A stretch of DNA of 64,000 nucleotides from Betaproteobacteria bacterium (GCA_021298815.1 JAJTHE010000040.1:3999-67998); one strand, 5' to 3'. Positions 1-64,000 are shown, counted from the stretch's first letter. Translations and numbers: made by a program. The notes: generated by a model not told the origin, from the sequence alone.

Positions 1-208
1 GGCGCGACAGCACCGCCTCGAGCTGCACCTTGGTGACGGGACCACCGGCCACGTCCGGGTCGAGCACCTTCACCACCAGGAAATGCTTCTCGCGGTCGCG
101 CGGCACCACGGCGGTCCACTTGCCCAGCAGCAGCTTGCGCGGATCGACCCGGTTGCGCGCCGGTGCGGAGCCCTCCCCGGCCGCCCGCCCCTTGCCGTGC
201 GCCTCCAC
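1..208 (-). CDS. TIGR02450-like Trp-rich small protein, 5' part only (continues past the left window edge)
   Basis: Absent from the ORF track because it has no stop inside the window. My translation of the reverse strand from GTG 208 is VEAHGKGRAAGEGSAPARNRVDPRKLLLGKWTAVVPRDREKHFLVVKVLDPDVAGGPVTKVQLEAVLSR. The KLLxxKWTAV..P..REKHFLV...LEAV core matches what I remember of the TIGR02450 family. It begins 4 nt after the stop of the upstream M20 gene. The start codon is uncertain. Confidence 0.45.
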   Translation of the reverse strand, partial: MEAHGKGRAAGEGSAPARNRVDPRKLLLGKWTAVVPRDREKHFLVVKVLDPDVAGGPVTKVQLEAVLSR

Positions 209-212
209 CCGC

Positions 213-1508
213 TCAGCCCTTCGCCGGCCGTGGCCTCGAGCAGATGTCGAGCGCCATCAACGCGTAGATCTGCGCCGCCTTGACCATCACGTCGATCTCG
301 ATCTCTTCCGCGCGCGGGCCGATGCGCCGGCCGCGCGGGCCGATCTTGATCGCCGGGATGCCCAGTTCGTTGTAGACGTTGGTATCGGTCCAGATGCTCG
401 CCCTGTCGGGCGCCTCGTGCCGGATCGCCTCGCCGAACAGGTGGCGGTAGATGCCTTCGGCCGCACCGACCAGCGGCTCGACGCCCTTGCCTTCATGGCC
501 GAGCAGCGACTTGTACAGGTCCATCTCGTACTCGATGCCCAGTGCGTCGAGCACGCGCTCGAGCTGTGCCTTGATCTCGACCGGGCGCACCTGCGGCGGC
601 ATCCGGATGTCGACATAGATCGTGCACACGCCGGGGAAGTAGTTCGGCCGGTACGGTGCGCCACCCTCGATCGCGCCGATGTTCACCTTCGGGTACAGCG
701 GCCCGGTCGGCGACTGGTACACGTTGTCGCGCTCGAAGCCGTCGGCCCATTGCTCGACCGCGGCGATCACCCGCGTCATCTTGACGATGGCATTGAGCTC
801 GGACATCGGCATCTTCGCGCGGTCGGAGCCCCAGGCGGCCTCGGCCTTGCCATAGGTGGCGATCTTCAATTGCACGACCCCGGTCTGCGTCCAGACGATG
901 TTGAGGTCGGAGCAGTCGGCGCACACCGCATAGTCGGTGTGCATGCCATGGGTGAGCAGGTGCCGGGTGCCCGCGCCTTCGCCACGGTATTCCTTCGTCT
1001 GCCACGGGCCGACCGGCGTGCGAGAGATCTCGCCCACCACCGCCGCGAACACCACGTCGCCCTTGAGCGCGACGCCGCTCGCCTTCAGTGCCTTCGCAGC
1101 CATCATGAAGGAGGCGACGCCCCCCTTCATGTTGGAGATGCCCAGGCCACGCACCACGCGGCCGTCGACGATCGAGCCGCGCAGCTCGGACTGCGGCTCG
1201 ACCGAGCGCACCATGCGCAGGTCCTCGTCGGTGCCGGTGAAGCTGGTGTCGGTGTGCCCGTTGAAGCCCAGGCTCAGGCCTTCGCCGGAACCCTTCAGGA
1301 TGCCGACCGCGTTGGGACGACCCGCCTCCACTTCCTGGGTGATCGCCTTCAGGCCCTGCCGGCGGAACCAGTCGACGATGAACTCGGCGACCTGCTTCTC
1401 CTGCCCGGTGGGGCTGGGGATGTCGGTGAGGTCGCAGCCGAGCTGTGCCAGCTCGTCGCGGTCGATGTGTGCGAGGACGCGTTTCGCCGCGTCGGTGTCC
1501 AGTGCCAT
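213..1508 (-). CDS. M20-family metallopeptidase/deacylase (ArgE/DapE/CPG2-like)
   Basis: 431-aa track ORF with M20-type metal-ligand context (LSLGFNGHTDTSF, FAAVVGEIS). GGGGAGG Shine-Dalgarno lies 6 nt before ATG 1508. The substrate cannot be inferred. Confidence 0.85.
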   Translation of the reverse strand: MALDTDAAKRVLAHIDRDELAQLGCDLTDIPSPTGQEKQVAEFIVDWFRRQGLKAITQEVEAGRPNAVGILKGSGEGLSLGFNGHTDTSFTGTDEDLRMVRSVEPQSELRGSIVDGRVVRGLGISNMKGGVASFMMAAKALKASGVALKGDVVFAAVVGEISRTPVGPWQTKEYRGEGAGTRHLLTHGMHTDYAVCADCSDLNIVWTQTGVVQLKIATYGKAEAAWGSDRAKMPMSELNAIVKMTRVIAAVEQWADGFERDNVYQSPTGPLYPKVNIGAIEGGAPYRPNYFPGVCTIYVDIRMPPQVRPVEIKAQLERVLDALGIEYEMDLYKSLLGHEGKGVEPLVGAAEGIYRHLFGEAIRHEAPDRASIWTDTNVYNELGIPAIKIGPRGRRIGPRAEEIEIDVMVKAAQIYALMALDICSRPRPAKG

Positions 1509-1530
1509 TGCGTGCCTCCCCTTTGGAGCT

Positions 1531-2499
1531 TCAGTCGATCTTTATCTTCGCCGTGGTCACCACTTCGCGCCACAGCTTGATTTCCCGCGCCAGCTTGTCC
1601 CGGAACATGGCGCCGGTGGTGCCGTCGATGTCCCAGCCGAGGTTCTCCAGGTTGGTGCGGCCCTGGCCGGTGGTCACCACCGCGATGAGCGCGGACTCGA
1701 GCCGGTTGAAGATCTCCTTCGGCAGGCCGCGCGGCGCGGCGAATCCCTGCCAGGACAGGATCTCCATGTCCTTGTAGCCCAGTTCGGTGAGCGTCGGCAC
1801 GTCGGCGAACTGCGCGATGCGCTTGCCGCTGGTCACCGCCATCGCACGCAGCCGGCCGCTGCGGATATGGTTGGCGGCGCTGCCCAGGCTGGTGAAGGTG
1901 AGGTCGACCTCGCCGCCCAGCATCGCGGCCATCGTCGCCCCGGCGCCCTTGAACGGGACGATGATCGCGCTGGTCTTCGTGCGCAGCATCAGCAGTTCCG
2001 AGGTCATGTGGCCCGACGAGCCGAGGCCGGCGACGCCGAAGGTGTGCTTGCCCGGGCTGGACCGCAGCAGCGCCACCACTTCCTTGACGTTCGCCGCGGG
2101 TACCTTGCTGCTCGCCACCAGCACGTTGGGCGTGTTCGCGGACAGGCTCAGCAGGTCGAAGTCGCGCAGGGAGTCGTAGCCCGGGTCCTTGTAGTTGACC
2201 ATGTTGATCGCGAACGTGCCGACCGAACCGATCAGCAGCGTGTTTCCGTCGGGATTGGCCTTCGCCGCCATCGTCGCGCCGATGGTGCTGTTGGCGCCGG
2301 CGCGGATGTCGACCACGATCGTCTGGCCGAGGTTCTCCTGCAGCCGGGCCGCGACCTCGCGCCCGACGACATCCGAGGGACCGCCGGCCGCGAACGGCAC
2401 GATCAGCCGGATCGGCCGGTTCGGCCAGCCCTGTGCCGACGCCATGCCGCTGACCAGCAGCCCGGCGAGGATGCTGCCGATGATCAGACGCTTGTTCAT
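1531..2499 (-). CDS. Bug/TctC-family periplasmic solute-binding protein
   Basis: Track ORF 1531..3579 trimmed to internal ATG 2499. MNKRLIIGSILAGLLVSGMASAQGWPNRPIRLIVPFAAGGPSD is a signal peptide followed by the family hallmark (P-x-R-P-I/V..V-P-F..G-G). GGAGG SD is present. The start overlaps the stop of the upstream GMC gene (ATGA 2496-2499). 322 aa is the usual family size. Confidence 0.9.
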   Translation of the reverse strand: MNKRLIIGSILAGLLVSGMASAQGWPNRPIRLIVPFAAGGPSDVVGREVAARLQENLGQTIVVDIRAGANSTIGATMAAKANPDGNTLLIGSVGTFAINMVNYKDPGYDSLRDFDLLSLSANTPNVLVASSKVPAANVKEVVALLRSSPGKHTFGVAGLGSSGHMTSELLMLRTKTSAIIVPFKGAGATMAAMLGGEVDLTFTSLGSAANHIRSGRLRAMAVTSGKRIAQFADVPTLTELGYKDMEILSWQGFAAPRGLPKEIFNRLESALIAVVTTGQGRTNLENLGWDIDGTTGAMFRDKLAREIKLWREVVTTAKIKID

Positions 2500-4133
2500 G
2501 CTTGGCCTCCAGTTGGAATAGGGGTCGCCGCCGGCATGGCCTGCCCGCGGACAAGCTCCGCTGCGCGCTCGGCGATCATCAGCACGCAGGCATTGATGTG
2601 GGCGGATACCAGGTCGGGCATCACCGACGCATCGGCCACCCGCAGGCGCGCGATGCCATGCACCCGCAGCGCGGGATCGACCACCGCATCCGGACCGTCG
2701 CCCATTCTGCACGTGCCCGCCGGATGATGCACGGTGGTCGCGGTGCGCCGGATCCACGCCTCGACCGCTGCGCGGCTGCGCACCTCCGGCCCCGGCGTGA
2801 GCTGCCGGCCCCGGAACGGCGCCAGCGGCCCGGACAGCGCGAGGTCGCGTGCCCGCTCGAAGCCCTCGACCAGCGTCGCCATGTCGGCCGGATCGGACAG
2901 CAGGTTGAACAGGATGCGCACCCGGTCGGCAGGATCGGCCGAGCGCAGCGTGACTTCGCCGCGGCTCGCGGGATGCAGCAACGCCGGCCGGATGCCATAG
3001 CCGTCCTCGCCCGCCGGCCGCAGCAGCGGGAACCACAGCCGCGGCTTCATCGGCGCGCAGCGGAACATGAACTCGATGTCCGGCACCTCGAGTTGCGGCT
3101 GCGACTTCACGAATGCATACAGCGCGCTGGGCAGCATGGTGGCCGGCCCGGTGCCGGTGAGCCATGCGCGCAGCATGCTCGCCGCCATCCGGTCGGCCCG
3201 CAGTTCGGCATGGAACGGGCCGGGCGTACGCCGCGCGAAGGTGAGCGCGACCGCCACGTGGTCCTGCAGGTTGCGGCCCACCGGCAGGTCGGCCAGCACC
3301 GGGATGCCGAGCCGTTCGAGCTGCGCGGCCGGCCCGATGCCGGAGAGCATCAGCACCTGCGGCGAATTGAAGGTGCCCGCCGACACGATGACTTCGCCGG
3401 CGGCCGCCGCGCGTTGCAGGCGGCCGCCGGCGCGGTACTCGACGCCGGTTGCCGCACCACCTTCGACCAGGATGCGCGCCACGCAGGCGCCGGTGACCAC
3501 CTTCAGGTTGCGGCGGTGGCGCACCGGCCGCAGGTAGGACACCGCCGCCGAGGAGCGCCGCCCGCGATCGATGAAGCATTGCCCGCGGCCGAACCCTTCA
3601 TGCCGTTCGCCGTTGAAGTCCGGGTTCACCGGGTAGCCGGCCTCCCGCCCCGCCTGCAGCCAGGCCTCGTTCAGCGGATCGACGAAGCGGGACCACTGGA
3701 CTCCGGTCGGACCATCGCCGCCGCGGTAGTCGCTCGCGCCGCCCTCCCAGCGCTCGCTGCGCCGGAACCAGGGCAGGACGTCGGCATACCCCCAGCCCCG
3801 GGCGCCCTGCCGCGCCCAGCGGTCGTAGTCGCCCCGGTCGCCGCGGGTGCAGGCCATTATGTTTACCGACGAGGACCCACCGAGCACCTTGCCGCGCATC
3901 GCCTCCAGCGAACGGCCGCCGAGCGCGGGTTCGGGCTCGGTATGCAGGCCCCAGTCGAACAGCTCGTGCTCGTGCAGCTTGCCCACGCCGAGCGGCACGT
4001 GGATCAGCGGATGCCAGTCGATACCGCCCGCCTCCAGCAGCAGCACCTTCGCCTGCGGATCCTCGGACAGCCGGGCGGCGAGCACGCAGCCCGCGGAGCC
4101 GGCACCGACGATGATGTAGTCCCAGCCCGCCAC
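2496..4133 (-). CDS. GMC-family FAD-dependent oxidoreductase (choline/alcohol dehydrogenase-like)
   Basis: 545-aa track ORF with a GTG start. It has the N-terminal FAD fold WDYIIVGAGSAGCVLAARLSED, the GGSSSVNIM signature region, and C-terminal HHPAGTCRMG plus DASVMPDLVSAHINA. Confidence 0.9.
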   Translation of the reverse strand: MAGWDYIIVGAGSAGCVLAARLSEDPQAKVLLLEAGGIDWHPLIHVPLGVGKLHEHELFDWGLHTEPEPALGGRSLEAMRGKVLGGSSSVNIMACTRGDRGDYDRWARQGARGWGYADVLPWFRRSERWEGGASDYRGGDGPTGVQWSRFVDPLNEAWLQAGREAGYPVNPDFNGERHEGFGRGQCFIDRGRRSSAAVSYLRPVRHRRNLKVVTGACVARILVEGGAATGVEYRAGGRLQRAAAAGEVIVSAGTFNSPQVLMLSGIGPAAQLERLGIPVLADLPVGRNLQDHVAVALTFARRTPGPFHAELRADRMAASMLRAWLTGTGPATMLPSALYAFVKSQPQLEVPDIEFMFRCAPMKPRLWFPLLRPAGEDGYGIRPALLHPASRGEVTLRSADPADRVRILFNLLSDPADMATLVEGFERARDLALSGPLAPFRGRQLTPGPEVRSRAAVEAWIRRTATTVHHPAGTCRMGDGPDAVVDPALRVHGIARLRVADASVMPDLVSAHINACVLMIAERAAELVRGQAMPAATPIPTGGQA

Positions 4134-4139
4134 CAGCGT

Positions 4140-5105
4140 TCAGTCCACCGGCTTGATGCCGGCCTCTTTCGCCAGCCGCACCATGCGCACCGCCTGATCC
4201 TTCATCATCGCAGCCATCTGGGCGGGCGTACCGCCGGCGATGTCCAGCCCGGCGTCGGACAGGCGCGCCCGCGTGTCCTTCTCGGCCAGCACGCGGTTCA
4301 GCTCCGTGTTCAACCGGCCGACGATCGAGGCGGGCGTCGCGGGCGGCACCGCCATGCCCATCCAGCCCTCGAACTCGAAGCCGTCGAGCCCGGCTGCGGC
4401 GATCGTCGGCACCCCGGGCAGCGCGTCCGACGCGCGGCTGCCGGTCACGCCCAGCGCGCGCACCTTGCCGGCACGCACCTGCTGGATCGCCTCGGGGATG
4501 GTCTGGAACATCAGGTCGACCTGGCCGCCGAGCAGGTCGACCATCGCCGGCGCACCACCCTTGTACGGCACGTGGACCATCTTCACCTTCGCCAGGCTGC
4601 CGAACAGCTCGCCCGACATGTGCTGCGAGGATCCGTTGCCGCCGGAACCGTAGTTCAGCACGCCGGGACGGGTGCGTGCCAGTGCGATGAATTCCTTCAC
4701 CGACTTCGCAGGCACCGAGGGATTCACGATCAGCACATTGCCCTGGTAGACGACCATGCCGACCGGCGCGAGGTCCTTCAGCGGGTCGTACGGCATCCGG
4801 GTGTAGATGGCCAGGTTGCCGCCGAGCGCCCCCCCGCTGGACAGCAGGAACGCATAGCCATCCGGCGTGGCGCGTGCGACCACCTCACCGGCGATGTTGC
4901 CGCCGGCGCCCGGGCGGGTCTCGATCACCACCGGCTGCGCGAGCAGTTCCGAAAGCCGCGGCGCGACGATCCGACCCACGAGGTCGACGCTGCCGCCGGC
5001 GGCAAAGCCGATCACCATGCGCACCGGCTTGGTCGGCCAGAACTGGGCCAGCGCAGGGGCAGTCGATGTCGCGGCGACCAGTGCGACAGCCAGCATCCGG
5101 ATCAT
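4140..5105 (-). CDS. Bug/TctC-family periplasmic solute-binding protein
   Basis: 321-aa track ORF: MIRMLAVALVAATSTAPALAQFWPTKPVRMVIGFAAGGSVD. GAGGAG SD precedes ATG 5105. Confidence 0.9.
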   Translation of the reverse strand: MIRMLAVALVAATSTAPALAQFWPTKPVRMVIGFAAGGSVDLVGRIVAPRLSELLAQPVVIETRPGAGGNIAGEVVARATPDGYAFLLSSGGALGGNLAIYTRMPYDPLKDLAPVGMVVYQGNVLIVNPSVPAKSVKEFIALARTRPGVLNYGSGGNGSSQHMSGELFGSLAKVKMVHVPYKGGAPAMVDLLGGQVDLMFQTIPEAIQQVRAGKVRALGVTGSRASDALPGVPTIAAAGLDGFEFEGWMGMAVPPATPASIVGRLNTELNRVLAEKDTRARLSDAGLDIAGGTPAQMAAMMKDQAVRMVRLAKEAGIKPVD

Positions 5106-5249
5106 GGTGCTCTCCTCGGGTGACGGGATGGCCGGGAAACGACGACCGCAGCAACAATCGCGCCGCTACGTCCGGCATGGCGGACGGTGCCGGCGCGGCC
5201 CGGCCGCACCGGCCACCGGGTGCCGGACGCGGCCTGCCTCTGCGGTCGC

Positions 5250-6893
5250 TCAGGTGTTCATCTGCGAGAAGCGGACGGTGGCGGCACGGGCGCGGTAGTC
5301 GGTCACCACGTTGACCACCGCCGGGATGCCGGCGTCGACCGCGCGCTGCGCACGCTCCAGCGCCGGACGGATGTCCTCGGGCTTCTCGACATATTCGCCG
5401 TGTGCGCCGAGCGCGATCGCCATCTGGTCGTAGCGGGTGTAGCCGAGGTCGCGGCCGGGCTTCTTGCGTTCGGCGTCGCCGGTCCAGCCACCGTTCAGGC
5501 TGATCACCACCAGCACCGGGATGCGGTGGCGGATCGCGGTGTCGAGCTCGAAGCCGTTGAGGCCGAACGAGCCGTCGCCATGCAGCACGATCACCGGCGT
5601 GTCCGGCTTGGCCATCTTGGCGCCGACGCCGAACGGCATGCCCACGCCCATCGTGCCGAACGGCCCGGAGTTGAGCCGGTGTCCGGCGACATGGGTCGGG
5701 ATCGACTGCCGGCCGTAGTTCAGGATCTCCTGGCCGTCGACGCAGAGGATCGCCTCGCGCGGCATGAAGTCGCGCACCTCCTTGCACAGGCGAAGCGGAT
5801 GGATCGGCACCTGGTCGGTGGACAGGTCGCGCTCCTGCTGTGCCTGCTTCTCGACGTTGATCGCCTGCAGCCGCTCGCGCCATGCCGAGTAGCGCGCCGG
5901 ATCGACGCGCCCGCGCGCCGCCGCCGCCAGCTGCATCAGCACGGCCTTCGCATCGCCGACCAGGCCGACGTCGAGCCGCTGCGTCGAGGCGATCTCGCCG
6001 GGATCGACATCGATGCGGATGACCTTCGCATCGGCGCGTAAGCGTGGCGGCTTCAGGTGGCCGAACACGTAGTTGACCCGGGTGCCGACCACCAGGATCG
6101 CATCGGCTTCCTTCAAGGCGGTCGAGCGCGCGTTCGGATAGCACAGCGGATGGTCCTCGGGCACCACGCCCCGGCCCTGCGGCGTCGTGTAGAACGGCAT
6201 GCCGCTGCCTTCGATCCAGGACCGCAGTTCGGGCGCCGCATCAGACCAGAGCACGCCGCTGCCCGACAGCACGACCGGCCTCTCGGCGGCCGCCAGGATG
6301 CCGATGGCCGCCTCGATGCCGGCGGCATCGGCCTGCGGGCGGCTGCGCACCGGCCCGGTGACCTTCGGCCAGACGACCGTCGCCTCGTCGACCGAACCGA
6401 GCAGCACGTCGGTCGGGAAGTCGAGGTACACCGGGCCGGGCTTGCCGGCCCAGGCGGTACGGAAGGCGAGGTCTATCAGTTCCGGGATGCGGCGCGTCTC
6501 GTAGCAGCGCTCGGCCCACTTGACCATCGGCCGTGCCAGCGCGACCTGGTCGATCTCCTGGAAGCTGCTGGTGCCCCACTCGCTCCACGGGCTGGAGCCG
6601 CCGAGCGCGACCACCGGGGCGCAGTCGACCAGTGCCGTGGCGAGGCCGCTCACCAGGTTGATGGTGCCCGGGCCGGAGCAGGCCATGCACACGCCGGACT
6701 TGTTGGCCACGCGCGAATAGGCATGCGCCATCATCGCCGCGCCCTGTTCGTGGCGCACGTCGATGCCGCGCATGCCGCGATCGATGCAGGCCTTCTCGGC
6801 ACCGAGCATCGGCGCGCCCATCAGGAAGAAGAAGGTATCGACGCCATGCTTCTCGAGGGCCTGGGCGACGAGTTCGGAACCGGTGACGGGCAT
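5250..6893 (-). CDS. Thiamine-diphosphate-dependent enzyme (acetolactate synthase large subunit / oxalyl-CoA decarboxylase-like)
   Basis: Track ORF 5250..7745 trimmed to ATG 6893 (MPVTGSELVAQALEKHGVDTFFFLMG). ThDP-binding motif GDGSFGLNGFELDTAIRHRIPVLVVISLNGGW is present. 547 aa fits the three-domain family. GGAGGAG SD is present. Confidence 0.85.
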   Translation of the reverse strand: MPVTGSELVAQALEKHGVDTFFFLMGAPMLGAEKACIDRGMRGIDVRHEQGAAMMAHAYSRVANKSGVCMACSGPGTINLVSGLATALVDCAPVVALGGSSPWSEWGTSSFQEIDQVALARPMVKWAERCYETRRIPELIDLAFRTAWAGKPGPVYLDFPTDVLLGSVDEATVVWPKVTGPVRSRPQADAAGIEAAIGILAAAERPVVLSGSGVLWSDAAPELRSWIEGSGMPFYTTPQGRGVVPEDHPLCYPNARSTALKEADAILVVGTRVNYVFGHLKPPRLRADAKVIRIDVDPGEIASTQRLDVGLVGDAKAVLMQLAAAARGRVDPARYSAWRERLQAINVEKQAQQERDLSTDQVPIHPLRLCKEVRDFMPREAILCVDGQEILNYGRQSIPTHVAGHRLNSGPFGTMGVGMPFGVGAKMAKPDTPVIVLHGDGSFGLNGFELDTAIRHRIPVLVVISLNGGWTGDAERKKPGRDLGYTRYDQMAIALGAHGEYVEKPEDIRPALERAQRAVDAGIPAVVNVVTDYRARAATVRFSQMNT

Positions 6894-6945
6894 TGCGTGC
6901 TCCTCCGTGTGGTGCACCCGGCTCGCGATGCGTGGCACGGGTTTC

Positions 6946-6955
6946 ATCATATGAT
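6946..6955. promoter_or_regulatory. AT-rich perfect palindrome ATCATATGAT (followed by GATCGATC) upstream of the ThDP-enzyme gene
   Basis: Read directly. It lies 53 nt upstream of ATG 6893, in the 77-nt gap after DUF1028. It may be an operator or part of a promoter, or it may be chance. Confidence 0.2.
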
Positions 6956-6970
6956 CGATCGTTTGGTCGT

Positions 6971-7666
6971 TCAGAGAATGTAGGTCTTGCCCTGCTTCTC
7001 CATCCATTCGTTCTCGCGGCCGAACGCCTCGGGGTCGCCCGGGCGGCCATAGTAGTAGGGCAGCAGCGGCCGATGGATGTCGTAGATCCGCCGCAGTTCG
7101 GCGATCGGCTCGGGATGGTGGTCGACGCGCAGGTCGACCCACGGGAACACCTGGGTCCCGAACACCTTCAGTCCGCTCGAATGCTGCCCGCCGACCTGGC
7201 CGCCCGCGTCGCGTCCGGCTTCCAGGCCGAGCATCAGGCGCTCGTCGAGGTCGAGCGCGGCGGTCGCCTCCCACGAATCGGCCATCGCCTGCGCGGTTCG
7301 TTCGCTGGTCAGGTAGTTGCCCATCGCCACCAGGTTGCGGCGCGTGACCGCGCCCGACCAGACCTTGTTGTTGGCGCCGGTGCGCGCCACCGCGTTGCCG
7401 TCGCGGTCGATCACGCAGATCTGCCGGAACTCGATGCGCGGGTCGCTGGACGCGATCTGCGCCAGCGTGGCCGCCGCGGAGAAGCCCTGCTCGAGCAGGT
7501 TCAGGCCCAGCGGGCCCAGGCGCGGGTCGGTGGTGGCCATGGTGACCACCAGCCCGACGTTGGGCGCGATGAAGGGGCAGCGCGCGCCGACCGCGACCGG
7601 GTTGGTCGAGATCGCGACGCCGAAGCGTCCGGTGCGTTCGCAGCGTCCTGCGATGGCGAAGGTCAT
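6971..7666 (-). CDS. DUF1028-family protein (Ntn-hydrolase-like fold)
   Basis: 231-aa track ORF. The N-terminus MTFAIAGRCERTGRFGVAISTNP and overall size match my memory of DUF1028 proteins. Confidence 0.75.
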   Translation of the reverse strand: MTFAIAGRCERTGRFGVAISTNPVAVGARCPFIAPNVGLVVTMATTDPRLGPLGLNLLEQGFSAAATLAQIASSDPRIEFRQICVIDRDGNAVARTGANNKVWSGAVTRRNLVAMGNYLTSERTAQAMADSWEATAALDLDERLMLGLEAGRDAGGQVGGQHSSGLKVFGTQVFPWVDLRVDHHPEPIAELRRIYDIHRPLLPYYYGRPGDPEAFGRENEWMEKQGKTYIL

Positions 7667-7704
7667 GCCGGTCTCCTGTTGGCAGCGGGAAGGTTTCGAA
7701 GCAT

Positions 7705-8694
7705 CTACTGCGGCGGGATGCGCGCAGCCTTGACGATCGCGGCATAACGCGCGATGTCCGCCTTGATGAAGGCGCCGAACGACTCGGGGCTGCCGCCGGC
7801 GACGTCCAGCCCGAGGTCGAACAGCCGCGCGCGCAGGTCTGCGCCCAGCATCTTCTGCACTTCGCCGTTCAGGCGCAGCACGATCTCGCGTTGCACCGCA
7901 GCCGGTGCCATCAGGCCGATCCAGCCGCGCAGTTCGTAGCCCTTGAGCCCGGACTCGTCCAGCGTGGGCAGGTCGGGGAACACCTTCGAGCGGTCGCGCG
8001 AGGTGACGGCCAGCGGCCTGACCTTGCCGGCCTTCACCATCGGCACGGACGACGGCGCGGTATCGAACATGAAGTCGATCTGGCCGCCCAGCAGGTCAGC
8101 CATCGCGGGCGCCCCGCCCTTGTACGGCACGTGCACGATCTGCGCCCCGGTCATCATCGCGAACAGCTCGGCCGACATGTGCTGCGTGGCGCCAATGCCC
8201 GACGAGCCGTAGTTGAGCGTGCCGGGCCGCGCGCGCGCAAGCGCGATGAACTCCTTCACCGAGCGCGCCGGCACCGACGGATGCACGATCAGCACGTTCG
8301 GCTGGTTGGCCACCAGCGCGACCGGCGCCAGGTCGCGCAGAGGATCGTACGGCAGCTTTGCATAGACGCTCGGCGCCGAGCTGATCGCCGCCGCACTGCC
8401 CATCAGGAGCGTGTAGCCGTCCGGGGCCGCGCGCACCACGGCGTCGGTGCCGATGATGCCGGCCGCCCCGGCCCGGTTGTCGACCACGAACGGCTGCCCG
8501 AGCGCGTCGGACAGCCGCTGGCCGGTGAGCCGGGCGACGGTGTCGATGCTGCCCCCGGGCGGGAACGCGACGACGATTCGCGTCGGCCGGGACGGCCAGG
8601 CGCCCGGCTGTGCCGGCGCCAGTTGCGGCCAGGCGGCCAGCGCCGCGGCAAGGGCGGCGGCGCTGGCCACGGAAAGGGCAGGAACGGCAGTCAC
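7705..8694 (-). CDS. Bug/TctC-family periplasmic solute-binding protein
   Basis: Track ORF 7705..8913 carries a ~70-aa Arg-rich N-terminus that looks non-genuine. The mature part AWPSRPTRIVVAFPPGGSIDTVARL is typical. No in-frame ATG precedes the signal-like VTAVPALSVASAAALAAALAAWPQLAPAQP, so I place the start at GTG 8694 (TTG 8718 is also possible). The start is uncertain. Confidence 0.75.
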   Translation of the reverse strand: MTAVPALSVASAAALAAALAAWPQLAPAQPGAWPSRPTRIVVAFPPGGSIDTVARLTGQRLSDALGQPFVVDNRAGAAGIIGTDAVVRAAPDGYTLLMGSAAAISSAPSVYAKLPYDPLRDLAPVALVANQPNVLIVHPSVPARSVKEFIALARARPGTLNYGSSGIGATQHMSAELFAMMTGAQIVHVPYKGGAPAMADLLGGQIDFMFDTAPSSVPMVKAGKVRPLAVTSRDRSKVFPDLPTLDESGLKGYELRGWIGLMAPAAVQREIVLRLNGEVQKMLGADLRARLFDLGLDVAGGSPESFGAFIKADIARYAAIVKAARIPPQ

Positions 8695-8765
8695 GACAGG
8701 CGGGGACGCGGTAGGCAAGGCAGCTCCGGCAGGATACGGGATACGGCCCGGAGACCCGGTCCCGC

Positions 8766-8775
8766 TGTGATCACA
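8766..8775. promoter_or_regulatory. Perfect palindrome TGTGATCACA, left copy
   Basis: Read directly. It lies about 70 nt upstream of the minus-strand TctC start, and the same 10-mer recurs at 9023-9032. Confidence 0.4.
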
Positions 8776-8923
8776 CGTTACCGCGCCATCGTTCGCATGG
8801 CAACCGCGATGCACGGGCGTCCGTCGTCGGCCGCTTCGACGGCGGCCTCGGCCGGCCAGGCTTGCAGCGGCGATGCACCTGCAGTGCGCACCGGTGGACC
8901 GGCGGCGCGCCACGGCGCACCAT

Positions 8924-8961
8924 CGCGATGCCGCCTGCCGCGCCGCACGGGCGGCATCGCG
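8924..8961. other. Strong stem-loop: 12-bp perfect inverted repeat CGCGATGCCGCC / GGCGGCATCGCG with a 14-nt loop
   Basis: Read directly. It sits in the divergent intergenic region between the two TGTGATCACA copies and has no flanking T-run. Confidence 0.35.
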
Positions 8962-9022
8962 CCGTGCGATCCTGCCGGCCAGGGAGGCAGGACGGACTGG
9001 TACGGAACGTGCATCCCGACGA

Positions 9023-9032
9023 TGTGATCACA
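9023..9032. promoter_or_regulatory. Perfect palindrome TGTGATCACA, right copy
   Basis: Read directly. It abuts the GAGGAG ribosome-binding site and ends 13 nt before ATG 9046. Confidence 0.4.
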
Positions 9033-9045
9033 GAGGAGAACCCCG

Positions 9046-10092
9046 ATGTCCGCTTCCCGCATGTCGTGCAAGACCGCAGCCGCATCCTCCCGCCAGGCGT
9101 CGCGCAACACCCGCCGCCCGCTGCTCGCCGCTTCCGGGGCGCTCGCGGTGCTCGCCGCGGCGCTGCCCGCCATCGCCGCCGCACAGGGGACCCCGTATCC
9201 CAACCGGCCCATCCGGTTCATGGTGCCGTTCGCCGCCGGCGGCGTGTCCGACATCCTCGGCCGCGTGATGGCCGCGAAGATGTCCGAGGTGATCGGCCAG
9301 GCGGTGATCGTCGAGAACCGCGGCGGTGCCGGCGGCACGGTCGGCGCCGACGTGGTGGCGAACGCCAACCCGGACGGCTACATGATCATGCTGTCCAGCC
9401 TGACCACGCAGTCGATCGCGCCGCACATGCTGAAGAAGGTGCCGTACAACACGCAGAGCGCGTTCACGCCGATCGCCGGCGTCGCGCTGTCGCCGAACAT
9501 CATGTCGATCGGCGCCAACCAGCCGATGAAGACGCTGAAGGACGTGATCGCCTTTGCCAAGGGCAACCCGGGCAAGATGAGCTACGGTTCTTCGGGACTG
9601 GGCAGCGTCGGCCACCTCACCGGCGAGATCCTGCGCTCCCTGACCGGGGTCGACATGACCCATGTACCGTTCAAGAGCGCGGGCGTCGCCTACCCGGACG
9701 TGCTCGCCGGCAACATCACCATGGTGATCGACACCCTGCCGTCGGCGCTGCAGCACATCAAGACCGGCACCGTGCGTCCGATCGTGATGCTGTCCCCGAA
9801 GCGCACGCCGCTGCTGCCGGACGTGCAGACCATCACCGAGGCCGGCTATCCCGAGGCCACCCTCAACTTCTGGTCGGGCATCTTCGGGCCGGCCGGGATA
9901 CCGCCGGCCGTGGTCGCGCGCCTGAACGAGGTGATCGTGAAGTCGCTCGCGGCGCAGGACGTGCGCGAGCGGCTGGCGACGCTCGGCGCCGACCCGTGGC
10001 CGGTTTCCGCGGACGAACTCGGCACGCGCGCGCGCGAGGACTTCGTGCGCATGGGCAAGATCATCAAGGCTGCCGGTCTCGGGCCGGAGTGA
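9046..10092 (+). CDS. Bug/TctC-family periplasmic solute-binding protein
   Basis: 348-aa track ORF. A twin-Arg-like n-region (NTRRPLLAASGALAVLAAALPAIAAAQG) is followed by TPYPNRPIRFMVPFAAGGVSD. GAGGAG SD is present. Confidence 0.9.
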   Translation: MSASRMSCKTAAASSRQASRNTRRPLLAASGALAVLAAALPAIAAAQGTPYPNRPIRFMVPFAAGGVSDILGRVMAAKMSEVIGQAVIVENRGGAGGTVGADVVANANPDGYMIMLSSLTTQSIAPHMLKKVPYNTQSAFTPIAGVALSPNIMSIGANQPMKTLKDVIAFAKGNPGKMSYGSSGLGSVGHLTGEILRSLTGVDMTHVPFKSAGVAYPDVLAGNITMVIDTLPSALQHIKTGTVRPIVMLSPKRTPLLPDVQTITEAGYPEATLNFWSGIFGPAGIPPAVVARLNEVIVKSLAAQDVRERLATLGADPWPVSADELGTRAREDFVRMGKIIKAAGLGPE

Positions 10093-10106
10093 CCGCAGGG
10101 CACAGC

Positions 10107-10138
10107 GCCGGGGCGGCGGGACGCACCGTCGCCCCGGC
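10107..10138. terminator. GC-rich hairpin between convergent genes (9-bp stem GCCGGGGCG/CGCCCCGGC, 14-nt loop)
   Basis: Read directly in the 60-nt gap between the TctC stop (10092) and the acyl-CoA synthetase stop (10153). There is no U-tract. Confidence 0.35.
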
Positions 10139-10152
10139 CACCTGCCGGGGCA

Positions 10153-11754
10153 TCAGCCCGCCAGCGACAGCCCGCTGGCGGAGCCGGCCAGCACCGCCTT
10201 GACCGCGCGCCGGTCGATCTTCCCGGCGCCGTTCAGCGGCAACTGGTCCTCGGGCACGATCTGCACCAGCCTCGGATGGGCATACTTGGGGCCGTTGTCC
10301 AGGCAATGCTGGCGGATCCCGTCGGCATCGGCGGCAGCCCCCCGGTTGAGCACCACCATAGCCGCCGGCACCCAACCCTTGACCGCATGCGGCACCGCGA
10401 CCACCACCGCGTTGGCGACCGCGGGATGGCGGAACAGCAGATCCTCCACTTCCTTCGGATAGATGTTCTCGCCGCCGCAGGAGAACATGTCGTCCACGCG
10501 CGACTTGAAGTAGAAGAAGCCGGCGGTATCGCGCCGTACCACGTCGCCGGTGCGCAGCCAGCCATCGACCAGCTTCTCGCGCGTGGCGTCCGGCCGCTTG
10601 TGGTAGCCGATGCAGTTGTACGGAGACTTCAGCCATAGCTCGCCCTCGATCGGACCGGGGGTCGCGAGGTCCACTTCGCTGCCATCCTCCGCCGTGAGGC
10701 GCACGCCCATCTCGGGCGCGAGCACGCCGGCCGAGCCGCGCGGCACCGCGCGGCCGTCGAGCGGCGCGCGGAACGGGCTGCCGCCCTCGGTCAGCCCGTA
10801 GCTTTCGCCCACCTTGACGCCGGGCAGCGCACGCTCGACCTCGTCCATCAGCTCGGGCGTCACCACCGCCGAGCCGATGGTCAGGCTCTTCAGCGCCGAC
10901 AGGTCGAGCGAGGCGATCAGGTCGCGCTGCTGCAGCAGCATGGTGAACACGGCGGCCACGCCCCTGGAGTAGGTGCAGCGGTACCTGGCCAGTGCCTCGA
11001 GGTAGCCCTTCGGCTCGTAGCCCGGCATCAGCACGAACGAGGCCCCGGCGAACAGCGCCGGCTTCACGGTGCCGCGCATCGCGTTCTTGTGGAACAGCGG
11101 CAGCGCGATCATCCCGCGCGCCTCGCTCGACGTCGGCCAGTAGCGCTGGTTGTAGTCGACGTACCAGAGCATCCCCGAGTGCGTCATCATCGCGCCCTTG
11201 GGCAACCCGGTGGAGCCGGAGGTGTAGGGCTGGAACGCCTGCGCGTCGGGCGCCAGCGGCGGTGGCGCATCGAAGCGCGGGCTGGCATCGCGCGCGGCGG
11301 CATAGGCCAGCCAGCCAGGCTCGTCCACCGGCTCGGTCGAGATCCGGTGGGCGATGCCCGCGTCGCGGGCGACATCGACCGCCGCCGCATGCACCGCAGG
11401 CTCGACGAACACCGCCTGGCACTCGGCGTCCTCGAGGATGAACTTCAGCGTGTCGCGCGCGAGGCGGGTGTTGATCGGCACCGGGATCGCGCCGGTGCGC
11501 ATCGTGCCGAAGAAGATCTCGAGGAACTCGGAGCGGTTGCCGACCACCATGCCCACCCGCTCGCCGGCGCGCACGCCCAGCCCGTGCAGCAGCCCGGCGA
11601 CACGGTCGGCGCGCTCGTCCAGCATCGCATAGGTGACCTGCCGCTCCACGCCGCCATGCAGGTCGTAGATCGCCGTCTTGTCAGGCGATCGCTCGACCGA
11701 GGCAGAGAAGAAGTAGCCGAGGTTGGCGGCACGGTTGGCGTCGACTGTGGGCAT
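10153..11754 (-). CDS. AMP-dependent acyl-CoA synthetase/ligase
   Basis: 533-aa track ORF with AMP-binding motif YTSGSTGLPKGAMMTH, plus GESYGLTEG, WLRTGDV and C-terminal NGAGKIDRRAV. GAGGAC SD is present. Confidence 0.9.
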   Translation of the reverse strand: MPTVDANRAANLGYFFSASVERSPDKTAIYDLHGGVERQVTYAMLDERADRVAGLLHGLGVRAGERVGMVVGNRSEFLEIFFGTMRTGAIPVPINTRLARDTLKFILEDAECQAVFVEPAVHAAAVDVARDAGIAHRISTEPVDEPGWLAYAAARDASPRFDAPPPLAPDAQAFQPYTSGSTGLPKGAMMTHSGMLWYVDYNQRYWPTSSEARGMIALPLFHKNAMRGTVKPALFAGASFVLMPGYEPKGYLEALARYRCTYSRGVAAVFTMLLQQRDLIASLDLSALKSLTIGSAVVTPELMDEVERALPGVKVGESYGLTEGGSPFRAPLDGRAVPRGSAGVLAPEMGVRLTAEDGSEVDLATPGPIEGELWLKSPYNCIGYHKRPDATREKLVDGWLRTGDVVRRDTAGFFYFKSRVDDMFSCGGENIYPKEVEDLLFRHPAVANAVVVAVPHAVKGWVPAAMVVLNRGAAADADGIRQHCLDNGPKYAHPRLVQIVPEDQLPLNGAGKIDRRAVKAVLAGSASGLSLAG

Positions 11755-11799
11755 CCGGGTGTCCTCGGCTACGTTCGCGGGCAGGGTTGGAAGGCGCGC

Positions 11800-13095
11800 T
11801 CAGCGCGCGGCGGCGGCCGTGGCGGGGACGGCGAATGCCGGCTCGCGCCCGAGGTAGCCGGCGATGACCCAGGCATAGACCTTCGCCGCGTCGAACACCT
11901 TGTCGACCGAGGCCAGGTCGAGGTCGGTGTGCGCGAACGACTGCTCGCCGGGACCGAAGTTGGCGGTGGGGATGCCCACGTGGTTCAGGTAGCCCTGGTC
12001 ATGCGCGGACTGCCCGTAGAAGGTGCCGACCTCGCGCGCGAGCATCGCGCTGCAGCCGGCCTGCAGCAGCCGGGCCGGCAGCGAGTCCTCGGAGACCAGG
12101 CTCGGGTACATGTAGGCACCAGCCTCGACGTCCACCCGGAACGGCTTGCCGGAGATCGGATCGGGCCAGTCGTCCATCGAGCGCGCCACCGCCTCGATGC
12201 GGGCCACCGCCGCCTGCGGATCGTCGCCGGGGAGCAGGCGCTGGTCGAGCTTCACCACGCACCTGCCCTGCACCGTGTGGGTCGACTTCGGGAAGCTCTC
12301 GATGCCGTTGCAGGTGAGCCAGGCCGTACCCAGGCCCGCGTGGCTGAGGGTGTTCGGGATCTCGATCGCCAGCCGGCGCAGGAACTCCATCGCGCCGACG
12401 ATCGCGTTCGCGCCTTCGTTCGGCCGGCTGGAATGGCTGGGCGACCCGTTCACCGTGGCGGTGACGTCGACGCGGCCGCGGTTACCGAGCTGCAGCTGCA
12501 TCGCGTTGCCGTAGACATAGGCGAGGTCGGCGCGCACGCCCTCCTTCTCGACCACATGGCTGATCGCCAGCGGATTTCCGGTCTCGCCGGACACCAGGCA
12601 GAGCAGCACCAGCCGACCGTCCAGCACGACGCCGGCATCGCGCACCGCCTCGATCGCATGGATCACCGCGGCCAGCGTGCCCTTCTGCTCGCTCGCGCCC
12701 TTGCCCAGCACCGCCTCGCCCGGCATGCCGTGCGGACGGCCGTCGATGATCGTGGCGCCGTACGGATCGGGCATCGTGTTGGGCGGCTGGTTCATCGCAT
12801 GCATCACCAGCATCAGCGAGCGCGAAGCATCCGGCGGCCCCATCTCGGCGATCATGTTGCCCAGCGCATCCTGGCGCACCCGCGTGAAGCCGAGCCCTGC
12901 CATGCGCGGGACCATCGCGGTGCGGATGAACTCGCGCAGCTGCGGCTCGGCCTCCAGCAGGTCGGTCTGCGGGCTGGGCACGCGCAGCACCTCCTGCAGC
13001 ACGGTGCGCGCCCGCTCGTACGACAGGACCGGCGCGAGCTTCGCGGCCAGTGCCTGCGCGGCGCCCGACAGGGTGTTGCGTTCCGATTCGCTCAT
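11800..13095 (-). CDS. M20-family metallopeptidase/deacylase
   Basis: 431-aa track ORF with M20-like segments (LMLVMHAMNQ, GKGASEQKGTLAAVIHAIEAV, VSGETG, NGSPSHSSRP). It is a paralogue-like relative of the gene at 213..1508. Confidence 0.8.
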   Translation of the reverse strand: MSESERNTLSGAAQALAAKLAPVLSYERARTVLQEVLRVPSPQTDLLEAEPQLREFIRTAMVPRMAGLGFTRVRQDALGNMIAEMGPPDASRSLMLVMHAMNQPPNTMPDPYGATIIDGRPHGMPGEAVLGKGASEQKGTLAAVIHAIEAVRDAGVVLDGRLVLLCLVSGETGNPLAISHVVEKEGVRADLAYVYGNAMQLQLGNRGRVDVTATVNGSPSHSSRPNEGANAIVGAMEFLRRLAIEIPNTLSHAGLGTAWLTCNGIESFPKSTHTVQGRCVVKLDQRLLPGDDPQAAVARIEAVARSMDDWPDPISGKPFRVDVEAGAYMYPSLVSEDSLPARLLQAGCSAMLAREVGTFYGQSAHDQGYLNHVGIPTANFGPGEQSFAHTDLDLASVDKVFDAAKVYAWVIAGYLGREPAFAVPATAAAAR

Positions 13096-13142
13096 CGCTG
13101 GCTGCCTGTTCTATAGTCGGTCCATCCACCGGAGAGTCTATC

Positions 13143-14615
13143 TTGAGTTCACTGCTGATTCGAGACGCCGCGATCCTCACCCTCGACCGGGACGACCGGT
13201 ACCTCGCGCGCGGCGACATCCATGTCGTGGATGGACGCATCGTCTCGGTGCACGCCGCCGGCGACGCAGGCGGCGGGCCGGGCACGCGCGGCACCGACGG
13301 CGCGCCCGCGGCCGACCGCGTGGTCGATGGACGCGGACTGCTGGCCGCGCCGGGGCTCGTCAATGCACATACGCATTCGCCGGGGGCGCTGCTCGCCGGC
13401 ACCATGGATACCGAGAGCCATCCGGCCTTCATGTGGCTGAACCAGGCGGACACCAGCGGGCGCACCCCGCAGGAGGTCTACATCAGCGCGATGCTCAACG
13501 CGGTGCAGATGCTGCTCGCGGGCGTGACCACCGCGATCGACCATTTCCCCGCGCAGAACTTCGGGCCCGAGGACATCGCCGCGGCGACGCGCGCCTATGC
13601 GGACAGCGGGATGCGCATGGTGCTCGCGGTACGCATCTTCGACGACACCTTCGGCGACATCTTCCCGCGCGACACGAAGCTGCCGCCCGACCTGGAACGC
13701 GAGCTCGCCCGGGTCGCCCCGCTGCCGCCGAAGCCGCTGGCGCAGACGCGCGAGCTGACCGAGGACGCGATCGCCCGCTACCACGCGCCGGCGCGGCGCC
13801 TGTCGGTGTTCCCCGCCCCGACCAACCCGGTGCGCTGCACCGACGCCCTGCTCGAGATGAGCCGCGACATCGCCGAGCGCTTCGGCGTGGGCATCCATAC
13901 CCACCTGCTGGAATCGAAGGTGCAGACCCGGCTCGCGCAGGAGCGCCACGGCTGCACGATGGTCGAGCACCTCGAACGGCTGGGGATGCTGTCGCCGAAG
14001 CTGTCCTGCGCGCACACCATCTGGATCGACGACCCGGACATCGAGCGGCTGGCCCGCCATGGCGTGGTGGTGGTGCACAACCCGGAGAGCAACCTGAAGC
14101 TCGGCACCGGCATCGCGCCGATCGGGCGCATGGTCGCCGCCGGGGTGACCGTCGCGCTGGGCAGCGACGGCAACGTCACCAACGACAACCAGCAGCTGCA
14201 CGAGGCGATGCGCCTCGCCGCCTGCCTGGGCCGGGTGGTCGAACCGGACCGGCGCAAGTGGGTCACCGCCCGGCAGGCGCTGGCGATGGCCACGCGCGGC
14301 GGTGCCGCCGCCGCGCAGCTCGCCGACATCGGCCGGATCGAGGCTGGCTGCCGCGCCGACATCGTCCTGTACGACCTGTCACGGCCCGAGTGGACGCCGG
14401 TCAACGACCCGGTGCGGCAGATGGTGTTCTCGGAGACCGGCGCCTCGGTGCACACGGTGGTGGTCGACGGCCGCGTGCTGGTCGAGGCGGGACGCATCAC
14501 CGCGTTCGACGCGGCCGCGGTGATCGCCGAAGCGAAGCCGATGCTGGCGGCGATCCGCGAACGTAACCGCGACCTCTACGCATTCGCCCGCCGGATGGGC
14601 GAGCTGTTCCCCTGA
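13143..14615 (+). CDS. Amidohydrolase-superfamily enzyme (aminohydrolase/deaminase/chlorohydrolase-like)
   Basis: Track ORF 13050..14615 trimmed to TTG 13143, which has GGAGAG SD 6 nt upstream (MSSLLIRDAAILTLD). Metal-binding His motifs VNAHTHSPG and GIHTHLLES are present, plus VVHNPESNLKLGTG and GSDG. Confidence 0.85.
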   Translation: MSSLLIRDAAILTLDRDDRYLARGDIHVVDGRIVSVHAAGDAGGGPGTRGTDGAPAADRVVDGRGLLAAPGLVNAHTHSPGALLAGTMDTESHPAFMWLNQADTSGRTPQEVYISAMLNAVQMLLAGVTTAIDHFPAQNFGPEDIAAATRAYADSGMRMVLAVRIFDDTFGDIFPRDTKLPPDLERELARVAPLPPKPLAQTRELTEDAIARYHAPARRLSVFPAPTNPVRCTDALLEMSRDIAERFGVGIHTHLLESKVQTRLAQERHGCTMVEHLERLGMLSPKLSCAHTIWIDDPDIERLARHGVVVVHNPESNLKLGTGIAPIGRMVAAGVTVALGSDGNVTNDNQQLHEAMRLAACLGRVVEPDRRKWVTARQALAMATRGGAAAAQLADIGRIEAGCRADIVLYDLSRPEWTPVNDPVRQMVFSETGASVHTVVVDGRVLVEAGRITAFDAAAVIAEAKPMLAAIRERNRDLYAFARRMGELFP

Positions 14616-14675
14616 CGCGCAGCCTGCCATCGCGTTCGTACCCGTTCCCCACCACCACCGAGACAGGAGACCCCG

Positions 14676-15098
14676 ATGGCCGACGTCGTGCCGCACCTCA
14701 AGCTCACCCATGAAGGCGCCATGAAGATGCTGGCCGCAGGCATGGCGAAGGCGAAGGCGATGGGCCAGGACCAGTGCATCACCATCGTCGACGACGGCGG
14801 ACACCTGCTCGCCTTCGTGCGCATGGACGGCGGCCGCGTGCTATCCACCCACACGTCGCGCAAGAAGGCGATGACCGCCGCGTCCAACCGAAAGCCGACC
14901 GGCAGCCTCGATCCGGCCAACGAGGTGAAGCTGGCGATCGCCTCGGACGGCATGATGACCAACCTGATGGGCGGGCTGCCGATCATCGTCGACGGCCATG
15001 TGATCGGCGCGGTGGGCGTTGGCTCCGGCACCGGCGAGCAGGACCTCGAAGTGGCGAAGGCGGCCATCGCCGCGCTGCCGGGGGCGCAGGCCTTCTGA
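14676..15098 (+). CDS. GlcG/HbpS-like (DUF336) haem-binding-type protein
   Basis: 140-aa track ORF. LTHEGAMKMLAAGMAKAKAMG..ITIVDDGGHLLAFVRMDG..GGLPIIVDGHVIGAVGVGSGTGEQD is the typical family pattern. AGGAGA SD is present. Confidence 0.85.
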   Translation: MADVVPHLKLTHEGAMKMLAAGMAKAKAMGQDQCITIVDDGGHLLAFVRMDGGRVLSTHTSRKKAMTAASNRKPTGSLDPANEVKLAIASDGMMTNLMGGLPIIVDGHVIGAVGVGSGTGEQDLEVAKAAIAALPGAQAF

Positions 15099-15217
15099 GG
15101 CGGGGCCGCCGCCGGGCCGGGCGGCGGGCGGCGTCGCTGCGCCGGCAGGAAGGTGGGCACGCTGGACACGCCGCCCGGGATTGCCTGCCCCGACAGCCGG
15201 GCGGAGGATCCGGAAAC

Positions 15218-15242
15218 TTCAGGAATTCCTGAAATTTCAGGA
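15218..15242. promoter_or_regulatory. Triple half-site operator candidate TTCAGGA-AT-TCCTGAA-AT-TTCAGGA
   Basis: Read directly. It comprises two overlapping perfect 16-bp palindromes (15218-15233 and 15227-15242) in an AT-rich patch 50 nt upstream of the GbsR-type regulator ATG. Confidence 0.55.
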
Positions 15243-15292
15243 TCGAGGTTGTCCTGCGCCTGTCCAGCGCCGGCTGCCCGACCCTTGCCGCC

Positions 15293-15871
15293 ATGGAAAC
15301 ACTGCCGCCGCTGGTCCGCGATTTCGTCCTGCACTTCGGGGAAATGGGCAGCCGCTGGGGGATCAACCGCACCGTCGGGCAGATCTACGCGCTGCTGTTC
15401 GTGTCGCCACGCCCGCTCAACGCCGACGAGATCGCCGAAGCCCTGGGCTTTTCGCGCTCCAACGTCAGCATGGGCCTCAAGGAACTGCAGTCGTGGCGGC
15501 TGACCCAGCCGCACCACCTGCCCGGCGACCGCCGTGAATACTTCGCCGCCCCGCAGGACGTGTGGACGATCTTCCGCACCCTGGCGGAGGAACGGAAGAA
15601 GCGCGAGGTCGAGCCGACGCTCACCATGCTGCGCGGCGCGCTGCTGCAGACGCCGTCGGGCGACGCCGAGCGCCATGCCCAGCAGCGGATGCGCGAGATG
15701 CATGATCTGGTGGAACTGATCACGTTGTGGTTCGACGACGTCGGCAAGCTGGATCCGGCTACGCTGGTGCCGCTGATGAAGATGGGTTCCACGGTCGCAA
15801 AGGTCCTCGAGATGAAGCAGAAGATCACCCAGCTGGCCGGCGGCAGGCAACGCACCGTCGCCGCCGAATGA
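15293..15871 (+). CDS. GbsR/MarR-family winged-helix transcriptional regulator
   Basis: 192-aa track ORF. FVLHFGEMGSRWGINRTVGQIYALLFVSPRPLNADEIAEALGFSRSNVSMGLKELQSW matches the GbsR-type N-terminal wHTH as I remember it. It ends 15 nt before cydA. Confidence 0.8.
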   Translation: METLPPLVRDFVLHFGEMGSRWGINRTVGQIYALLFVSPRPLNADEIAEALGFSRSNVSMGLKELQSWRLTQPHHLPGDRREYFAAPQDVWTIFRTLAEERKKREVEPTLTMLRGALLQTPSGDAERHAQQRMREMHDLVELITLWFDDVGKLDPATLVPLMKMGSTVAKVLEMKQKITQLAGGRQRTVAAE

Positions 15872-15886
15872 CCGGGAACCGCAGCC

Positions 15887-17272
15887 ATGCTCGAGTCCGC
15901 CATCACCGCCGCAGCCACCCCCGACGCGCTGCTGCTCGCACGCATACAGTTCGCGGCCAACATCACGTTCCACATCCTGTTCCCGACGATCACCATCGCG
16001 CTCGCCTGGGTGCTGCTGTTCTTCAAGCTGCGCTTCAACGCCACCGGCGATGCGAAGTGGATGGATGCGTACTATTTCTGGGTGAAGGTGTTCGCCCTGA
16101 CCTTCGCGTTGGGCGTAGTCAGCGGCATCACGATGAGCTTCCAGTTCGGCACCAACTGGCCGGGCTTCATGGAGACGGTCGGCAACATCGCCGGGCCCCT
16201 GCTCGCCTACGAGGTGCTCACCGCCTTCTTCCTCGAGGCGACCTTCCTCGGCATCATGCTGTTCGGCTACCAGCGTGTGGGCAACCGCATGCACACGGTC
16301 GCCACGGTGCTGGTGGCCTTCGGCACGTCCATGTCGGCGTTCTGGATCCTGGTGCTGAACTCGTGGATGCACACGCCGGCCGGCTTCGAGATGATCGACG
16401 GCAAGGCGCATGCCACGGACTGGCTGGCGATCGTGTTCAACCCGTCGCTGCCCTATCGGCTCACCCACATGATGATCGCCTCCGGGCTGACCGTCGCCTT
16501 CCTGGTCGCAGGCATCAGCGCATGGCGCCTGCTGCGCGGCGATCGCACGCCCGCGGTGATGGCGACGCTGAAGGTCGGGACCTGGCTGGGTGCGATCCTG
16601 ATCCCGCTGCAGATCGTGGTCGGTGACCTGCACGGGCTCAACACGCTCGAACACCAGCCGGCGAAGATCGCTGCGATCGAAGGCGTCTGGGAGACCGAAC
16701 GCGGTGCGCCACTGCTGCTGTTCGCGCTGCCCAACGCGCAGACCCGCAGCAACGACTACGCGCTGGGCGTGCCCAACCTCGCGTCGCTGATCCTCACCCA
16801 TGAATGGGACGGTGAGCTGAAGGGCCTGTCCGAGTTCGACGGCATGCATCCGCCGGTGGCCCCGGTGTTCTGGGCGTTCCGCATCATGGTCGGCACCGGC
16901 CTGCTGATGCTGGCGGTGTCGTGGTTCGCGGCCTGGCGGTTGCGGCGCGACGGCACCGTGCCGCCGGCACTGGCGCGGGTGATGGTGGTGATGACCTTCT
17001 CCGGCTGGGTGGCGACGGTGTCGGGCTGGTACGTGACCGAGATCGGACGCCAGCCCTGGCTGGTGCAGGGCGTACTGTCCACGGCCGATGCCGCCTCCGC
17101 CGTACCGGCGGCGGCCGTAGGAACCACCCTCGCCCTCTACCTGACCCTGTACGTGCTGCTGCTGGCCGCCTATGTCGGCGCCCTCTTCCACCTGGCGCGC
17201 AAGGGTGACCGCTCCAGTGCACCGGGCACGCCAGCGACCGGTGCCGCGGTCGCCGGCGGCCTGCGCGCCTGA
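15887..17272 (+). CDS. cydA: Cytochrome bd-type ubiquinol oxidase subunit I (short form, CIO-like)
   Basis: 461-aa track ORF with the typical CydA N-terminus LLLARIQFAANITFHILFPTITIALAWVLLFF and a polytopic membrane profile. The short length suggests a short Q-loop (cyanide-insensitive type). Confidence 0.9.
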   Translation: MLESAITAAATPDALLLARIQFAANITFHILFPTITIALAWVLLFFKLRFNATGDAKWMDAYYFWVKVFALTFALGVVSGITMSFQFGTNWPGFMETVGNIAGPLLAYEVLTAFFLEATFLGIMLFGYQRVGNRMHTVATVLVAFGTSMSAFWILVLNSWMHTPAGFEMIDGKAHATDWLAIVFNPSLPYRLTHMMIASGLTVAFLVAGISAWRLLRGDRTPAVMATLKVGTWLGAILIPLQIVVGDLHGLNTLEHQPAKIAAIEGVWETERGAPLLLFALPNAQTRSNDYALGVPNLASLILTHEWDGELKGLSEFDGMHPPVAPVFWAFRIMVGTGLLMLAVSWFAAWRLRRDGTVPPALARVMVVMTFSGWVATVSGWYVTEIGRQPWLVQGVLSTADAASAVPAAAVGTTLALYLTLYVLLLAAYVGALFHLARKGDRSSAPGTPATGAAVAGGLRA

Positions 17273-17273
17273 C

Positions 17274-18296
17274 ATGGACTACGCGATGCCGGACCTGTCC
17301 ACGCCGGCCGGATGGCTGCCCGTGGTGTTTCTCGCCCTGATGGGCATCTCGATGCTCGCCTACGTGGTGCTGGACGGCTACGACCTCGGCGTCGGCCTGC
17401 TGCTGCGCCACGCATGCGACGCGGACAAGGATCGGATGATCGCGTCCATCGGCCCCTTCTGGGATGCCAACGAGACGTGGCTGGTGCTCGGCGTCGGCCT
17501 GATGCTGACCGCCTTCCCGCTGGCCCATGGCGTGGTGCTGTCCGCACTCTACCTGCCGGTCGCCGCGATGCTGATCGGGCTCACCCTGCGCGGTGTCGCG
17601 TTCGAGTTCCGCGCCAAGGCCGATGCCGCTCACAAGCACCGGTGGAACCTCGCCTTCTTCGCCGGCTCGCTGCTCGCCACCTTCGCCCAGGGCACGATGC
17701 TGGGCTGGTACATCCTCGGCTTCGACCCCGGCACCGGCAGCCTGCTGTTCGCCATGTTCACCGGCTTCGCCCTGTGCGCCGGCTACGGGCTGCTCGGCGC
17801 GACCTGGCTGATCCTCAAGACCGAGGGCGAACTGCAGGTGCACGCGGTCCGCTGGGCCCGGTCCACGCTGTGGGCGACGGCCGCCGGCGTGGCCGCCATT
17901 TCGTTGGCCACGCCGCTGGTCAGCCCGCGCATCTTCGAGAAATGGTTCAGCCTGCCGAACGTGATCGGGCTTGCGCCGATCCCTCTGGCGACGACCGCGC
18001 TGTTCCTGGTGACCGCGACCTTCCTGCAGCGGCTGCCGGCCGCCGAGGATCGCTGGTGCTGGGTGCCCTTCGCCGCGACCGTCGGCGTGTTCGTGCTGGC
18101 CTTCCTCGGCCTCGCCTACAGCCTGTTCCCCTACCTGGTCGTCGACCGCATCACCATCTGGCAGGCGGCCAGCGCGCCGGAGTCGCTGATGATCATCCTG
18201 GTCGGGGCCGCGGTCGTGTTGCCTACCATCTTCGGCTACACCGTCTATGCCTACCGCGTGTTCCGCGGCAAGGCACGCGAGCTCACCTACCTCTGA
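17274..18296 (+). CDS. cydB: Cytochrome bd-type ubiquinol oxidase subunit II
   Basis: Track ORF 17172..18296 trimmed to ATG 17274, 1 nt after the cydA stop. MDYAMPDLSTPAGWLPVVFLALMGISMLAYVVLDGYDLGVG is the CydB hallmark. Confidence 0.9.
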   Translation: MDYAMPDLSTPAGWLPVVFLALMGISMLAYVVLDGYDLGVGLLLRHACDADKDRMIASIGPFWDANETWLVLGVGLMLTAFPLAHGVVLSALYLPVAAMLIGLTLRGVAFEFRAKADAAHKHRWNLAFFAGSLLATFAQGTMLGWYILGFDPGTGSLLFAMFTGFALCAGYGLLGATWLILKTEGELQVHAVRWARSTLWATAAGVAAISLATPLVSPRIFEKWFSLPNVIGLAPIPLATTALFLVTATFLQRLPAAEDRWCWVPFAATVGVFVLAFLGLAYSLFPYLVVDRITIWQAASAPESLMIILVGAAVVLPTIFGYTVYAYRVFRGKARELTYL

Positions 18297-18314
18297 GACC
18301 GACGCCGTCCACGT

Positions 18315-19193
18315 TCACAGCCGGTCGACCGGCAGCTTCAGGTAGCGCACCCCGTTGTCTTCCGGCGGCGGCAGGTCCCCTGCCCGGATGTTCACCTGTA
18401 TCGCAGGCAGGATCAGCACGGGCATCGCGAGCGTCGCGTCGCGCCGCTCGCGCATCTCGACGAACGCCGATGCGGCGATGCCGTCGCGCACATGGATGTT
18501 GCCCGTGCGCTGCGCCGCCACGGTGGTGACCGGGCACGGCGCCCGTCCGTCCGGCGGATAGTCGTGGCACATGAACAGCCTGGTCTGCGCGGGCAGTTCG
18601 AGCAGCGCACGGATCGACCGGTACAGCGTGGCCGCATCGCCGCCCGGGAAGTCACAGCGCGCCGTGCCCACGTCGGGCGGGAACAGCGTATCGCCGAGGA
18701 ACACGGCGTCGCCGACACGGTAGGCACAGTCGGCCGGGGTATGGCCGGGCACGTGCATCACGACCGCCTCGAGCGCGCCGATGCGGAAGGCCTCGCCCGG
18801 CTCGAACAGGTGGTCGAACTGCGAGCCATCGGTGGCGAACTCCGGGCCGAGGTTGAACACCTGGGCGAACACCGACTGCACGGCGCGGATGGATGCCCCG
18901 ATGCCGATGCGCCCGCCCAGCCGTTCGCGCAGCCAGCGCGCGGCACTGAGGTGGTCGGCGTGCGCGTGGGTCTCGAGGATCCACTCGACGCGCAGCGACA
19001 GGCGCTCGACCGCGTCGACCACTCGCTGCGCGGACACGCGCGAGGTACGGCCGGACTTCGGATCGAAGTCCAGGACCGGGTCGACGATCGCGCAGCCGCT
19101 GCCGGCGCCTGCATGCACGACATGGGTGAAGGTGCAGGTGACCGGATCGAACAGCGACTCCACCTGCGGGACCGTCGCGACGGCTGCATCCAT
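18315..19193 (-). CDS. MBL-fold metallohydrolase, ETHE1/persulfide-dioxygenase-like
   Basis: Track ORF 18315..19265 trimmed to ATG 19193 (GGAAGGAGG SD). It has the HAHADH metal motif, and GDTLFPPDVGTARCDFPGGDAATLYRSIRALLELPAQTRLFMCHDY parallels the ETHE1-type C-terminal motif. Confidence 0.8.
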   Translation of the reverse strand: MDAAVATVPQVESLFDPVTCTFTHVVHAGAGSGCAIVDPVLDFDPKSGRTSRVSAQRVVDAVERLSLRVEWILETHAHADHLSAARWLRERLGGRIGIGASIRAVQSVFAQVFNLGPEFATDGSQFDHLFEPGEAFRIGALEAVVMHVPGHTPADCAYRVGDAVFLGDTLFPPDVGTARCDFPGGDAATLYRSIRALLELPAQTRLFMCHDYPPDGRAPCPVTTVAAQRTGNIHVRDGIAASAFVEMRERRDATLAMPVLILPAIQVNIRAGDLPPPEDNGVRYLKLPVDRL

Positions 19194-19207
19194 TTGCGCC
19201 TCCTTCC

Positions 19208-19411
19208 TCAGCGCCCGGCCTTCATCGGGCAGGTGTTGATGCCGAGCAGCGTATAGGCCGGGCAAAAGCCGAACAATGCCGTGCCGAGCGGCACCAGGCC
19301 GATGAGCCCGAACCAGCGCGCGCTGCCTTCGAGCAGGAACACCAGGGAAAGGATGCCCAGCCCGGCGACGATGCGCAAGGTCTTGTCGATCGATCCGACG
19401 TTCTTTTCCAT
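19208..19411 (-). CDS. DUF2892 (YgaP-like) small membrane protein
   Basis: Track ORF 19208..19543 trimmed to ATG 19411 (GGAGAG SD). MEKNVGSIDKTLRIVAGLGILSLVFLLEG..LIGLVPLGTALFGFCPAYTLLGINTC is the typical two-TM DUF2892 pattern. It sits 14 nt upstream of the MBL gene. Confidence 0.8.
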   Translation of the reverse strand: MEKNVGSIDKTLRIVAGLGILSLVFLLEGSARWFGLIGLVPLGTALFGFCPAYTLLGINTCPMKAGR

Positions 19412-19468
19412 CTTGTCTCTCCTTCGGTGGGTGAAGCGGATGGACGGATCCTGCGCGCTCCCGGTCGC

Positions 19469-19496
19469 GGCGTCGGTGACCGCGGTCACCGACGCC
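19469..19496. promoter_or_regulatory. 28-bp perfect palindrome GGCGTCGGTGACCGCGGTCACCGACGCC with GTGA-N6-TCAC core
   Basis: Read directly and checked base by base. It lies between the Crp/Fnr-type gene stop (19571) and the DUF2892 start (19411). The core has CRP/FNR-family half-site spacing. Confidence 0.5.
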
Positions 19497-19570
19497 TGCG
19501 GCCCGCGCCGGCGCGCCAGGCTCCGCTGCGCACGGGCCCGCATGGAGCGCGCCCGGGCGCGCGCTCGCGC

Positions 19571-20251
19571 TCAGCCTGCCGCGGAAGCGACTGCGCGCAG
19601 CCGCACGGGATCGAGGATCTCTATGCGCTCGCGAGACAGCCGCACCAGGCCGTCATCGGCGAAGTGATGCAGCAGGCGGGTGACGATCTCGCGCACGCTG
19701 CCCAGCTCGTCCGCGATCGACTGGTGGGTGACCTGCAGCACGCGGCCGCGGCCAAGCAGCAGCGCGGCCAGCCGCTGGTCGAGGCGCTGGAAGGCGACGG
19801 CTTCGACCAGCGCCATCAGTTCGCCGAGCCGGGCCGAGAACAGCGAGAACACATAGGTGCGGAAGGATTCGTCGCCCGCGACGAGCCTGCGGAACACCGG
19901 CTCGGGCACCGCGACCAGCCGCGCCTCCCGCTCCACCACGCCGCGCGCCGAATACGCGGTTCGCCCGACCAGGCAGCCGGAGGTCAGCACGCAGGCTTCA
20001 CCGGCATGCACCCTGTACAGGAGGATCTCGCGTCCGGTGGACGATACCTTCGACACCCGGATCGCGCCCTCCAGCAGGAACGGCATCGCCTCGCAGGCGG
20101 CATGGTCATCGAACATCAGCGTGCCGGCCGGTACCTCGAGCAGGCGCGCCTGGTCGACCAGCGCATCGAAGCTTTCCGCCGGCAGCCCGGCCAGCACCGG
20201 ATACGCTGCGCGCAGTTCTTCCGCGACGGCGACGCCGATCGGCCCGCTCAT
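19571..20251 (-). CDS. Crp/Fnr-family transcriptional regulator (no FNR-type N-terminal Cys cluster)
   Basis: 226-aa track ORF with a cNMP-binding-like beta-barrel (FLLEGAIRVSKVSSTGREILLYRV) and a C-terminal HTH (VTHQSIADELGSVREIVTRLLHHF). The start overlaps the stop of the ATPase gene (ATGA 20248-20251). Confidence 0.85.
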   Translation of the reverse strand: MSGPIGVAVAEELRAAYPVLAGLPAESFDALVDQARLLEVPAGTLMFDDHAACEAMPFLLEGAIRVSKVSSTGREILLYRVHAGEACVLTSGCLVGRTAYSARGVVEREARLVAVPEPVFRRLVAGDESFRTYVFSLFSARLGELMALVEAVAFQRLDQRLAALLLGRGRVLQVTHQSIADELGSVREIVTRLLHHFADDGLVRLSRERIEILDPVRLRAVASAAG

Positions 20252-23046
20252 GCGGATCGGGACGTCGACAGCACGGCGGCAGGCGCCGCAGGCCCGGCAC
20301 CCGCAGCCGCGGCACCGGTCGGCATCGTGGTCGATGTCCGCGGCGGATCATCCGACAGCAGCCGCATCGCGTTGCCGACCACCAGCAGCGAACTCGCGGA
20401 CATGCCGATCGCGGCCACCCAGGGCGTGACCAGCCCGGCGACCGCCAGCGGCACCGCGACCAGGTTGTATGCCGTCGCCCACAGCAGGTTGCCGCGGATC
20501 ACCCGCAGCGCGCGCCGCGACATCCGGATCGCACCGAGCAGCGACCGCATGTCGGCCTGCTCGCCACGGGCGAGCCACACCATGTCCGCCGCTGCCTGCG
20601 CTACCTGGGTGCCGGACGCCGGCGCGATCGACACCTGTGCCCCGGCGAGCACCGGGGCATCGTTCACGCCGTCGCCGAACATCGCGACGACCCCGCCGCC
20701 CGCCTGCAGGTCGCGCACGAACGCCAGCTTGGCCTCGGGCGACATCCCGCCCTGCACCGGCAACCGTCGTCCCGGGGCAGGCGTGCCCGGCTCGATGCCC
20801 AGTGCCGCGGCGACCGCCGCGACCGTGCCCGGATGGTCGCCCGACAGCAGCATCACCGTCGCTCCATCCGCCTGCAGGCCGGCGACCAGTTCGCGCGCCC
20901 CGGGACGCAGCTGGTCGGCCAGCATGAACGTGGCGAGCACGCCCTGCGCGTCGCCCAGCAGCACGCAGGTCTCGCCGCGCTGCATCGCGACGGCCGCCGC
21001 TGCACCTGCCTCGGCTGCGTCCATGCCCGCCGCGTCCGCCGCGGGCCGCACCGCCGGCGAGGCAGCATCCTGCACCGTGGGCGCGGCCGACAGCGCCGCG
21101 ACGAACGCCGGCGTGCCGAGCCTGAGCAGGATGCCGTCGACCCGGCCCTCGACGCCGCCGCCGGCGACATGCCGCAAGCCCTCCACGACCGGTGGCAGGG
21201 CGTCCGCGCCGGCGGCCGCCAGCGCGTCCCGCACATGGGCCGCCAGCGCCAGGCCCAGCGGATGCTCGGAACGCTGCTCCAGCGCGGCGACCGCGCGCAG
21301 CAGGTCGACCACCGCCGGACTGCCCTGCGCGCGCGCCGCGCCGGATCGCGGCTGGAAGTCGGTCACGCGCAGGCTGCCGGTGGTGAGCGTGCCGGTCTTG
21401 TCGAACACGAACACCGAGGCCCGCGCCAGCGTCTCGATCGCATGGCCACGGGTGGGCAGCAGCCCGAAGCGCGCCAGCGCGCTCGCGGCCGCGGCGAGCG
21501 CCGCCGGCGTGGCGAGCGACAGCGCGCAGGGACAGGTGATCACCAGCACCGCGACCGTCACCCACAGCGCATGCGCCGGGTCATGCCATCCCCACCACAG
21601 GGCCGTGGCCGCTGCGACCAGCAGCAGCCCGAGCACGAACTGCCCGGCCACCCGGTCGGCCAGCGCGGCCAGCGGCGGCTTCTCGGACGCCGCGCGATCG
21701 AGCAGCCGCACGATCCCCGCAAGCACGGTCTGCTCGCCGATGCGCTCGACCCGGATGACGAGCGGCGACACCAGGTTCACCGCGCCGCCGGTGACCGGGG
21801 CCCCGGCGGCGCGCAGCACCGGGCGGCTCTCGCCGGTCAGCAGCGCTTCGTCGACCTCGCCCTCGCCGTCCAGCACGCGGCCATCGGCCGGGATGCGTTC
21901 GCCCGGGCGCACCAGCAGCACGTCGCCGGCCTTCAGCCGTACCACCGGCACGGTCTCGACGGGCTGTTGCAACGGCCAGGCCGGCAGCAGGCTGGCGGTG
22001 GCCGGGATGAGCCGTGCCAGTTCGTCGGTCGCGCGCGCGGCGCGCGCGCGCACCTGCGACTCGAGATAACGCGCACCGAGCAGCAGGAACAAGAACATCG
22101 TGACCGAATCGAAATAGACATCGCCGACGCCGGTGAGGGTGGCGAACACGCTCGCCCCGAACGCTCCCCCGATGCCGATCGCCACCGGCACGTCCATGCC
22201 GACGCGGCGCGCACACAGGTCGCGCCAGGCCGCGCTGAAGATGGGTGCCGCCGAGTACACGATCACCGGCAACGTAAGGATGAGCCCCGCCCAGCTCATC
22301 AGCCGGTCGACATCGGCGGTCATGTCGCCGTCGGCGATCCAGACCGGGAACGCGTACATCATCACCTGCATCATGCCCAGGCCGGCGATCGCCAGCCGCG
22401 CCAGCGCGCGCTTGCGCTCGACCCGGTGCAGGTCGTCCATGCGCGTCGCGTCGTACGGGCTCGCGCGGTAGCCGATGCTCGCGATCGCCGACAGGATCGA
22501 AGACAGAGACCCGCGTGCGGCGTCCCAGCGCACCCGCGCACGGCGGGTCGCATAGTTGACCTCAACCCCGGTGACCCCGGGCACGCGCGCCAAGGTGCGT
22601 TCGGTCAGCCAGACGCAGGCGGCGCAGGTGATGCCTTCGATCAGCAGCGCCGCTTCGCGCTCGTCGTGCGCCTGGCCGTCGCGCGCTACCCGCGCACCCA
22701 CGGGCCCGGGCACCGTCCGGACGAACGAGGCCTGCACCGCCGGGTCGTCGTACAGCAGCAGTTGCGCCAGCGACTGCGGCATGGCCTCGGCGGCCGACGC
22801 CGGCATGGACTCGCGGTGTTCGTAGTAGCGCTCGAGGCCGCCATCGACGATGGCCATCGCCACCGCGCGGCAGCCGGTGCAGCACATCTCGCGCGCATGG
22901 CCACCGATGGTGACGGTGAGCCCGGACACCCCGCCCAGCGGCAGCCCGCAGTGGAAGCAGAGCCCGTCCGCGGGTGCCACGGTGGACGGGCCTGCGCGGC
23001 CGTCATTGCTGCGGGATGCCCCGGGCGTCGATTCCGCTTCCTTCAT
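20248..23046 (-). CDS. ccoI: Heavy-metal (copper) translocating P1B-type ATPase, FixI/CcoI-like
   Basis: Track ORF 20248..23100 trimmed to ATG 23046 (GGGAGG SD). It has the FixI-type N-terminus CFHCGLP..CCTGC, an HMA domain GITCAACV, and the CPC, DKTGTLT, SEHPLG and GDGVNDAP motifs. Confidence 0.9.
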   Translation of the reverse strand: MKEAESTPGASRSNDGRAGPSTVAPADGLCFHCGLPLGGVSGLTVTIGGHAREMCCTGCRAVAMAIVDGGLERYYEHRESMPASAAEAMPQSLAQLLLYDDPAVQASFVRTVPGPVGARVARDGQAHDEREAALLIEGITCAACVWLTERTLARVPGVTGVEVNYATRRARVRWDAARGSLSSILSAIASIGYRASPYDATRMDDLHRVERKRALARLAIAGLGMMQVMMYAFPVWIADGDMTADVDRLMSWAGLILTLPVIVYSAAPIFSAAWRDLCARRVGMDVPVAIGIGGAFGASVFATLTGVGDVYFDSVTMFLFLLLGARYLESQVRARAARATDELARLIPATASLLPAWPLQQPVETVPVVRLKAGDVLLVRPGERIPADGRVLDGEGEVDEALLTGESRPVLRAAGAPVTGGAVNLVSPLVIRVERIGEQTVLAGIVRLLDRAASEKPPLAALADRVAGQFVLGLLLVAAATALWWGWHDPAHALWVTVAVLVITCPCALSLATPAALAAAASALARFGLLPTRGHAIETLARASVFVFDKTGTLTTGSLRVTDFQPRSGAARAQGSPAVVDLLRAVAALEQRSEHPLGLALAAHVRDALAAAGADALPPVVEGLRHVAGGGVEGRVDGILLRLGTPAFVAALSAAPTVQDAASPAVRPAADAAGMDAAEAGAAAAVAMQRGETCVLLGDAQGVLATFMLADQLRPGARELVAGLQADGATVMLLSGDHPGTVAAVAAALGIEPGTPAPGRRLPVQGGMSPEAKLAFVRDLQAGGGVVAMFGDGVNDAPVLAGAQVSIAPASGTQVAQAAADMVWLARGEQADMRSLLGAIRMSRRALRVIRGNLLWATAYNLVAVPLAVAGLVTPWVAAIGMSASSLLVVGNAMRLLSDDPPRTSTTMPTGAAAAGAGPAAPAAVLSTSRSA

Positions 23047-23074
23047 CCGCGTTGGCCTCCCGCATCGTCGACGC

Positions 23075-23674
23075 CTAGAACTTGTAGCCGACGCCCACAC
23101 CCAGCACCACCGGATCGATCTTCAGGCTGGACACGAAAGCCCCGGCCGCCGTCTTCACGTCGGTGTCGATCCAGATCTTCTTGAGGTCGACGTTCAGGTA
23201 CCAGTTCCCGGACAGCCGGTAGTCGAAGCCGGCCTGGATCGCGCCTCCGGTGCTGGTCTTGTCGACGGTGAGTGCACCGCCGGCGAGGTCGACATCGTAG
23301 AATCGGGTGTAGTTCAGTCCCACGCCGACGTATGGCTTGAAAGCCTGCGACGGCATGAAATGGTACTGCAGCAGCAGCGTCGGCGGCAGGTGCTTGACCG
23401 TGCCCACGCTCGCGCCGGCGTTGGTCACCGTATGCCGCTGGGTCGCGAGGATCAGTTCGACCGCGATGTTCGGCGTGAAGAACCAGCTCAGGTCGAGCTC
23501 CGGCGTGACTTCGTTGGACACGCCCAGGTTGAGCGGCGACGAACTCTCGTTCGGCATGATGCTCAGCAACCGCCCACGCACCATCAACTGGGCGTTGGCA
23601 TCCGGTGCCGGCAGCATAGCCGCGGTTCCGGTGGCCATCATCGCAGCGGCGGCAAGCGATCGGGAGATCTTCAT
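23075..23674 (-). CDS. ompW: OmpW-family outer-membrane beta-barrel protein
   Basis: Track ORF 23075..23740 trimmed to ATG 23674 (AAGGAAAG SD). A signal peptide MKISRSLAAAAMMATGTAAMLPAPDANA is followed by alternating beta-strand sequence ending in GVGVGYKF. Confidence 0.85.
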   Translation of the reverse strand: MKISRSLAAAAMMATGTAAMLPAPDANAQLMVRGRLLSIMPNESSSPLNLGVSNEVTPELDLSWFFTPNIAVELILATQRHTVTNAGASVGTVKHLPPTLLLQYHFMPSQAFKPYVGVGLNYTRFYDVDLAGGALTVDKTSTGGAIQAGFDYRLSGNWYLNVDLKKIWIDTDVKTAAGAFVSSLKIDPVVLGVGVGYKF

Positions 23675-23751
23675 TTTTCTTTCCTTCTTCCTGATGGGAA
23701 CGGTTTCGGTGAGCAGCGACACGATGCTAAGTCCGACCACGCCGCCGCGGG

Positions 23752-23765
23752 TTGATGTAGGTCAA
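23752..23765. promoter_or_regulatory. FNR/Anr-type box TTGATgtagGTCAA (one mismatch to TTGAT-N4-ATCAA)
   Basis: Read directly in the divergent ompW/aat intergenic region. Its centre is about 85 nt upstream of the ompW ATG. Confidence 0.45.
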
Positions 23766-23833
23766 CCGCCGTTCATCCCGAGGCCTGCGGGCGGGCGCCG
23801 CGGCCAGGCGCGCGGGCCGCGTAGAATCGAGGG

Positions 23834-24622
23834 ATGATCGCGTGGCTCGAAACCGACGATCCGTTCCCGCCGCTGGCCGCCGCGCTGTCGGAACCCGCCG
23901 GGCTGCTCGCGGCCGGCGCCGACCTCTCCGCGCGACGGCTGGTCGATGCCTATGCGCGCGGCATCTTCCCCTGGTTCAACCCGGGCGACCCGATCCTCTG
24001 GTGGAGCCCGGACCCGCGCATGGTGCTGCTGCCGGCGGAACTGCATGTGCGCCGGTCGTTGCGCAAGCGCCTGCGGCAGCAAGGCCACGAGGTGCGCGTG
24101 GATACCGCGTTCCGCGAGGTGATCACCGCCTGCGGCGCGCCGCGCAATGGCCAGAACGGCACCTGGATCACGGCGCAGATGGCCGATGCCTACTGCACGC
24201 TGCATGCGCTGGGCATCGCGCATTCGGTCGAGACCTGGATCGACGGCCGGCTGGCCGGCGGGCTGTACGGCATCGCGCTCGGGCGGGTGTTCTTCGGCGA
24301 GTCTATGTTCACGCGCGTGCCCGATGCGTCGAAGATCGCCTTCGTCCACCTCGTGCGCCAGCTCGAACGATGGGGCTTCGGCCTGATCGACTGCCAGATG
24401 CGCACCGAGCACCTGGCCAGCTTCGGCGCGCGCGAGATACCGCGGGCGGATTTCGCGGCACGGCTCGCGGAGTTGCTACACTACGAAGGGTGGGGTCCCG
24501 GTGGATCCTCGCCCGACCCGGCAGGCGGCCCGGGGAAGCTTCCGTACAGTGCATGGCCGGGCGGCTGCCATCGCATCGATCCGGACCTCACCGACGGCGA
24601 ACCGGCGCCGGACCTGCGCTGA
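23834..24622 (+). CDS. aat: Leucyl/phenylalanyl-tRNA--protein transferase
   Basis: 262-aa track [46 protein letters not shown] and GFGLIDCQ are classic Aat motifs. It has a ~30-aa Pro/Gly-rich C-terminal tail. Confidence 0.9.
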
Positions 24623-24667
24623 CACCACGTTGAACCGACGACGCCCAGAAGCCCAGACGCCAACACG

Positions 24668-25423
24668 ATGACCCGGCTCAACGACTTCCCGATCTCGGTG
24701 CTGCAGTTCTACACCACGGCGCGCTATCCGTGCAGCTACCTGCCCGACCGGATGGCACGGTCGCAGGTCGCCACGCCAAGCCACCTGATCGACAGCGCGG
24801 TCTACAGCGAACTGGTGCGTTCGGGCTTCCGCCGCAGCGGCGCATTCACCTACCGGCCCTACTGCGACAGCTGCCGGGCCTGCGTGCCGGTGCGCATCCT
24901 GGTCGACGCCTTCGAACCCACGCGCGCGCAGAAGCGCGCGTCGGTGCGCCACTCGACGCTGTCTTCCGAACTGCTCGATCTGCGCTATTCGCCGGAGCAC
25001 TACGCGCTCTACCTGCGCTACCAGGCCCTGCGCCATTCCGGCGGCGGCATGGACCACGACAGCCGCGAGCAGTACCGGCACTTCCTGCTCCAGAGCAACA
25101 TCCGTTCGCACCTGGTCGAGTTCCGGGACCCGGAGGCCGCCGGGCGCACGCTGCGCATGGTGAGCATCGTCGACCGGCTGGAAGACGGCCTGTCTTCCGT
25201 GTACACCTTCTTCGAGCCGAACGCGCCGGGCGCGAGCTACGGCACCTACAACATCCTGTGGCAGGTCGACCTCTGCCGCCGCCTCGGGCTGCCCTACCTC
25301 TACCTCGGCTACTGGATCGGCCAGAGCCGGAAGATGGCCTACAAGGTGAACTTCCAGCCGATGGAAGGCCTGATCGACGGTCGCTGGCAGCCGCTGCCGC
25401 GGCATCGCGCCGGCCACCGCTGA
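24668..25423 (+). CDS. bpt: Arginyl/leucyl-tRNA--protein transferase (bacterial ATE-type, Bpt)
   Basis: 251-aa track ORF. CSYLPDR..FRRSG...[16 protein letters not shown] and the C-terminal [12 protein letters not shown] are typical of the family. It is adjacent to aat, as in many proteobacteria. Confidence 0.9.
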
Positions 25424-25454
25424 GCCGCCGGTCCGGCAGGCGCCCCGCCGCACG

Positions 25455-25931
25455 ATGGCTGACCTCCTCCCCGGACGCCAGCCCCTGCCGGTCGCGTACA
25501 TCGACGAATCCGCCTGCATCGGCTGCACGATCTGCATCCAGAAATGCCCGGTCGACGCGATCGTCGGTGCCAGCCGGCGCATGCACACGGTGATCTCCGC
25601 CGAGTGCATCGGCTGCAAGCTGTGCATCGCGCCCTGCCCGGTCGACTGCATCACGATGCGCGATGCGCCCGACGGGCAGCCGCGGCCCGATCCCGCCGTG
25701 GTGCGCGAGCGCCACCGCTTCCGGCAACTGCGGCTGGCACGCGAGCCCGCCGAGCGTGCAGGGCGCCTCGCGGCCAAGGCACAGGCGAAGCTGGCCAGCC
25801 TGGAACAGGCACCGCCCGAAGCGGACACCGATCGCAGGCGCTCGGTGATCGAGCGCGCCCTGGCGCGCGCGCGAGAACGACAGGCCGCGGCCGGCACGCC
25901 GCCCCGCCCCGTTCCGCCCGCTGGCGGCTGA
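25455..25931 (+). CDS. 2x[4Fe-4S] ferredoxin, RnfB-related
   Basis: 158-aa track ORF with two CxxCxxCxxxCP motifs ([24 protein letters not shown]) followed by a charged helical tail. Confidence 0.85.
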
Positions 25932-26036
25932 GCCGGGGACCGCAGCCGCTGCCGGTGCGTCCGGGCGCAACACGGGCCCGGCCACGCATCGTGTAGCCTA
26001 CGCGCATCTTCCGCATCGTTCGCGCCGCCCGCCTTC

Positions 26037-27422
26037 ATGCCACGAAACCGCGCAGTCCCCGCCCACCCTCCCGTTCCTCCCCGTGACGCCAGTGCCGTCC
26101 GCCCCGGGTCAACGGCCGCCACCGCCACGCAGCCGCTGCTGCCATGCACGCTCGGCCCGGGCGGCGGGCTGCGCTTCGCGCGTGGCATCCGGGCGGGACG
26201 CTGGGTGTTCGCCACCGGCCAGCTGGCCGTCGACTTCGAACATGGGGGCATCGCAGCGGACGTGCTGCGCAGCCGCTCGCCGCTGTCGGGCAGGCCCGGC
26301 CACCTGCGCGAGTCCGCGCGCGTGTTCGACCACCTGGAGCAGGTGCTGGCGGCCGGCGGCAGCTCGCTGGCGCGCATCGTGCGCAGCGACCAGTACTTCA
26401 CCAACTGGGCCGCGGTCAGCCACTACCACACGGAGCGCGTGCGGCGGTTCCGTCCGCTGGTGCCGCCGACCACGTCGGTGCTGGTGCCGGGGCTGCTCTA
26501 CCCGGACGCCAGCCTGGACGCGCAGTTCATCGCGCTGGCGCCGGCGTTCGATGCGCCGATCGAGGCGGTCTATCCGCCGGGCCTGCACGTGCCGTCCACG
26601 TCCGGCTTCGCGCCCGTGGTGCGCGCCGGTGACCACGTGTTCATCGCCGGCTTCATGGCCGCGCACCAGCCCGGAGACCTCGGCGGCATCGCACCCGAGG
26701 CGAAGGTCCCCGACGGCCACCTGTGGAAGGGCACGCGCATCAAGCTCGAAGCCGACTACGCGATGAAGCACAAGATCGCCGTCGCGCTGGAGGGCGCCGG
26801 CTCTTCGATCGCATCGATGGTCAAGGCCCAGGTCTACCTGCGCGACATGCACGACCTGCCGGCGTTCAACGAAGTGTGGGAGCGCTGGTTCCCCGACGCG
26901 CGCAGGCGTCCGGCAGTCAGCTACATCCCGACCTCCACGCCCGGCTTCGCCATCGAGGATGCCCGGCTGGAGATCAACGCGATCGGCCTCGTCGATGGCG
27001 CGACCACCCGGCGCCGGAACATCGATGGCGGCTTCCATACGGGCATCGACGGCCAGCCCGGCGCAGTGCTGGCCGGGGACCTACTGCTCTGCTCCGCGCT
27101 GCTCGCCGCGGACGCGGACGGCCCGTTGCCCGGGTGCCTGCCCGATCCGGCGCAGCCCTGCTTCGGTTCAGCCACCGAGGCGCAGGTCGACCATATCGTC
27201 GACCGTGCGCTCGCGCTGTGCGCGGCTGCCGGCACCACCCTGTCCAACATGGCCCGGCTGCAGCTGTTCATGACCGACCTGGGCGAGCTCGATGCGGCAT
27301 GGCGCGCCTTCCAGCGCAGGCTGCCCGGGCTCCACCTGCCGCTGTCCGCGGTCCAGGTGCCGGGACCGCTGCCGGTACCGGGCTGCACCGTGATGGCAGA
27401 CCTCTGGGTCTACGCACCGTGA
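26037..27422 (+). CDS. Triple-domain RidA/YjgF/L-PSP-family protein
   Basis: 461-aa track ORF in which three successive RidA-like segments can be read by eye (see finding). The first ~35 aa are Pro/Ala-rich. There is no obvious SD at ATG 26037, so the start is uncertain. Confidence 0.75.
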   Translation: MPRNRAVPAHPPVPPRDASAVRPGSTAATATQPLLPCTLGPGGGLRFARGIRAGRWVFATGQLAVDFEHGGIAADVLRSRSPLSGRPGHLRESARVFDHLEQVLAAGGSSLARIVRSDQYFTNWAAVSHYHTERVRRFRPLVPPTTSVLVPGLLYPDASLDAQFIALAPAFDAPIEAVYPPGLHVPSTSGFAPVVRAGDHVFIAGFMAAHQPGDLGGIAPEAKVPDGHLWKGTRIKLEADYAMKHKIAVALEGAGSSIASMVKAQVYLRDMHDLPAFNEVWERWFPDARRRPAVSYIPTSTPGFAIEDARLEINAIGLVDGATTRRRNIDGGFHTGIDGQPGAVLAGDLLLCSALLAADADGPLPGCLPDPAQPCFGSATEAQVDHIVDRALALCAAAGTTLSNMARLQLFMTDLGELDAAWRAFQRRLPGLHLPLSAVQVPGPLPVPGCTVMADLWVYAP

Positions 27423-30400
27423 TCGCCGTGCTTCGCAGCGGGCGCCTGCGCCGCATCGCCCTCTGGCTCGCCGGCATCTTCGTGCTGTTGGTACTGGCCG
27501 GGTTCTTCATCGTTCCGCCGGTGGCGAAATCGCTGATCGTCAAGCAGGCCGGCAAGGCCCTGGGCCGCGAGGTATCGATCGAGAAGCTGTCGGTCAATCC
27601 GTTCGCGCTGTCCGCGACCGTATCGGGCTTCAGGCTGTACGAAGCAGGATCGAAGGCGGTGTTCGCCTCGGTCGACGAACTCTACGTGAACATCGAATCG
27701 AGTTCGCTGTGGAACCTCGCGCCGGTGGTGGGCGCGCTGAAGGTCAGCGCACCCAAGCTCAGCATCGTGCGCCTGCCCGGCGAGCGCTTCAACTTCAGCG
27801 ACATCCTCGAGACGCTGGCCAGGCAGCCGAAGCGCGAAGGCAAGGCGCACTTCTCGCTGAACAACATCGAACTGGTCGACGGACGGATCGACATCGACGA
27901 CCGGGTCGAGGAGACCACGCACGCGATCACTGGCATCCGGCTGGGCATTCCGTTCCTGTCCAACCTGCCGGCCAAGGTCGCGCTGAAGGTGACGCCGTCC
28001 TTCGCTGCGAGCTTCAACGGCACCGACATCGAACTGAAGGGCGAGACCGTTCCGTTCCAGGACACGCTCGAGAGCTCGCTGCAGATCTCGCTCGACGACC
28101 TCTCGCTCGGCCGCTACCTGCGCTACGTCCCCGCCACGCTCGGCTTCGACATGCCGACGGGCACGCTGGACAGCGACCTTCGCCTCTACTTCATCCGCGT
28201 CGCCGGCAAGCCGCAGCGCCTGACCCTTTCCGGCACCGCGCGCCTGCGCGATCTCTCGGTGCTCGACCTGGCGAAGGCACCGCTGCTCGCGCTGCCGGTG
28301 CTGGAAGTGGACATCGAGTCGATCGACGTGTTCGCACGCGACGTCGACATCTCCAGGGTCACGATCAACGGCCTGTCGATCGACGCAGTGCGCGGCCGCG
28401 ACCGCCGGCTGAACCTGATGGCGCTGGTGCCGCTGCCGGAGAAGGGGGCGGCCGCGAAGGCGGCCGTGCCGCCCAGGACCGGCGCGACGAGCCCCGGACC
28501 GGCGGCGGCGCCGCTGCGCTTCTCGGTCACCGAGCTCGCGCTGAACGATGGCCGCATCGTGTTCACCGACCGCGCGCTGGCAGCGCCGTTCCGCACCGAA
28601 CTGGCCGATGTCGACGTGTCAGTGAAGGGCTTGACCAACGAACGCCCGGAGCCTGCGCAGGTCACGGCATCCATCCGCACCGGCTTCGGCGAAACGGTGT
28701 CGGCCCAGGCCGCATTCACCCTCGCCCCGGCTGCGGCCCAGGGCACGCTCGAACTCGCCGGCCTGCGTCCACGCAACTATGCGCCCTACTACGGGCCGCT
28801 GGTCCGCATCGAGGTCGACGATGCGAAGGTCGACCTGTCGACCCGGTTCCGGGTCGCCACCAGCGGCGACAGGCTCGATGCGGCGGTGGAGGCACTGACC
28901 GTTTCCGTCGCGGACCTGCGCACCCGTCGCAGCGGCGAGAAGGAACTGCTGCTCAATGTGAAGGCGCTCGCCGTGAGGGGCGTGGACATAGACCTCGCGC
29001 GCCGCGCCGCCACGGTCGGCGAGTTCAGCGCGCGCGACGCGCTCGCGCGGGTCGAACGGGCGAAGGACGGACGGCTGAACCTGGCATCGCTGCTCGCCGA
29101 TCCCGCCAGCGGTGCAGCAGCCACGGCCCGGCCGGCACCCGCGCAGCCGGCCGCGGCCGCGGCGCCCGCCACCGCCCCTGCCGACGCCGCGCCATGGACC
29201 TGGTCGCTGCGCCGCGCGGCGCTCGAGCGCATCAACCTTCGCTTCGACGACCGCGTGCCGGCCGAACCGGTGGCGATCGAGATCTCGGACCTCGCCGCCA
29301 CCGTCGAGGACCTCAACAGCACGAAGGGATCGCGGGCCAAGGCAACGCTGCGCATGGCGATCAACCGCGGCGGCAGCCTGTCGGCCCGGGGCCAGTTCGC
29401 GATCGAGCCGATGGCGGGCAGCTTCGACTTCGACGCACGGTCGATCGCCGTGCTGCCGCTGCAGCCCTACTTCACCGAGCGGCTGAACGTGGTGATCACC
29501 GGCGGCGAGGTCACGGCGAAGGGGTCCCTGAGTGCCGATGCGTCGGCCACGCCGCTGCGCGCCAGCTTCAACGGCGAAGCGAACATCGCCAACTTCGCCG
29601 CCCTCGAGCGGCTGACCAACGAGGAACTGCTGCGCTGGAAGTCGCTGTTCTTCGGCGGGGTCAGCGTGACGGCCGGCCCGACCCAGGTGGCGATCGGCGA
29701 GATCGCGCTGTCCGACTTCTTCGCGCGCATCATCCTGTCCGAGAAGGGCCGCCTCAACCTGCAGGACATCGGGCGGCAGGAAGCGGGCGCAGCACCGGCC
29801 ACCCCTGCCGCCCCTGCGGTGGCGACGGCAGCGGGCACGCCGCCGCCCGTCGCCGTCGCGCGTGCCGCGCAGGCGGCCGCGCCGGCAGCCCCGGCAAGGC
29901 CGGCGGCGGCGGCGCCGTTCCCGGTGAAGATCGGCCGCATCTCGCTGGCCTCGGGCAACATCAACTTCTCCGACCTGTTCGTGCGGCCGAACTTCCGGCT
30001 CAACCTCACCGGCATGACCGGGACCGTGTCCGCGCTCACCTCCGACCCCGGCACCGCCGCGGACATGGAACTGCGTGGCCAGCTCGACGGCAGCGCGCCG
30101 GTGGAGATCACCGGCCGCCTCAATCCGATCGCCACGCCGCTGCTAGTCGACATCAAGGGCACGGTGCGCGGCGCGGAACTGTCCACGCTGTCGCCGTACT
30201 CGACGAAGTACACCGGCTACGGCATCGAGCGCGGTCGCCTGACCCTGAACGTGGCGTACAAGGTCGAGGGGCGCAAGATCGATGCCGAGCACCGGATATT
30301 CCTAGACCAGCTCACCTTCAGCACCGAACGCATCGAGGGCCCCGCGGTGGTCAAGCTGCCGATCCTGTTCGCGGTGCGGCTGCTGCAGAACCGGCGCGGC

Positions 30401-31123
30401 GAGATCGACCTGAACCTGCCGATCAGCGGCACGCTCGACGATCCGAAGTTCCGCATCGGCCCGATCATCTGGCAGGTGGTGGTCAACCTGATCACGCGCG
30501 CGGTGACCGCGCCGTTCACCCTGCTCGCATCGCTGGGCGGCGGCAGCGCAGAGGAGCTGTCCGTGGTCGAGTTCGAACCGGGCCGCGCGGCGCTGTCGGA
30601 GGCCGCGCGCAAGCGCCTGGCCACGCTCGGCAAGGCACTCGCTGACCGGCCGTCGCTGCGGCTGGAGCTCGCCGGCAGCACGGATGCCGAAGCCGATCGC
30701 GAAGGCGTGCGCCGCGTCCAGCTGGAGTCGGCGGTGCGCGCGCAAAAGGCGCGCGAGCTGGCGCGCAAGGGCGAGGCGGTCGTCGGGCTGGATACGGTGA
30801 AGCTCGACCCGAAGGAATACGAGGCCTTCCTGCGCGCCGCCTACCGCGAGGCGAAGTTCCCCAAGCCGCGCAATGCGATCGGGATGCTGCGCGAACTGCC
30901 GGTGCCCGAGATGGAGACCCTGATGCTGACCAACACGGCAGTGACCGCCGACGACCTGCGCGAGCTGGCGGTGGCGCGCGCGCGCGCGGTCGAGACCTAC
31001 CTGGTGAAGGAGGCCGGGCTGTCGCCTGAACGCGTGTTCCTGGTCCAGGGCAAGCAGGCCGCCGAGGCCACCGCTGCGAAGGCGAAGCTGCCCGGCACGC
31101 GCGTGGACCTTGCGATCCGTTGA
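27419..31123 (+). CDS. DUF748-domain giant envelope protein (AsmA-like), N-terminally membrane-anchored
   Basis: Track ORF 26723..31123 trimmed to GTG 27419, which overlaps the upstream stop (GTGA). The product (1234 aa) begins [63 protein letters not shown], a positively charged n-region plus TM and the DUF748 N-terminal pattern. The body is long and beta-rich with Ala/Pro linkers. Confidence 0.8.
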
Positions 31124-31146
31124 ACCCAGGCTGCCGCTCGACGACG

Positions 31147-31881
31147 ATGGAAGAGAAGATCCGGGTTTCCAAGCTGATGGCCGCGCAGGGGCTGTGCTCC
31201 CGGCGCGAGGCCGACGCCTACATCGAGCGCGGCTGGGTCAGCGTCGATGGCGTCGTGGTGAAGGAGCTGGGCACGCGCATCCTCGCGCACCAGAAGATCA
31301 CGCTTTCGCCCGCCGCGACCGCGAGGCAGCACGAGCGAGTCACGGTGCTGCTGAACAAGCCGATCGGCTACGTCTCGGCGCAGGCGGAAGCCGGGTACAG
31401 GCCTGCGGTGGTGCTGGTCGCCGCCGGCAGCCGCTTCGCCGGCGATGCTGCGCCGCTGCGTTTCGAACCGTCGCACCTGCGCGGCCTTGCGCCGGCAGGA
31501 CGGCTGGACATCGACTCGACCGGGCTGCTGGTGCTGACCCAGGACGGGCGCATCGCGCGCCAGCTGATCGGCGCCGACAGTGAGGTCGAGAAGGAGTACC
31601 TGGTGCGGGTCGAGGGCCGCCTGCCCGGCGACGGCATGGCGCTGCTCAACCATGGCCTGAGCCTGGATGGCGTGCAGCTGAAGCCCGCGGAGGTCGGCTG
31701 GCAGAACGATGACCAGCTCCGCTTCGTGCTGCGGGAGGGCCGCAAGCGGCAGATCCGGCGCATGTGCGAAGCCGTGGGGTTGCGCGTCACCGGGCTGAAG
31801 CGGGTGCGCATCGGCCGGGTGCGACTGAGCGACCTTCCGGTCGGCCAGTGGCGCTACCTCGCCCCCGGCGAGCGGTTCTGA
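31147..31881 (+). CDS. Pseudouridine synthase, RsuA/RluF-type with S4 domain
   Basis: Track ORF 31120..31881, with ATG 31147 preferred. It has the S4 domain [31 protein letters not shown] and the catalytic motif [17 protein letters not shown]. Confidence 0.85.
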
Positions 31882-31973
31882 GCCCTTCGGTGGCCGGCCG
31901 CCGGGCCGGACAGGCAGCGCCGCCGCTATAATCCGCGTCCCGGTCGGTCGGACCGCAAGCGGAGCAGACAACG

Positions 31974-33185
31974 ATGGCACTTCCCCTCGAAGGAGTGAAG
32001 GTGGTCGACCTGACCAACGTGCTGGCAGGGCCTTTCTGCACGATGACCATGTCCGACCTGGGTGCGGAAGTGCTCAAGGTCGAGAACTTCCCGGAGGGCG
32101 ACCTTTCGCGCCGGCTGTCGCCGAAGATCAACGACGAGAGCTACTGCTTCGCGATGGTCAACCGGAACAAGCGCAGCATCGGCCTCGACCTGAAGAGCCC
32201 GCGCGGCAAGGAGGTGTTCATGAAACTCGCCGCCGGCGCGGACGTGATCCTCGAGAACATGCGCCCGGACGCGAAGTTCCACATGGGCGTCGACTACGAG
32301 TCGGTGAAGAAGGTCAACGAGAAGATCATCTACGCCTCGATCTCCGGCTTCGGCCAGACCGGGCCCTATGCGAAGAAGGGCGGCTACGACATCGTCGCCC
32401 AGGGCATGACCGGCATCATGCGCATGACCGGCGACCAGGGCGGCCGCCCAGCCAAGGTCGGCATCGCGATGAACGACGTGGCCGGCGGCATCACCGCCCT
32501 GTACGCGATCCTCGCTGCCTACATCCACCGCCTGCGCACCGGCGAGGGCCAGTACCTCGAGACCTCGCTGGTCGATGCCGGCCTCGCCTGGATGATGTGG
32601 GAGTCGGCGGCGTTCTTCGGCGCCGGCGAGGTCGCGATGGCCAATGGCACGCGCCATCGACGGTCGGCGCCCTATCAGGCCTTCCGCACCGCAGATGGCT
32701 ACGTGACGGTCGGCGCCAACAGCGAGAAGATGTGGGCGAGCTTCTGCAACGACGTGCTCGGGCGCCCGGAGATGCTGCAGGACGAACGCTTCGAGGGCCT
32801 GCAGAACCGCCTCGCGAACGTCGACGCGCTGCAGGACGAGATCGAGAAGGTGCTGACCACGCAGCCCACGGCGCACTGGGTGCCGCTGCTGGACAAGGCG
32901 GCTGTGCCCGGGGGACCGGTCTACACCTTCGACGAGACCGTGGAAGACCCGCACATCAAGGCGCGCGAGATGTTCTTCGACGTCGAGCATCCGATCATCG
33001 GCAAGATGAAGAACATCGGCTACCCGGTGAAGTTCTCGCGCACGCCGCAGCAGTTCAGGTCCGCCGCGCCCTGGCTCGGGCAACACACCACCGACGTGCT
33101 GGGCGAGCTCGGCTACACGGCGGCGCAGATCGAATCGCTGTTCGGCGATTCGGTGGTGTTCGACAAGTACCGCAAGCCCGCCTGA
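31974..33185 (+). CDS. Family III CoA-transferase (CaiB/BaiF)
   Basis: 403-aa track ORF. LEGVKVVDLTNVLAGPFCTMTMSDLGAEVLKVE and the internal GYD(I/V)V..G motif are typical of the family. Confidence 0.9.
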   Translation: MALPLEGVKVVDLTNVLAGPFCTMTMSDLGAEVLKVENFPEGDLSRRLSPKINDESYCFAMVNRNKRSIGLDLKSPRGKEVFMKLAAGADVILENMRPDAKFHMGVDYESVKKVNEKIIYASISGFGQTGPYAKKGGYDIVAQGMTGIMRMTGDQGGRPAKVGIAMNDVAGGITALYAILAAYIHRLRTGEGQYLETSLVDAGLAWMMWESAAFFGAGEVAMANGTRHRRSAPYQAFRTADGYVTVGANSEKMWASFCNDVLGRPEMLQDERFEGLQNRLANVDALQDEIEKVLTTQPTAHWVPLLDKAAVPGGPVYTFDETVEDPHIKAREMFFDVEHPIIGKMKNIGYPVKFSRTPQQFRSAAPWLGQHTTDVLGELGYTAAQIESLFGDSVVFDKYRKPA

Positions 33186-33207
33186 GCGCGGCACGGGCAT
33201 CCGCGCG

Positions 33208-33849
33208 TTGAACCCCGCGAAGCGGCGCGCCATCTTCGAGCGGTTCGCCTCGGCGAACCCGCATCCGAAGGGCGAACTCGACTGGCAGACGCCGTTCCAG
33301 TTGCTGGTCGCCGTGATCCTCTCGGCGCAGGCGACCGACCGCAGCGTCAACCTCGCCACCGCGAGCCTGTTCCGCGAGGCACCGGGCCCGCGCGAGATGC
33401 TCGCGCTCGGCCGGGAAGGCATCGAACGCCACATCCGTACGATCGGGCTGTTCCGCGCCAAGGCGAAGCATGTCGAGGAGACCTGCGCGATCCTGCTCGC
33501 GGAACACGGCGGCGAAGTGCCCGACGACCGCGAGGCACTGGAACGCCTGCCGGGGGTCGGGCGCAAGACCGCAAACGTGATCCTGAACATCGCCTTCGGC
33601 CATCCGACGATCGCGGTGGACACCCACCTGTTCCGGCTCGGCAACCGCATCCCGCTCGCGCCGGGCAGGACGCCGCTGGAGGTCGAGCGGCGGCTGCTGA
33701 AGTTCGTGCCGCCGGACTACCTGCAGCATGCGCACCACTGGCTGATCCTGCACGGGCGCTACGTGTGCAAGGCCGTGCGTCCTGACTGCCCGAACTGCCT
33801 GATCAACGACCTGTGCGAGTACCGCGGCAAGACGGTGGCCGACGCATGA
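33208..33849 (+). CDS. nth: Endonuclease III
   Basis: 213-aa track ORF (TTG start) with HhH-GPD motif LPGVGRKTANVIL and C-terminal Fe-S cluster ligands C-x6-C-x2-C-x5-C (CKAVRPDCPNCLINDLC). Confidence 0.92.
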   Translation: MNPAKRRAIFERFASANPHPKGELDWQTPFQLLVAVILSAQATDRSVNLATASLFREAPGPREMLALGREGIERHIRTIGLFRAKAKHVEETCAILLAEHGGEVPDDREALERLPGVGRKTANVILNIAFGHPTIAVDTHLFRLGNRIPLAPGRTPLEVERRLLKFVPPDYLQHAHHWLILHGRYVCKAVRPDCPNCLINDLCEYRGKTVADA

Positions 33850-34283
33850 GCATGTTCCAGCCCACGCGCGACGAAGCGCGCAGCTTCCTCGCCGATGTCT
33901 GGCGCAAGCACAAGGCGCGTGAACCGCTTGCACCGCTGGAAGCGGTGACGGTCGACATCATCGCGGCGCATCCCGAGTACCACCTGCTGCTCGAGACCGT
34001 GCCCGCGGCCGACCGGCGCGACTTCCTGCCCGAGGGCGGCGAGGCGAACCCGTTCCTGCACCTGCATCTGCACCTGGCGCTGGCCGAGCAACTGTCGATC
34101 GACCAGCCGCCGGGCATCGCCGCAGCCTACCGGCAACTCCTGGCCCGCATGGGCGAGCCGATGGCCGCGCAGCACGCGGTGATCGACTGCCTGGCCGAAA
34201 CCCTGTGGCGATCGCAGCGCGACCAGGCGCCGCCCGATGGCGAGGCCTACCTCGCATGCGTTCGGCGGCGCGCCTCCGGCTAG
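33846..34283 (+). CDS. DUF1841-family protein
   Basis: Track ORF 33813..34283 trimmed to ATG 33846, which overlaps the nth stop (ATGA). HPEYHLLLE and NPFLHLHLHLALAEQLSIDQPPGI are typical of DUF1841. Confidence 0.8.
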   Translation: MSMFQPTRDEARSFLADVWRKHKAREPLAPLEAVTVDIIAAHPEYHLLLETVPAADRRDFLPEGGEANPFLHLHLHLALAEQLSIDQPPGIAAAYRQLLARMGEPMAAQHAVIDCLAETLWRSQRDQAPPDGEAYLACVRRRASG

Positions 34284-34663
34284 TTGCGGACGGTCGAGAG
34301 CGTGCCCTTGAGGCGCGCGTAGTATGCCGCGAGGTCGCGGAAATCCTGCTCGCTCAGGTTGGCGATCTGTGCCGTCATGATCGCGTTCTTGCGTGCGCCC
34401 GTGCGGTAGGAGCGCAATGCATGCAGCAGGTAGTCTTCGTACTGGCCAGCGAGCCGCGGGAACGTCGGCGCTATGCTGTTGCCGTCCGCTCCGTGGCACG
34501 CCGCGCAGGGCTTGGACAGTTCCGCGCCGCGCTGCACGTTCTGCGCGATCGCCGGCGCAGCCAGCAGGGAAAGGAGAAGGCCCGCGCAGGCCGCCACGCG
34601 TATGGTGCAGCCTCCGAGGGACAGGGGGCCGAGGGACAGGGTCGTCATGGTCGTCGCGCTCAT
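34280..34663 (-). CDS. Monohaem class I cytochrome c (c4-domain-like)
   Basis: Track ORF 34280..35236 trimmed to ATG 34663 (ATG 34648 is also possible). It has a signal peptide, the haem motif CAACHG, and a distal Met region KNAIM..DLAAYYARL. Confidence 0.8.
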   Translation of the reverse strand: MSATTMTTLSLGPLSLGGCTIRVAACAGLLLSLLAAPAIAQNVQRGAELSKPCAACHGADGNSIAPTFPRLAGQYEDYLLHALRSYRTGARKNAIMTAQIANLSEQDFRDLAAYYARLKGTLSTVRN

Positions 34664-35025
34664 TTGCCGGCCGCCGTCGTCGAACGCAGGCCGCCCTGGC
34701 CGTAGAACGCGGCGAGGTCCGCCATCGCCTGGTCTGTCAGCGACGAGGCGATGGCGCGCATCGTCGGATGGGTGCGTTCGCCGCTGCGATAGGCCTGCAG
34801 CGCCGCAACGATGTATTCGGGATACTGGTTGCCGATCTTCGGGAAGTGGAAGACCTCGGGATACGCGTTGCGCAGGCCGCTGATGCCATGGCAGCCGGAA
34901 CACATCGCTGCACGCTGGGCACCCATCCGGGCGTCGCCGGTGACGGTCTGGGCGGACGCCGTGACGGCGGACGCGCCGAGCAGGACGGCCGCCACGCCGA
35001 TGAAACTGCTGACTGCATTCTTCAT
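34660..35025 (-). CDS. Monohaem class I cytochrome c (c4-domain-like)
   Basis: Track ORF 34660..35262 trimmed to ATG 35025 (MKNAVSSFIGVAAVLLGASAVTASA). It has the haem motif CSGCHG and THPTM..DLAAFYGQ. Its stop overlaps the next cytochrome start (ATGA). Confidence 0.8.
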   Translation of the reverse strand: MKNAVSSFIGVAAVLLGASAVTASAQTVTGDARMGAQRAAMCSGCHGISGLRNAYPEVFHFPKIGNQYPEYIVAALQAYRSGERTHPTMRAIASSLTDQAMADLAAFYGQGGLRSTTAAGK

Positions 35026-35301
35026 CGCTACACTGCTTTCTCGCACCGCAAAGTGGCACGGACTGTAATGGAATCGGGGGTACCCGGTCAATCGACGCAG
35101 GGCCGTTGCTCCCGGCCCGGTTTGCCGCAATGCCCCGCTTCGCCGATAATCGACGGCGGTCGGATGCAGCTGGGCCCACGCTGCCCGGATCGAGCGCGTT
35201 GCCGTACCTTGCGACGCATGCGGCGCCCTCGCCCAACCACCATCCATCGTCCGTCGGGACATCCGGAAAACGTGGCTCCGATTTTAACCGATTCGAACAG
35301 G

Positions 35302-37128
35302 TTGCCCCGTACGTTCCTTCGTGTGTTTCCCTTCATGCGCTGGCTGCCGGGAACGACCCGCCAGAGCGCACGCGCCGACCTGATCGCCGGCCTGACCGGC
35401 GCGGTGATCGTGCTGCCGCAATGCGTCGCCTTCGCGACCCTGGCGGGCATGCCGATCGAGTACGGCCTTTACTGCGCGATGGTGCCAGCCGTGATCGCCG
35501 CGCTGTTCGGGTCGTCCTGGCACCTGGTTTCCGGCCCGACCAACGCGATCTCGATCGTGCTGTTCGCCTCGCTCGCGCCACTGGCCGAGCCGGGCAGCGC
35601 CCGCTACGTCGAACTGGCCCTGACCGTGACGCTGCTGGTCGGCGCCATGCAGCTCGCGATGGGGCTCGCGCGGCTGGGCACGCTGGTCAACTTCATCTCG
35701 CATACGGTGATCGTCGGCTTCATGGCGGCGGCCGCGGTGGTGATCATCGATGCGCAGCTGAGCACCTTCTTCGGCCTCCCGATCGCGCGCGGGGCCGGCT
35801 TCTTCGACACGTGGGGGGCGCTGGTGATGCGCGCCGACGAGATCGACCTGCATGTGACCAGCGTCAGCCTGATCACGCTGGTCAGTGCCATCCTGCTGCG
35901 ACGCTACCTGCCGCGCTGGCCCTACATGATCATCGCGATGGCGGTGGGTGCGCTGGCGGCGCTGGCGATCGAGTCCGCCACCGCCGGCGCCGCGCGCATC
36001 GCGACGGTCGGCGCGTTGCCGGCCGCGCTGCCGCCGCTGTCGATGCCCGACCTGTCCTCCACGACGCTCCGCGAGACCGGCGCGATCGCCCTCGCCATCA
36101 CCATCCTGGCGCTGACCGAAGCCGTGTCGATCGCGCGCAGCATCGCGGTGCGCTCCGGCCAGCGCGTGGACAGCACGCAGGAGTTCATCGGCCAGGGCCT
36201 GTCCAACATGGCGGGCGCGTTCTTCTCCAGCTATGCGTCCAGCGGCTCGTTCAACCGCAGCGGGGTCAACTACGAAGCCGGCGCGCGCTCGCCGCTGGCG
36301 GCCGCCTCCTCGGCGCTGTTCCTGCTCGCGATCCTGTTCGCCGTGGCCCCGCTCGCGGCCTACCTGCCGAACGCGGCGATGGCTGCGGTACTGCTGATCG
36401 TGGCCTGGGGACTGATCGACTTCCGCGGCATCCGGCAGATCCTCGCCGCGAGCCGCAGCGAGGCGGCAGTGCTCCTGCTCACCATCCTGTCGGGCGTCTT
36501 CGTGAGCCTCGAGTTCTGCATCCTCGCAGGTGTGATGCTCTCGCTGATGCTGTACCTGAACCGTACCTCCCGCCCTGCGCTGGTGCCGCTGGTGCCCACG
36601 GCGGCACCGGTCGACGAACCGGGCCGGCGCCGGTTCGTGCCGCTGGCCAGGGCGGGCACCGCGGGCGAACCAGCGCAGCGCCCGCCGCAGTGCCCGCCGC
36701 AGTGCCCGCAACTGCTCGTGCTGCGCGTCGACGGTTCGCTGTTCTATGGCGCGGTCGAGCATGTGCGCGACCGGCTGCACGAGCTGGCCGGCGGCCCGGG
36801 GCAGCCGCGGCACCTGCTGCTGCTCGGCGACGGCATCAACCTGATGGACATGGCCGGGGCGCACCTTCTCGAGGGCGAGGCGAAGCGGCTCGCGGACGCA
36901 GGCGGCGGGCTGCATCTCGCCGCGATGAAGCCGGCGGTGGTGGAGATGCTCGATCGCTCCGGGGCGCTCGCCGCGATCGGGGCCGGCCGCCTGTTCGAGC
37001 GCAAGGAGGATGCACTGGCGGCGATCGTGCCGCGGCTGGATGCAGCGACCTGCGCCGGCTGCACGGCACGCGTGTTCGACCAGTGCCCGGCGGCAACGTG
37101 CGCGGCACCGACGCAGGCCACCCGATGA
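35302..37128 (+). CDS. SulP/SLC26-family anion transporter with C-terminal STAS domain (paralogue 1)
   Basis: Track ORF 34393..37128 trimmed. The conserved N-terminal PF(M/L)RW segment precedes the first ATG (35335), so I prefer TTG 35302 (MPRTFLRVFPFMRWLPG); ATG 35335 is the alternative. ADLIAGLTGAVIVLPQCVAFATLAGMP is present, and a STAS-like tail LLVLRVDGSLFYGA. Confidence 0.85.
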   Translation: MPRTFLRVFPFMRWLPGTTRQSARADLIAGLTGAVIVLPQCVAFATLAGMPIEYGLYCAMVPAVIAALFGSSWHLVSGPTNAISIVLFASLAPLAEPGSARYVELALTVTLLVGAMQLAMGLARLGTLVNFISHTVIVGFMAAAAVVIIDAQLSTFFGLPIARGAGFFDTWGALVMRADEIDLHVTSVSLITLVSAILLRRYLPRWPYMIIAMAVGALAALAIESATAGAARIATVGALPAALPPLSMPDLSSTTLRETGAIALAITILALTEAVSIARSIAVRSGQRVDSTQEFIGQGLSNMAGAFFSSYASSGSFNRSGVNYEAGARSPLAAASSALFLLAILFAVAPLAAYLPNAAMAAVLLIVAWGLIDFRGIRQILAASRSEAAVLLLTILSGVFVSLEFCILAGVMLSLMLYLNRTSRPALVPLVPTAAPVDEPGRRRFVPLARAGTAGEPAQRPPQCPPQCPQLLVLRVDGSLFYGAVEHVRDRLHELAGGPGQPRHLLLLGDGINLMDMAGAHLLEGEAKRLADAGGGLHLAAMKPAVVEMLDRSGALAAIGAGRLFERKEDALAAIVPRLDAATCAGCTARVFDQCPAATCAAPTQATR

Positions 37129-39263
37129 ACCGACTGCTCCCTTTCCTTCGCTGGTGGCCGCTGAAGCGCGACGTGCTGCGCGCCGACATCGTCGCCGGCA
37201 TCAGCGTCGCGCTGGTGCTGGTGCCGCAGTCGATGGCCTACGCGCAGCTCGCTGGCATGCCGGCCTACTACGGGCTGTACGCGGGATTCCTGCCGGTGAT
37301 CGTGGCCGCGCTCTGGGGCTCGTCGAACCAGCTCGCCCATGGCCCGGCGGCCGTGTCTTCGATCCTCACCGCCTCGGCGCTGGCGCCGCTCGCCACGCTC
37401 GGCTCCGAGAACTTCGTCGCGCTGGCCATCCTGCTCGCGTTCATGGTGGGCGTGATCCAGCTCGCGCTGGGCCTGTGCCGGATGGGCAACGTGGTGAGCT
37501 TCCTGTCGCACCCGGTCATCCTCGGCTTCACCTCCGCGGCGGCGATCATCATCGGGCTGTCCCAGCTCAACAAGCTGTTCGGGCTGCCGCTCGGACGCAG
37601 CGACTTCTTCCTCGGCGACGTCTGGCAGATGCTGCTGCAGATGCCCGATGCACACCTGCCGAGCCTGGCGATAGGGATCGGCGCGATCGCCGTCATCTGG
37701 GCGTTCCGGCGCTGGCTGCCCCGGTGGCCGGGCGTTCTGGTCGCCGTCGCGCTGGGCACCGCGGTGAGCTGGGGCATCGGCTTCGAGCGCAAGGCGACGG
37801 CACCGGCCGACGCCTTCGCAGATCCGCACGTGCTGGCGATCGCGCGCGACTACCAGCAGGCGCGCGCACAGGTGCGCGAACTGGACGCAACGATCGAGGG
37901 CCTGCGCCGCGCGGACTCTGCCGCGGTCCCGCGCAGCGAAGCCCTGGCCCGCCGCTACGAGATCGAGCTCAAGCAGCTGGAACGCACCGACCTCGAGCGC
38001 GAGAACGCGCAGCGCCTGCGCGACCTGCGCCAGCTCGCGTTCCACGCCAGGCACGATGCGGATGGCGCGATCGTCTCGCTCGAGACGCCAGCGGCCGGCA
38101 GCAGCGGCGGCGGCGCCTGGCGCATCCGCGACATCCGCGGCGGCCGGGTGCAGCTCTCCGGCGGCGGGGAGGTGGTCGGCACCATCCCCGCGGGCCTGCC
38201 TTCGATCGGACTGCCGCAGCTGTCCTGGGACGCGGTGCGCTCGCTGATCAGCGCCGCGCTGGTGATGGCACTGATCGGCTTCGTCGAGGCGGTGTCGATC
38301 GGCAAGGCGATGGCCGCCCGCACCCGGCAGCGCATCGACGCCAACCAGGAACTGCTCGGACAGGGACTCGCCAACATCGCCGGCAGCCTCACGCAGGCCT
38401 TCCCCACCATGGGGTCGTTCTCGCGCTCGGCGGTGAACATCAGCGCCGGGGCCCGCACCGGCATGGCCAGCGTGGTCACCGGCCTGCTGATGCTGCTCAC
38501 CCTGGTCGCGCTGACGCCGCTGCTGTACCACCTGCCGCAGGCGGTGCTCGCCGCGGTGATCATGATGGCAGTGACCAGCCTGTTCGGCTTCCGGGCGATG
38601 AACCGGGCCTGGCGCGCGCATCGCCATGACGGCATCGCCGCATGGGTCACCTTCTTCGCCGCGCTCCTGCTGGCGCCGGCCATCGACTACGGCGTGCTGA
38701 TCGGTGCAGTGCTGGCCGTGCTGCTCTACCTGTTCCGCACGATGCGGCCACGCATGGCGCTGCTGTCGCGCCATCCCGACGGCACGCTGCGCGACGCGCG
38801 CGTGCACGGGCTGCCCACCAGCGAACGGCTGGTCGTGCTGCGCTTCGACGGCTCGCTCTATTTCGCCAACGTGCCGTATTTCGAGGACAGCGTGCTGGAG
38901 GCGGTGGCATCCTTCCCGCAGGCGCGCGAGGTCCTGATCGTCTGCGAAGGGCTCAACGCGATCGACGCATCCGGGGTGGAGGTGATCGAACACCTGTCGG
39001 AGCGACTGGCGGCCGCCGGCATCACGCTGTCGATGTGCGCGGTCAAGCTGCAGGTGATGGCGGTGTTCGACCGTACCGGCCTGTCGGCGAAGCTGGGCCC
39101 CGGAAACCTGTTCCGCTCGGCCGACCAGGGCATCGCAGCCATCGCCCTGCGCACCCCGGATCCGACCATCGCCGCCTGCCTGATGCTGCCGCGACCTGCG
39201 GCGCAGCCGGCGGCCCCTTCGGCAAGCACGACGCCGTCACCGGCCGCCATGCCGCCCCTATAA
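37125..39263 (+). CDS. SulP/SLC26-family anion transporter with STAS domain and a ~128-aa internal insertion (paralogue 2)
   Basis: Track ORF 35106..39263 trimmed to ATG 37125, which overlaps the paralogue-1 stop (ATGA). MNRLLPFLRWWPLKRDVLRADIVAGISVALVLVPQSMAYAQLAGMP is present, and the STAS tail LVVLRFDGSLYFANVPYF. 712 aa. Confidence 0.88.
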   Translation: MNRLLPFLRWWPLKRDVLRADIVAGISVALVLVPQSMAYAQLAGMPAYYGLYAGFLPVIVAALWGSSNQLAHGPAAVSSILTASALAPLATLGSENFVALAILLAFMVGVIQLALGLCRMGNVVSFLSHPVILGFTSAAAIIIGLSQLNKLFGLPLGRSDFFLGDVWQMLLQMPDAHLPSLAIGIGAIAVIWAFRRWLPRWPGVLVAVALGTAVSWGIGFERKATAPADAFADPHVLAIARDYQQARAQVRELDATIEGLRRADSAAVPRSEALARRYEIELKQLERTDLERENAQRLRDLRQLAFHARHDADGAIVSLETPAAGSSGGGAWRIRDIRGGRVQLSGGGEVVGTIPAGLPSIGLPQLSWDAVRSLISAALVMALIGFVEAVSIGKAMAARTRQRIDANQELLGQGLANIAGSLTQAFPTMGSFSRSAVNISAGARTGMASVVTGLLMLLTLVALTPLLYHLPQAVLAAVIMMAVTSLFGFRAMNRAWRAHRHDGIAAWVTFFAALLLAPAIDYGVLIGAVLAVLLYLFRTMRPRMALLSRHPDGTLRDARVHGLPTSERLVVLRFDGSLYFANVPYFEDSVLEAVASFPQAREVLIVCEGLNAIDASGVEVIEHLSERLAAAGITLSMCAVKLQVMAVFDRTGLSAKLGPGNLFRSADQGIAAIALRTPDPTIAACLMLPRPAAQPAAPSASTTPSPAAMPPL

Positions 39264-39353
39264 TCGCGCTCCACGCGAATGCAGCACGGCAGCACGCGCA
39301 CGGGAGGAGGCATGGTCGCCCCCGGTCGCGCCATCCCAGACAGGACGACGGCA

Positions 39354-39905
39354 ATGGGCTTCCGCCTCACCAGGATATACACCCGCACCGGAGACGGCGG
39401 CGACACCGGCCTGGGCGACGGCAGCCGGGTCGCGAAGGACTCGCCGCGGGTCGAGGTGCTCGGGGTCGTCGACGAGCTCAACTGCGCGATCGGCCTTCTG
39501 CTGGTCGAACCGGTATCCGCGGAAGTGCGGGAATGCCTGACCGCGGTCCAGCACGACCTGTTCGACCTCGGGGGCGAGCTGAGCATCCCGGGATACACGG
39601 CGGTGACCGAGCGCCATGTCACCCGCATCGAGGAAGTCCTCGACCGCTTCAACGGCACGCTCGAACCCCTGAAGGACTTCATCCTGCCCGGCGGCTCCCG
39701 CGCCGCCGCCGCCTGCCATTTCGCGCGTACCCTCGCCCGACGCGCGGAACGGCGGATGGTAACGCTCGGTTCGACCGAACCGGTGTCGCCGCTCGCCCAG
39801 AAGTACCTCAATCGCCTGTCGGACCTTCTGTTCGTGCTGTGCCGGGTGGTCAATCGCGATGCGGGCGTGGCAGACGTGCTCTGGCAGAAGGGCCGGACGC
39901 TCTGA
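39354..39905 (+). CDS. PduO-type ATP:cob(I)alamin adenosyltransferase
   Basis: Track ORF 39279..39905 trimmed to ATG 39354. MGFRLTRIYTRTGDGGDTGLGDGSRVAKDSPRVEVLGVVDELNCAIG is the family N-terminus. Confidence 0.85.
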   Translation: MGFRLTRIYTRTGDGGDTGLGDGSRVAKDSPRVEVLGVVDELNCAIGLLLVEPVSAEVRECLTAVQHDLFDLGGELSIPGYTAVTERHVTRIEEVLDRFNGTLEPLKDFILPGGSRAAAACHFARTLARRAERRMVTLGSTEPVSPLAQKYLNRLSDLLFVLCRVVNRDAGVADVLWQKGRTL

Positions 39906-39906
39906 A

Positions 39907-40503
39907 ATGGCTTCCGGCGTCGCGGCGGACCCGCTCGACCCTGCCCGGCTGCGCGACCTGGTCGCGCGCTGCGCGCTGCACGACCAGGCCGCCTTCGCCG
40001 AACTCTATCGTACCTCCAGCGCGAAACTGTTTGCCGTCGCCGTCCGTATATTGAGACGGGACGACCTGGCCGAGGAGGCCCTTCAGGACAGCTTCGTGAA
40101 CATCTGGAACCATTGCGTCGACTACCGCGCCGACCTTGCAGCACCGATGACCTGGATGACCAGCATCGTGCGCAACCGTGCGCTCGACCTGAAGCGCCGG
40201 CCCTCGATCGAGGTGACCGGCGAGGACAGCGATGCCTGGGTGGAGGCGTTCGAGGATGATGCGCCCGGTCCGCTCGAGCGCTTGTCCGAGGCTGGGGCGG
40301 CGCGCCGGCTGCAGGACTGCCTGTCGGTGATCGAGGCAGGCCAGCGGCAGGCGATCGCGCTGGCGTTCATGCATGGTCTGACCCATGCCGAGCTGTCCGG
40401 CCACCTGCGCATGCCGCTGGGCACGGTCAAGACCTCGATCCGGCGCGGCATGTCGAAACTCAAGAACTGCCTGGGCGGAAGCGCCGGCACAAGCCGGGCC
40501 TGA
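39907..40503 (+). CDS. ECF-type RNA polymerase sigma-70 family factor
   Basis: Track ORF 39859..40503 trimmed to ATG 39907, 1 nt after the upstream stop. Region 2 is LAEEALQDSFVNIWNH..TWMTSIVRNRALD, and region 4 is QRQAIALAFMHGLTHAELSGHLRMPLGTVKTSIRRG. Confidence 0.88.
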   Translation: MASGVAADPLDPARLRDLVARCALHDQAAFAELYRTSSAKLFAVAVRILRRDDLAEEALQDSFVNIWNHCVDYRADLAAPMTWMTSIVRNRALDLKRRPSIEVTGEDSDAWVEAFEDDAPGPLERLSEAGAARRLQDCLSVIEAGQRQAIALAFMHGLTHAELSGHLRMPLGTVKTSIRRGMSKLKNCLGGSAGTSRA

Positions 40504-40515
40504 GCGCGGATCCCG

Positions 40516-41322
40516 ATGCGCTACGATGACCCCGAACTGCGTGACCGCCTCGCCTCGGAGTACGTGCTCGGTACGCTGCACGGGCGGGCGCGGGCGCGTT
40601 TTTGCAGCCTGATGCGCTACGACCCCGACCTGCGCGCACGGGTCTCGGCCTGGGAGGCGCGCCTGGCACCGCTGGCCGAGGCGATACCGGCGCGGGAACC
40701 CCCGGCCGCGGCATGGGACGGCATCGCCGCGCGCCTCGGGCATGCGGGCGCAGTTCGGCCGCCGGCGAAAGCCGGTGCCGCCGCCGGTGCCGGCGGCGGC
40801 GGCCTGGCCGGCTGGTGGCGCGGTCTCGCCATCGCCGCCAGCCTGAGTACCCTTGCCCTGGCCGCGCTGCTGGCCGGCACTGGACTGCGCCCCGGCGGCG
40901 AGGCCGTGCCGACCGCCGCGACCGGCGGTACCGCGCAGGTCGCCTCGGCACCGGTGCAGGAAGGCATGATGGCGATCCTGACCGATGCCGAGGCACGGCC
41001 GACGATGCTGGTGTCCTGGCCGATGCAGCCAGGCAGCGACGGCATGGTCGAACTGAGGGTGCGGATCATCATGGACCATCCGACCATGGACCCGAATACC
41101 GCCTGGGAACTCTGGCTGCTGCCGCGCGCGGAAGGCGGCGCGCCGCGATCGGTCGGGCTGGTCGGCATCGAGGCCGAACAGCGCCTGCGCGTCGATGCGT
41201 CGATGCTCAAGGCGCTGCTCGAAGCGCAGGGGATGGCCCTGAGCAACGAACCCGATGGCGGCTCGCCGACCGGCACGCCGACCGGGCCGGTCATCTTCCG
41301 CGGACCCTGCGTCCGAACCTGA
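40516..41322 (+). CDS. Anti-sigma factor, RskA-like (single-pass membrane)
   Basis: 268-aa track ORF. The N-terminal anti-sigma domain LASEYVLGTLHGRARARFCSLMRYDPDLRARVSAWE is followed by a central TM (WWRGLAIAASLSTLALAALLAG) and a C-terminal extracytoplasmic domain. Confidence 0.8.
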   Translation: MRYDDPELRDRLASEYVLGTLHGRARARFCSLMRYDPDLRARVSAWEARLAPLAEAIPAREPPAAAWDGIAARLGHAGAVRPPAKAGAAAGAGGGGLAGWWRGLAIAASLSTLALAALLAGTGLRPGGEAVPTAATGGTAQVASAPVQEGMMAILTDAEARPTMLVSWPMQPGSDGMVELRVRIIMDHPTMDPNTAWELWLLPRAEGGAPRSVGLVGIEAEQRLRVDASMLKALLEAQGMALSNEPDGGSPTGTPTGPVIFRGPCVRT

Positions 41323-41378
41323 GCGGCCGCGGGGTAACAGGCAGGCCGCGGCCCCGGATCCGGAGGCCCCGGACCCGA

Positions 41379-41996
41379 TCAGCCCTGCTGCTGCCAGACC
41401 TGCAGCAGTTGCGCGCTCACGTGGCGCAGGCGCTGGTTGAGCAGCAGCACCAGTTGCAGGAGGATCTTCTGGCCGAGGTGGGGATGGTCCTTCATGATGC
41501 GCTCGAGGCCCTTGCGCGGCAGCGCCGCGAAGGTGACCGGGGTGGCGGCGATGCAGGTGGCGAAGCGCGGTTCGCCGTCGATCAGCGACATCTCGCCGAG
41601 CGTCTTGCCCGGGGCGGCGACGCCGACCAGCGATCGTTCCACCTCCGCGCCCTTCTTGAACACCTCGACATAGCCCTCGAGCACCAGCACCATGAAGTCG
41701 CCCGGGTCGCCCTCGATGATGAAGGGAACGCCGGTGCCGACCCGGTAGATCTGCAGGAACCCGGCGAAGCGCTGCAGGTCGTCGTCGGAGAACTGGGAGA
41801 GCAGCGCGCTCTCGCGCAGCACCTTCTCGATCAACGGCACGAACCCGATGCCCAGCCCCAGCCGTTCGATCGACGGCGGCACGGGCGGCATCGCGGAAGC
41901 GGATGCGGCCGGGGCGCCGGCGGCGGACGAAGCCTGTGCCGCCGCCGGCCGGACATTGGCTGGCGGCATCGTCGTCTCGCCTGGAAATTCGGACAT
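41379..41996 (-). CDS. Stand-alone cyclic-nucleotide-binding-domain protein
   Basis: 205-aa track ORF. An Ala-rich N-terminus is followed by FIIEGDPGDFMVLVLEGYVEVFK..GKTLGEMSLIDGEPRFATCIA (cNMP-binding pattern). GGAGTG SD is present. Confidence 0.75.
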   Translation of the reverse strand: MSEFPGETTMPPANVRPAAAQASSAAGAPAASASAMPPVPPSIERLGLGIGFVPLIEKVLRESALLSQFSDDDLQRFAGFLQIYRVGTGVPFIIEGDPGDFMVLVLEGYVEVFKKGAEVERSLVGVAAPGKTLGEMSLIDGEPRFATCIAATPVTFAALPRKGLERIMKDHPHLGQKILLQLVLLLNQRLRHVSAQLLQVWQQQG

Positions 41997-42153
41997 CGAT
42001 TCACTCCATGCACGTGCCGGACCCGGGCTTATCCTGCCGGCCCTTTACGCGCCTGTATCGAAGGATACGCGCGACTACAATCCGGGGGGAACACCAACGC
42101 CACACCGGCGACGTGTCTTTTCTCACATTCCAGCCCGCCCAGGGAGCCCCGAG

Positions 42154-42894
42154 ATGACCGAAACCACCCCTCCCAGCCTGACCGGCAAGGTGCCGCGCGA
42201 TCGTATCGCCACCCTGTCGCTGCCCCGCCTGCCCGGATCGCTGGTCGATGCGTACCGCGGACTGGTCGACCTCACCGGGACGGTCTCTGACGCGATGGAC
42301 GCGCTGGGGCTGGTCGGCGCGGTGCCTGCCCAGGTCCTGCAGCCGATGCTGGCGGGCAGGCGCGTGGTCGGCCAGGCGGTGACCGTGCGCAACGTCGAGA
42401 AGAAACAGCAGGTTTTCCGCGCCGCGTCCGAGAAGGTCAACCTGATGGGCGAGGCCGAGGCGCACAACCTCGCCCGGCCAGGCGACATCGTGGTGATCGA
42501 GGGGCTGATGGGCTGCTCGAACCTGGGGGGACAGTCCGCCACCATCGGCCACCGCCAGGGCGAGGCCGCGGTGATCGTCGACGGTTCCATCCGCGACCCG
42601 GACGCCTCGCGCGAACTCGGCTTCCCGGTGTGGTGCCGCGGCGTGACGCCGGTGACCGGCAAGTGGCGCCTCGAGACGGTCGAGATCAACGGCCCGGTCG
42701 CGATCTGCGGCGTCCAGGTGCGTGCCGGCGACCTGGTCTGCGCCGACGACGCGGGCGTCTGCTTCGTGCCCTTCGACCACGCCGAAGCCGTGCTGGCCGA
42801 GGCGATGAAGATCGACGCCGGCGACACACTGCGCAAAGAAGAGATCGTCCGCGGCGTCGACGTGAAGACCCTGGTCACGAAGAAGTACAAATGA
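42154..42894 (+). CDS. RraA-family protein (RNase E regulator / HMG-CHA aldolase-oxaloacetate decarboxylase fold)
   Basis: Track ORF 41848..42894 trimmed to ATG 42154 (GGGAG SD). GDIVVIEG...NLGGQSATIGHRQGEAAVIVDGSIRD is the RraA-like core. Confidence 0.8.
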   Translation: MTETTPPSLTGKVPRDRIATLSLPRLPGSLVDAYRGLVDLTGTVSDAMDALGLVGAVPAQVLQPMLAGRRVVGQAVTVRNVEKKQQVFRAASEKVNLMGEAEAHNLARPGDIVVIEGLMGCSNLGGQSATIGHRQGEAAVIVDGSIRDPDASRELGFPVWCRGVTPVTGKWRLETVEINGPVAICGVQVRAGDLVCADDAGVCFVPFDHAEAVLAEAMKIDAGDTLRKEEIVRGVDVKTLVTKKYK

Positions 42895-42909
42895 AATCCG
42901 GATGACCCT

Positions 42910-42935
42910 GGGGTCTGACCCCGGGGTCAGACCCC
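42910..42935. terminator. 26-bp perfect palindrome GGGGTCTGACCCCGGGGTCAGACCCC between convergent genes
   Basis: Read and checked directly. It would fold as an 11-bp stem with a CCGG loop, and it sits in the 49-nt gap between convergent stops (42894 and 42944). There is no U-tract. Confidence 0.45.
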
Positions 42936-42943
42936 GCTTCCGG

Positions 42944-43789
42944 TCAGTCGAGCCTGAAGCCGCGGGCGCGGATGTAGGCACCGAAGTCGGCACGCTCAGG
43001 TACCGAGTACTGCCGGGCCTTGTCCTCGGACCAGCCGTAGAAGTCGGCGACGCCGAGGTCGCGCGCGCGGCGCTGGCGCCGGTACGGCTGGCGTGCATGG
43101 CGCCAGCGGTCGTAGCCATCGATCGCCGAGCGCGTGGCCTCGTCTCCGGCATCCTGGTAGCCGTCGGCATGCACGGTGAGGGACAGCGGCAGGCGCGGGC
43201 TGATCATGCCCTCGCCCGCAGGCCAGCCGACCGCGAGCCCGGCGACGGGAAAAACCCGTTCGGGCAGCTGCAGGAAATCGCTGACCGCCTGGGCGCGGTT
43301 GCGGATCTGGCTGATCGGGCAACAGCCCAGGCCGACCGCCTCGGCGGCGACGACGAACGACCCGAGCACGATGCTGGCATCGACCGCGGCATTGAAGAAC
43401 CAGTCGAGATGGTCGTTGGCGAACGCCACGCCGCGCCACTCGGCGACCTGGTGCTGGCGCCGGTGGTTGCCGCAGAACACCAGCAGTGCCGGTGCGGCGG
43501 CGATCCACGGATCGGGCGCGATCAGCGGCGCGAGCCCGGCCCGGCGCTGCGGATCGGTGACCACGAGGATGTCGCGGCTCTGCATGTCGCTCTTGGTCGG
43601 CGAGGACAGCGCGATCGCAGCCAGCGTGTCGAGCATCGCGCGCGGCAGCGGCCGGTCGGCCCAATCGCGGATCGAGACATGCGCGGCCATACGAACATGG
43701 GTGTCGTTCGCGAACGCGGTGTCCAGTTCGCCTGCGTCCTGGAACCGCTCGGCCAGCAGCCGCGAAAGTTCCACTGCCGGATCAGCCAT
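42944..43789 (-). CDS. Nitroreductase-family flavoprotein
   Basis: 281-aa track ORF (GGGGAG SD) with the general nitroreductase-fold pattern (SPTKSDMQSRDILVVTD, AAEAVGLGCCPI). The assignment is by eye only. Confidence 0.7.
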   Translation of the reverse strand: MADPAVELSRLLAERFQDAGELDTAFANDTHVRMAAHVSIRDWADRPLPRAMLDTLAAIALSSPTKSDMQSRDILVVTDPQRRAGLAPLIAPDPWIAAAPALLVFCGNHRRQHQVAEWRGVAFANDHLDWFFNAAVDASIVLGSFVVAAEAVGLGCCPISQIRNRAQAVSDFLQLPERVFPVAGLAVGWPAGEGMISPRLPLSLTVHADGYQDAGDEATRSAIDGYDRWRHARQPYRRQRRARDLGVADFYGWSEDKARQYSVPERADFGAYIRARGFRLD

Positions 43790-43835
43790 CTTCGGGACTC
43801 CCCTGGTGGCTGCGACGCACCCCTCAGGCCATTCC

Positions 43836-45251
43836 TCAGGCGCCGCCGCAGCGTTCCTCGATGTAGCGCTTCACCGCCGCGGTGTCGGCATCCATCACGT
43901 CGAAGCGACGCGGCGCCGACTCGAGCGACTCGAAGCCGGGCGGCCGCGCAGGAGGACGGCCAAGCGCCTCGACGATCGTAGCCTCGAACTTCACCGGCAG
44001 GGCCGTTTCGAGGCACACGACGTTCTCGCCGGGTTCGCGCAGTTCCAGCGCCACCTTGATGCCATCGGCGGTATGCGTATCGACGATGCGGCCGCTGCCT
44101 TCGAAGGTGCCGCGGATGGTGCGCAGCCGGTCGGCATGCGTGCTGTGCCCGGACACGAACCCGGTCGCCGCCACCCGGCCGAACTCGCCACTGGCGACCA
44201 GGTCGAACGCGCCGCTGCGGTCGATCTCGCGCCAAAGGGCGGCAACGCGCGCGCCGTCGCCGTCGACCAGGTCGTAGACGTAGCGCTCGAAGTTGGAAGC
44301 CTTCGAGATGTCCATCGACGGGCTGGACGTCTGCCGCGTCTCCCGCGAGGTGCGCGGCCGGTAGGTGCCGGTGCGGAAGAACTCGTCGAGCACGTTGTTC
44401 TCGTTCGTCGCCAGCATCAGCCGCCGGATCGGCAGGCCCATGCGGCGGGCGACATGGCCAGCGCAGATGTTGCCGAAGTTGCCCGAAGGCACGCAGAACG
44501 ACACCGCCTCGTCCTCGGAACGGGTCGCCGCGAACCAGCCCTTGAAGTAGTACACCACCTGCGCGACCAGCCGCGCCCAGTTGATCGAGTTGACGGTGCC
44601 GATGCGATGGCGCGCCTTGAACGCGAGGTCGCCACTGACCGCCTTCACGATGTCCTGGCAGTCGTCGAACACGCCGCGGATCGCGATGTTGTGGATGTTC
44701 GGGTCCATCAGCGAGAACATCTGCGCCGTCTGGAACGGGCTCATCGCCTCGTGTGGCGACAGCATGAACACGCGGATCCCGGCCTTGCCGCGCATTGCGT
44801 ACTCGGCGGCCGATCCGGTGTCGCCCGAGGTCGCGCCGAGGATGTTCAGCGATTCCCCGCGTTCGGCCAGCACGAACTCGAACAGGTTGCCGAGCAGCTG
44901 CATCGCGACGTCCTTGAACGCGAGCGTCGGGCCGTTGGACAACTGCAGCAGGTGCAGGCCCGGCTGCAGCGTGGTGAGCGGCGTCACCGCCTCGGAGCCG
45001 AACACCTCCGCGCGGTAGGTGCGGTCGACGATGGAACGCAGCGCCGCCGGCGGGATGTCGTCGATGAACAGCGAAAGGATCTCGAAGGCCAGTGCGCGGT
45101 AGTCGAGGCCGCGCCAGCGCGCGAGCGTGGCCCGGTCGACCTGCGGATAGCGCTCGGGCATCGCCAGCCCGCCGTCGGGCGCCAGCCCCTGGAGCAGGAT
45201 CTCGCGGAAGCTCGCCGGCGCCATCCCGCCGCGGGTGCTCAGGTAGCGCAC
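43836..45251 (-). CDS. thrC: Threonine synthase
   Basis: 471-aa track ORF with a GTG start. It has the MRYLSTRG N-terminus, the PLP-lysine motif GPTLAFKD, and GATSGDTGSAA. Confidence 0.92.
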   Translation of the reverse strand: MRYLSTRGGMAPASFREILLQGLAPDGGLAMPERYPQVDRATLARWRGLDYRALAFEILSLFIDDIPPAALRSIVDRTYRAEVFGSEAVTPLTTLQPGLHLLQLSNGPTLAFKDVAMQLLGNLFEFVLAERGESLNILGATSGDTGSAAEYAMRGKAGIRVFMLSPHEAMSPFQTAQMFSLMDPNIHNIAIRGVFDDCQDIVKAVSGDLAFKARHRIGTVNSINWARLVAQVVYYFKGWFAATRSEDEAVSFCVPSGNFGNICAGHVARRMGLPIRRLMLATNENNVLDEFFRTGTYRPRTSRETRQTSSPSMDISKASNFERYVYDLVDGDGARVAALWREIDRSGAFDLVASGEFGRVAATGFVSGHSTHADRLRTIRGTFEGSGRIVDTHTADGIKVALELREPGENVVCLETALPVKFEATIVEALGRPPARPPGFESLESAPRRFDVMDADTAAVKRYIEERCGGA

Positions 45252-45254
45252 CGG

Positions 45255-46595
45255 CTACAGCTCTTCCAGGCGCAGGCGGGTGACGCTGCCGGTCACCGTC
45301 GCCAGGGCCTCGATGCGCGCGATCGCATCGACCATGTCGCGCTCGATCGTGCGGTGGGTGAGCAGGATGATGTCCGCCTCGTGCTCGCCGGCGGCCGGCT
45401 CCTTCTGCACCATCGCATCGATCGAGATAGTGCGGTCGGCCAGGATGCGCGTGATGTCGGCGAGCACGCCGGGCTTGTCCTGCACCCGCATGCGCAGGTA
45501 GTAGGCGGTCTCGATGTCCTGGATCGGCAGGATCGGCAGGTTGGAGATGCGGTCGGGCTGGAAGGCCAGGTGCGGCACGCGGTTCTCGGGGTCGACCGTC
45601 GCCAGCCGGGTGACGTCGACCAGGTCGGCGACCACCGCCGATGCAGTCGGCTCGGAGCCCGCGCCGGCACCGTAGTACATGGTCTGGCCGACGGCATCGC
45701 CCTTCACCAGCACCGCGTTCATCACGCCCTCGACGTTCGCGATCAGCCGCTTCGCCGGGATCAGCGTCGGGTGCACCCGCAGCTCGATGCCGGCGGCAGC
45801 GCCCTCGCCCACGCGCCGGGTGATGCCCAGCAGCTTGATCCGGTAGCCGAGTTCCTCGGCGTAGCGGATGTCCTCGGCGGTCAGCCTGGTGATGCCCTCG
45901 GTGTACGCGCGCTCGAACTGCATCGGCACGCCGAAGGCGATCGCCGACATGATGGTGAGCTTGTGCCCGGCATCGATGCCCTCGATGTCGAAGGTCGGGT
46001 CCGCTTCCGCGTAGCCGAGCTTCTGCGCCTGCGCGAGCACCGTGTCGAACGCAAGGCCCTTGTCGCGCATCTCGGACAGGATGAAGTTGCTGGTGCCGTT
46101 GATGATGCCGGCGATCCATTCGATGCGGTTGGCGGTCAGCCCTTCGCGCAGCGCCTTGATGATCGGGATGCCACCGCCGACCGCCGCCTCGAACGCGACC
46201 ATCACGCCCCTGGCCTGCGCGGCGCCGAAGATCTCGTTGCCGTGCAGCGCGAGCAGAGCCTTGTTGGCGGTGACCACGTGCTTGCCATGGGCGATCGCCT
46301 CGAGGATGAGGTCCTTCGCGATGCCATAGCCGCCGATCAGTTCGACCACGATGTCGATGTCCGGGTCGCGCACCACCGAAAAGGCGTCGTCGACGACCTG
46401 CGCAGGCGCCTCGCCGGCGACGGTGCACCCGGCCACCAGCGCACGGGCGCGGGCGAGGTCCTTGTCGGCGACCCGGATGATGCGGATGCCACGCCCCGCC
46501 CGTCGTTCGATCTCGTCACGGTTGCGCGCGAGCACCCCGAAGGTACCCCCGCCGACGGTGCCGATGCCCAGCAGACCCACGTTGATCGGTTTCAT
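45255..46595 (-). CDS. hom: Homoserine dehydrogenase
   Basis: 446-aa track ORF with NAD fold [17 protein letters not shown], a catalytic domain and a C-terminal ACT-like domain. It has a 1-nt stop/start overlap with the upstream aminotransferase. Confidence 0.92.
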   Translation of the reverse strand: MKPINVGLLGIGTVGGGTFGVLARNRDEIERRAGRGIRIIRVADKDLARARALVAGCTVAGEAPAQVVDDAFSVVRDPDIDIVVELIGGYGIAKDLILEAIAHGKHVVTANKALLALHGNEIFGAAQARGVMVAFEAAVGGGIPIIKALREGLTANRIEWIAGIINGTSNFILSEMRDKGLAFDTVLAQAQKLGYAEADPTFDIEGIDAGHKLTIMSAIAFGVPMQFERAYTEGITRLTAEDIRYAEELGYRIKLLGITRRVGEGAAAGIELRVHPTLIPAKRLIANVEGVMNAVLVKGDAVGQTMYYGAGAGSEPTASAVVADLVDVTRLATVDPENRVPHLAFQPDRISNLPILPIQDIETAYYLRMRVQDKPGVLADITRILADRTISIDAMVQKEPAAGEHEADIILLTHRTIERDMVDAIARIEALATVTGSVTRLRLEEL

Positions 46596-47791
46596 CAGAG
46601 CAGCCCATCCTTGCGGAACATCTCTTTCACGCCGCGCGTGGCCTGGCGGATGCGCGACTCGTTCTCGATAAGCGCCAGGCGCACATGGTCGTCGCCGTAC
46701 TCGCCGAAGCCGATGCCGGGCGAGGCGGCGAGCCTGGCCTCTTCGAGCAGCTTCTTCGAGAACTCGAGCGAACCCATCTTCGCGTACGGCTCCGGGATCT
46801 TCGCCCAGATGTACATCGCCGCCTTTGGCGACTCGACCATCCAGCCGGCCGCGTGAAGGCCCTGCACCATCACGTCGCGCCGCTTCTGGTAGGTCATCGC
46901 GATCTCGTGCACGCAGTCCTGCGGGCCCTCGAGCGCGAGGATCGAGGCGATCTGGATCGGGGTGAAGGTTCCGTAGTCGTGGTAGCTCTTCATCCGCGCC
47001 AGCGCCGACACGAGGTCGCGGTTGCCGACCATGAAGCCGACGCGCCAGCCGGCCATGTTGTAGCTCTTCGACATCGTGAAGAACTCGACCGCGACGTCGC
47101 GCGCACCGGGCACCTCCATGATCGACGGCGCACGGTAGCCGTCGAACGTGATGTCCGCGTAGGCGAGGTCATGCACGACATAGATGTCGTGGCGGCGCGC
47201 GATGTCGATGATCTTCTCGAAGAACGGCAGGTCGACGCACTGGCTGGTCGGGTTCGACGGGAAGTTGAGGATCAGCATCTTCGGCTTCGGGTACGACTCC
47301 TTCATCGCGCGGTCGAGCTCGTCGAAGAAGTCCACCCCCGGCGTCATCCGCACGTGGCGGATGTCGGCTCCGGCGATCACCGGGCCGTAGATGTGGATCG
47401 GGTAGCTGGGGTTGGGCACCAGCACGATGTCGCCGCGGTCGAGGGTGGCCAGCGCCAGGTGCGCGATGCCTTCCTTCGAGCCGATGGTGACGATCGCCTC
47501 GCTGTCCGGGTCGAGTTCGACCCCGTAGCGGGTCTGGTACCAGCTGCAGATCGCCTTGCGCAGCCGCGGGATGCCCTTGGACGCCGAGTAGCCATGCGTG
47601 TCGGGCCGCTGCGCCGCCTCGACCAGCTTGGCGACGATGTGCGGCGGCGTCGGCCCGTCAGGGTTGCCCATCGACAGGTCGATGATGTCCTCGCCGCGGC
47701 GGCGGGCGGCCATCTTCAGTTCCGCCGTGATGTTGAACACGTACGGCGGCAGGCGTCGGATGCGGGCGAATTCTTCCATCTGTTCAGTCAC
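46595..47791 (-). CDS. Class I/II PLP-dependent aminotransferase (AlaC-like)
   Basis: 398-aa track [11 protein letters not shown] and the PLP-lysine motif [15 protein letters not shown] are present. It is the first gene of the aminotransferase-hom-thrC unit. Confidence 0.9.
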
Positions 47792-47905
47792 CTGGCACCG
47801 CGACGGCGGGCCGGCGGCACATTGTGGAAAGCCTTCGAGTTTACCCGAGCCGACCGTCCCGCGCGCCCGCGGGCGGATACGGTCAGGCGGCGGCGGCCGA
47901 CACCC

Positions 47906-48766
47906 TCAGCCGGCGAATTCCGCGCTGGCGCTCAACGCGACCGCGCCGGTGTCGTCCTCCGCCCAGAGCTTCGCGCTGCGCCCGTCGGCCGACGGCTCGC
48001 CGCACAGGGTGATCGCCCGGTTGACGAACAGCGGGCGGACGTTGCGCGAGGCCATGTTGCGCAGCGGGCTCGATGCATGCGTGCGCGCCAGCTCGAACAC
48101 CAGCAGCGTGGTCAGGCCGCCGTTCATCACCAGCGCCGGATAACCCTCGGTGCCGGTCACGTACGGATGGTCGTAATGGATGCGGTGGCCGTTGAAGGTC
48201 AGCGCCGAATACCGGAACAGCATCACCGGGTCCGGCGTCACCACCTTCTTCCAGACCGCCGTGCCGGGCGCCGGCATCGGTACCGCCGGCGCCTTCGGTG
48301 CGGCCGGATCCGGTTCCTCGCGGTAGACGATGTCCTGTTCCTCGACCACCGCCAGCCCGCGCGGGCTGGAGATCTCGGTGCGCACCGTGACGAACACCAT
48401 CTGCCCAGACTTACCGACCTTCGGCGTGACGCTCTGGATCACCGATTCGCGCTTCGCCTCGTCGCCCACCCGCAGGTCGCCCTGGAACGTGATGCGCTTG
48501 CCGGCGAACATCCGCCGCGGCAGGGGTACCGGCGGCAGGAAGTCGCCACGCTGCGGATGCCCGTCCGGCCCGATCTGGGACTGGCGCACCACGCGCGGGA
48601 ACAGGATCGAGTGCCAGCCGATGGGCAGCACGTCGCCCGCCTTCGGGCGCGGATCGTCGCGGTCGAGCGTGCACGACAACCGGTGCACCGACGGCACGGT
48701 CACGTAGTCGATGTCGGATTCGCGGTTGCCGATCCACTCGGCGAGGCGGTCGAGGTCATGGGTCAT
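47906..48766 (-). CDS. FAS1-like/MaoC-N-type hot-dog dehydratase (acyl-CoA hydratase-like)
   Basis: Track ORF 47906..48790 trimmed to ATG 48766 (GAGGAG SD). The 286-aa double hot-dog-like layout (PIGWHSILFP..; ..FRYSALTFNGHRIHYD) fits my memory of HTD2/mesaconyl- or itaconyl-CoA hydratase-type proteins. Confidence 0.7.
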   Translation of the reverse strand: MTHDLDRLAEWIGNRESDIDYVTVPSVHRLSCTLDRDDPRPKAGDVLPIGWHSILFPRVVRQSQIGPDGHPQRGDFLPPVPLPRRMFAGKRITFQGDLRVGDEAKRESVIQSVTPKVGKSGQMVFVTVRTEISSPRGLAVVEEQDIVYREEPDPAAPKAPAVPMPAPGTAVWKKVVTPDPVMLFRYSALTFNGHRIHYDHPYVTGTEGYPALVMNGGLTTLLVFELARTHASSPLRNMASRNVRPLFVNRAITLCGEPSADGRSAKLWAEDDTGAVALSASAEFAG

Positions 48767-48861
48767 TGACTGCTCCTCTGTGCGTAACACTTCGTTTCAG
48801 TGCTTGCGGATCGTACACCGGAGGCGAATACTGTCGTCATTGCGGTCGCGGCCAGCGACGC

Positions 48862-48904
48862 AAGCAGCTTCGGCCGGGAGGGGCGACCCTGCCGGCTGCT
48901 TTTT
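48862..48904 (+). terminator. Canonical intrinsic terminator on the plus strand (imperfect GC-rich hairpin AAGCAGC..GCTGCTT followed by TTTTT)
   Basis: Read directly: AAGCAGCTTCGGCCGGGAGGGGCGACCCTGCCGGCTGCTTTTT. The T-run is on the plus strand although both flanking genes are on the minus strand. On the minus strand the hairpin follows the MCP stop but has no U-run. Confidence 0.45.
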
Positions 48905-48929
48905 GGGTGCCGCGCGGGGAAGCGCTCCC

Positions 48930-50453
48930 TCAGGCGCCCAACCGGTACTGGCCCACGGCATCGCCCAGCGCCTCCGCGGTCGCGCTCAGCTGCAGCGCAT
49001 CGCCGGCGATGGCGGTGGTCGCCTCGCGCGCCTGGCCGGTCATCGCGGCGATCCGCGCGACATGGCTGCTCATTGCGCCGGTCGCGCCGGCATGCTGCTC
49101 GAGCGCCGCGGCGATCTCGCGTACGCTGTCGCGGGCCTGCGCCGACTGCTCGCGGATCGCGCCGATCGTGGCGCCGGCGTCGCCGGCGTACGACAACCCG
49201 GCATCGACACGCTGCACCGCGTCGGCGATGCGCTCGGTCACCTCTGCCCGCACGACCATGATCTCCTCGATCATCCGGCTGATCTCGCCGGTCGAGCGCC
49301 CGGTCTCGTCGGACAGCTTGCGCACCTCGTCGGCGACCACCGCGAAGCCGCGGCCGGCGTCGCCGGCACGCGCTGCCTCGATCGCCGCGTTCAAGGCGAG
49401 CAGGTTGGTCTGCTCGGCGATATCCCGGATGATACGCACCACGTCCTGCACCGCGGCAGATTTCTCGCCCAGCGTCTCGACCACGGCAGCCGCTTCGTTC
49501 ACCGAGCGCGCCATCGAGCGCATCGAGCCCACGGCTTCCTCGATCACCGTCGCGCCGAGGGCGGCGCGCTGCGCCGACTGCTCGGCCGCGGTGCACGCCT
49601 GCTGCGCGCTCTGCGCGATGGTGTTCACCGAAGCGCCGATCTGGTCAACGGCGACCGCCGCGGCGCTTGCCGCCTGTGTCTGGTCGCTGCTGCCCTCCGC
49701 GATCCGGCGCGCCGAATCGGCAAGGGACGCCGATGCCGCAGCCATCTGGCGGGCGCTGCCGCCAGCGGTCTGCAGCGTCGACACCAGGCGCGACTGCATG
49801 CGCTCGAGCGCTGCGATCATCGGGCTGTCGGCCACGGCACGCTGGTCGAAGGCGTGGTCCAGCCGGCCCTCGGCCACGCTGCCGGCGAAGGCGACCGCCT
49901 GCTGGCTGCGTTCGACCATGCGCGCGAGCATCGTCGCCAGGTAGCAGAGTACGCCCGCCTCCACCACGACATAGGCGGCATGCAGCAGCACCCAGCCGAA
50001 ACCCTGGGCCTGCGGGAACACGTAGACGCCGAAGCCTGCGCGCTGCATCGCGTCGAAGCCGAGGTGGTGCAGGGCGATCACCGCGGCCGCGAACACCACC
50101 GGGCGCCAGTCGCAATACGCGAGCAGGAAGGCAAGCAGCACGAAGATGCCGAAGTGCATCTCGATCAGGCCTTGGCTGAGCTGGATCATCAGCGCGGAGA
50201 AGATCATCAGCGATGCGGCCACGGCCAGCCGCACCGCCAGGCTGCCGGGAGCGGCGAGGTACAGGCCGAGGGGAACCGCGAGCGCCGGGATGCCGACCAT
50301 CAGCGCCTGGGCGAGCCCGCCCAGCGTCGCGGCCATGCCGACGCAGATCACCAGCAGCAGCATGCAGGTGGCGAGCATCAGGCGGTCGGTGCTGCGCTGC
50401 AGGTCCTGCAGCAGGTCGGGCCCTGGCGCGCCCGGCGGGGATGCGGTCGTCAT
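48930..50453 (-). CDS. Methyl-accepting chemotaxis protein with polytopic (about 6 TM) N-terminal membrane sensor
   Basis: Track ORF 48930..50651 trimmed to ATG 50453. The conserved signalling hairpin is [38 protein letters not shown]. The N-terminal 200 aa is hydrophobic, with His residues inside predicted helices. Confidence 0.85.
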
Positions 50454-50463
50454 CGAAGGACTT

Positions 50464-50613
50464 TCATCGCAATGCCGCGCAGGTGACGCCGCGCAGCCGG
50501 TTCTCGGATTCCATGTCCCACAGCAGGACGGCGGTCGTGCCCAGCCACAGGAAGAACAGGAACACCAGGAAACGCGGGGAGATGGCGCGTCCCGGCAACA
50601 GCGGTGTTTGCAT
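50464..50613 (-). CDS. 49-aa single-TM small protein (hypothetical), immediately upstream of the MCP
   Basis: Not in the track because it is below the size cut-off. My translation is [55 protein letters not shown] lies 8 nt before ATG 50613. Third-codon positions are mostly G/C, like the real genes here. The stop lies 10 nt before the MCP ATG. Confidence 0.4.
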
Positions 50614-50691
50614 GGAATGCGCTCCACCCGACGTTGCCGTATTAACGGCACGCCCGGCAGCGGCTTTAGCGCGGCATCGCGCGCGCCATTC

Positions 50692-51648
50692 TCACTCGGC
50701 AGCGATGCCCGCGTTGCGGATCAGCGTGCCCCAGTAGGACAGTTCCTGGGCGATGGTACGGGCGAAGGCCGCGGGATCCTGGTACTGCGCGAAAGCCCCC
50801 TGCGAATCGGCCTTTTCCCGGAATTCCCTGCCCTCGACGATGCGCCGGACCTCCTCCGACAGCCGCCTGACCACGTCCGACGGCATGCCAGCGGGGCCGA
50901 GCAGGCCGAACCAGGACGCCACTTCATATTTCGGGAAGCCGGCCTCGGCTGCGGTCGGCACGTTCGGCATCGAAGGATGCCGGTTGCGCGCCGCATAGGC
51001 GATCGCACGCAGCTTGCCCGCCTGTACCTGCTGGATCACGCCGGGCGGCGTGGTGATGAAGATGTCGATGTTGCCGCCCATCAGGTCGAGCACCGCCGGC
51101 CCGCTGCCCTTGTACGGCACATGGATCATCTTCCCGCCGACCTGCTGCTCGAGGATCTCGCCGGCCAGGTGCTGGATCGATCCCGGCCCGGAGGAACCGT
51201 AGCTGACCTTGCCCGGGTTGGCACGGATCAGCTCGGCCAGTTCCTTCATCGTGGCCACCTTCGTCGACGGCCCCACGGCGATCACCTGCGGTGCGTAAAG
51301 CGCCATCGCGATCGGCGTGAAGTCCTTCACCGGGTCCCACTTCAGGCCCTTGAACAGGTGCGGATTGCCGACATGGAAGCCCGAGAACTGCAGCAGCAGC
51401 GTATGCCCGTCGGGTTTTGCCCGTGCGACCATCTCGGTGCCGATGTTGCCGGACGCGCCGCCGCGATTCTCGACGATCACCGGCTGGCCGAGTGCCTTCG
51501 CCAGCGGCTCCTGCAGCAGGCGGGCGGTGAAGTCGGTGGAACCGCCGGGAACGGTGGCGACGATCATCGTGACCGGCCGGGACGGGAACGATTGCGCCCA
51601 GGCAGCCGTCGACAGGCCCAGCAGCAGGGCGGCGATCATCCGTTTCAT
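50692..51648 (-). CDS. Bug/TctC-family periplasmic solute-binding protein
   Basis: 319-aa track ORF (50692..51651); ATG 51648 is preferred because GGAGGAG SD lies 6 nt upstream. [39 protein letters not shown]. Confidence 0.9.
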
Positions 51649-51732
51649 CACTTGCTCCTCCGGTGGATGCCTGGCGCCGGACTGTGCCGTCCGGACATCG
51701 CAGGGCGAATCAGGGTAAGGACCAGGGCACGC

Positions 51733-52134
51733 TCAGGATTCCACGTAGCGGGAAATCTCGATCAGGTTGAGGTCCGGATCGCGAACATACACCGAGCGGA
51801 TGCGCCCGGTGGCCCCGGTGCGCGGACCCGGGCCTTCCTCGATCGGGACGCCCGCGGCCTGCAGGCGCTCGACCACCGCCTCGAGCGGGATCGAGGCGAT
51901 GAAGCAGAGGTCGAGCGCGCCCGGCACCGGCAGGTGCGCCCGCGGCTCGAACTCGGCACCCTTCACGTGCAGGTTGATCTTCTGGCTGCCGAAGCGGAAC
52001 GCGATCCGACCCTCGGGCAACTGCGGCGACACGCCGAAGCGCTCCAGTTCCATGCCGAGCACGCGCGTGTAGAAGTCGATCGCGCGCTCGGGGTCGGTGG
52101 TGGTCAGCACGAGATGGTCGAGGTGGTCGATCAT
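51733..52134 (-). CDS. VOC-family (glyoxalase/bleomycin-resistance/dioxygenase fold) protein
   Basis: Track ORF 51733..52662 trimmed to ATG 52134, which overlaps the upstream stop (ATGA). MIDHLDHLVLTTTDPERAIDFYTRVLGMEL. 133 aa. Confidence 0.8.
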   Translation of the reverse strand: MIDHLDHLVLTTTDPERAIDFYTRVLGMELERFGVSPQLPEGRIAFRFGSQKINLHVKGAEFEPRAHLPVPGALDLCFIASIPLEAVVERLQAAGVPIEEGPGPRTGATGRIRSVYVRDPDLNLIEISRYVES

Positions 52135-53105
52135 GGCGCCTCCGCGGCGCGGGCGCGCGCCTGCGCGACCGAGGCCGGCACCGGGTGCAGGTCCAGGCGG
52201 CGCCCCGCCTTCACCACCTGCCCCGGCAGTTCGTGCCCGACCAAGGCGCCGAGCCGGCGTGCGCAGGCGAGCAGCGCCGGCAGGTCCACGCCCGTGCCGA
52301 AACCTTCCAGCGCCAGCATGTGCGCGAGGTCTTCGGTGCACACGTTGCCGGTCGCACCCGGCGCATACGGGCACCCGCCCAGGCCGCCGAGCGACGCATC
52401 GAAACGGTCCACGCCCGCGTGCAGCGCGGCCAGCGCATTCGCCAGGCCCATGCCGCGCGTGTTGTGCACGTGGAGGGTGAGCATCGCCTGCGGGAAGCGC
52501 GTGCGAAACGCGGTACACAGCGCCGCCACCTGCGAGGGATACGCCATGCCGGTGGTGTCGCAGAGGGTGACCCCGCGCGCGCCGGCGTCGATGAAGGTCG
52601 CCGCGAAGCCGAGCACCTCGGCCGCCTGCACGTCGCCTTCCATCGGGCAGCCGAAGCTGCACGACAGCGAGACGTTCACCGGCACCTGCGCGTCGGCGGA
52701 CAGGCGGACCACCTGCAGCAGCTGGGCTACCGAGGCCGCGCGCCCCATCCGCAGGTTGGCCAGGTTGTGCGTCTCCGAGCAGGACATCACCAGGTTGAAT
52801 TCGTCCGGCGGCGCGGCCAGCGCGCGCTCCACGCCGCGCACGTTCGGCACCAGCACCGTGTACTCGACGCCTGGCACGCGCGCGATGCGGCGCATCACCT
52901 CGTCGGCGTCGGCCAGCATCGGTATCGCCTTCGGGGAGGTGAACGAGGTGACTTCGATCTTCGCCAGCCCGGTACGCGACAGCGCATCGACGAAGGCCAC
53001 CTTGTCGTCGGTAGCGACGAAGGTGGCTTCCGCCTGCAGGCCGTCGCGCATCGCGACGTCCTGCAGGTACACCCGGCGGCCCGGTTCGTTCGCGTCGCCG
53101 TCCAT
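52131..53105 (-). CDS. Hydroxymethylglutaryl-CoA lyase-like (DRE-TIM) C-C lyase
   Basis: Track ORF 52131..53438 trimmed to ATG 53105, a 1-nt overlap with the upstream stop. VYLQDVAMRDGLQ, TLHVHNTRGMGLANALAALHAGV and GGLGGCPYAPGATGNVCTEDL are present. Confidence 0.88.
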   Translation of the reverse strand: MDGDANEPGRRVYLQDVAMRDGLQAEATFVATDDKVAFVDALSRTGLAKIEVTSFTSPKAIPMLADADEVMRRIARVPGVEYTVLVPNVRGVERALAAPPDEFNLVMSCSETHNLANLRMGRAASVAQLLQVVRLSADAQVPVNVSLSCSFGCPMEGDVQAAEVLGFAATFIDAGARGVTLCDTTGMAYPSQVAALCTAFRTRFPQAMLTLHVHNTRGMGLANALAALHAGVDRFDASLGGLGGCPYAPGATGNVCTEDLAHMLALEGFGTGVDLPALLACARRLGALVGHELPGQVVKAGRRLDLHPVPASVAQARARAAEAP

Positions 53106-54379
53106 CAGCCCGCCTGCGTGCCGGTCGCGATCACCTTCCGCGCCACCAGCTCGGCGATCGCCCCTTCGCTGATGCCCAGCTCGCGCAGGACTTCGGCGGT
53201 ATGGCTGCCCAGGGTCGGCGCCAGCGTGGACAGCCGCCCGGGCGTCGCCGACAGCTTCGGCACGACACCGGGCACGTCGAGCGGATAACCCTCGGCCGTG
53301 GCGATGCGCCGGATCATCCCGCGTGCCTGGTAGTGCGGATCCTCGGCGATATCGCGCGCGGTATAGATACGCCCTGCCGGCACGCGCGCACGGTTGAGGC
53401 CGTCGAGCACCTCGGCCAGCGGCCGTGCCGCCGTCCATGCGCCGATCGCCGCGTCGAGTTCCGCCGCCCGCTTCGCGCGCCCGTCATTGGACGCGAGGTC
53501 CGGCGCGTCGCGCAGGTCCGGGCGTCCGATCAGGTCCATCAGCCGGCGGTAGATGCTGTCGCCATTGCCACCGATCAGAACCGCACCGTCGGCGCAGCGG
53601 TAGGCATTGCTGGGCGCGATGCCGGGCAGCGCACTGCCGGCCGGTTCACGCACCGCCCCGAAGGCGCTGTATTCGGGCAGCAGGCTCTCCATGCAGTTGA
53701 ACACCGCCTCGTACAGCGCGACGTCGATCACCTGCCCCCTGCCGGCGGCGCCGGACGCCTTGCGGTGGTGGAGCGCGAGCAGCACGCCGATCACCCCGTG
53801 CAGCGCGGCGAGCGTGTCTCCGATCGACACGCCCACCCGCACCGGCAGCCGGCCCGGTTCGCCCGACAGGTGGCGCAGCCCACCCATCGCCTCGGCGATG
53901 ACGCCGAACCCCGGGCGGTCGGCATACGGTCCATCCTGCCCGTAGCCCGAGATGCGCAGCATCACCAGGCCCGGGTTGTCGCGAGCCAGCGCCTCGTAGC
54001 CCAGTCCCCAGCCCTCGAGCGTGCCCGGCTTGAAGTTCTCGATCACCACGTCGGCCTCCGCGGCGAGGCGGCGGCACAGGTCCTGTCCTTCGGCGCAACG
54101 CAGGTCGATCGCGATCGAGCGCTTGTTGCGCGACTGCACCTGCCACCACACCGAAGTGCCGTTCTTCAGCATCCGCCACTTGCGCAGCGGATCGCCACTG
54201 CCGGGCGGCTCGACCTTGATCACGTCCGCACCGAAATCGGCCAGCATCTTGCCGGCGAACGGCCCGGCGATGAGCTGGCCCAGCTCGAGCACCTTCAGGC
54301 CGGCCAGCGCCATCGGGGGAGCGGTGTCCGCGCCGGCCGGGCCGGCCGCGGCGGTTGCGGACGAAGGGGTGTCGGACAT
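53105..54379 (-). CDS. Family III CoA-transferase (CaiB/BaiF)
   Basis: Track ORF 53105..56536 trimmed to ATG 54379; ATG 54313 (MALAGLKVLELG) is an alternative. LAGLKVLELGQLIAGPFAGKMLADFGADVIKVEPP is present. Confidence 0.85.
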   Translation of the reverse strand: MSDTPSSATAAAGPAGADTAPPMALAGLKVLELGQLIAGPFAGKMLADFGADVIKVEPPGSGDPLRKWRMLKNGTSVWWQVQSRNKRSIAIDLRCAEGQDLCRRLAAEADVVIENFKPGTLEGWGLGYEALARDNPGLVMLRISGYGQDGPYADRPGFGVIAEAMGGLRHLSGEPGRLPVRVGVSIGDTLAALHGVIGVLLALHHRKASGAAGRGQVIDVALYEAVFNCMESLLPEYSAFGAVREPAGSALPGIAPSNAYRCADGAVLIGGNGDSIYRRLMDLIGRPDLRDAPDLASNDGRAKRAAELDAAIGAWTAARPLAEVLDGLNRARVPAGRIYTARDIAEDPHYQARGMIRRIATAEGYPLDVPGVVPKLSATPGRLSTLAPTLGSHTAEVLRELGISEGAIAELVARKVIATGTQAG

Positions 54380-54429
54380 CGAGGCGCCATTGTCGGTTGC
54401 GACAGGCGCAAGCGTAACACCGGACAGGG

Positions 54430-56331
54430 TCACTCCCCCCCGGCGGCCAGCACCCGGTTGCGCCCCTGGCGCTTGGCCTCGTACATCGCCTCGTCTGCCC
54501 GGCCGAGCGCCTGCGGGCCGGTCTCGCCGGGCCGCATGCAGGCGACCCCGGCACTGAACGTGATCAGTACCTTGTCGTTGTTGTGCAGGAAGAACTGGCG
54601 CGTCAGCTCGCGCTGCAGCCGCTCGACGACCATCTTCGCATCGGGCAGCGGCGTCTCGGGCAGCAGCAGGACGAACTCCTCGCCACCGTAGCGGCCGATG
54701 GTGTCCGACGGGCGCAGCATCGGACGCACCACGCCCACCAGGTGGCGCAGGGCCTCGTCGCCGGCATGGTGGCCGAGGCGGTCGTTCAGGTTCTTGAAGT
54801 TGTCGAGGTCGATCACCGCGAAGCACAGATCGGAACGGTAGCGCTGGGCGCGCGAGGCCTCGCGCTCGACCGCCTCGTCGAGCCCGCGCCGGTTCAACGC
54901 ACCGGTCAGCGCATCCTCGCGCAGCGCCGCGCTGACCCGGGAGAGTTCCGCCTCGAGCTCGGCCACCTTGGCGCGCGCCCGTTCCGCCTGCTCGCTCACG
55001 CCCAGCACGTCGTCGCGCGAGCGCGTGGCATCGACCTGCATCTTGCGGATGTCGACCATCAGGTCGTCGAGCACGTCGCGCAGGCCATCGACGTTGTCGG
55101 TCACCCGCACGCGCTCGGTGTAGACGACGATGCGCGCCTCGTAATCGACTGCGCTCTGCGCCATCTCGCCCACCCGCTCGACGAACACGCCGATCAGTTC
55201 CTTCAGCGCGCGCTTCATCTCCTGCAGCGCGCCCTTGAGTGCCTGCTGGCGCTCCGCGGTCTCGCGGAACTGGGCCTGCGCATCGGCGAGCGAACGGGAA
55301 CTGGGCGGCTGCGCGACGGTGCGCCCGAGCAGCTGCACCTGCCCGCAGATCCACCGGTCGTCCTCCACCAGCTCGGCAAGGTTGGCCACCAGCATGCGTA
55401 CCAGCGTCATCGAGTCCTCGACGATCAGGCGCTGCTCGACCTGCATCAGCTCGGCCTCGCGCAGCGCATGGCCGATCGCGGTGTCGATCGCCCGGCAGTC
55501 GGCCGGCGTCGTCGCCGCACGCACCAGCGGCGGCAGCCGGGACACCGCGCCAGCCAGTTTCGGATGCCCGGAGACGCGTGGTGCCAGCTCGCGCTCGAAC
55601 ACGCCGGCGAGCAGGTCGCGCAGCGACTGCGCGAGGTCCTCGACCATCGGCAGCAGGGTCACCGCACCGGGTGCGACCGGCATCGCGGCAATGCCGTTGA
55701 ACACCGGCGATGCCTGCCATGCGGCCGGTGCCAGCGCTGCCGGCCCGGTCGTCGGCGGCGCGCCGGCGGACGCGCCGCCGGGCAGTGCACCAGCCGCGCC
55801 GGCAGGGGCGGCAGGGCCTGTCGCAGGCGCGGATCCGCTCGCCTCGACCCCGCGCTCGGCGCCGCCGTCGCCGTCGCGGTCCTCGTCGCCGGCCTCCACG
55901 AGCAGTGCGCCCGGTGCCGAGGGCAGCGACTCGCCCCATGACTTGACCAGCGCGGCGATCTTGTCGCCGAGCTGCGGGGAACGACGGAACTTGATCAGCA
56001 GGCGCTCCAGCCCGTCGCGCTTCTGGATCAGCGAAACGCCCGAATGACGCACCTCGAGCTGGCGCAGCAGGTCGCGGATCACCTGCGACCAGTCGGCACC
56101 CTCCGGCTCGGCCGGCGCCCCCGCCCCCGCGCCCGCGGCCGGTGTCGCGCCCGGATCGGCGACCACCATGGCCGGCGTGCCGGCGATCTCGGCGTACACG
56201 CGCACATAGTTCTCGGGGGTCGGGGCGATGCGGCGGCTGGCGAGCAGCTTCAGCGTCTCGCGCGCGAGTTCGCCCGGCGTGCGGGTTGCTGCAGCGGCGC
56301 TGCGGGGAGACGGGTTGGGCTGGGAGGACAT
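54430..56331 (-). CDS. GGDEF diguanylate cyclase with ~460-aa uncharacterised N-terminal region
   Basis: 633-aa track ORF. The C-terminal GGDEF domain has active site RYGGEEF and an RxxD I-site (RPSD) five residues upstream. The N-terminus is helical/coiled with Ala/Gly/Pro-rich low-complexity stretches. Confidence 0.85.
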   Translation of the reverse strand: MSSQPNPSPRSAAAATRTPGELARETLKLLASRRIAPTPENYVRVYAEIAGTPAMVVADPGATPAAGAGAGAPAEPEGADWSQVIRDLLRQLEVRHSGVSLIQKRDGLERLLIKFRRSPQLGDKIAALVKSWGESLPSAPGALLVEAGDEDRDGDGGAERGVEASGSAPATGPAAPAGAAGALPGGASAGAPPTTGPAALAPAAWQASPVFNGIAAMPVAPGAVTLLPMVEDLAQSLRDLLAGVFERELAPRVSGHPKLAGAVSRLPPLVRAATTPADCRAIDTAIGHALREAELMQVEQRLIVEDSMTLVRMLVANLAELVEDDRWICGQVQLLGRTVAQPPSSRSLADAQAQFRETAERQQALKGALQEMKRALKELIGVFVERVGEMAQSAVDYEARIVVYTERVRVTDNVDGLRDVLDDLMVDIRKMQVDATRSRDDVLGVSEQAERARAKVAELEAELSRVSAALREDALTGALNRRGLDEAVEREASRAQRYRSDLCFAVIDLDNFKNLNDRLGHHAGDEALRHLVGVVRPMLRPSDTIGRYGGEEFVLLLPETPLPDAKMVVERLQRELTRQFFLHNNDKVLITFSAGVACMRPGETGPQALGRADEAMYEAKRQGRNRVLAAGGE

Positions 56332-56548
56332 CGATCGATCGTTCGGACAGCGGCGGTGACGCGGTCGCCCCGCGGCATCCGTTCGTGTACCCCCTCGTTA
56401 TCGGTCGGGCCACGCGCAAATGTAGGGTGACAGCGAATCCGGGGCAAGTCCCCTGTCCGCGACACTCGCGATCGCGTTCGCGCCGCCGGCAGGCGCGGCC
56501 CGGGCCCAGCCGCGGGCCGCGGGTGCAGGCCAGCAACAGGCATGCGAA

Positions 56549-57910
56549 TCATCGTGGCGCCTGCCAGGCGCGCGCACGCACGCCGATCGCCACCAGCAGG
56601 CCGTAGCCGACCAGGCCTGCGGCCACCGCGCCGAACACCCCGGCCAGCCCGAGCCCGAGCGGACCGGCTGCCAGCGCGCCGCCGCCGGCCGCACAGCCGA
56701 AACGCACAACGGCCGCCGCGAACGGCCAGCGCATGCGTCCGGCACCCTGGCTGGCGAAGTACAGCGCCATGCCCAGGCCGAGCAGCGCGTAGGCTGGTCC
56801 GATGATGCGCAAGGCGAGGCGCGCCACCTCCGCCACTGCAGGGTCGTCGGTGAACAGGCCGATCCAGGCGTCCGGGAACGCGGCGGCCGCGATGCCGATC
56901 GCGGCGCAGGCGGCGCAGACCAGCCAGCCGCCGCGCCAGGCCAGTGCGCGCGCCCGGGTCCATTCGCCGGCACCTACCCGGCGACCGACCTGCTGGGTCA
57001 GGGTTGCACCGATGCCGAACGACAGCGGCACCATCAGGAACTCGAGGCGGGCGGCGATGCCATAGGCGGCGATCGCCGCCGGCCCGAAGCCGGCAATGAG
57101 GGCGGTTACCGCGACCGTGGTCGCAACGGCGAGGGTCGCCATCGCCGACGCCACCGCGCCGACAGACAGGATGCGCGCGAACAGCGCCGCGCACAGGGGT
57201 CCGCGCAGGCGGGGAACGAATCCGCAACCGCCCGCCATCACGGCGCGCAGCAGCAGCGCCGAAGTCGCGGCAAACACCAGGCAATAGGCGATCGGCAGGC
57301 CGACGATGCCCAGCGCCGGCAGCGGTCCGGCCCCGAACATCAGCGCGGCACCGAGCAGCGGCTCGACGGTCCAGGCGGCCGCGATAAGCTTCCCAGGCAT
57401 CGCCATCACGCCGGCGCCGCGCAGCACCGAGGCGAGTGTCGCCGCCAGCCACTGCAGCGGCACGCCGAGGAACAGCACGCCCGCGTACAGCACGGCCAGG
57501 TCGAGCACCAAGCCGCGCGCACCGATCGCGGCGAACAGCGGCCGGCCGGCCACCTGCATCAGCAGGCAGAACAGCAGCCCGAGCCCGACGCCGATCAGCA
57601 ACGCATGCCGGATCAGTGCGGCGGCCTCGTCGCGCCGTCCGGCACCGAGCGTGCGCGCGATCGCGGCGCTCACGCCACCGCCCATCGCGCCGGTGGACAT
57701 CATGTTCATCAGCAGCGCGAACGGCAGCACCAGCGCATAGGCGGCGAGCGCTTCGGTGCCGAGGCGGCCGACCAGTGCCGTCTCGGCGATCAGCGCGCCG
57801 CCCTGGGCGAAGCCGACCAGCGTCGTCGGCAGGGACTGGCGCAGCAGCGGGCCGATGCGCTCGTCGTACGCCACGGGTGCGGCCGCGGCCTGTGGCGACG
57901 GACCAGTCAA
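56549..57910 (-). CDS. MATE-family efflux transporter
   Basis: Track ORF 56549..58618 trimmed to TTG 57910, which overlaps the dioxygenase stop (TTGA). The 453-aa product has about 12 hydrophobic segments and a MATE-like N-terminus LRQSLPTTLVGFAQGGALIAETALVGRLGTEALAAY. Confidence 0.8.
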   Translation of the reverse strand: MTGPSPQAAAAPVAYDERIGPLLRQSLPTTLVGFAQGGALIAETALVGRLGTEALAAYALVLPFALLMNMMSTGAMGGGVSAAIARTLGAGRRDEAAALIRHALLIGVGLGLLFCLLMQVAGRPLFAAIGARGLVLDLAVLYAGVLFLGVPLQWLAATLASVLRGAGVMAMPGKLIAAAWTVEPLLGAALMFGAGPLPALGIVGLPIAYCLVFAATSALLLRAVMAGGCGFVPRLRGPLCAALFARILSVGAVASAMATLAVATTVAVTALIAGFGPAAIAAYGIAARLEFLMVPLSFGIGATLTQQVGRRVGAGEWTRARALAWRGGWLVCAACAAIGIAAAAFPDAWIGLFTDDPAVAEVARLALRIIGPAYALLGLGMALYFASQGAGRMRWPFAAAVVRFGCAAGGGALAAGPLGLGLAGVFGAVAAGLVGYGLLVAIGVRARAWQAPR

Positions 57911-58794
57911 CGCGCGGGCGACATCCTGAAGTCGAACTCGACCAGGCTGAACGGATTCGGCAGGCGATGGCGCGCCGCCTCTTGCGGCGCATCGCGGCGG
58001 ACGAAGGGCAGCGCGAGGGATGTGCGCACGCCGAACACGGCATCCTGGTCGATGTACGGATCGTCGGCCGGGAACAGTTCGGTGGTGAGCGGGGCATGGC
58101 CCTCGGCCAGCACCCGGAAATGGAAGTGCGCCGGACGCCAGGCATGGCGGCCGCCGGCCCGCAGCAGCCCGCCCACCGGGCCGTCGTAGGGCACGGTGTA
58201 GGGCGCGGGGCGTACCGTGGTGAACGCGTACACGCCGTCGTCGCCGAGCGGCATGCGGAAACGCAGGTTGTCGGGCCGCTGCGTCGGATCCTGCTGCCAG
58301 TAGTGGCCGAGCGCGTTGGTCTGCCAGAAATCGATCGTGGCCCCGCGCACCGGACGGCCTTCCAGGTCGAGCACGCGTCCGCGCACCAGCACCGGCTCGC
58401 CGGTGTTCTCGCGGATCAGGTCGCCCCCGACCGGCAGCTCCGGCGAACCTTCCGCATGGAACGGACCGAGCACGCTGCGCTCGGTCGCGCCCGGCACGCT
58501 CTGCAGCAGGTCGGTGAGCGAGGTCAGCCCGAGGATGTCGGAGGTCAGCACGAACTCGTTGCGCTTCTCGTCCGTGATCGCCGCCGCGGCGGTGAGGAAG
58601 GCGATGCCCGCACGCCACTCCTCGGGCCTGAGCTCGACCTCGCGCGCGAACGCATGCAGGTGGCGCACCAGCGCGCCGATCACTTCCTTCAGGCGTGGAT
58701 CACCGGCGCCGTCGAACGATGCGAGCACGGCATCGGTGAGGGTATTGCGGTCGATGCCTTGCATGGGCGGCCTCGCGGGTTCAGTCATCCACAT
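57907..58794 (-). CDS. Intradiol ring-cleavage dioxygenase (hydroxyquinol/catechol 1,2-dioxygenase-like)
   Basis: 295-aa track ORF. The N-terminal helical domain is DPRLKEVIGALVRHLHAFAREVELRPEEW and the catalytic domain is GPFH..DFWQTNALGHYW..RPAHFHFRV. ATG 58788 is an alternative start. Confidence 0.88.
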   Translation of the reverse strand: MWMTEPARPPMQGIDRNTLTDAVLASFDGAGDPRLKEVIGALVRHLHAFAREVELRPEEWRAGIAFLTAAAAITDEKRNEFVLTSDILGLTSLTDLLQSVPGATERSVLGPFHAEGSPELPVGGDLIRENTGEPVLVRGRVLDLEGRPVRGATIDFWQTNALGHYWQQDPTQRPDNLRFRMPLGDDGVYAFTTVRPAPYTVPYDGPVGGLLRAGGRHAWRPAHFHFRVLAEGHAPLTTELFPADDPYIDQDAVFGVRTSLALPFVRRDAPQEAARHRLPNPFSLVEFDFRMSPAR

Positions 58795-58808
58795 CCGGGA
58801 TCGGATGT

Positions 58809-58823
58809 CGGGGTCCGACCCCG
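58809..58823. repeat. CGGGGTCCGACCCCG, a short relative of the 42910-42935 palindrome
   Basis: Read directly in the 31-nt spacer between the TctC stop and the dioxygenase start. It shares the GGGGTC(T/C)GACCCC core and a preceding CGGATG. Confidence 0.3.
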
Positions 58824-58825
58824 TC

Positions 58826-59875
58826 TCAATCGGCCTTCAGGCCGAGCTGCTTCACTACCTTCGCATAGCGTTCGACGTCACGGCGCAGTACCTTGTCGAA
58901 CTCGGCGGCCGTCATCGGCGTCGGCTCGATCGCCAGCGCGTTCATGCGGTCGCGCACATCGGCGGCGTTGAGCGCGCGGTTGATCTCGGCATTGAGGCGG
59001 CCGACTACCGGCGCTGGCGTGCCGGCGGGCGCGAGGAAGGCGATCCAGGTGTAGTCGGCGAACCCGGGATAGCCAAGCTCGGCCACCGTCGGCACGTCAG
59101 GCAGGGCCGCGGAGCGCTTCGCGCTCGTCACCGCGATCGGCCGGATCTTTCCCGCCTGCGACAGCGGCACCGCCGGTGGCATCGAGGTGCTGCCGATCGG
59201 CACCTGTCCGCCGAGCACCGCGGTGACCGCGGCAGCCGGGGTGTGCGGCACGTGCGTGATGTCGACGTTGTTGAGCTGCCGGAACAGCACTTCGGCGGCC
59301 AGGTGGGTCGTCGTGCCGGTGCCCGACGACGCATAGCTCAGGCGTTCGCTGCGGGCCAGCGCGAGCAGCTCCTTCAGGCTGCTGGCCTTGACCGAGGGAT
59401 GCACGAACAGGATGTTCGGGGTGAGCGTCGCCATCGCGACCGGCGCGAAATCGCGGATCGCGAACCCGGGGCGTGCGAACAGACTCACGTTCACTGCGAA
59501 CGCGACGCTGGTGCCGAGCAGCACATGGCCATCGGGTGCCGACTTCGCGACGATCTGCGCGCCGATGTTGCCGCCGGCGCCGCCCCGGTTGTCGATCACC
59601 AACGGCTGGCCGAACGCCTCGGCGAGCCGCGGCTGCACCAGCCGGGCGATGGTGTCGGTGGTGGCCCCGGGGGGGAATGCCACCACCAGCCGCAACGGCC
59701 GCGAGGGGAACGCCTGGGCCTGGGCCTGGGCCTGGGCCTGGGCCTGCGCCTGGACCTGGGCCTGGACCTGGGCCTGCGCCTGCGCCTGGGGCGCGATGAT
59801 CGCCCCGGCCAGCGGCAGGACGATGGCGACGGCACGGGCCGAGGCCCGGATCATCGCTGCGGATTTCGAATGCAT
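58826..59875 (-). CDS. Bug/TctC-family periplasmic solute-binding protein with an (Ala/Val-Gln)n linker after the signal peptide
   Basis: Track ORF 58826..60502 trimmed to ATG 59875 (GGAGGAG SD). MHSKSAAMIRASARAVAIVLPLAGAIIAPQAQAQAQVQAQVQAQAQAQAQAQAQAFPSRPLRLVVAFPPGATTD. Confidence 0.88.
   Translation of the reverse strand: MHSKSAAMIRASARAVAIVLPLAGAIIAPQAQAQAQVQAQVQAQAQAQAQAQAQAFPSRPLRLVVAFPPGATTDTIARLVQPRLAEAFGQPLVIDNRGGAGGNIGAQIVAKSAPDGHVLLGTSVAFAVNVSLFARPGFAIRDFAPVAMATLTPNILFVHPSVKASSLKELLALARSERLSYASSGTGTTTHLAAEVLFRQLNNVDITHVPHTPAAAVTAVLGGQVPIGSTSMPPAVPLSQAGKIRPIAVTSAKRSAALPDVPTVAELGYPGFADYTWIAFLAPAGTPAPVVGRLNAEINRALNAADVRDRMNALAIEPTPMTAAEFDKVLRRDVERYAKVVKQLGLKAD
59712..59789. repeat. 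Hexanucleotide tandem repeat, 13 units of GCCTGG (variants GCCTGC, ACCTGG), inside the coding sequence
   Basis: Counted directly. It is in frame and encodes the AQ/VQ dipeptide run of the TctC precursor. Confidence 0.9.
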
Positions 59876-59914
59876 GCTGTCTCCTCCTGCCGGCGGCCGG
59901 ATCGCGCCGCCGCG

Positions 59915-59962
59915 GTCGCCGTGGCCGTGGCCGTGGTTGTGGTTGTGGTTGTGGTTGTGGTC
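59915..59962. repeat. Hexanucleotide tandem repeat, 8 units of GTGGYY (GTCGCC, GTGGCC x2, GTGGTT x4, GTGGTC), intergenic
   Basis: Counted directly. It lies 40-87 nt upstream of TctC ATG 59875 and 15 nt downstream of the RutE-like stop. Confidence 0.9.
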
Positions 59963-59976
59963 TTGCCTGCCGCCCG

Positions 59977-60648
59977 TCACAGCAGCGTGCACATCTCGTC
60001 GAAGGACAGCCGCGGCAGGCGCGGTGGCAGCGCCGCGACATCGCCGTAGCCCAGGTTGACCATGAAGTTCGACCTGAACGACGCGCCATGGAAGAACACT
60101 TCGTCGACCTTCGCGTTGTCGAAGCCCGACATCGGACCGACATCCAGGCCGAGCGCCCGTGCGGCGATGATCAGCCAGGCGCCCTGCAGCGTGCTGTTGC
60201 GCAGCGCGTAAGGCTCGGCCGCATCCGGATGCGTGCGGAAATGCGTCGCATGGTCGCCAGCCGGGAACAGCTTCGACAGATGCTCGTAGAACAGCGTGTC
60301 GTAGGCGATCACCGCGGTCACCGGCGCCTCGCGCACCTTCGCGACGTTGCCGGCATCCATCGCCGGGATCAGCCTTGCCTTGCCCTCCCGGCTGCGGACG
60401 AACAGGATCCGCGCCGGGCTGCAGTTGGCGCTGGTCGGGCCCCATTTCATCATCTCGTGCAGCTTGCGAAGCATGTCGTCGTCGACTTCGCGCGACAGCC
60501 ACATCTTGTGCGAACGCGCGCCGGTGAGCAGGCTCGCGACCGCGGCCTGCAGCGCCGCCGGGCTGAGCGCGGCGAACCGGGCACGCACCGCCAGCGCGTC
60601 GGACACCGCCTGCTCCTTCTGCTCGTCGGTGTTCATGTGCTGGCTCAT
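59977..60648 (-). CDS. RutE-family nitroreductase-fold protein (malonic semialdehyde reductase-like)
   Basis: Track ORF 59977..60885 trimmed to ATG 60648, which overlaps the upstream stop (ATGA). WGPTSANCSPARILFV, LQGAWLIIAARALGLDVGPMSGFD and PRLPRLSFDEMCTLL closely follow the RutE pattern I remember. Confidence 0.85.
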   Translation of the reverse strand: MSQHMNTDEQKEQAVSDALAVRARFAALSPAALQAAVASLLTGARSHKMWLSREVDDDMLRKLHEMMKWGPTSANCSPARILFVRSREGKARLIPAMDAGNVAKVREAPVTAVIAYDTLFYEHLSKLFPAGDHATHFRTHPDAAEPYALRNSTLQGAWLIIAARALGLDVGPMSGFDNAKVDEVFFHGASFRSNFMVNLGYGDVAALPPRLPRLSFDEMCTLL

Positions 60649-61559
60649 GATGCGGCCGCCAGCGTGCGTGCCTCCCGGGCGCGGATCTTCTCGTGCCTGC
60701 GCAGCAGCTTCTCGGCGCGCACCACGATCGGGATGTCGATCATCTTGCCGTCGATCTGGAACGACCCGCGGCCCTCGGCTGCGTACTTCACGTTCATCTC
60801 GATCACCTTGCGCGCGAACTCGACCTCGGCGGCCGACGGCGAGTATTCCGCGTTGACGATCTTCACCTGTCCCGGATGGATGCACCCGGCGCCGTCGAAG
60901 CCGAAGCGGCGCGACTTGCGCACCATCGCCGCGAACTTGTTCCAGTCGCTGAAGTCGGCGACCGTGCCGATGAAGCCGAGCGGCATGACCCCGGCCGCGC
61001 GCGCGGCGATGATCATCCGCTGCTTCGGATGCAGCAGCACGTCCTCGTCGGGCAGCATGTCGCAGTTGAGCGCGAAATCCTCGCCGCCGATGTTCATCGC
61101 CACCACCCGCGGGCAGGCGCGCGGGATCTCGTCGAGGCGACGGAAGGCATCGGGTGTCTCGATCATGGTGATGAACTTCGTGTGTCCCACCACCATGCCG
61201 CGCTTCAGTTCGAGTTCGCTGACCAGTTCGTCGAGCAGCCGCACGTGCGAGGCGCTGTCGGCCTTGGTGATCGCCAGGCCATCGACGTCCGGGCAGATGG
61301 AATGCTCGATGTCGCGCACCGCCAGCGACAGCGGCTGGTTGATGCGCACCACGACATCCGAGCCGCCCTGGCGCACGCGCGCCGCGTTCTTCTCGACCAG
61401 GGTGCGCGCATTGGCCTTCTCGCCCGGCGGCACTGCATCCTCCAGGTCGAGCTGGATCACGTCTGCCGCGCGGGTGTGGGCCCTGTCGACGAACTTCTCG
61501 ACGTTGACCGGCACGTAGAGCAGCGAACGCCAGACCGGCAGTTCATCCTGGGTATGCAT
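60645..61559 (-). CDS. HpcH/HpaI aldolase / citrate lyase beta (CitE)-like acyl-CoA lyase
   Basis: Track ORF 60645..61796 trimmed to ATG 61559 (GGGAGA SD). RSLLYVPVNVEKFVDRAHTRAADVIQLDLEDAV, MIETP and GGEDFA are CitE-family landmarks. 304 aa. Confidence 0.85.
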   Translation of the reverse strand: MHTQDELPVWRSLLYVPVNVEKFVDRAHTRAADVIQLDLEDAVPPGEKANARTLVEKNAARVRQGGSDVVVRINQPLSLAVRDIEHSICPDVDGLAITKADSASHVRLLDELVSELELKRGMVVGHTKFITMIETPDAFRRLDEIPRACPRVVAMNIGGEDFALNCDMLPDEDVLLHPKQRMIIAARAAGVMPLGFIGTVADFSDWNKFAAMVRKSRRFGFDGAGCIHPGQVKIVNAEYSPSAAEVEFARKVIEMNVKYAAEGRGSFQIDGKMIDIPIVVRAEKLLRRHEKIRAREARTLAAAS

Positions 61560-61590
61560 CCGGGGTCTCCCTTTCAAGGTATCGGAGTGT

Positions 61591-62877
61591 TCAGCCATGC
61601 GCCTGGAGATCGTCCGGCGGATCGACCAGCGCGCCGCAGGCGCGCAGGGCTGCGATGCGCTGCGGGTCGAAGCCGGCGTCCGCCAGCACCTCGTCATTGT
61701 GCTCGCCCAGCGCCGGTGCGGGCAGCCTGATCGCCCCCGGGGTCCCGGACAGCCGGGGCACCACGCAATGCATCGGCACCTGCCCCATGTCGGCATCGGG
61801 ATAGTCGGCCAGCACCTCGCGCTCGATCACGTAGGGATCCTGCATGATCTGCGAGATATCGTATATCGGACCCACGGTCACTTCCGCCCGGTCGAAGAAC
61901 GCGAGGTTCTCGGCAAGCGTCATCCCGGCGATGAATTCGCCGATCACCGCATCGAGCGCCGCCGAATGGCGCAGCCGCTCGGCATTGGTGCGGAAGCGCG
62001 GGTCGTCGACCAGGTCCGCGCGGCCGATCGCACGCAGCACGCGCTCGGCCATGGCCTGGGTCGACGCGGACAGGCAGACCCAGCGCTCGTCGCGGGTCCG
62101 GTAGGCGTTGCGCGGCGCCGCGGTGGTGGACCGGCTGCCGGTGCGCGAACGCAGGCGTCCGCTCGCGCGATAGCTGGCGGCCTGCGGCCCCATCACCGAG
62201 AACAGCGGGTCGAACAGCGACAGGTCGATCGACTGGCCTGCGCCGGCGTTCACCTCGACCTCGCGCAGGGCGATCATCGTCGCGAACGCGCCATAGAGGC
62301 CGGCCGTGCAGTCGGCGAGCTGCATCGGCGGCAGCACCGGCTCGCGGTCCTCGAAGCCGTTCAGCGCGGCGAAGCCGGACATCCCCTCGGCCAGGGTGCC
62401 GAACCCCGGCTTGTGCCGGTACGGACCGTCCTGGCCCCAGCCGGTCACGCGCACCAGCACCAGCTTCGGGTTTCGCGCATGCAGCACCGCCGGACCGAGG
62501 CCCATCTTCTCCAGCGTGCCGGGGCGGAAGTTCCCGATCAGCACCTGTGCGCCTTCCACCAGCGACAGCCGGGCCTCGATCGCCCCCGGCCGGCGCAGGT
62601 TCAGGCACAGGCTCTTCTTGTTGCGGGCATAGACCTTCCAGTTGGTCGGCACGTCGGCGACCAGCCAGTCGCGCAGCGCATCGCCGTCGGGCGTCTCGAC
62701 CTTGACCACCTCGGCGCCGAAATCGGCCAGCGCCAGGCTCACCATGTTGCCCGCGACCACCCGCGACAGGTCGAGCACGCGTACGCCCTGCAGCGGACCG
62801 GTGGCGCCGGGTTCGAACGCGCGCTGCCGAAGCGGCGTGGCTGGCACGCGATCCGCCTTCGCGGGGTCTTCGGCCAT
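61591..62877 (-). CDS. Family III CoA-transferase (CaiB/BaiF)
   Basis: Track ORF 61591..63105 trimmed to ATG 62877. LQGVRVLDLSRVVAGNMVSLALADFGAEVVKVETP is present. 428 aa. Confidence 0.85.
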   Translation of the reverse strand: MAEDPAKADRVPATPLRQRAFEPGATGPLQGVRVLDLSRVVAGNMVSLALADFGAEVVKVETPDGDALRDWLVADVPTNWKVYARNKKSLCLNLRRPGAIEARLSLVEGAQVLIGNFRPGTLEKMGLGPAVLHARNPKLVLVRVTGWGQDGPYRHKPGFGTLAEGMSGFAALNGFEDREPVLPPMQLADCTAGLYGAFATMIALREVEVNAGAGQSIDLSLFDPLFSVMGPQAASYRASGRLRSRTGSRSTTAAPRNAYRTRDERWVCLSASTQAMAERVLRAIGRADLVDDPRFRTNAERLRHSAALDAVIGEFIAGMTLAENLAFFDRAEVTVGPIYDISQIMQDPYVIEREVLADYPDADMGQVPMHCVVPRLSGTPGAIRLPAPALGEHNDEVLADAGFDPQRIAALRACGALVDPPDDLQAHG

Positions 62878-62882
62878 GGCGG

Positions 62883-63962
62883 TCAATCCGGACGGATGCC
62901 CGCTTCGCGGGCCACCTTGCGCCAGAACAGGATCTCGTCGCGCACGATGCGGGTGAACTCCTCCGGCGTGGTGCCTGCAGGCTCCGCGCCTTCGGCGGCA
63001 AGACGCTCGCGCATCTCGGCCGTCTGCAGCACCTTGACCGTCTCGGCGTTCAGGCGGTCGATGATCGGCTTCGGCGTCCCGCCCGGCGCGAACAGCCCCC
63101 ACCACAGCACGGCCGCATACCCCGGCACGCCGGACTCGGCGATCGTCGGCACGTCGGGTACGAACGGCGAACGCACCGGCGTCGACACGGCCAGCGCCCG
63201 CACCCGTCCCGACTTCACCTGCGGCATCACGTTCGGGATGCCCGACAGCAGGAACTGGATCTGGCCGCCCATCAGGTCGATGAGCGCGGGGCCGATACCC
63301 TTGTACGGCACGTGCACCGTCTGCACCTTCGCCATCCGGTTTAGCACCTCGGTGGCGAGATGGTTGACCCCACCGCTGCCGGAGGATCCGTAGTTGAGCG
63401 AACCCGGCTTCGCGCGCGCCAGCGCGATCAGTTCCTGCATCGTCTTCGCCGGGAACTCGGCGGACACCGTGATCATCAGCGCCCCCATGCCAAGCCGGGT
63501 CACCGGCGCGATGTCGCGGAACGGATCGAACGGCACCTTCGACTGGATCGCCACGTTGGTGGTGAACGAGGTCGAGTGGATCATCAGGTTGTAGCCGTCC
63601 GGCGGCGCCTTCGCGACGATGCCCGCCCCGAGCAGCCCGCCCGCGCCAGGACGGTTGTCGATCAGGACCGGCTGCCCCAGCGACTCGCTCAGCCGCTGGC
63701 CGACGATGCGTCCGAAGATGTCGTTGCTGCCGCCGGGCGTGAACGGCACGACGAAGCGCAGCGGACGGTTCGGGTACGGCTGGGTCGGGGCGGCCTGTGC
63801 GGACGCAGGCGCGGCGGGCAGCAGGTACAGCGCGGCCCCTGCGCAGGCGGTGGACAGGGCGCAGGCGACGGACAGCACAACCCGGGACGCCGGCGGGCGG
63901 GCAGCCGGCACGGCACGCAGGCCATGCGCGCCGGGCGCGGATGCAACGTGGCGGGGGATCAT
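62883..63962 (-). CDS. Bug/TctC-family periplasmic solute-binding protein
   Basis: 359-aa track ORF with AAGGAG SD before ATG 63962. A long n-region and signal segment are followed by PYPNRPLRFVVPFTPGGSND. Confidence 0.88.
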   Translation of the reverse strand: MIPRHVASAPGAHGLRAVPAARPPASRVVLSVACALSTACAGAALYLLPAAPASAQAAPTQPYPNRPLRFVVPFTPGGSNDIFGRIVGQRLSESLGQPVLIDNRPGAGGLLGAGIVAKAPPDGYNLMIHSTSFTTNVAIQSKVPFDPFRDIAPVTRLGMGALMITVSAEFPAKTMQELIALARAKPGSLNYGSSGSGGVNHLATEVLNRMAKVQTVHVPYKGIGPALIDLMGGQIQFLLSGIPNVMPQVKSGRVRALAVSTPVRSPFVPDVPTIAESGVPGYAAVLWWGLFAPGGTPKPIIDRLNAETVKVLQTAEMRERLAAEGAEPAGTTPEEFTRIVRDEILFWRKVAREAGIRPD

Positions 63963-64000
63963 CGATACTCCTTCGGATGTCTCGGTGCGGCCCGTGCTCG

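Follow-up and report, generated by a model that had tools for sequence, protein, structure and literature searches.

The chemoreceptor gene at 48930..50453 (minus strand) of the window, a stretch of 64,000 nucleotides of Betaproteobacteria bacterium DNA, encodes a methyl-accepting chemotaxis protein (MCP) that is an ordinary member of a very large, unnamed and biochemically uncharacterised family of sensors. The family is defined by a six-helix membrane domain which, judged by its relatives, is a portable sensor module joined to MCP, GGDEF, GGDEF-EAL, GAF, PAS and histidine-kinase outputs in Bacteria and haloarchaea. Alignment of its two clades points to a universal core of three histidines and one glutamate (E98, H100, H130 and H158), the other His and Glu residues being clade-specific. 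We give about even chances to the reading that the cluster around this core holds a metal or haem cofactor, which would report the oxygen or redox state and thereby serve aerotaxis or energy taxis. The only studied member of the family appears to be the archaeal transducer HtrVIII.

According to the ORF list and the translation, the complete MCP gene encodes 507 amino acids followed by a stop codon. It is enclosed in a longer ORF of 573 codons (48930..50651, minus strand) that starts with GTG. The ATG at 50453 is taken as the sensible start, because the orthologues (507–509 aa) align from residue 1 and because a sigma-28-type promoter falls within the longer GTG-started ORF. Four syntenic orthologues from uncultured Burkholderiales/Betaproteobacteria showed a nucleotide identity of 81–86% across 3–12 kb. 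The dN/dS of the window gene against these four was 0.10–0.21, whether the entire gene or just the N-terminal 183 residues were compared, which argues that the gene is real and under constraint. The MCP is solitary, as no second MCP gene was present in the 64 kb window, and its gene is flanked by metabolic genes. The upstream neighbour encodes a TctC/Bug binding protein; downstream lies a gene for a MaoC/FAS1-like hydratase, followed by those for an aminotransferase, homoserine dehydrogenase and threonine synthase.

The sigma-28 (FliA)-type promoter-like site, TAAA-N15-GCCGTTAA, is located at 50642..50668 (minus strand), approximately 190 nt upstream of the ATG. It is the sole sigma-28-type match in the 64 kb window (chance expectation 0.04), and the same motif was found upstream of the L004 orthologue. 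Sigma-28-type motifs also preceded 8 of the 78 family loci, with 0.22 expected. A promoter of this type indicates a genuine flagellar chemoreceptor, and on the evidence of the motif the MCP fits a receptor of the flagellar regulon. Scans around the MCP gene revealed neither sigma-70 promoters nor terminators.

The Kyte–Doolittle hydropathy plot of the MCP revealed six hydrophobic segments in its N-terminus. The AlphaFold2 (AF2) model of the domain alone (pLDDT 84.8, pTM 0.79) and that of residues 1–300 (pLDDT 91.5) contained the same helices, which span residues 14–44, 47–67, 72–92, 97–113, 116–138 and 152–194. In these models the loops between the helices comprise 2, 4, 4, 2 and 13 residues. 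The longest loop, at approximately 134–151 by hydropathy (about 13–17 residues), is too short to form a periplasmic domain. Six Lys and Arg residues lie on the predicted cytoplasmic side of the membrane versus one on the periplasmic side. Since the signalling domain must also be cytoplasmic, the N-terminus is placed inside, and in the model both the N- and the C-terminus of the six-helix domain are cytoplasmic. The domain was assigned to residues 1–185 (49899..50453, minus strand) from hydropathy and AF2. Residues 1–201 matched no model in Pfam or NCBIfam, and a Pfam search of 55 family members gave no meaningful match to the six-helix domain either. The sequence-only reading of this DNA, whose interval 49850–50453 corresponds to residues 1–201, had described about six hydrophobic segments joined by very short loops and had regarded this polytopic membrane domain as the sensor. 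Hydropathy and both AF2 models agree with it on these points, and the His-bearing peptides that it quoted are present at residues 96–109, 122–134 and 153–167.

The C-terminal part of the protein is that of a conventional MCP. The signalling domain PF00015 with its conserved hairpin tip covers residues 289–471 (49041..49589, minus strand; Pfam E = 5.5e-39), and the NCBIfam MCP models match only the C-terminal, cytoplasmic part. A search of the full MCP with Pfam (E <= 1e-3) and NCBIfam identified no soluble sensor domain of the PAS, Cache, 4HB, globin or hemerythrin type. The earlier claim that the protein contains no PAS or Cache and no periplasmic domain of useful size was thus upheld. In the scheme of Lacal et al. 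(2010, as cited in the review PMC13401364), class III chemoreceptors have a variable number of transmembrane (TM) segments and lack a ligand-binding domain in the periplasm. With six helices and periplasmic loops of no more than about 13–17 residues, the MCP has this topology, and on the predicted layout it is a class III methyl-accepting chemotaxis protein.

MCPs usually, but not universally, carry a HAMP domain between the last TM segment and the signalling domain. Here the membrane domain is followed by a HAMP-like linker at residues 177–232 approximately (49758..49925, minus strand). In the AF2 model, TM6 stays helical up to residue 194, a nine-residue connector occupies positions 195–203 and a second long helix begins at residue 211. 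The relatives carry a HAMP-type motif, '(I/V)(A/G)xGDLT' or 'G(D/R)L(T/D)', aligned at this position. The Pfam HAMP models gave no match to the window MCP at E <= 10, and in longer relatives the Pfam HAMP model scores additional HAMP units further downstream. Because of the predicted helix–connector–helix arrangement and the GDLT motif in relatives, we consider that a HAMP-like module separates the membrane from the hairpin. The statement in the sequence-only reading that the linker leads directly into the hairpin therefore has to be corrected.

To estimate the size of the family, a profile built from 18 trimmed domains was searched against 1.84 billion cluster representatives (50% identity clusters). 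The search returned 5,568 matches at E <= 1e-3, 3,286 at E <= 1e-10 and 561 at E <= 1e-30. Of 115 full-length sequences among the top representatives, at least 105 were MCPs of approximately 500 aa, as judged from the hairpin-tip motif; longer family members had HAMP arrays or PAS domains inserted, and one was a hybrid histidine kinase. In genomes, 303 loci were confirmed, and among the matches listed all belonged to Beta-, Gamma- or Alphaproteobacteria, including Methyloversatilis, Thiobacillus, Thauera, Azoarcus, Zoogloea, Steroidobacter, Methylomonas, Castellaniella, Polaromonas, Massilia and Aquipseudomonas. Many carriers are tractable, candidate hosts being Pseudomonas syringae, Aquipseudomonas alcaligenes, Thauera, Azoarcus, Zoogloea and Castellaniella.

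Plasmid sequences, searched with tblastn, yielded MCPs with this domain from Pseudoalteromonas, Vibrio, Rhizobium and Komagataeibacter. They also yielded a GGDEF-EAL protein of Acidobacteriota, a GAF protein of Bacteroidota and an MCP of Halobaculum limi, which match the family HMM with E-values from 1e-17 to 1e-28 (1e-17 for the Halobaculum limi MCP). When the Halobaculum domain was used as the query, a second clade was obtained, consisting mostly of GGDEF cyclases of approximately 355 aa. This clade also comprises PAS proteins, HisKA and HisKA_3 kinases and MCPs, and extends to Halobacterium, Haloplanus, Actinobacteria and Chloroflexota. The hhalign comparison of the window clade with this haloarchaeal/GGDEF clade gave a probability of 99.6% and E = 5e-24 over 165 columns, which include all six helices. 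A module found with so many types of output behaves as a sensor and not as an anchor. No conserved neighbour gene was detected in 80 genomic (proteobacterial) loci, so the domain probably senses alone. The neighbourhood of one member of the GGDEF clade was uninformative.

The domain contains a conserved set of polar residues at 49959..50162 (minus strand), in the periplasmic half of TM4–TM6. The verified codons, all on the minus strand, are those of E98 (50160–50162) and H100 (50154–50156) at the periplasmic start of TM4, H129 (50067–50069) and H130 (50064–50066) in TM5, Q137 (50043–50045) in the TM5–6 loop, and H158 (49980–49982) and E165 (49959–49961) in TM6. Together with Q91, all of these except E165 are predicted to lie about 1–7 residues from the periplasmic ends of the helices, and E165 is predicted near the middle of the membrane. 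By the AF2 helix limits and the positive-inside count of 6 versus 1, the cluster of conserved polar residues occupies the periplasmic half of TM3–TM6.

A first search with residues 1–210 retrieved 40 relatives, mostly fragments annotated as 'chemotaxis protein', in which E98, H129, H130 and Q137 were invariant and H100 and H158 almost invariant. The conservation was then quantified in 165 mutually diverse representatives (mostly <= 50% identity) drawn from the best profile matches. In this set, G95, F101, F104, H130 and H158 were conserved in 100%, E98, H100, Q137 and Y113 in 99%, H129 and M83 in 98%, D115 in 97% and R75 in 96% of the sequences. E165 was present in 90%, with Gln in most of the others, so that the cluster as a whole is 90–100% conserved, and H91 and H89 were found in 74% and 41%, respectively. 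In place of the last two histidines, the window MCP and the orthologues close to it carry Q91 and M89, respectively, and they therefore have the four-His version of the cluster. The sequence-only reading had tied its proposal to the conservation of these four histidines among homologues, and at 98–100% in the 165 representatives they are indeed conserved. Judged by this alignment, the membrane histidines are not a product of chance.

In the second clade, G95, H100, F101, F104, Y113, W116 and H130 were conserved in 100% of the sequences, E98 in 99% and H158 in about 98%. H102 (99%), H91 (91%) and a loop histidine, H144 (84%), are also characteristic of this clade, and M83, Q137 and E165 are not conserved in it. 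H129 is present in 87%, the haloarchaea having E, Q or T at this position. Since E98, H100, H130 and H158 stay at about 98–100% in both clades, these four residues are proposed as the universal core. The view that the membrane His pairs are haem ligands was accordingly overstated, as only H130 of the HH pair is universal.

The haloarchaeal members connect the family to a receptor with a described function. HtrVIII (Htr8, OE3167F) of Halobacterium salinarum is an aerotaxis transducer (Brooun et al. 1998, as cited in PMC13401364 and PMC3579733). In an aerotaxis review of 2026 it is presented as an archaeal and structurally unique receptor, with six TM segments that are 'homologous to the haem-binding sites of cytochrome c oxidase' and 'likely bind haem' (PMC13401364). 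A proteomics paper states that among 18 H. salinarum transducers only HtrVIII has six TM segments, and gives O2 as its attractant (PMC3579733). The literature searched contained no demonstration of an HtrVIII cofactor. The claimed homology to cytochrome oxidase was rejected at the profile level, since sequence searches of the PDB with the profiles of both clades returned no oxidase chain at E <= 10. Foldseek likewise gave no significant structural neighbour, oxidase subunit I included, for either AF2 model.

The MCPs of Halobacterium, Haloplanus and Halobaculum that contain the six-helix domain have approximately 620–680 aa. In the assemblies, those of Halobacterium sp. KA-4 and Haloplanus are split by a frameshift into ORFs of 291+367 and 310+361 aa, which together make approximately 630–670 aa; in both cases the HAMP motif and the MCP tip are encoded by the downstream ORF. 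The family protein searches returned no protein named Htr8. Since H. salinarum has no six-TM transducer other than HtrVIII and the MCPs of Halobacterium sp. (~630–660 aa) carry the domain, the haloarchaeal members are probably HtrVIII orthologues. By way of these six-TM MCPs, the window domain would be a bacterial relative of the HtrVIII sensor. Like HtrVIII, the window MCP has six N-terminal TM segments and no extracellular domain, and these are fused to an MCP signalling domain. Its domain is homologous to that of the haloarchaeal MCPs over all six helices and has E98, H100, H130 and H158 in common with them. The haloarchaeal clade differs in its GG-x-IEAHFHFF motif with the extra H102, in the loop histidine H144 and in an N-terminal W-x-x-RHR, and it lacks Q137, E165 and M83 and has E, Q or T instead of H129. 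Helix X of cytochrome oxidase carries H-F-H-Y. The 'HFH' of the second-clade IEAHFHFF is presumably what Brooun et al. aligned to the oxidase; this oxidase-like motif of helix 4 is absent from the window MCP (E-M-H-F-G), in whose clade the consensus residue is G102.

These comparisons bear on the earlier suggestion of an energy-taxis-type receptor of an uncharacterised class. The energy-taxis part gains from the homology to the haloarchaeal six-helix MCPs detected by hhalign, whereas the class is not wholly uncharacterised, because the aerotaxis receptor HtrVIII was described in 1998. The Halobaculum MCP gene lies between nirK and a gene for a 765-aa 'cbb3-type oxidase subunit I', which has the size of a quinol-dependent NO reductase (qNOR). 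This context hints at NO or O2. The link to denitrification was not reproduced at two other haloarchaeal loci, and no consistent link to respiration was found in the neighbourhoods of three haloarchaeal and 80 proteobacterial loci. It should be noted that the stimulus of the bacterial members may have diverged from the archaeal one.

The reading to which we give even chances would work as follows. The cluster in the outer-leaflet half of the membrane (E98, H100, H129, H130, Q137, H158 and E165) would bind a redox-active or gas-binding cofactor, with a slight preference for a non-haem metal (Fe or Cu, for example) over haem. TM6 would then be rearranged when O2 or NO binds or when the oxidation state changes. 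In the AF2 model TM6, which carries H158 and E165, is an unbroken helix that runs into the first HAMP-like helix, and through this continuity the HAMP-like module could control CheA via the signalling hairpin. The cell would thereby show aerotaxis or energy taxis. Oxygen or redox taxis is the best guess because of the HtrVIII phenotype. With a core of three His and one Glu, and with histidines replaced by Glu, Gln or Asn, a non-haem Fe, Cu or Zn site fits the sequences at least as well as haem. These features are more typical of such sites than of bis-His haem, although the cofactor may also be a haem with one axial His. We infer cofactor binding, the identity of the cofactor and the stimulus, as we do the orthology with HtrVIII. 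A more specific form of this reading, which we regard as possible but clearly on the doubtful side, is that the bundle contains an undescribed membrane-embedded non-haem metal centre that binds O2 or NO directly, built on the 3-His-1-Glu core and containing 4–7 His and 1–2 Glu depending on the clade.

The same residues could be read as a ligand site and not as a cofactor site. In that case the His/Glu cluster would bind periplasmic Zn, Cu, Ni or Fe ions, or protons in pH taxis, and its occupancy or protonation would shift TM6. Three His and one Glu are the classic composition of a mononuclear metal-ion site, and the exchanges of His with Glu, Gln or Asn at H129, H91 and E165 are of the kind seen at metal and proton sites. 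Apart from E165, the cluster lies only 1–7 residues from the periplasmic helix ends and could therefore be solvent-accessible; the 80 loci, moreover, contain no conserved partner gene for cofactor insertion. These loci are equally devoid of linked metal-resistance or metal-uptake genes, however, and E165 sits in mid-membrane. The likely archaeal orthologue answers to O2 and not to metals, and a domain so widely spread over c-di-GMP and kinase outputs would rather be expected to read a general physiological cue, which leaves metal or pH sensing unlikely in our estimate. Somewhat less probable again is a membrane-borne organic ligand, such as ubiquinone/ubiquinol, a lipid, a fatty acid or a hydrophobic pollutant, with the His, Glu, Gln, Tyr and Trp residues as hydrogen-bond partners. 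The invariant F101, F104, Y113 and W116 lie within the bilayer together with the H, E and Q side chains, no access from the periplasm would be required, and the six-helix kinases HrrS/ChrS offer a precedent in their intramembrane haem binding through the aromatic residues of helix 4. Against this, the HrrS motif Y-x-x-F-P-x-F is missing, Foldseek gave no match to quinone- or lipid-binding membrane proteins, and 4–7 conserved histidines exceed the needs of a typical quinone or lipid pocket. If a quinone were bound, the output would still be energy taxis, but metal-free.

Some MCPs sense through HAMP or cytoplasmic regions, Tsr being an example discussed. The six helices might likewise be a mere membrane anchor or array-packing module, in which the polar residues serve packing and the stimulus is sensed in the cytoplasm or via a partner protein. 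Such MCPs and the putative status of any ligand or cofactor of the six-helix domain speak for this option. Nevertheless, we consider it very improbable. Within the bilayer, charged residues and histidines approach 100% conservation in two deep clades and two domains of life, and the module is reused on MCP, GGDEF, EAL, GAF, PAS and kinase outputs. Meanwhile, the cytoplasmic part has no sensor domain recognisable by Pfam, and no partner gene is conserved in the 80 loci. A known non-cofactor anchor, a match to which would have spoken against the sequence-only reading, was sought in Pfam, NCBIfam, PDB profile searches and Foldseek, and none was found. A metal or haem cofactor serving oxygen or redox sensing thus remains our preferred reading.

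The interest of these observations rests in the sensor family and not in the window gene itself. Among the inputs of bacterial signalling, sensor domains embedded in the membrane are understood least. The six-helix domain is found in thousands of sequence clusters, but Pfam and NCBIfam have no model for it, and the PDB contains neither its structure nor a similar one. The link to HtrVIII gives an orphan observation of 1998 a large family, and E98, H100, H130 and H158 provide a residue-level hypothesis on membrane sensing of the HtrVIII type. If a metal or haem centre is indeed present, many proteins of the kind 'MCP or GGDEF of unknown input' could be reinterpreted as sensors of oxygen, NO or redox state. 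If the centre is a non-haem one that binds O2 or NO directly, the domain would be a new and very widespread class of gas/redox sensors with outputs to chemotaxis, to c-di-GMP and to two-component signalling in both Bacteria and Archaea, and the oxygen sensing of HtrVIII would be explained.

The domain was also compared with solved structures and with other known sensory systems. The Foldseek search of the two AF2 models against the PDB gave no significant match (E >= 0.57, query-normalised TM-score <= 0.29). Its best matches, to GPCRs, translin and the six-TM cyclase Rv1625c, all had E >= 0.57 and are not evidence of kinship. The PDB profile matches to EccE3, MsbA and OTOP2 were likewise set aside as marginal and unrelated (E 0.01–0.9).

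[quoted passage not shown] Their sensors, however, are soluble cytoplasmic modules (PAS-FAD, PAS-haem, globin and hemerythrin), none of which is present in the window MCP. Another architectural likeness is that to the Corynebacterium histidine kinases HrrS and ChrS, whose six-helix N-terminal sensor binds haem within the membrane around helix 4; in the present family, too, the domain is in some cases joined to a HisKA_3 kinase. The haem site of HrrS is formed by Y112, F115 and F118 with P116 and contains no His cluster. Motif comparison does not support kinship with HrrS/ChrS, as helix 4 reads E-x-H-F-x-x-F here and lacks Y-x-x-F-P-x-F.

The closest bacterial concept is the MHYT domain (PF03707) of CoxC, NbdA and MucR, although it is unrelated in sequence. 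It too is a polytopic membrane sensor with His (and Met) residues at the outer face and with several types of output. It has been proposed to sense O2, CO or NO via a bound metal, and the CO sensing of CoxC requires copper. The differences are clear: neither the window MCP nor the 55 family members matched PF03707, the M-H-Y-T repeats, which MHYT domains have in three helices, are absent, and the conserved residues are arranged differently on the helices. By analogy, MHYT and CoxC nevertheless provide a precedent for sensors of six to seven helices in which a cluster of His and Met residues at the outer face works through a metal.

The ORF list of the window contains three very long plus-strand reading frames (392–1008 aa) that lie antisense to, or overlap, real genes, at 48711–50486, 48766–49944 and 50146–53172. 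Such ORFs are typical of DNA with a GC content of ~70%, and these three are not to be counted as genes. On the minus strand, a promoter-like site of the sigma-28/FliA type (TAAA-N15-GCCGTTAA) is located at 50642–50668, ~190 nt ahead of the start codon of the MCP gene, and is the single occurrence of its kind in the window. The MCP can also be read as a longer, GTG-started ORF. As the promoter-like site falls within that longer ORF, the GTG start is disfavoured.

The protein search also returned proteins of 190–250 aa that consist of hardly anything beyond the six-helix domain (P0079, P0207, P0212, P0224 and P0235), all labelled 'hypothetical protein'. Such proteins are found on large contigs of Paraburkholderia, Pseudomonas, Pigmentiphaga and Aquitalea, and a further one of this size and label, the tblastn match H1, is encoded on the P. 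aeruginosa plasmid NZ_CP083369.1. They may represent the domain in stand-alone form, or else MCP genes that have been truncated.

Among the haloarchaeal six-helix MCP homologues, that of Halobaculum limi (region 205–5775 of L081, plasmid NZ_CP120469.1) is flanked by nirK and by a gene annotated as 'cbb3-type cytochrome c oxidase subunit I', the 765-aa product of which is qNOR-sized. This oxidase/nirK context is absent at the Halobacterium sp. KA-4 and Haloplanus loci. Two haloarchaeal assemblies have the six-helix MCP as a pair of overlapping ORFs, of 310 and 361 aa in one (L085, 7001–8985) and of 291 and 367 aa in the other (L086, 7001–8895). In each pair the upstream ORF is labelled 'hypothetical protein' and the downstream ORF bears both the HAMP motif and the tip of the MCP; the split results from a frameshift or from an error in the assembly.

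The MCP itself belongs to a minus-strand gene run (47906–54400), the arrangement of which is kept in four related MAGs. Next to this run, at 54430–56331 on the same strand, lies an ORF whose predicted product of 633 aa carries a GGDEF domain at its C-terminus (residues 473–626); its ~470 N-terminal residues gave no Pfam matches at 1e-5. Upstream of the MCP, the run codes for a family III CoA-transferase, an HMGL-like lyase, a glyoxalase/VOC protein and a TctC/Bug binding protein; downstream of it comes a gene for a MaoC/FAS1-like hydratase. This neighbourhood looks like an organic-acid CoA pathway and resembles itaconate or methylsuccinate-type catabolism.
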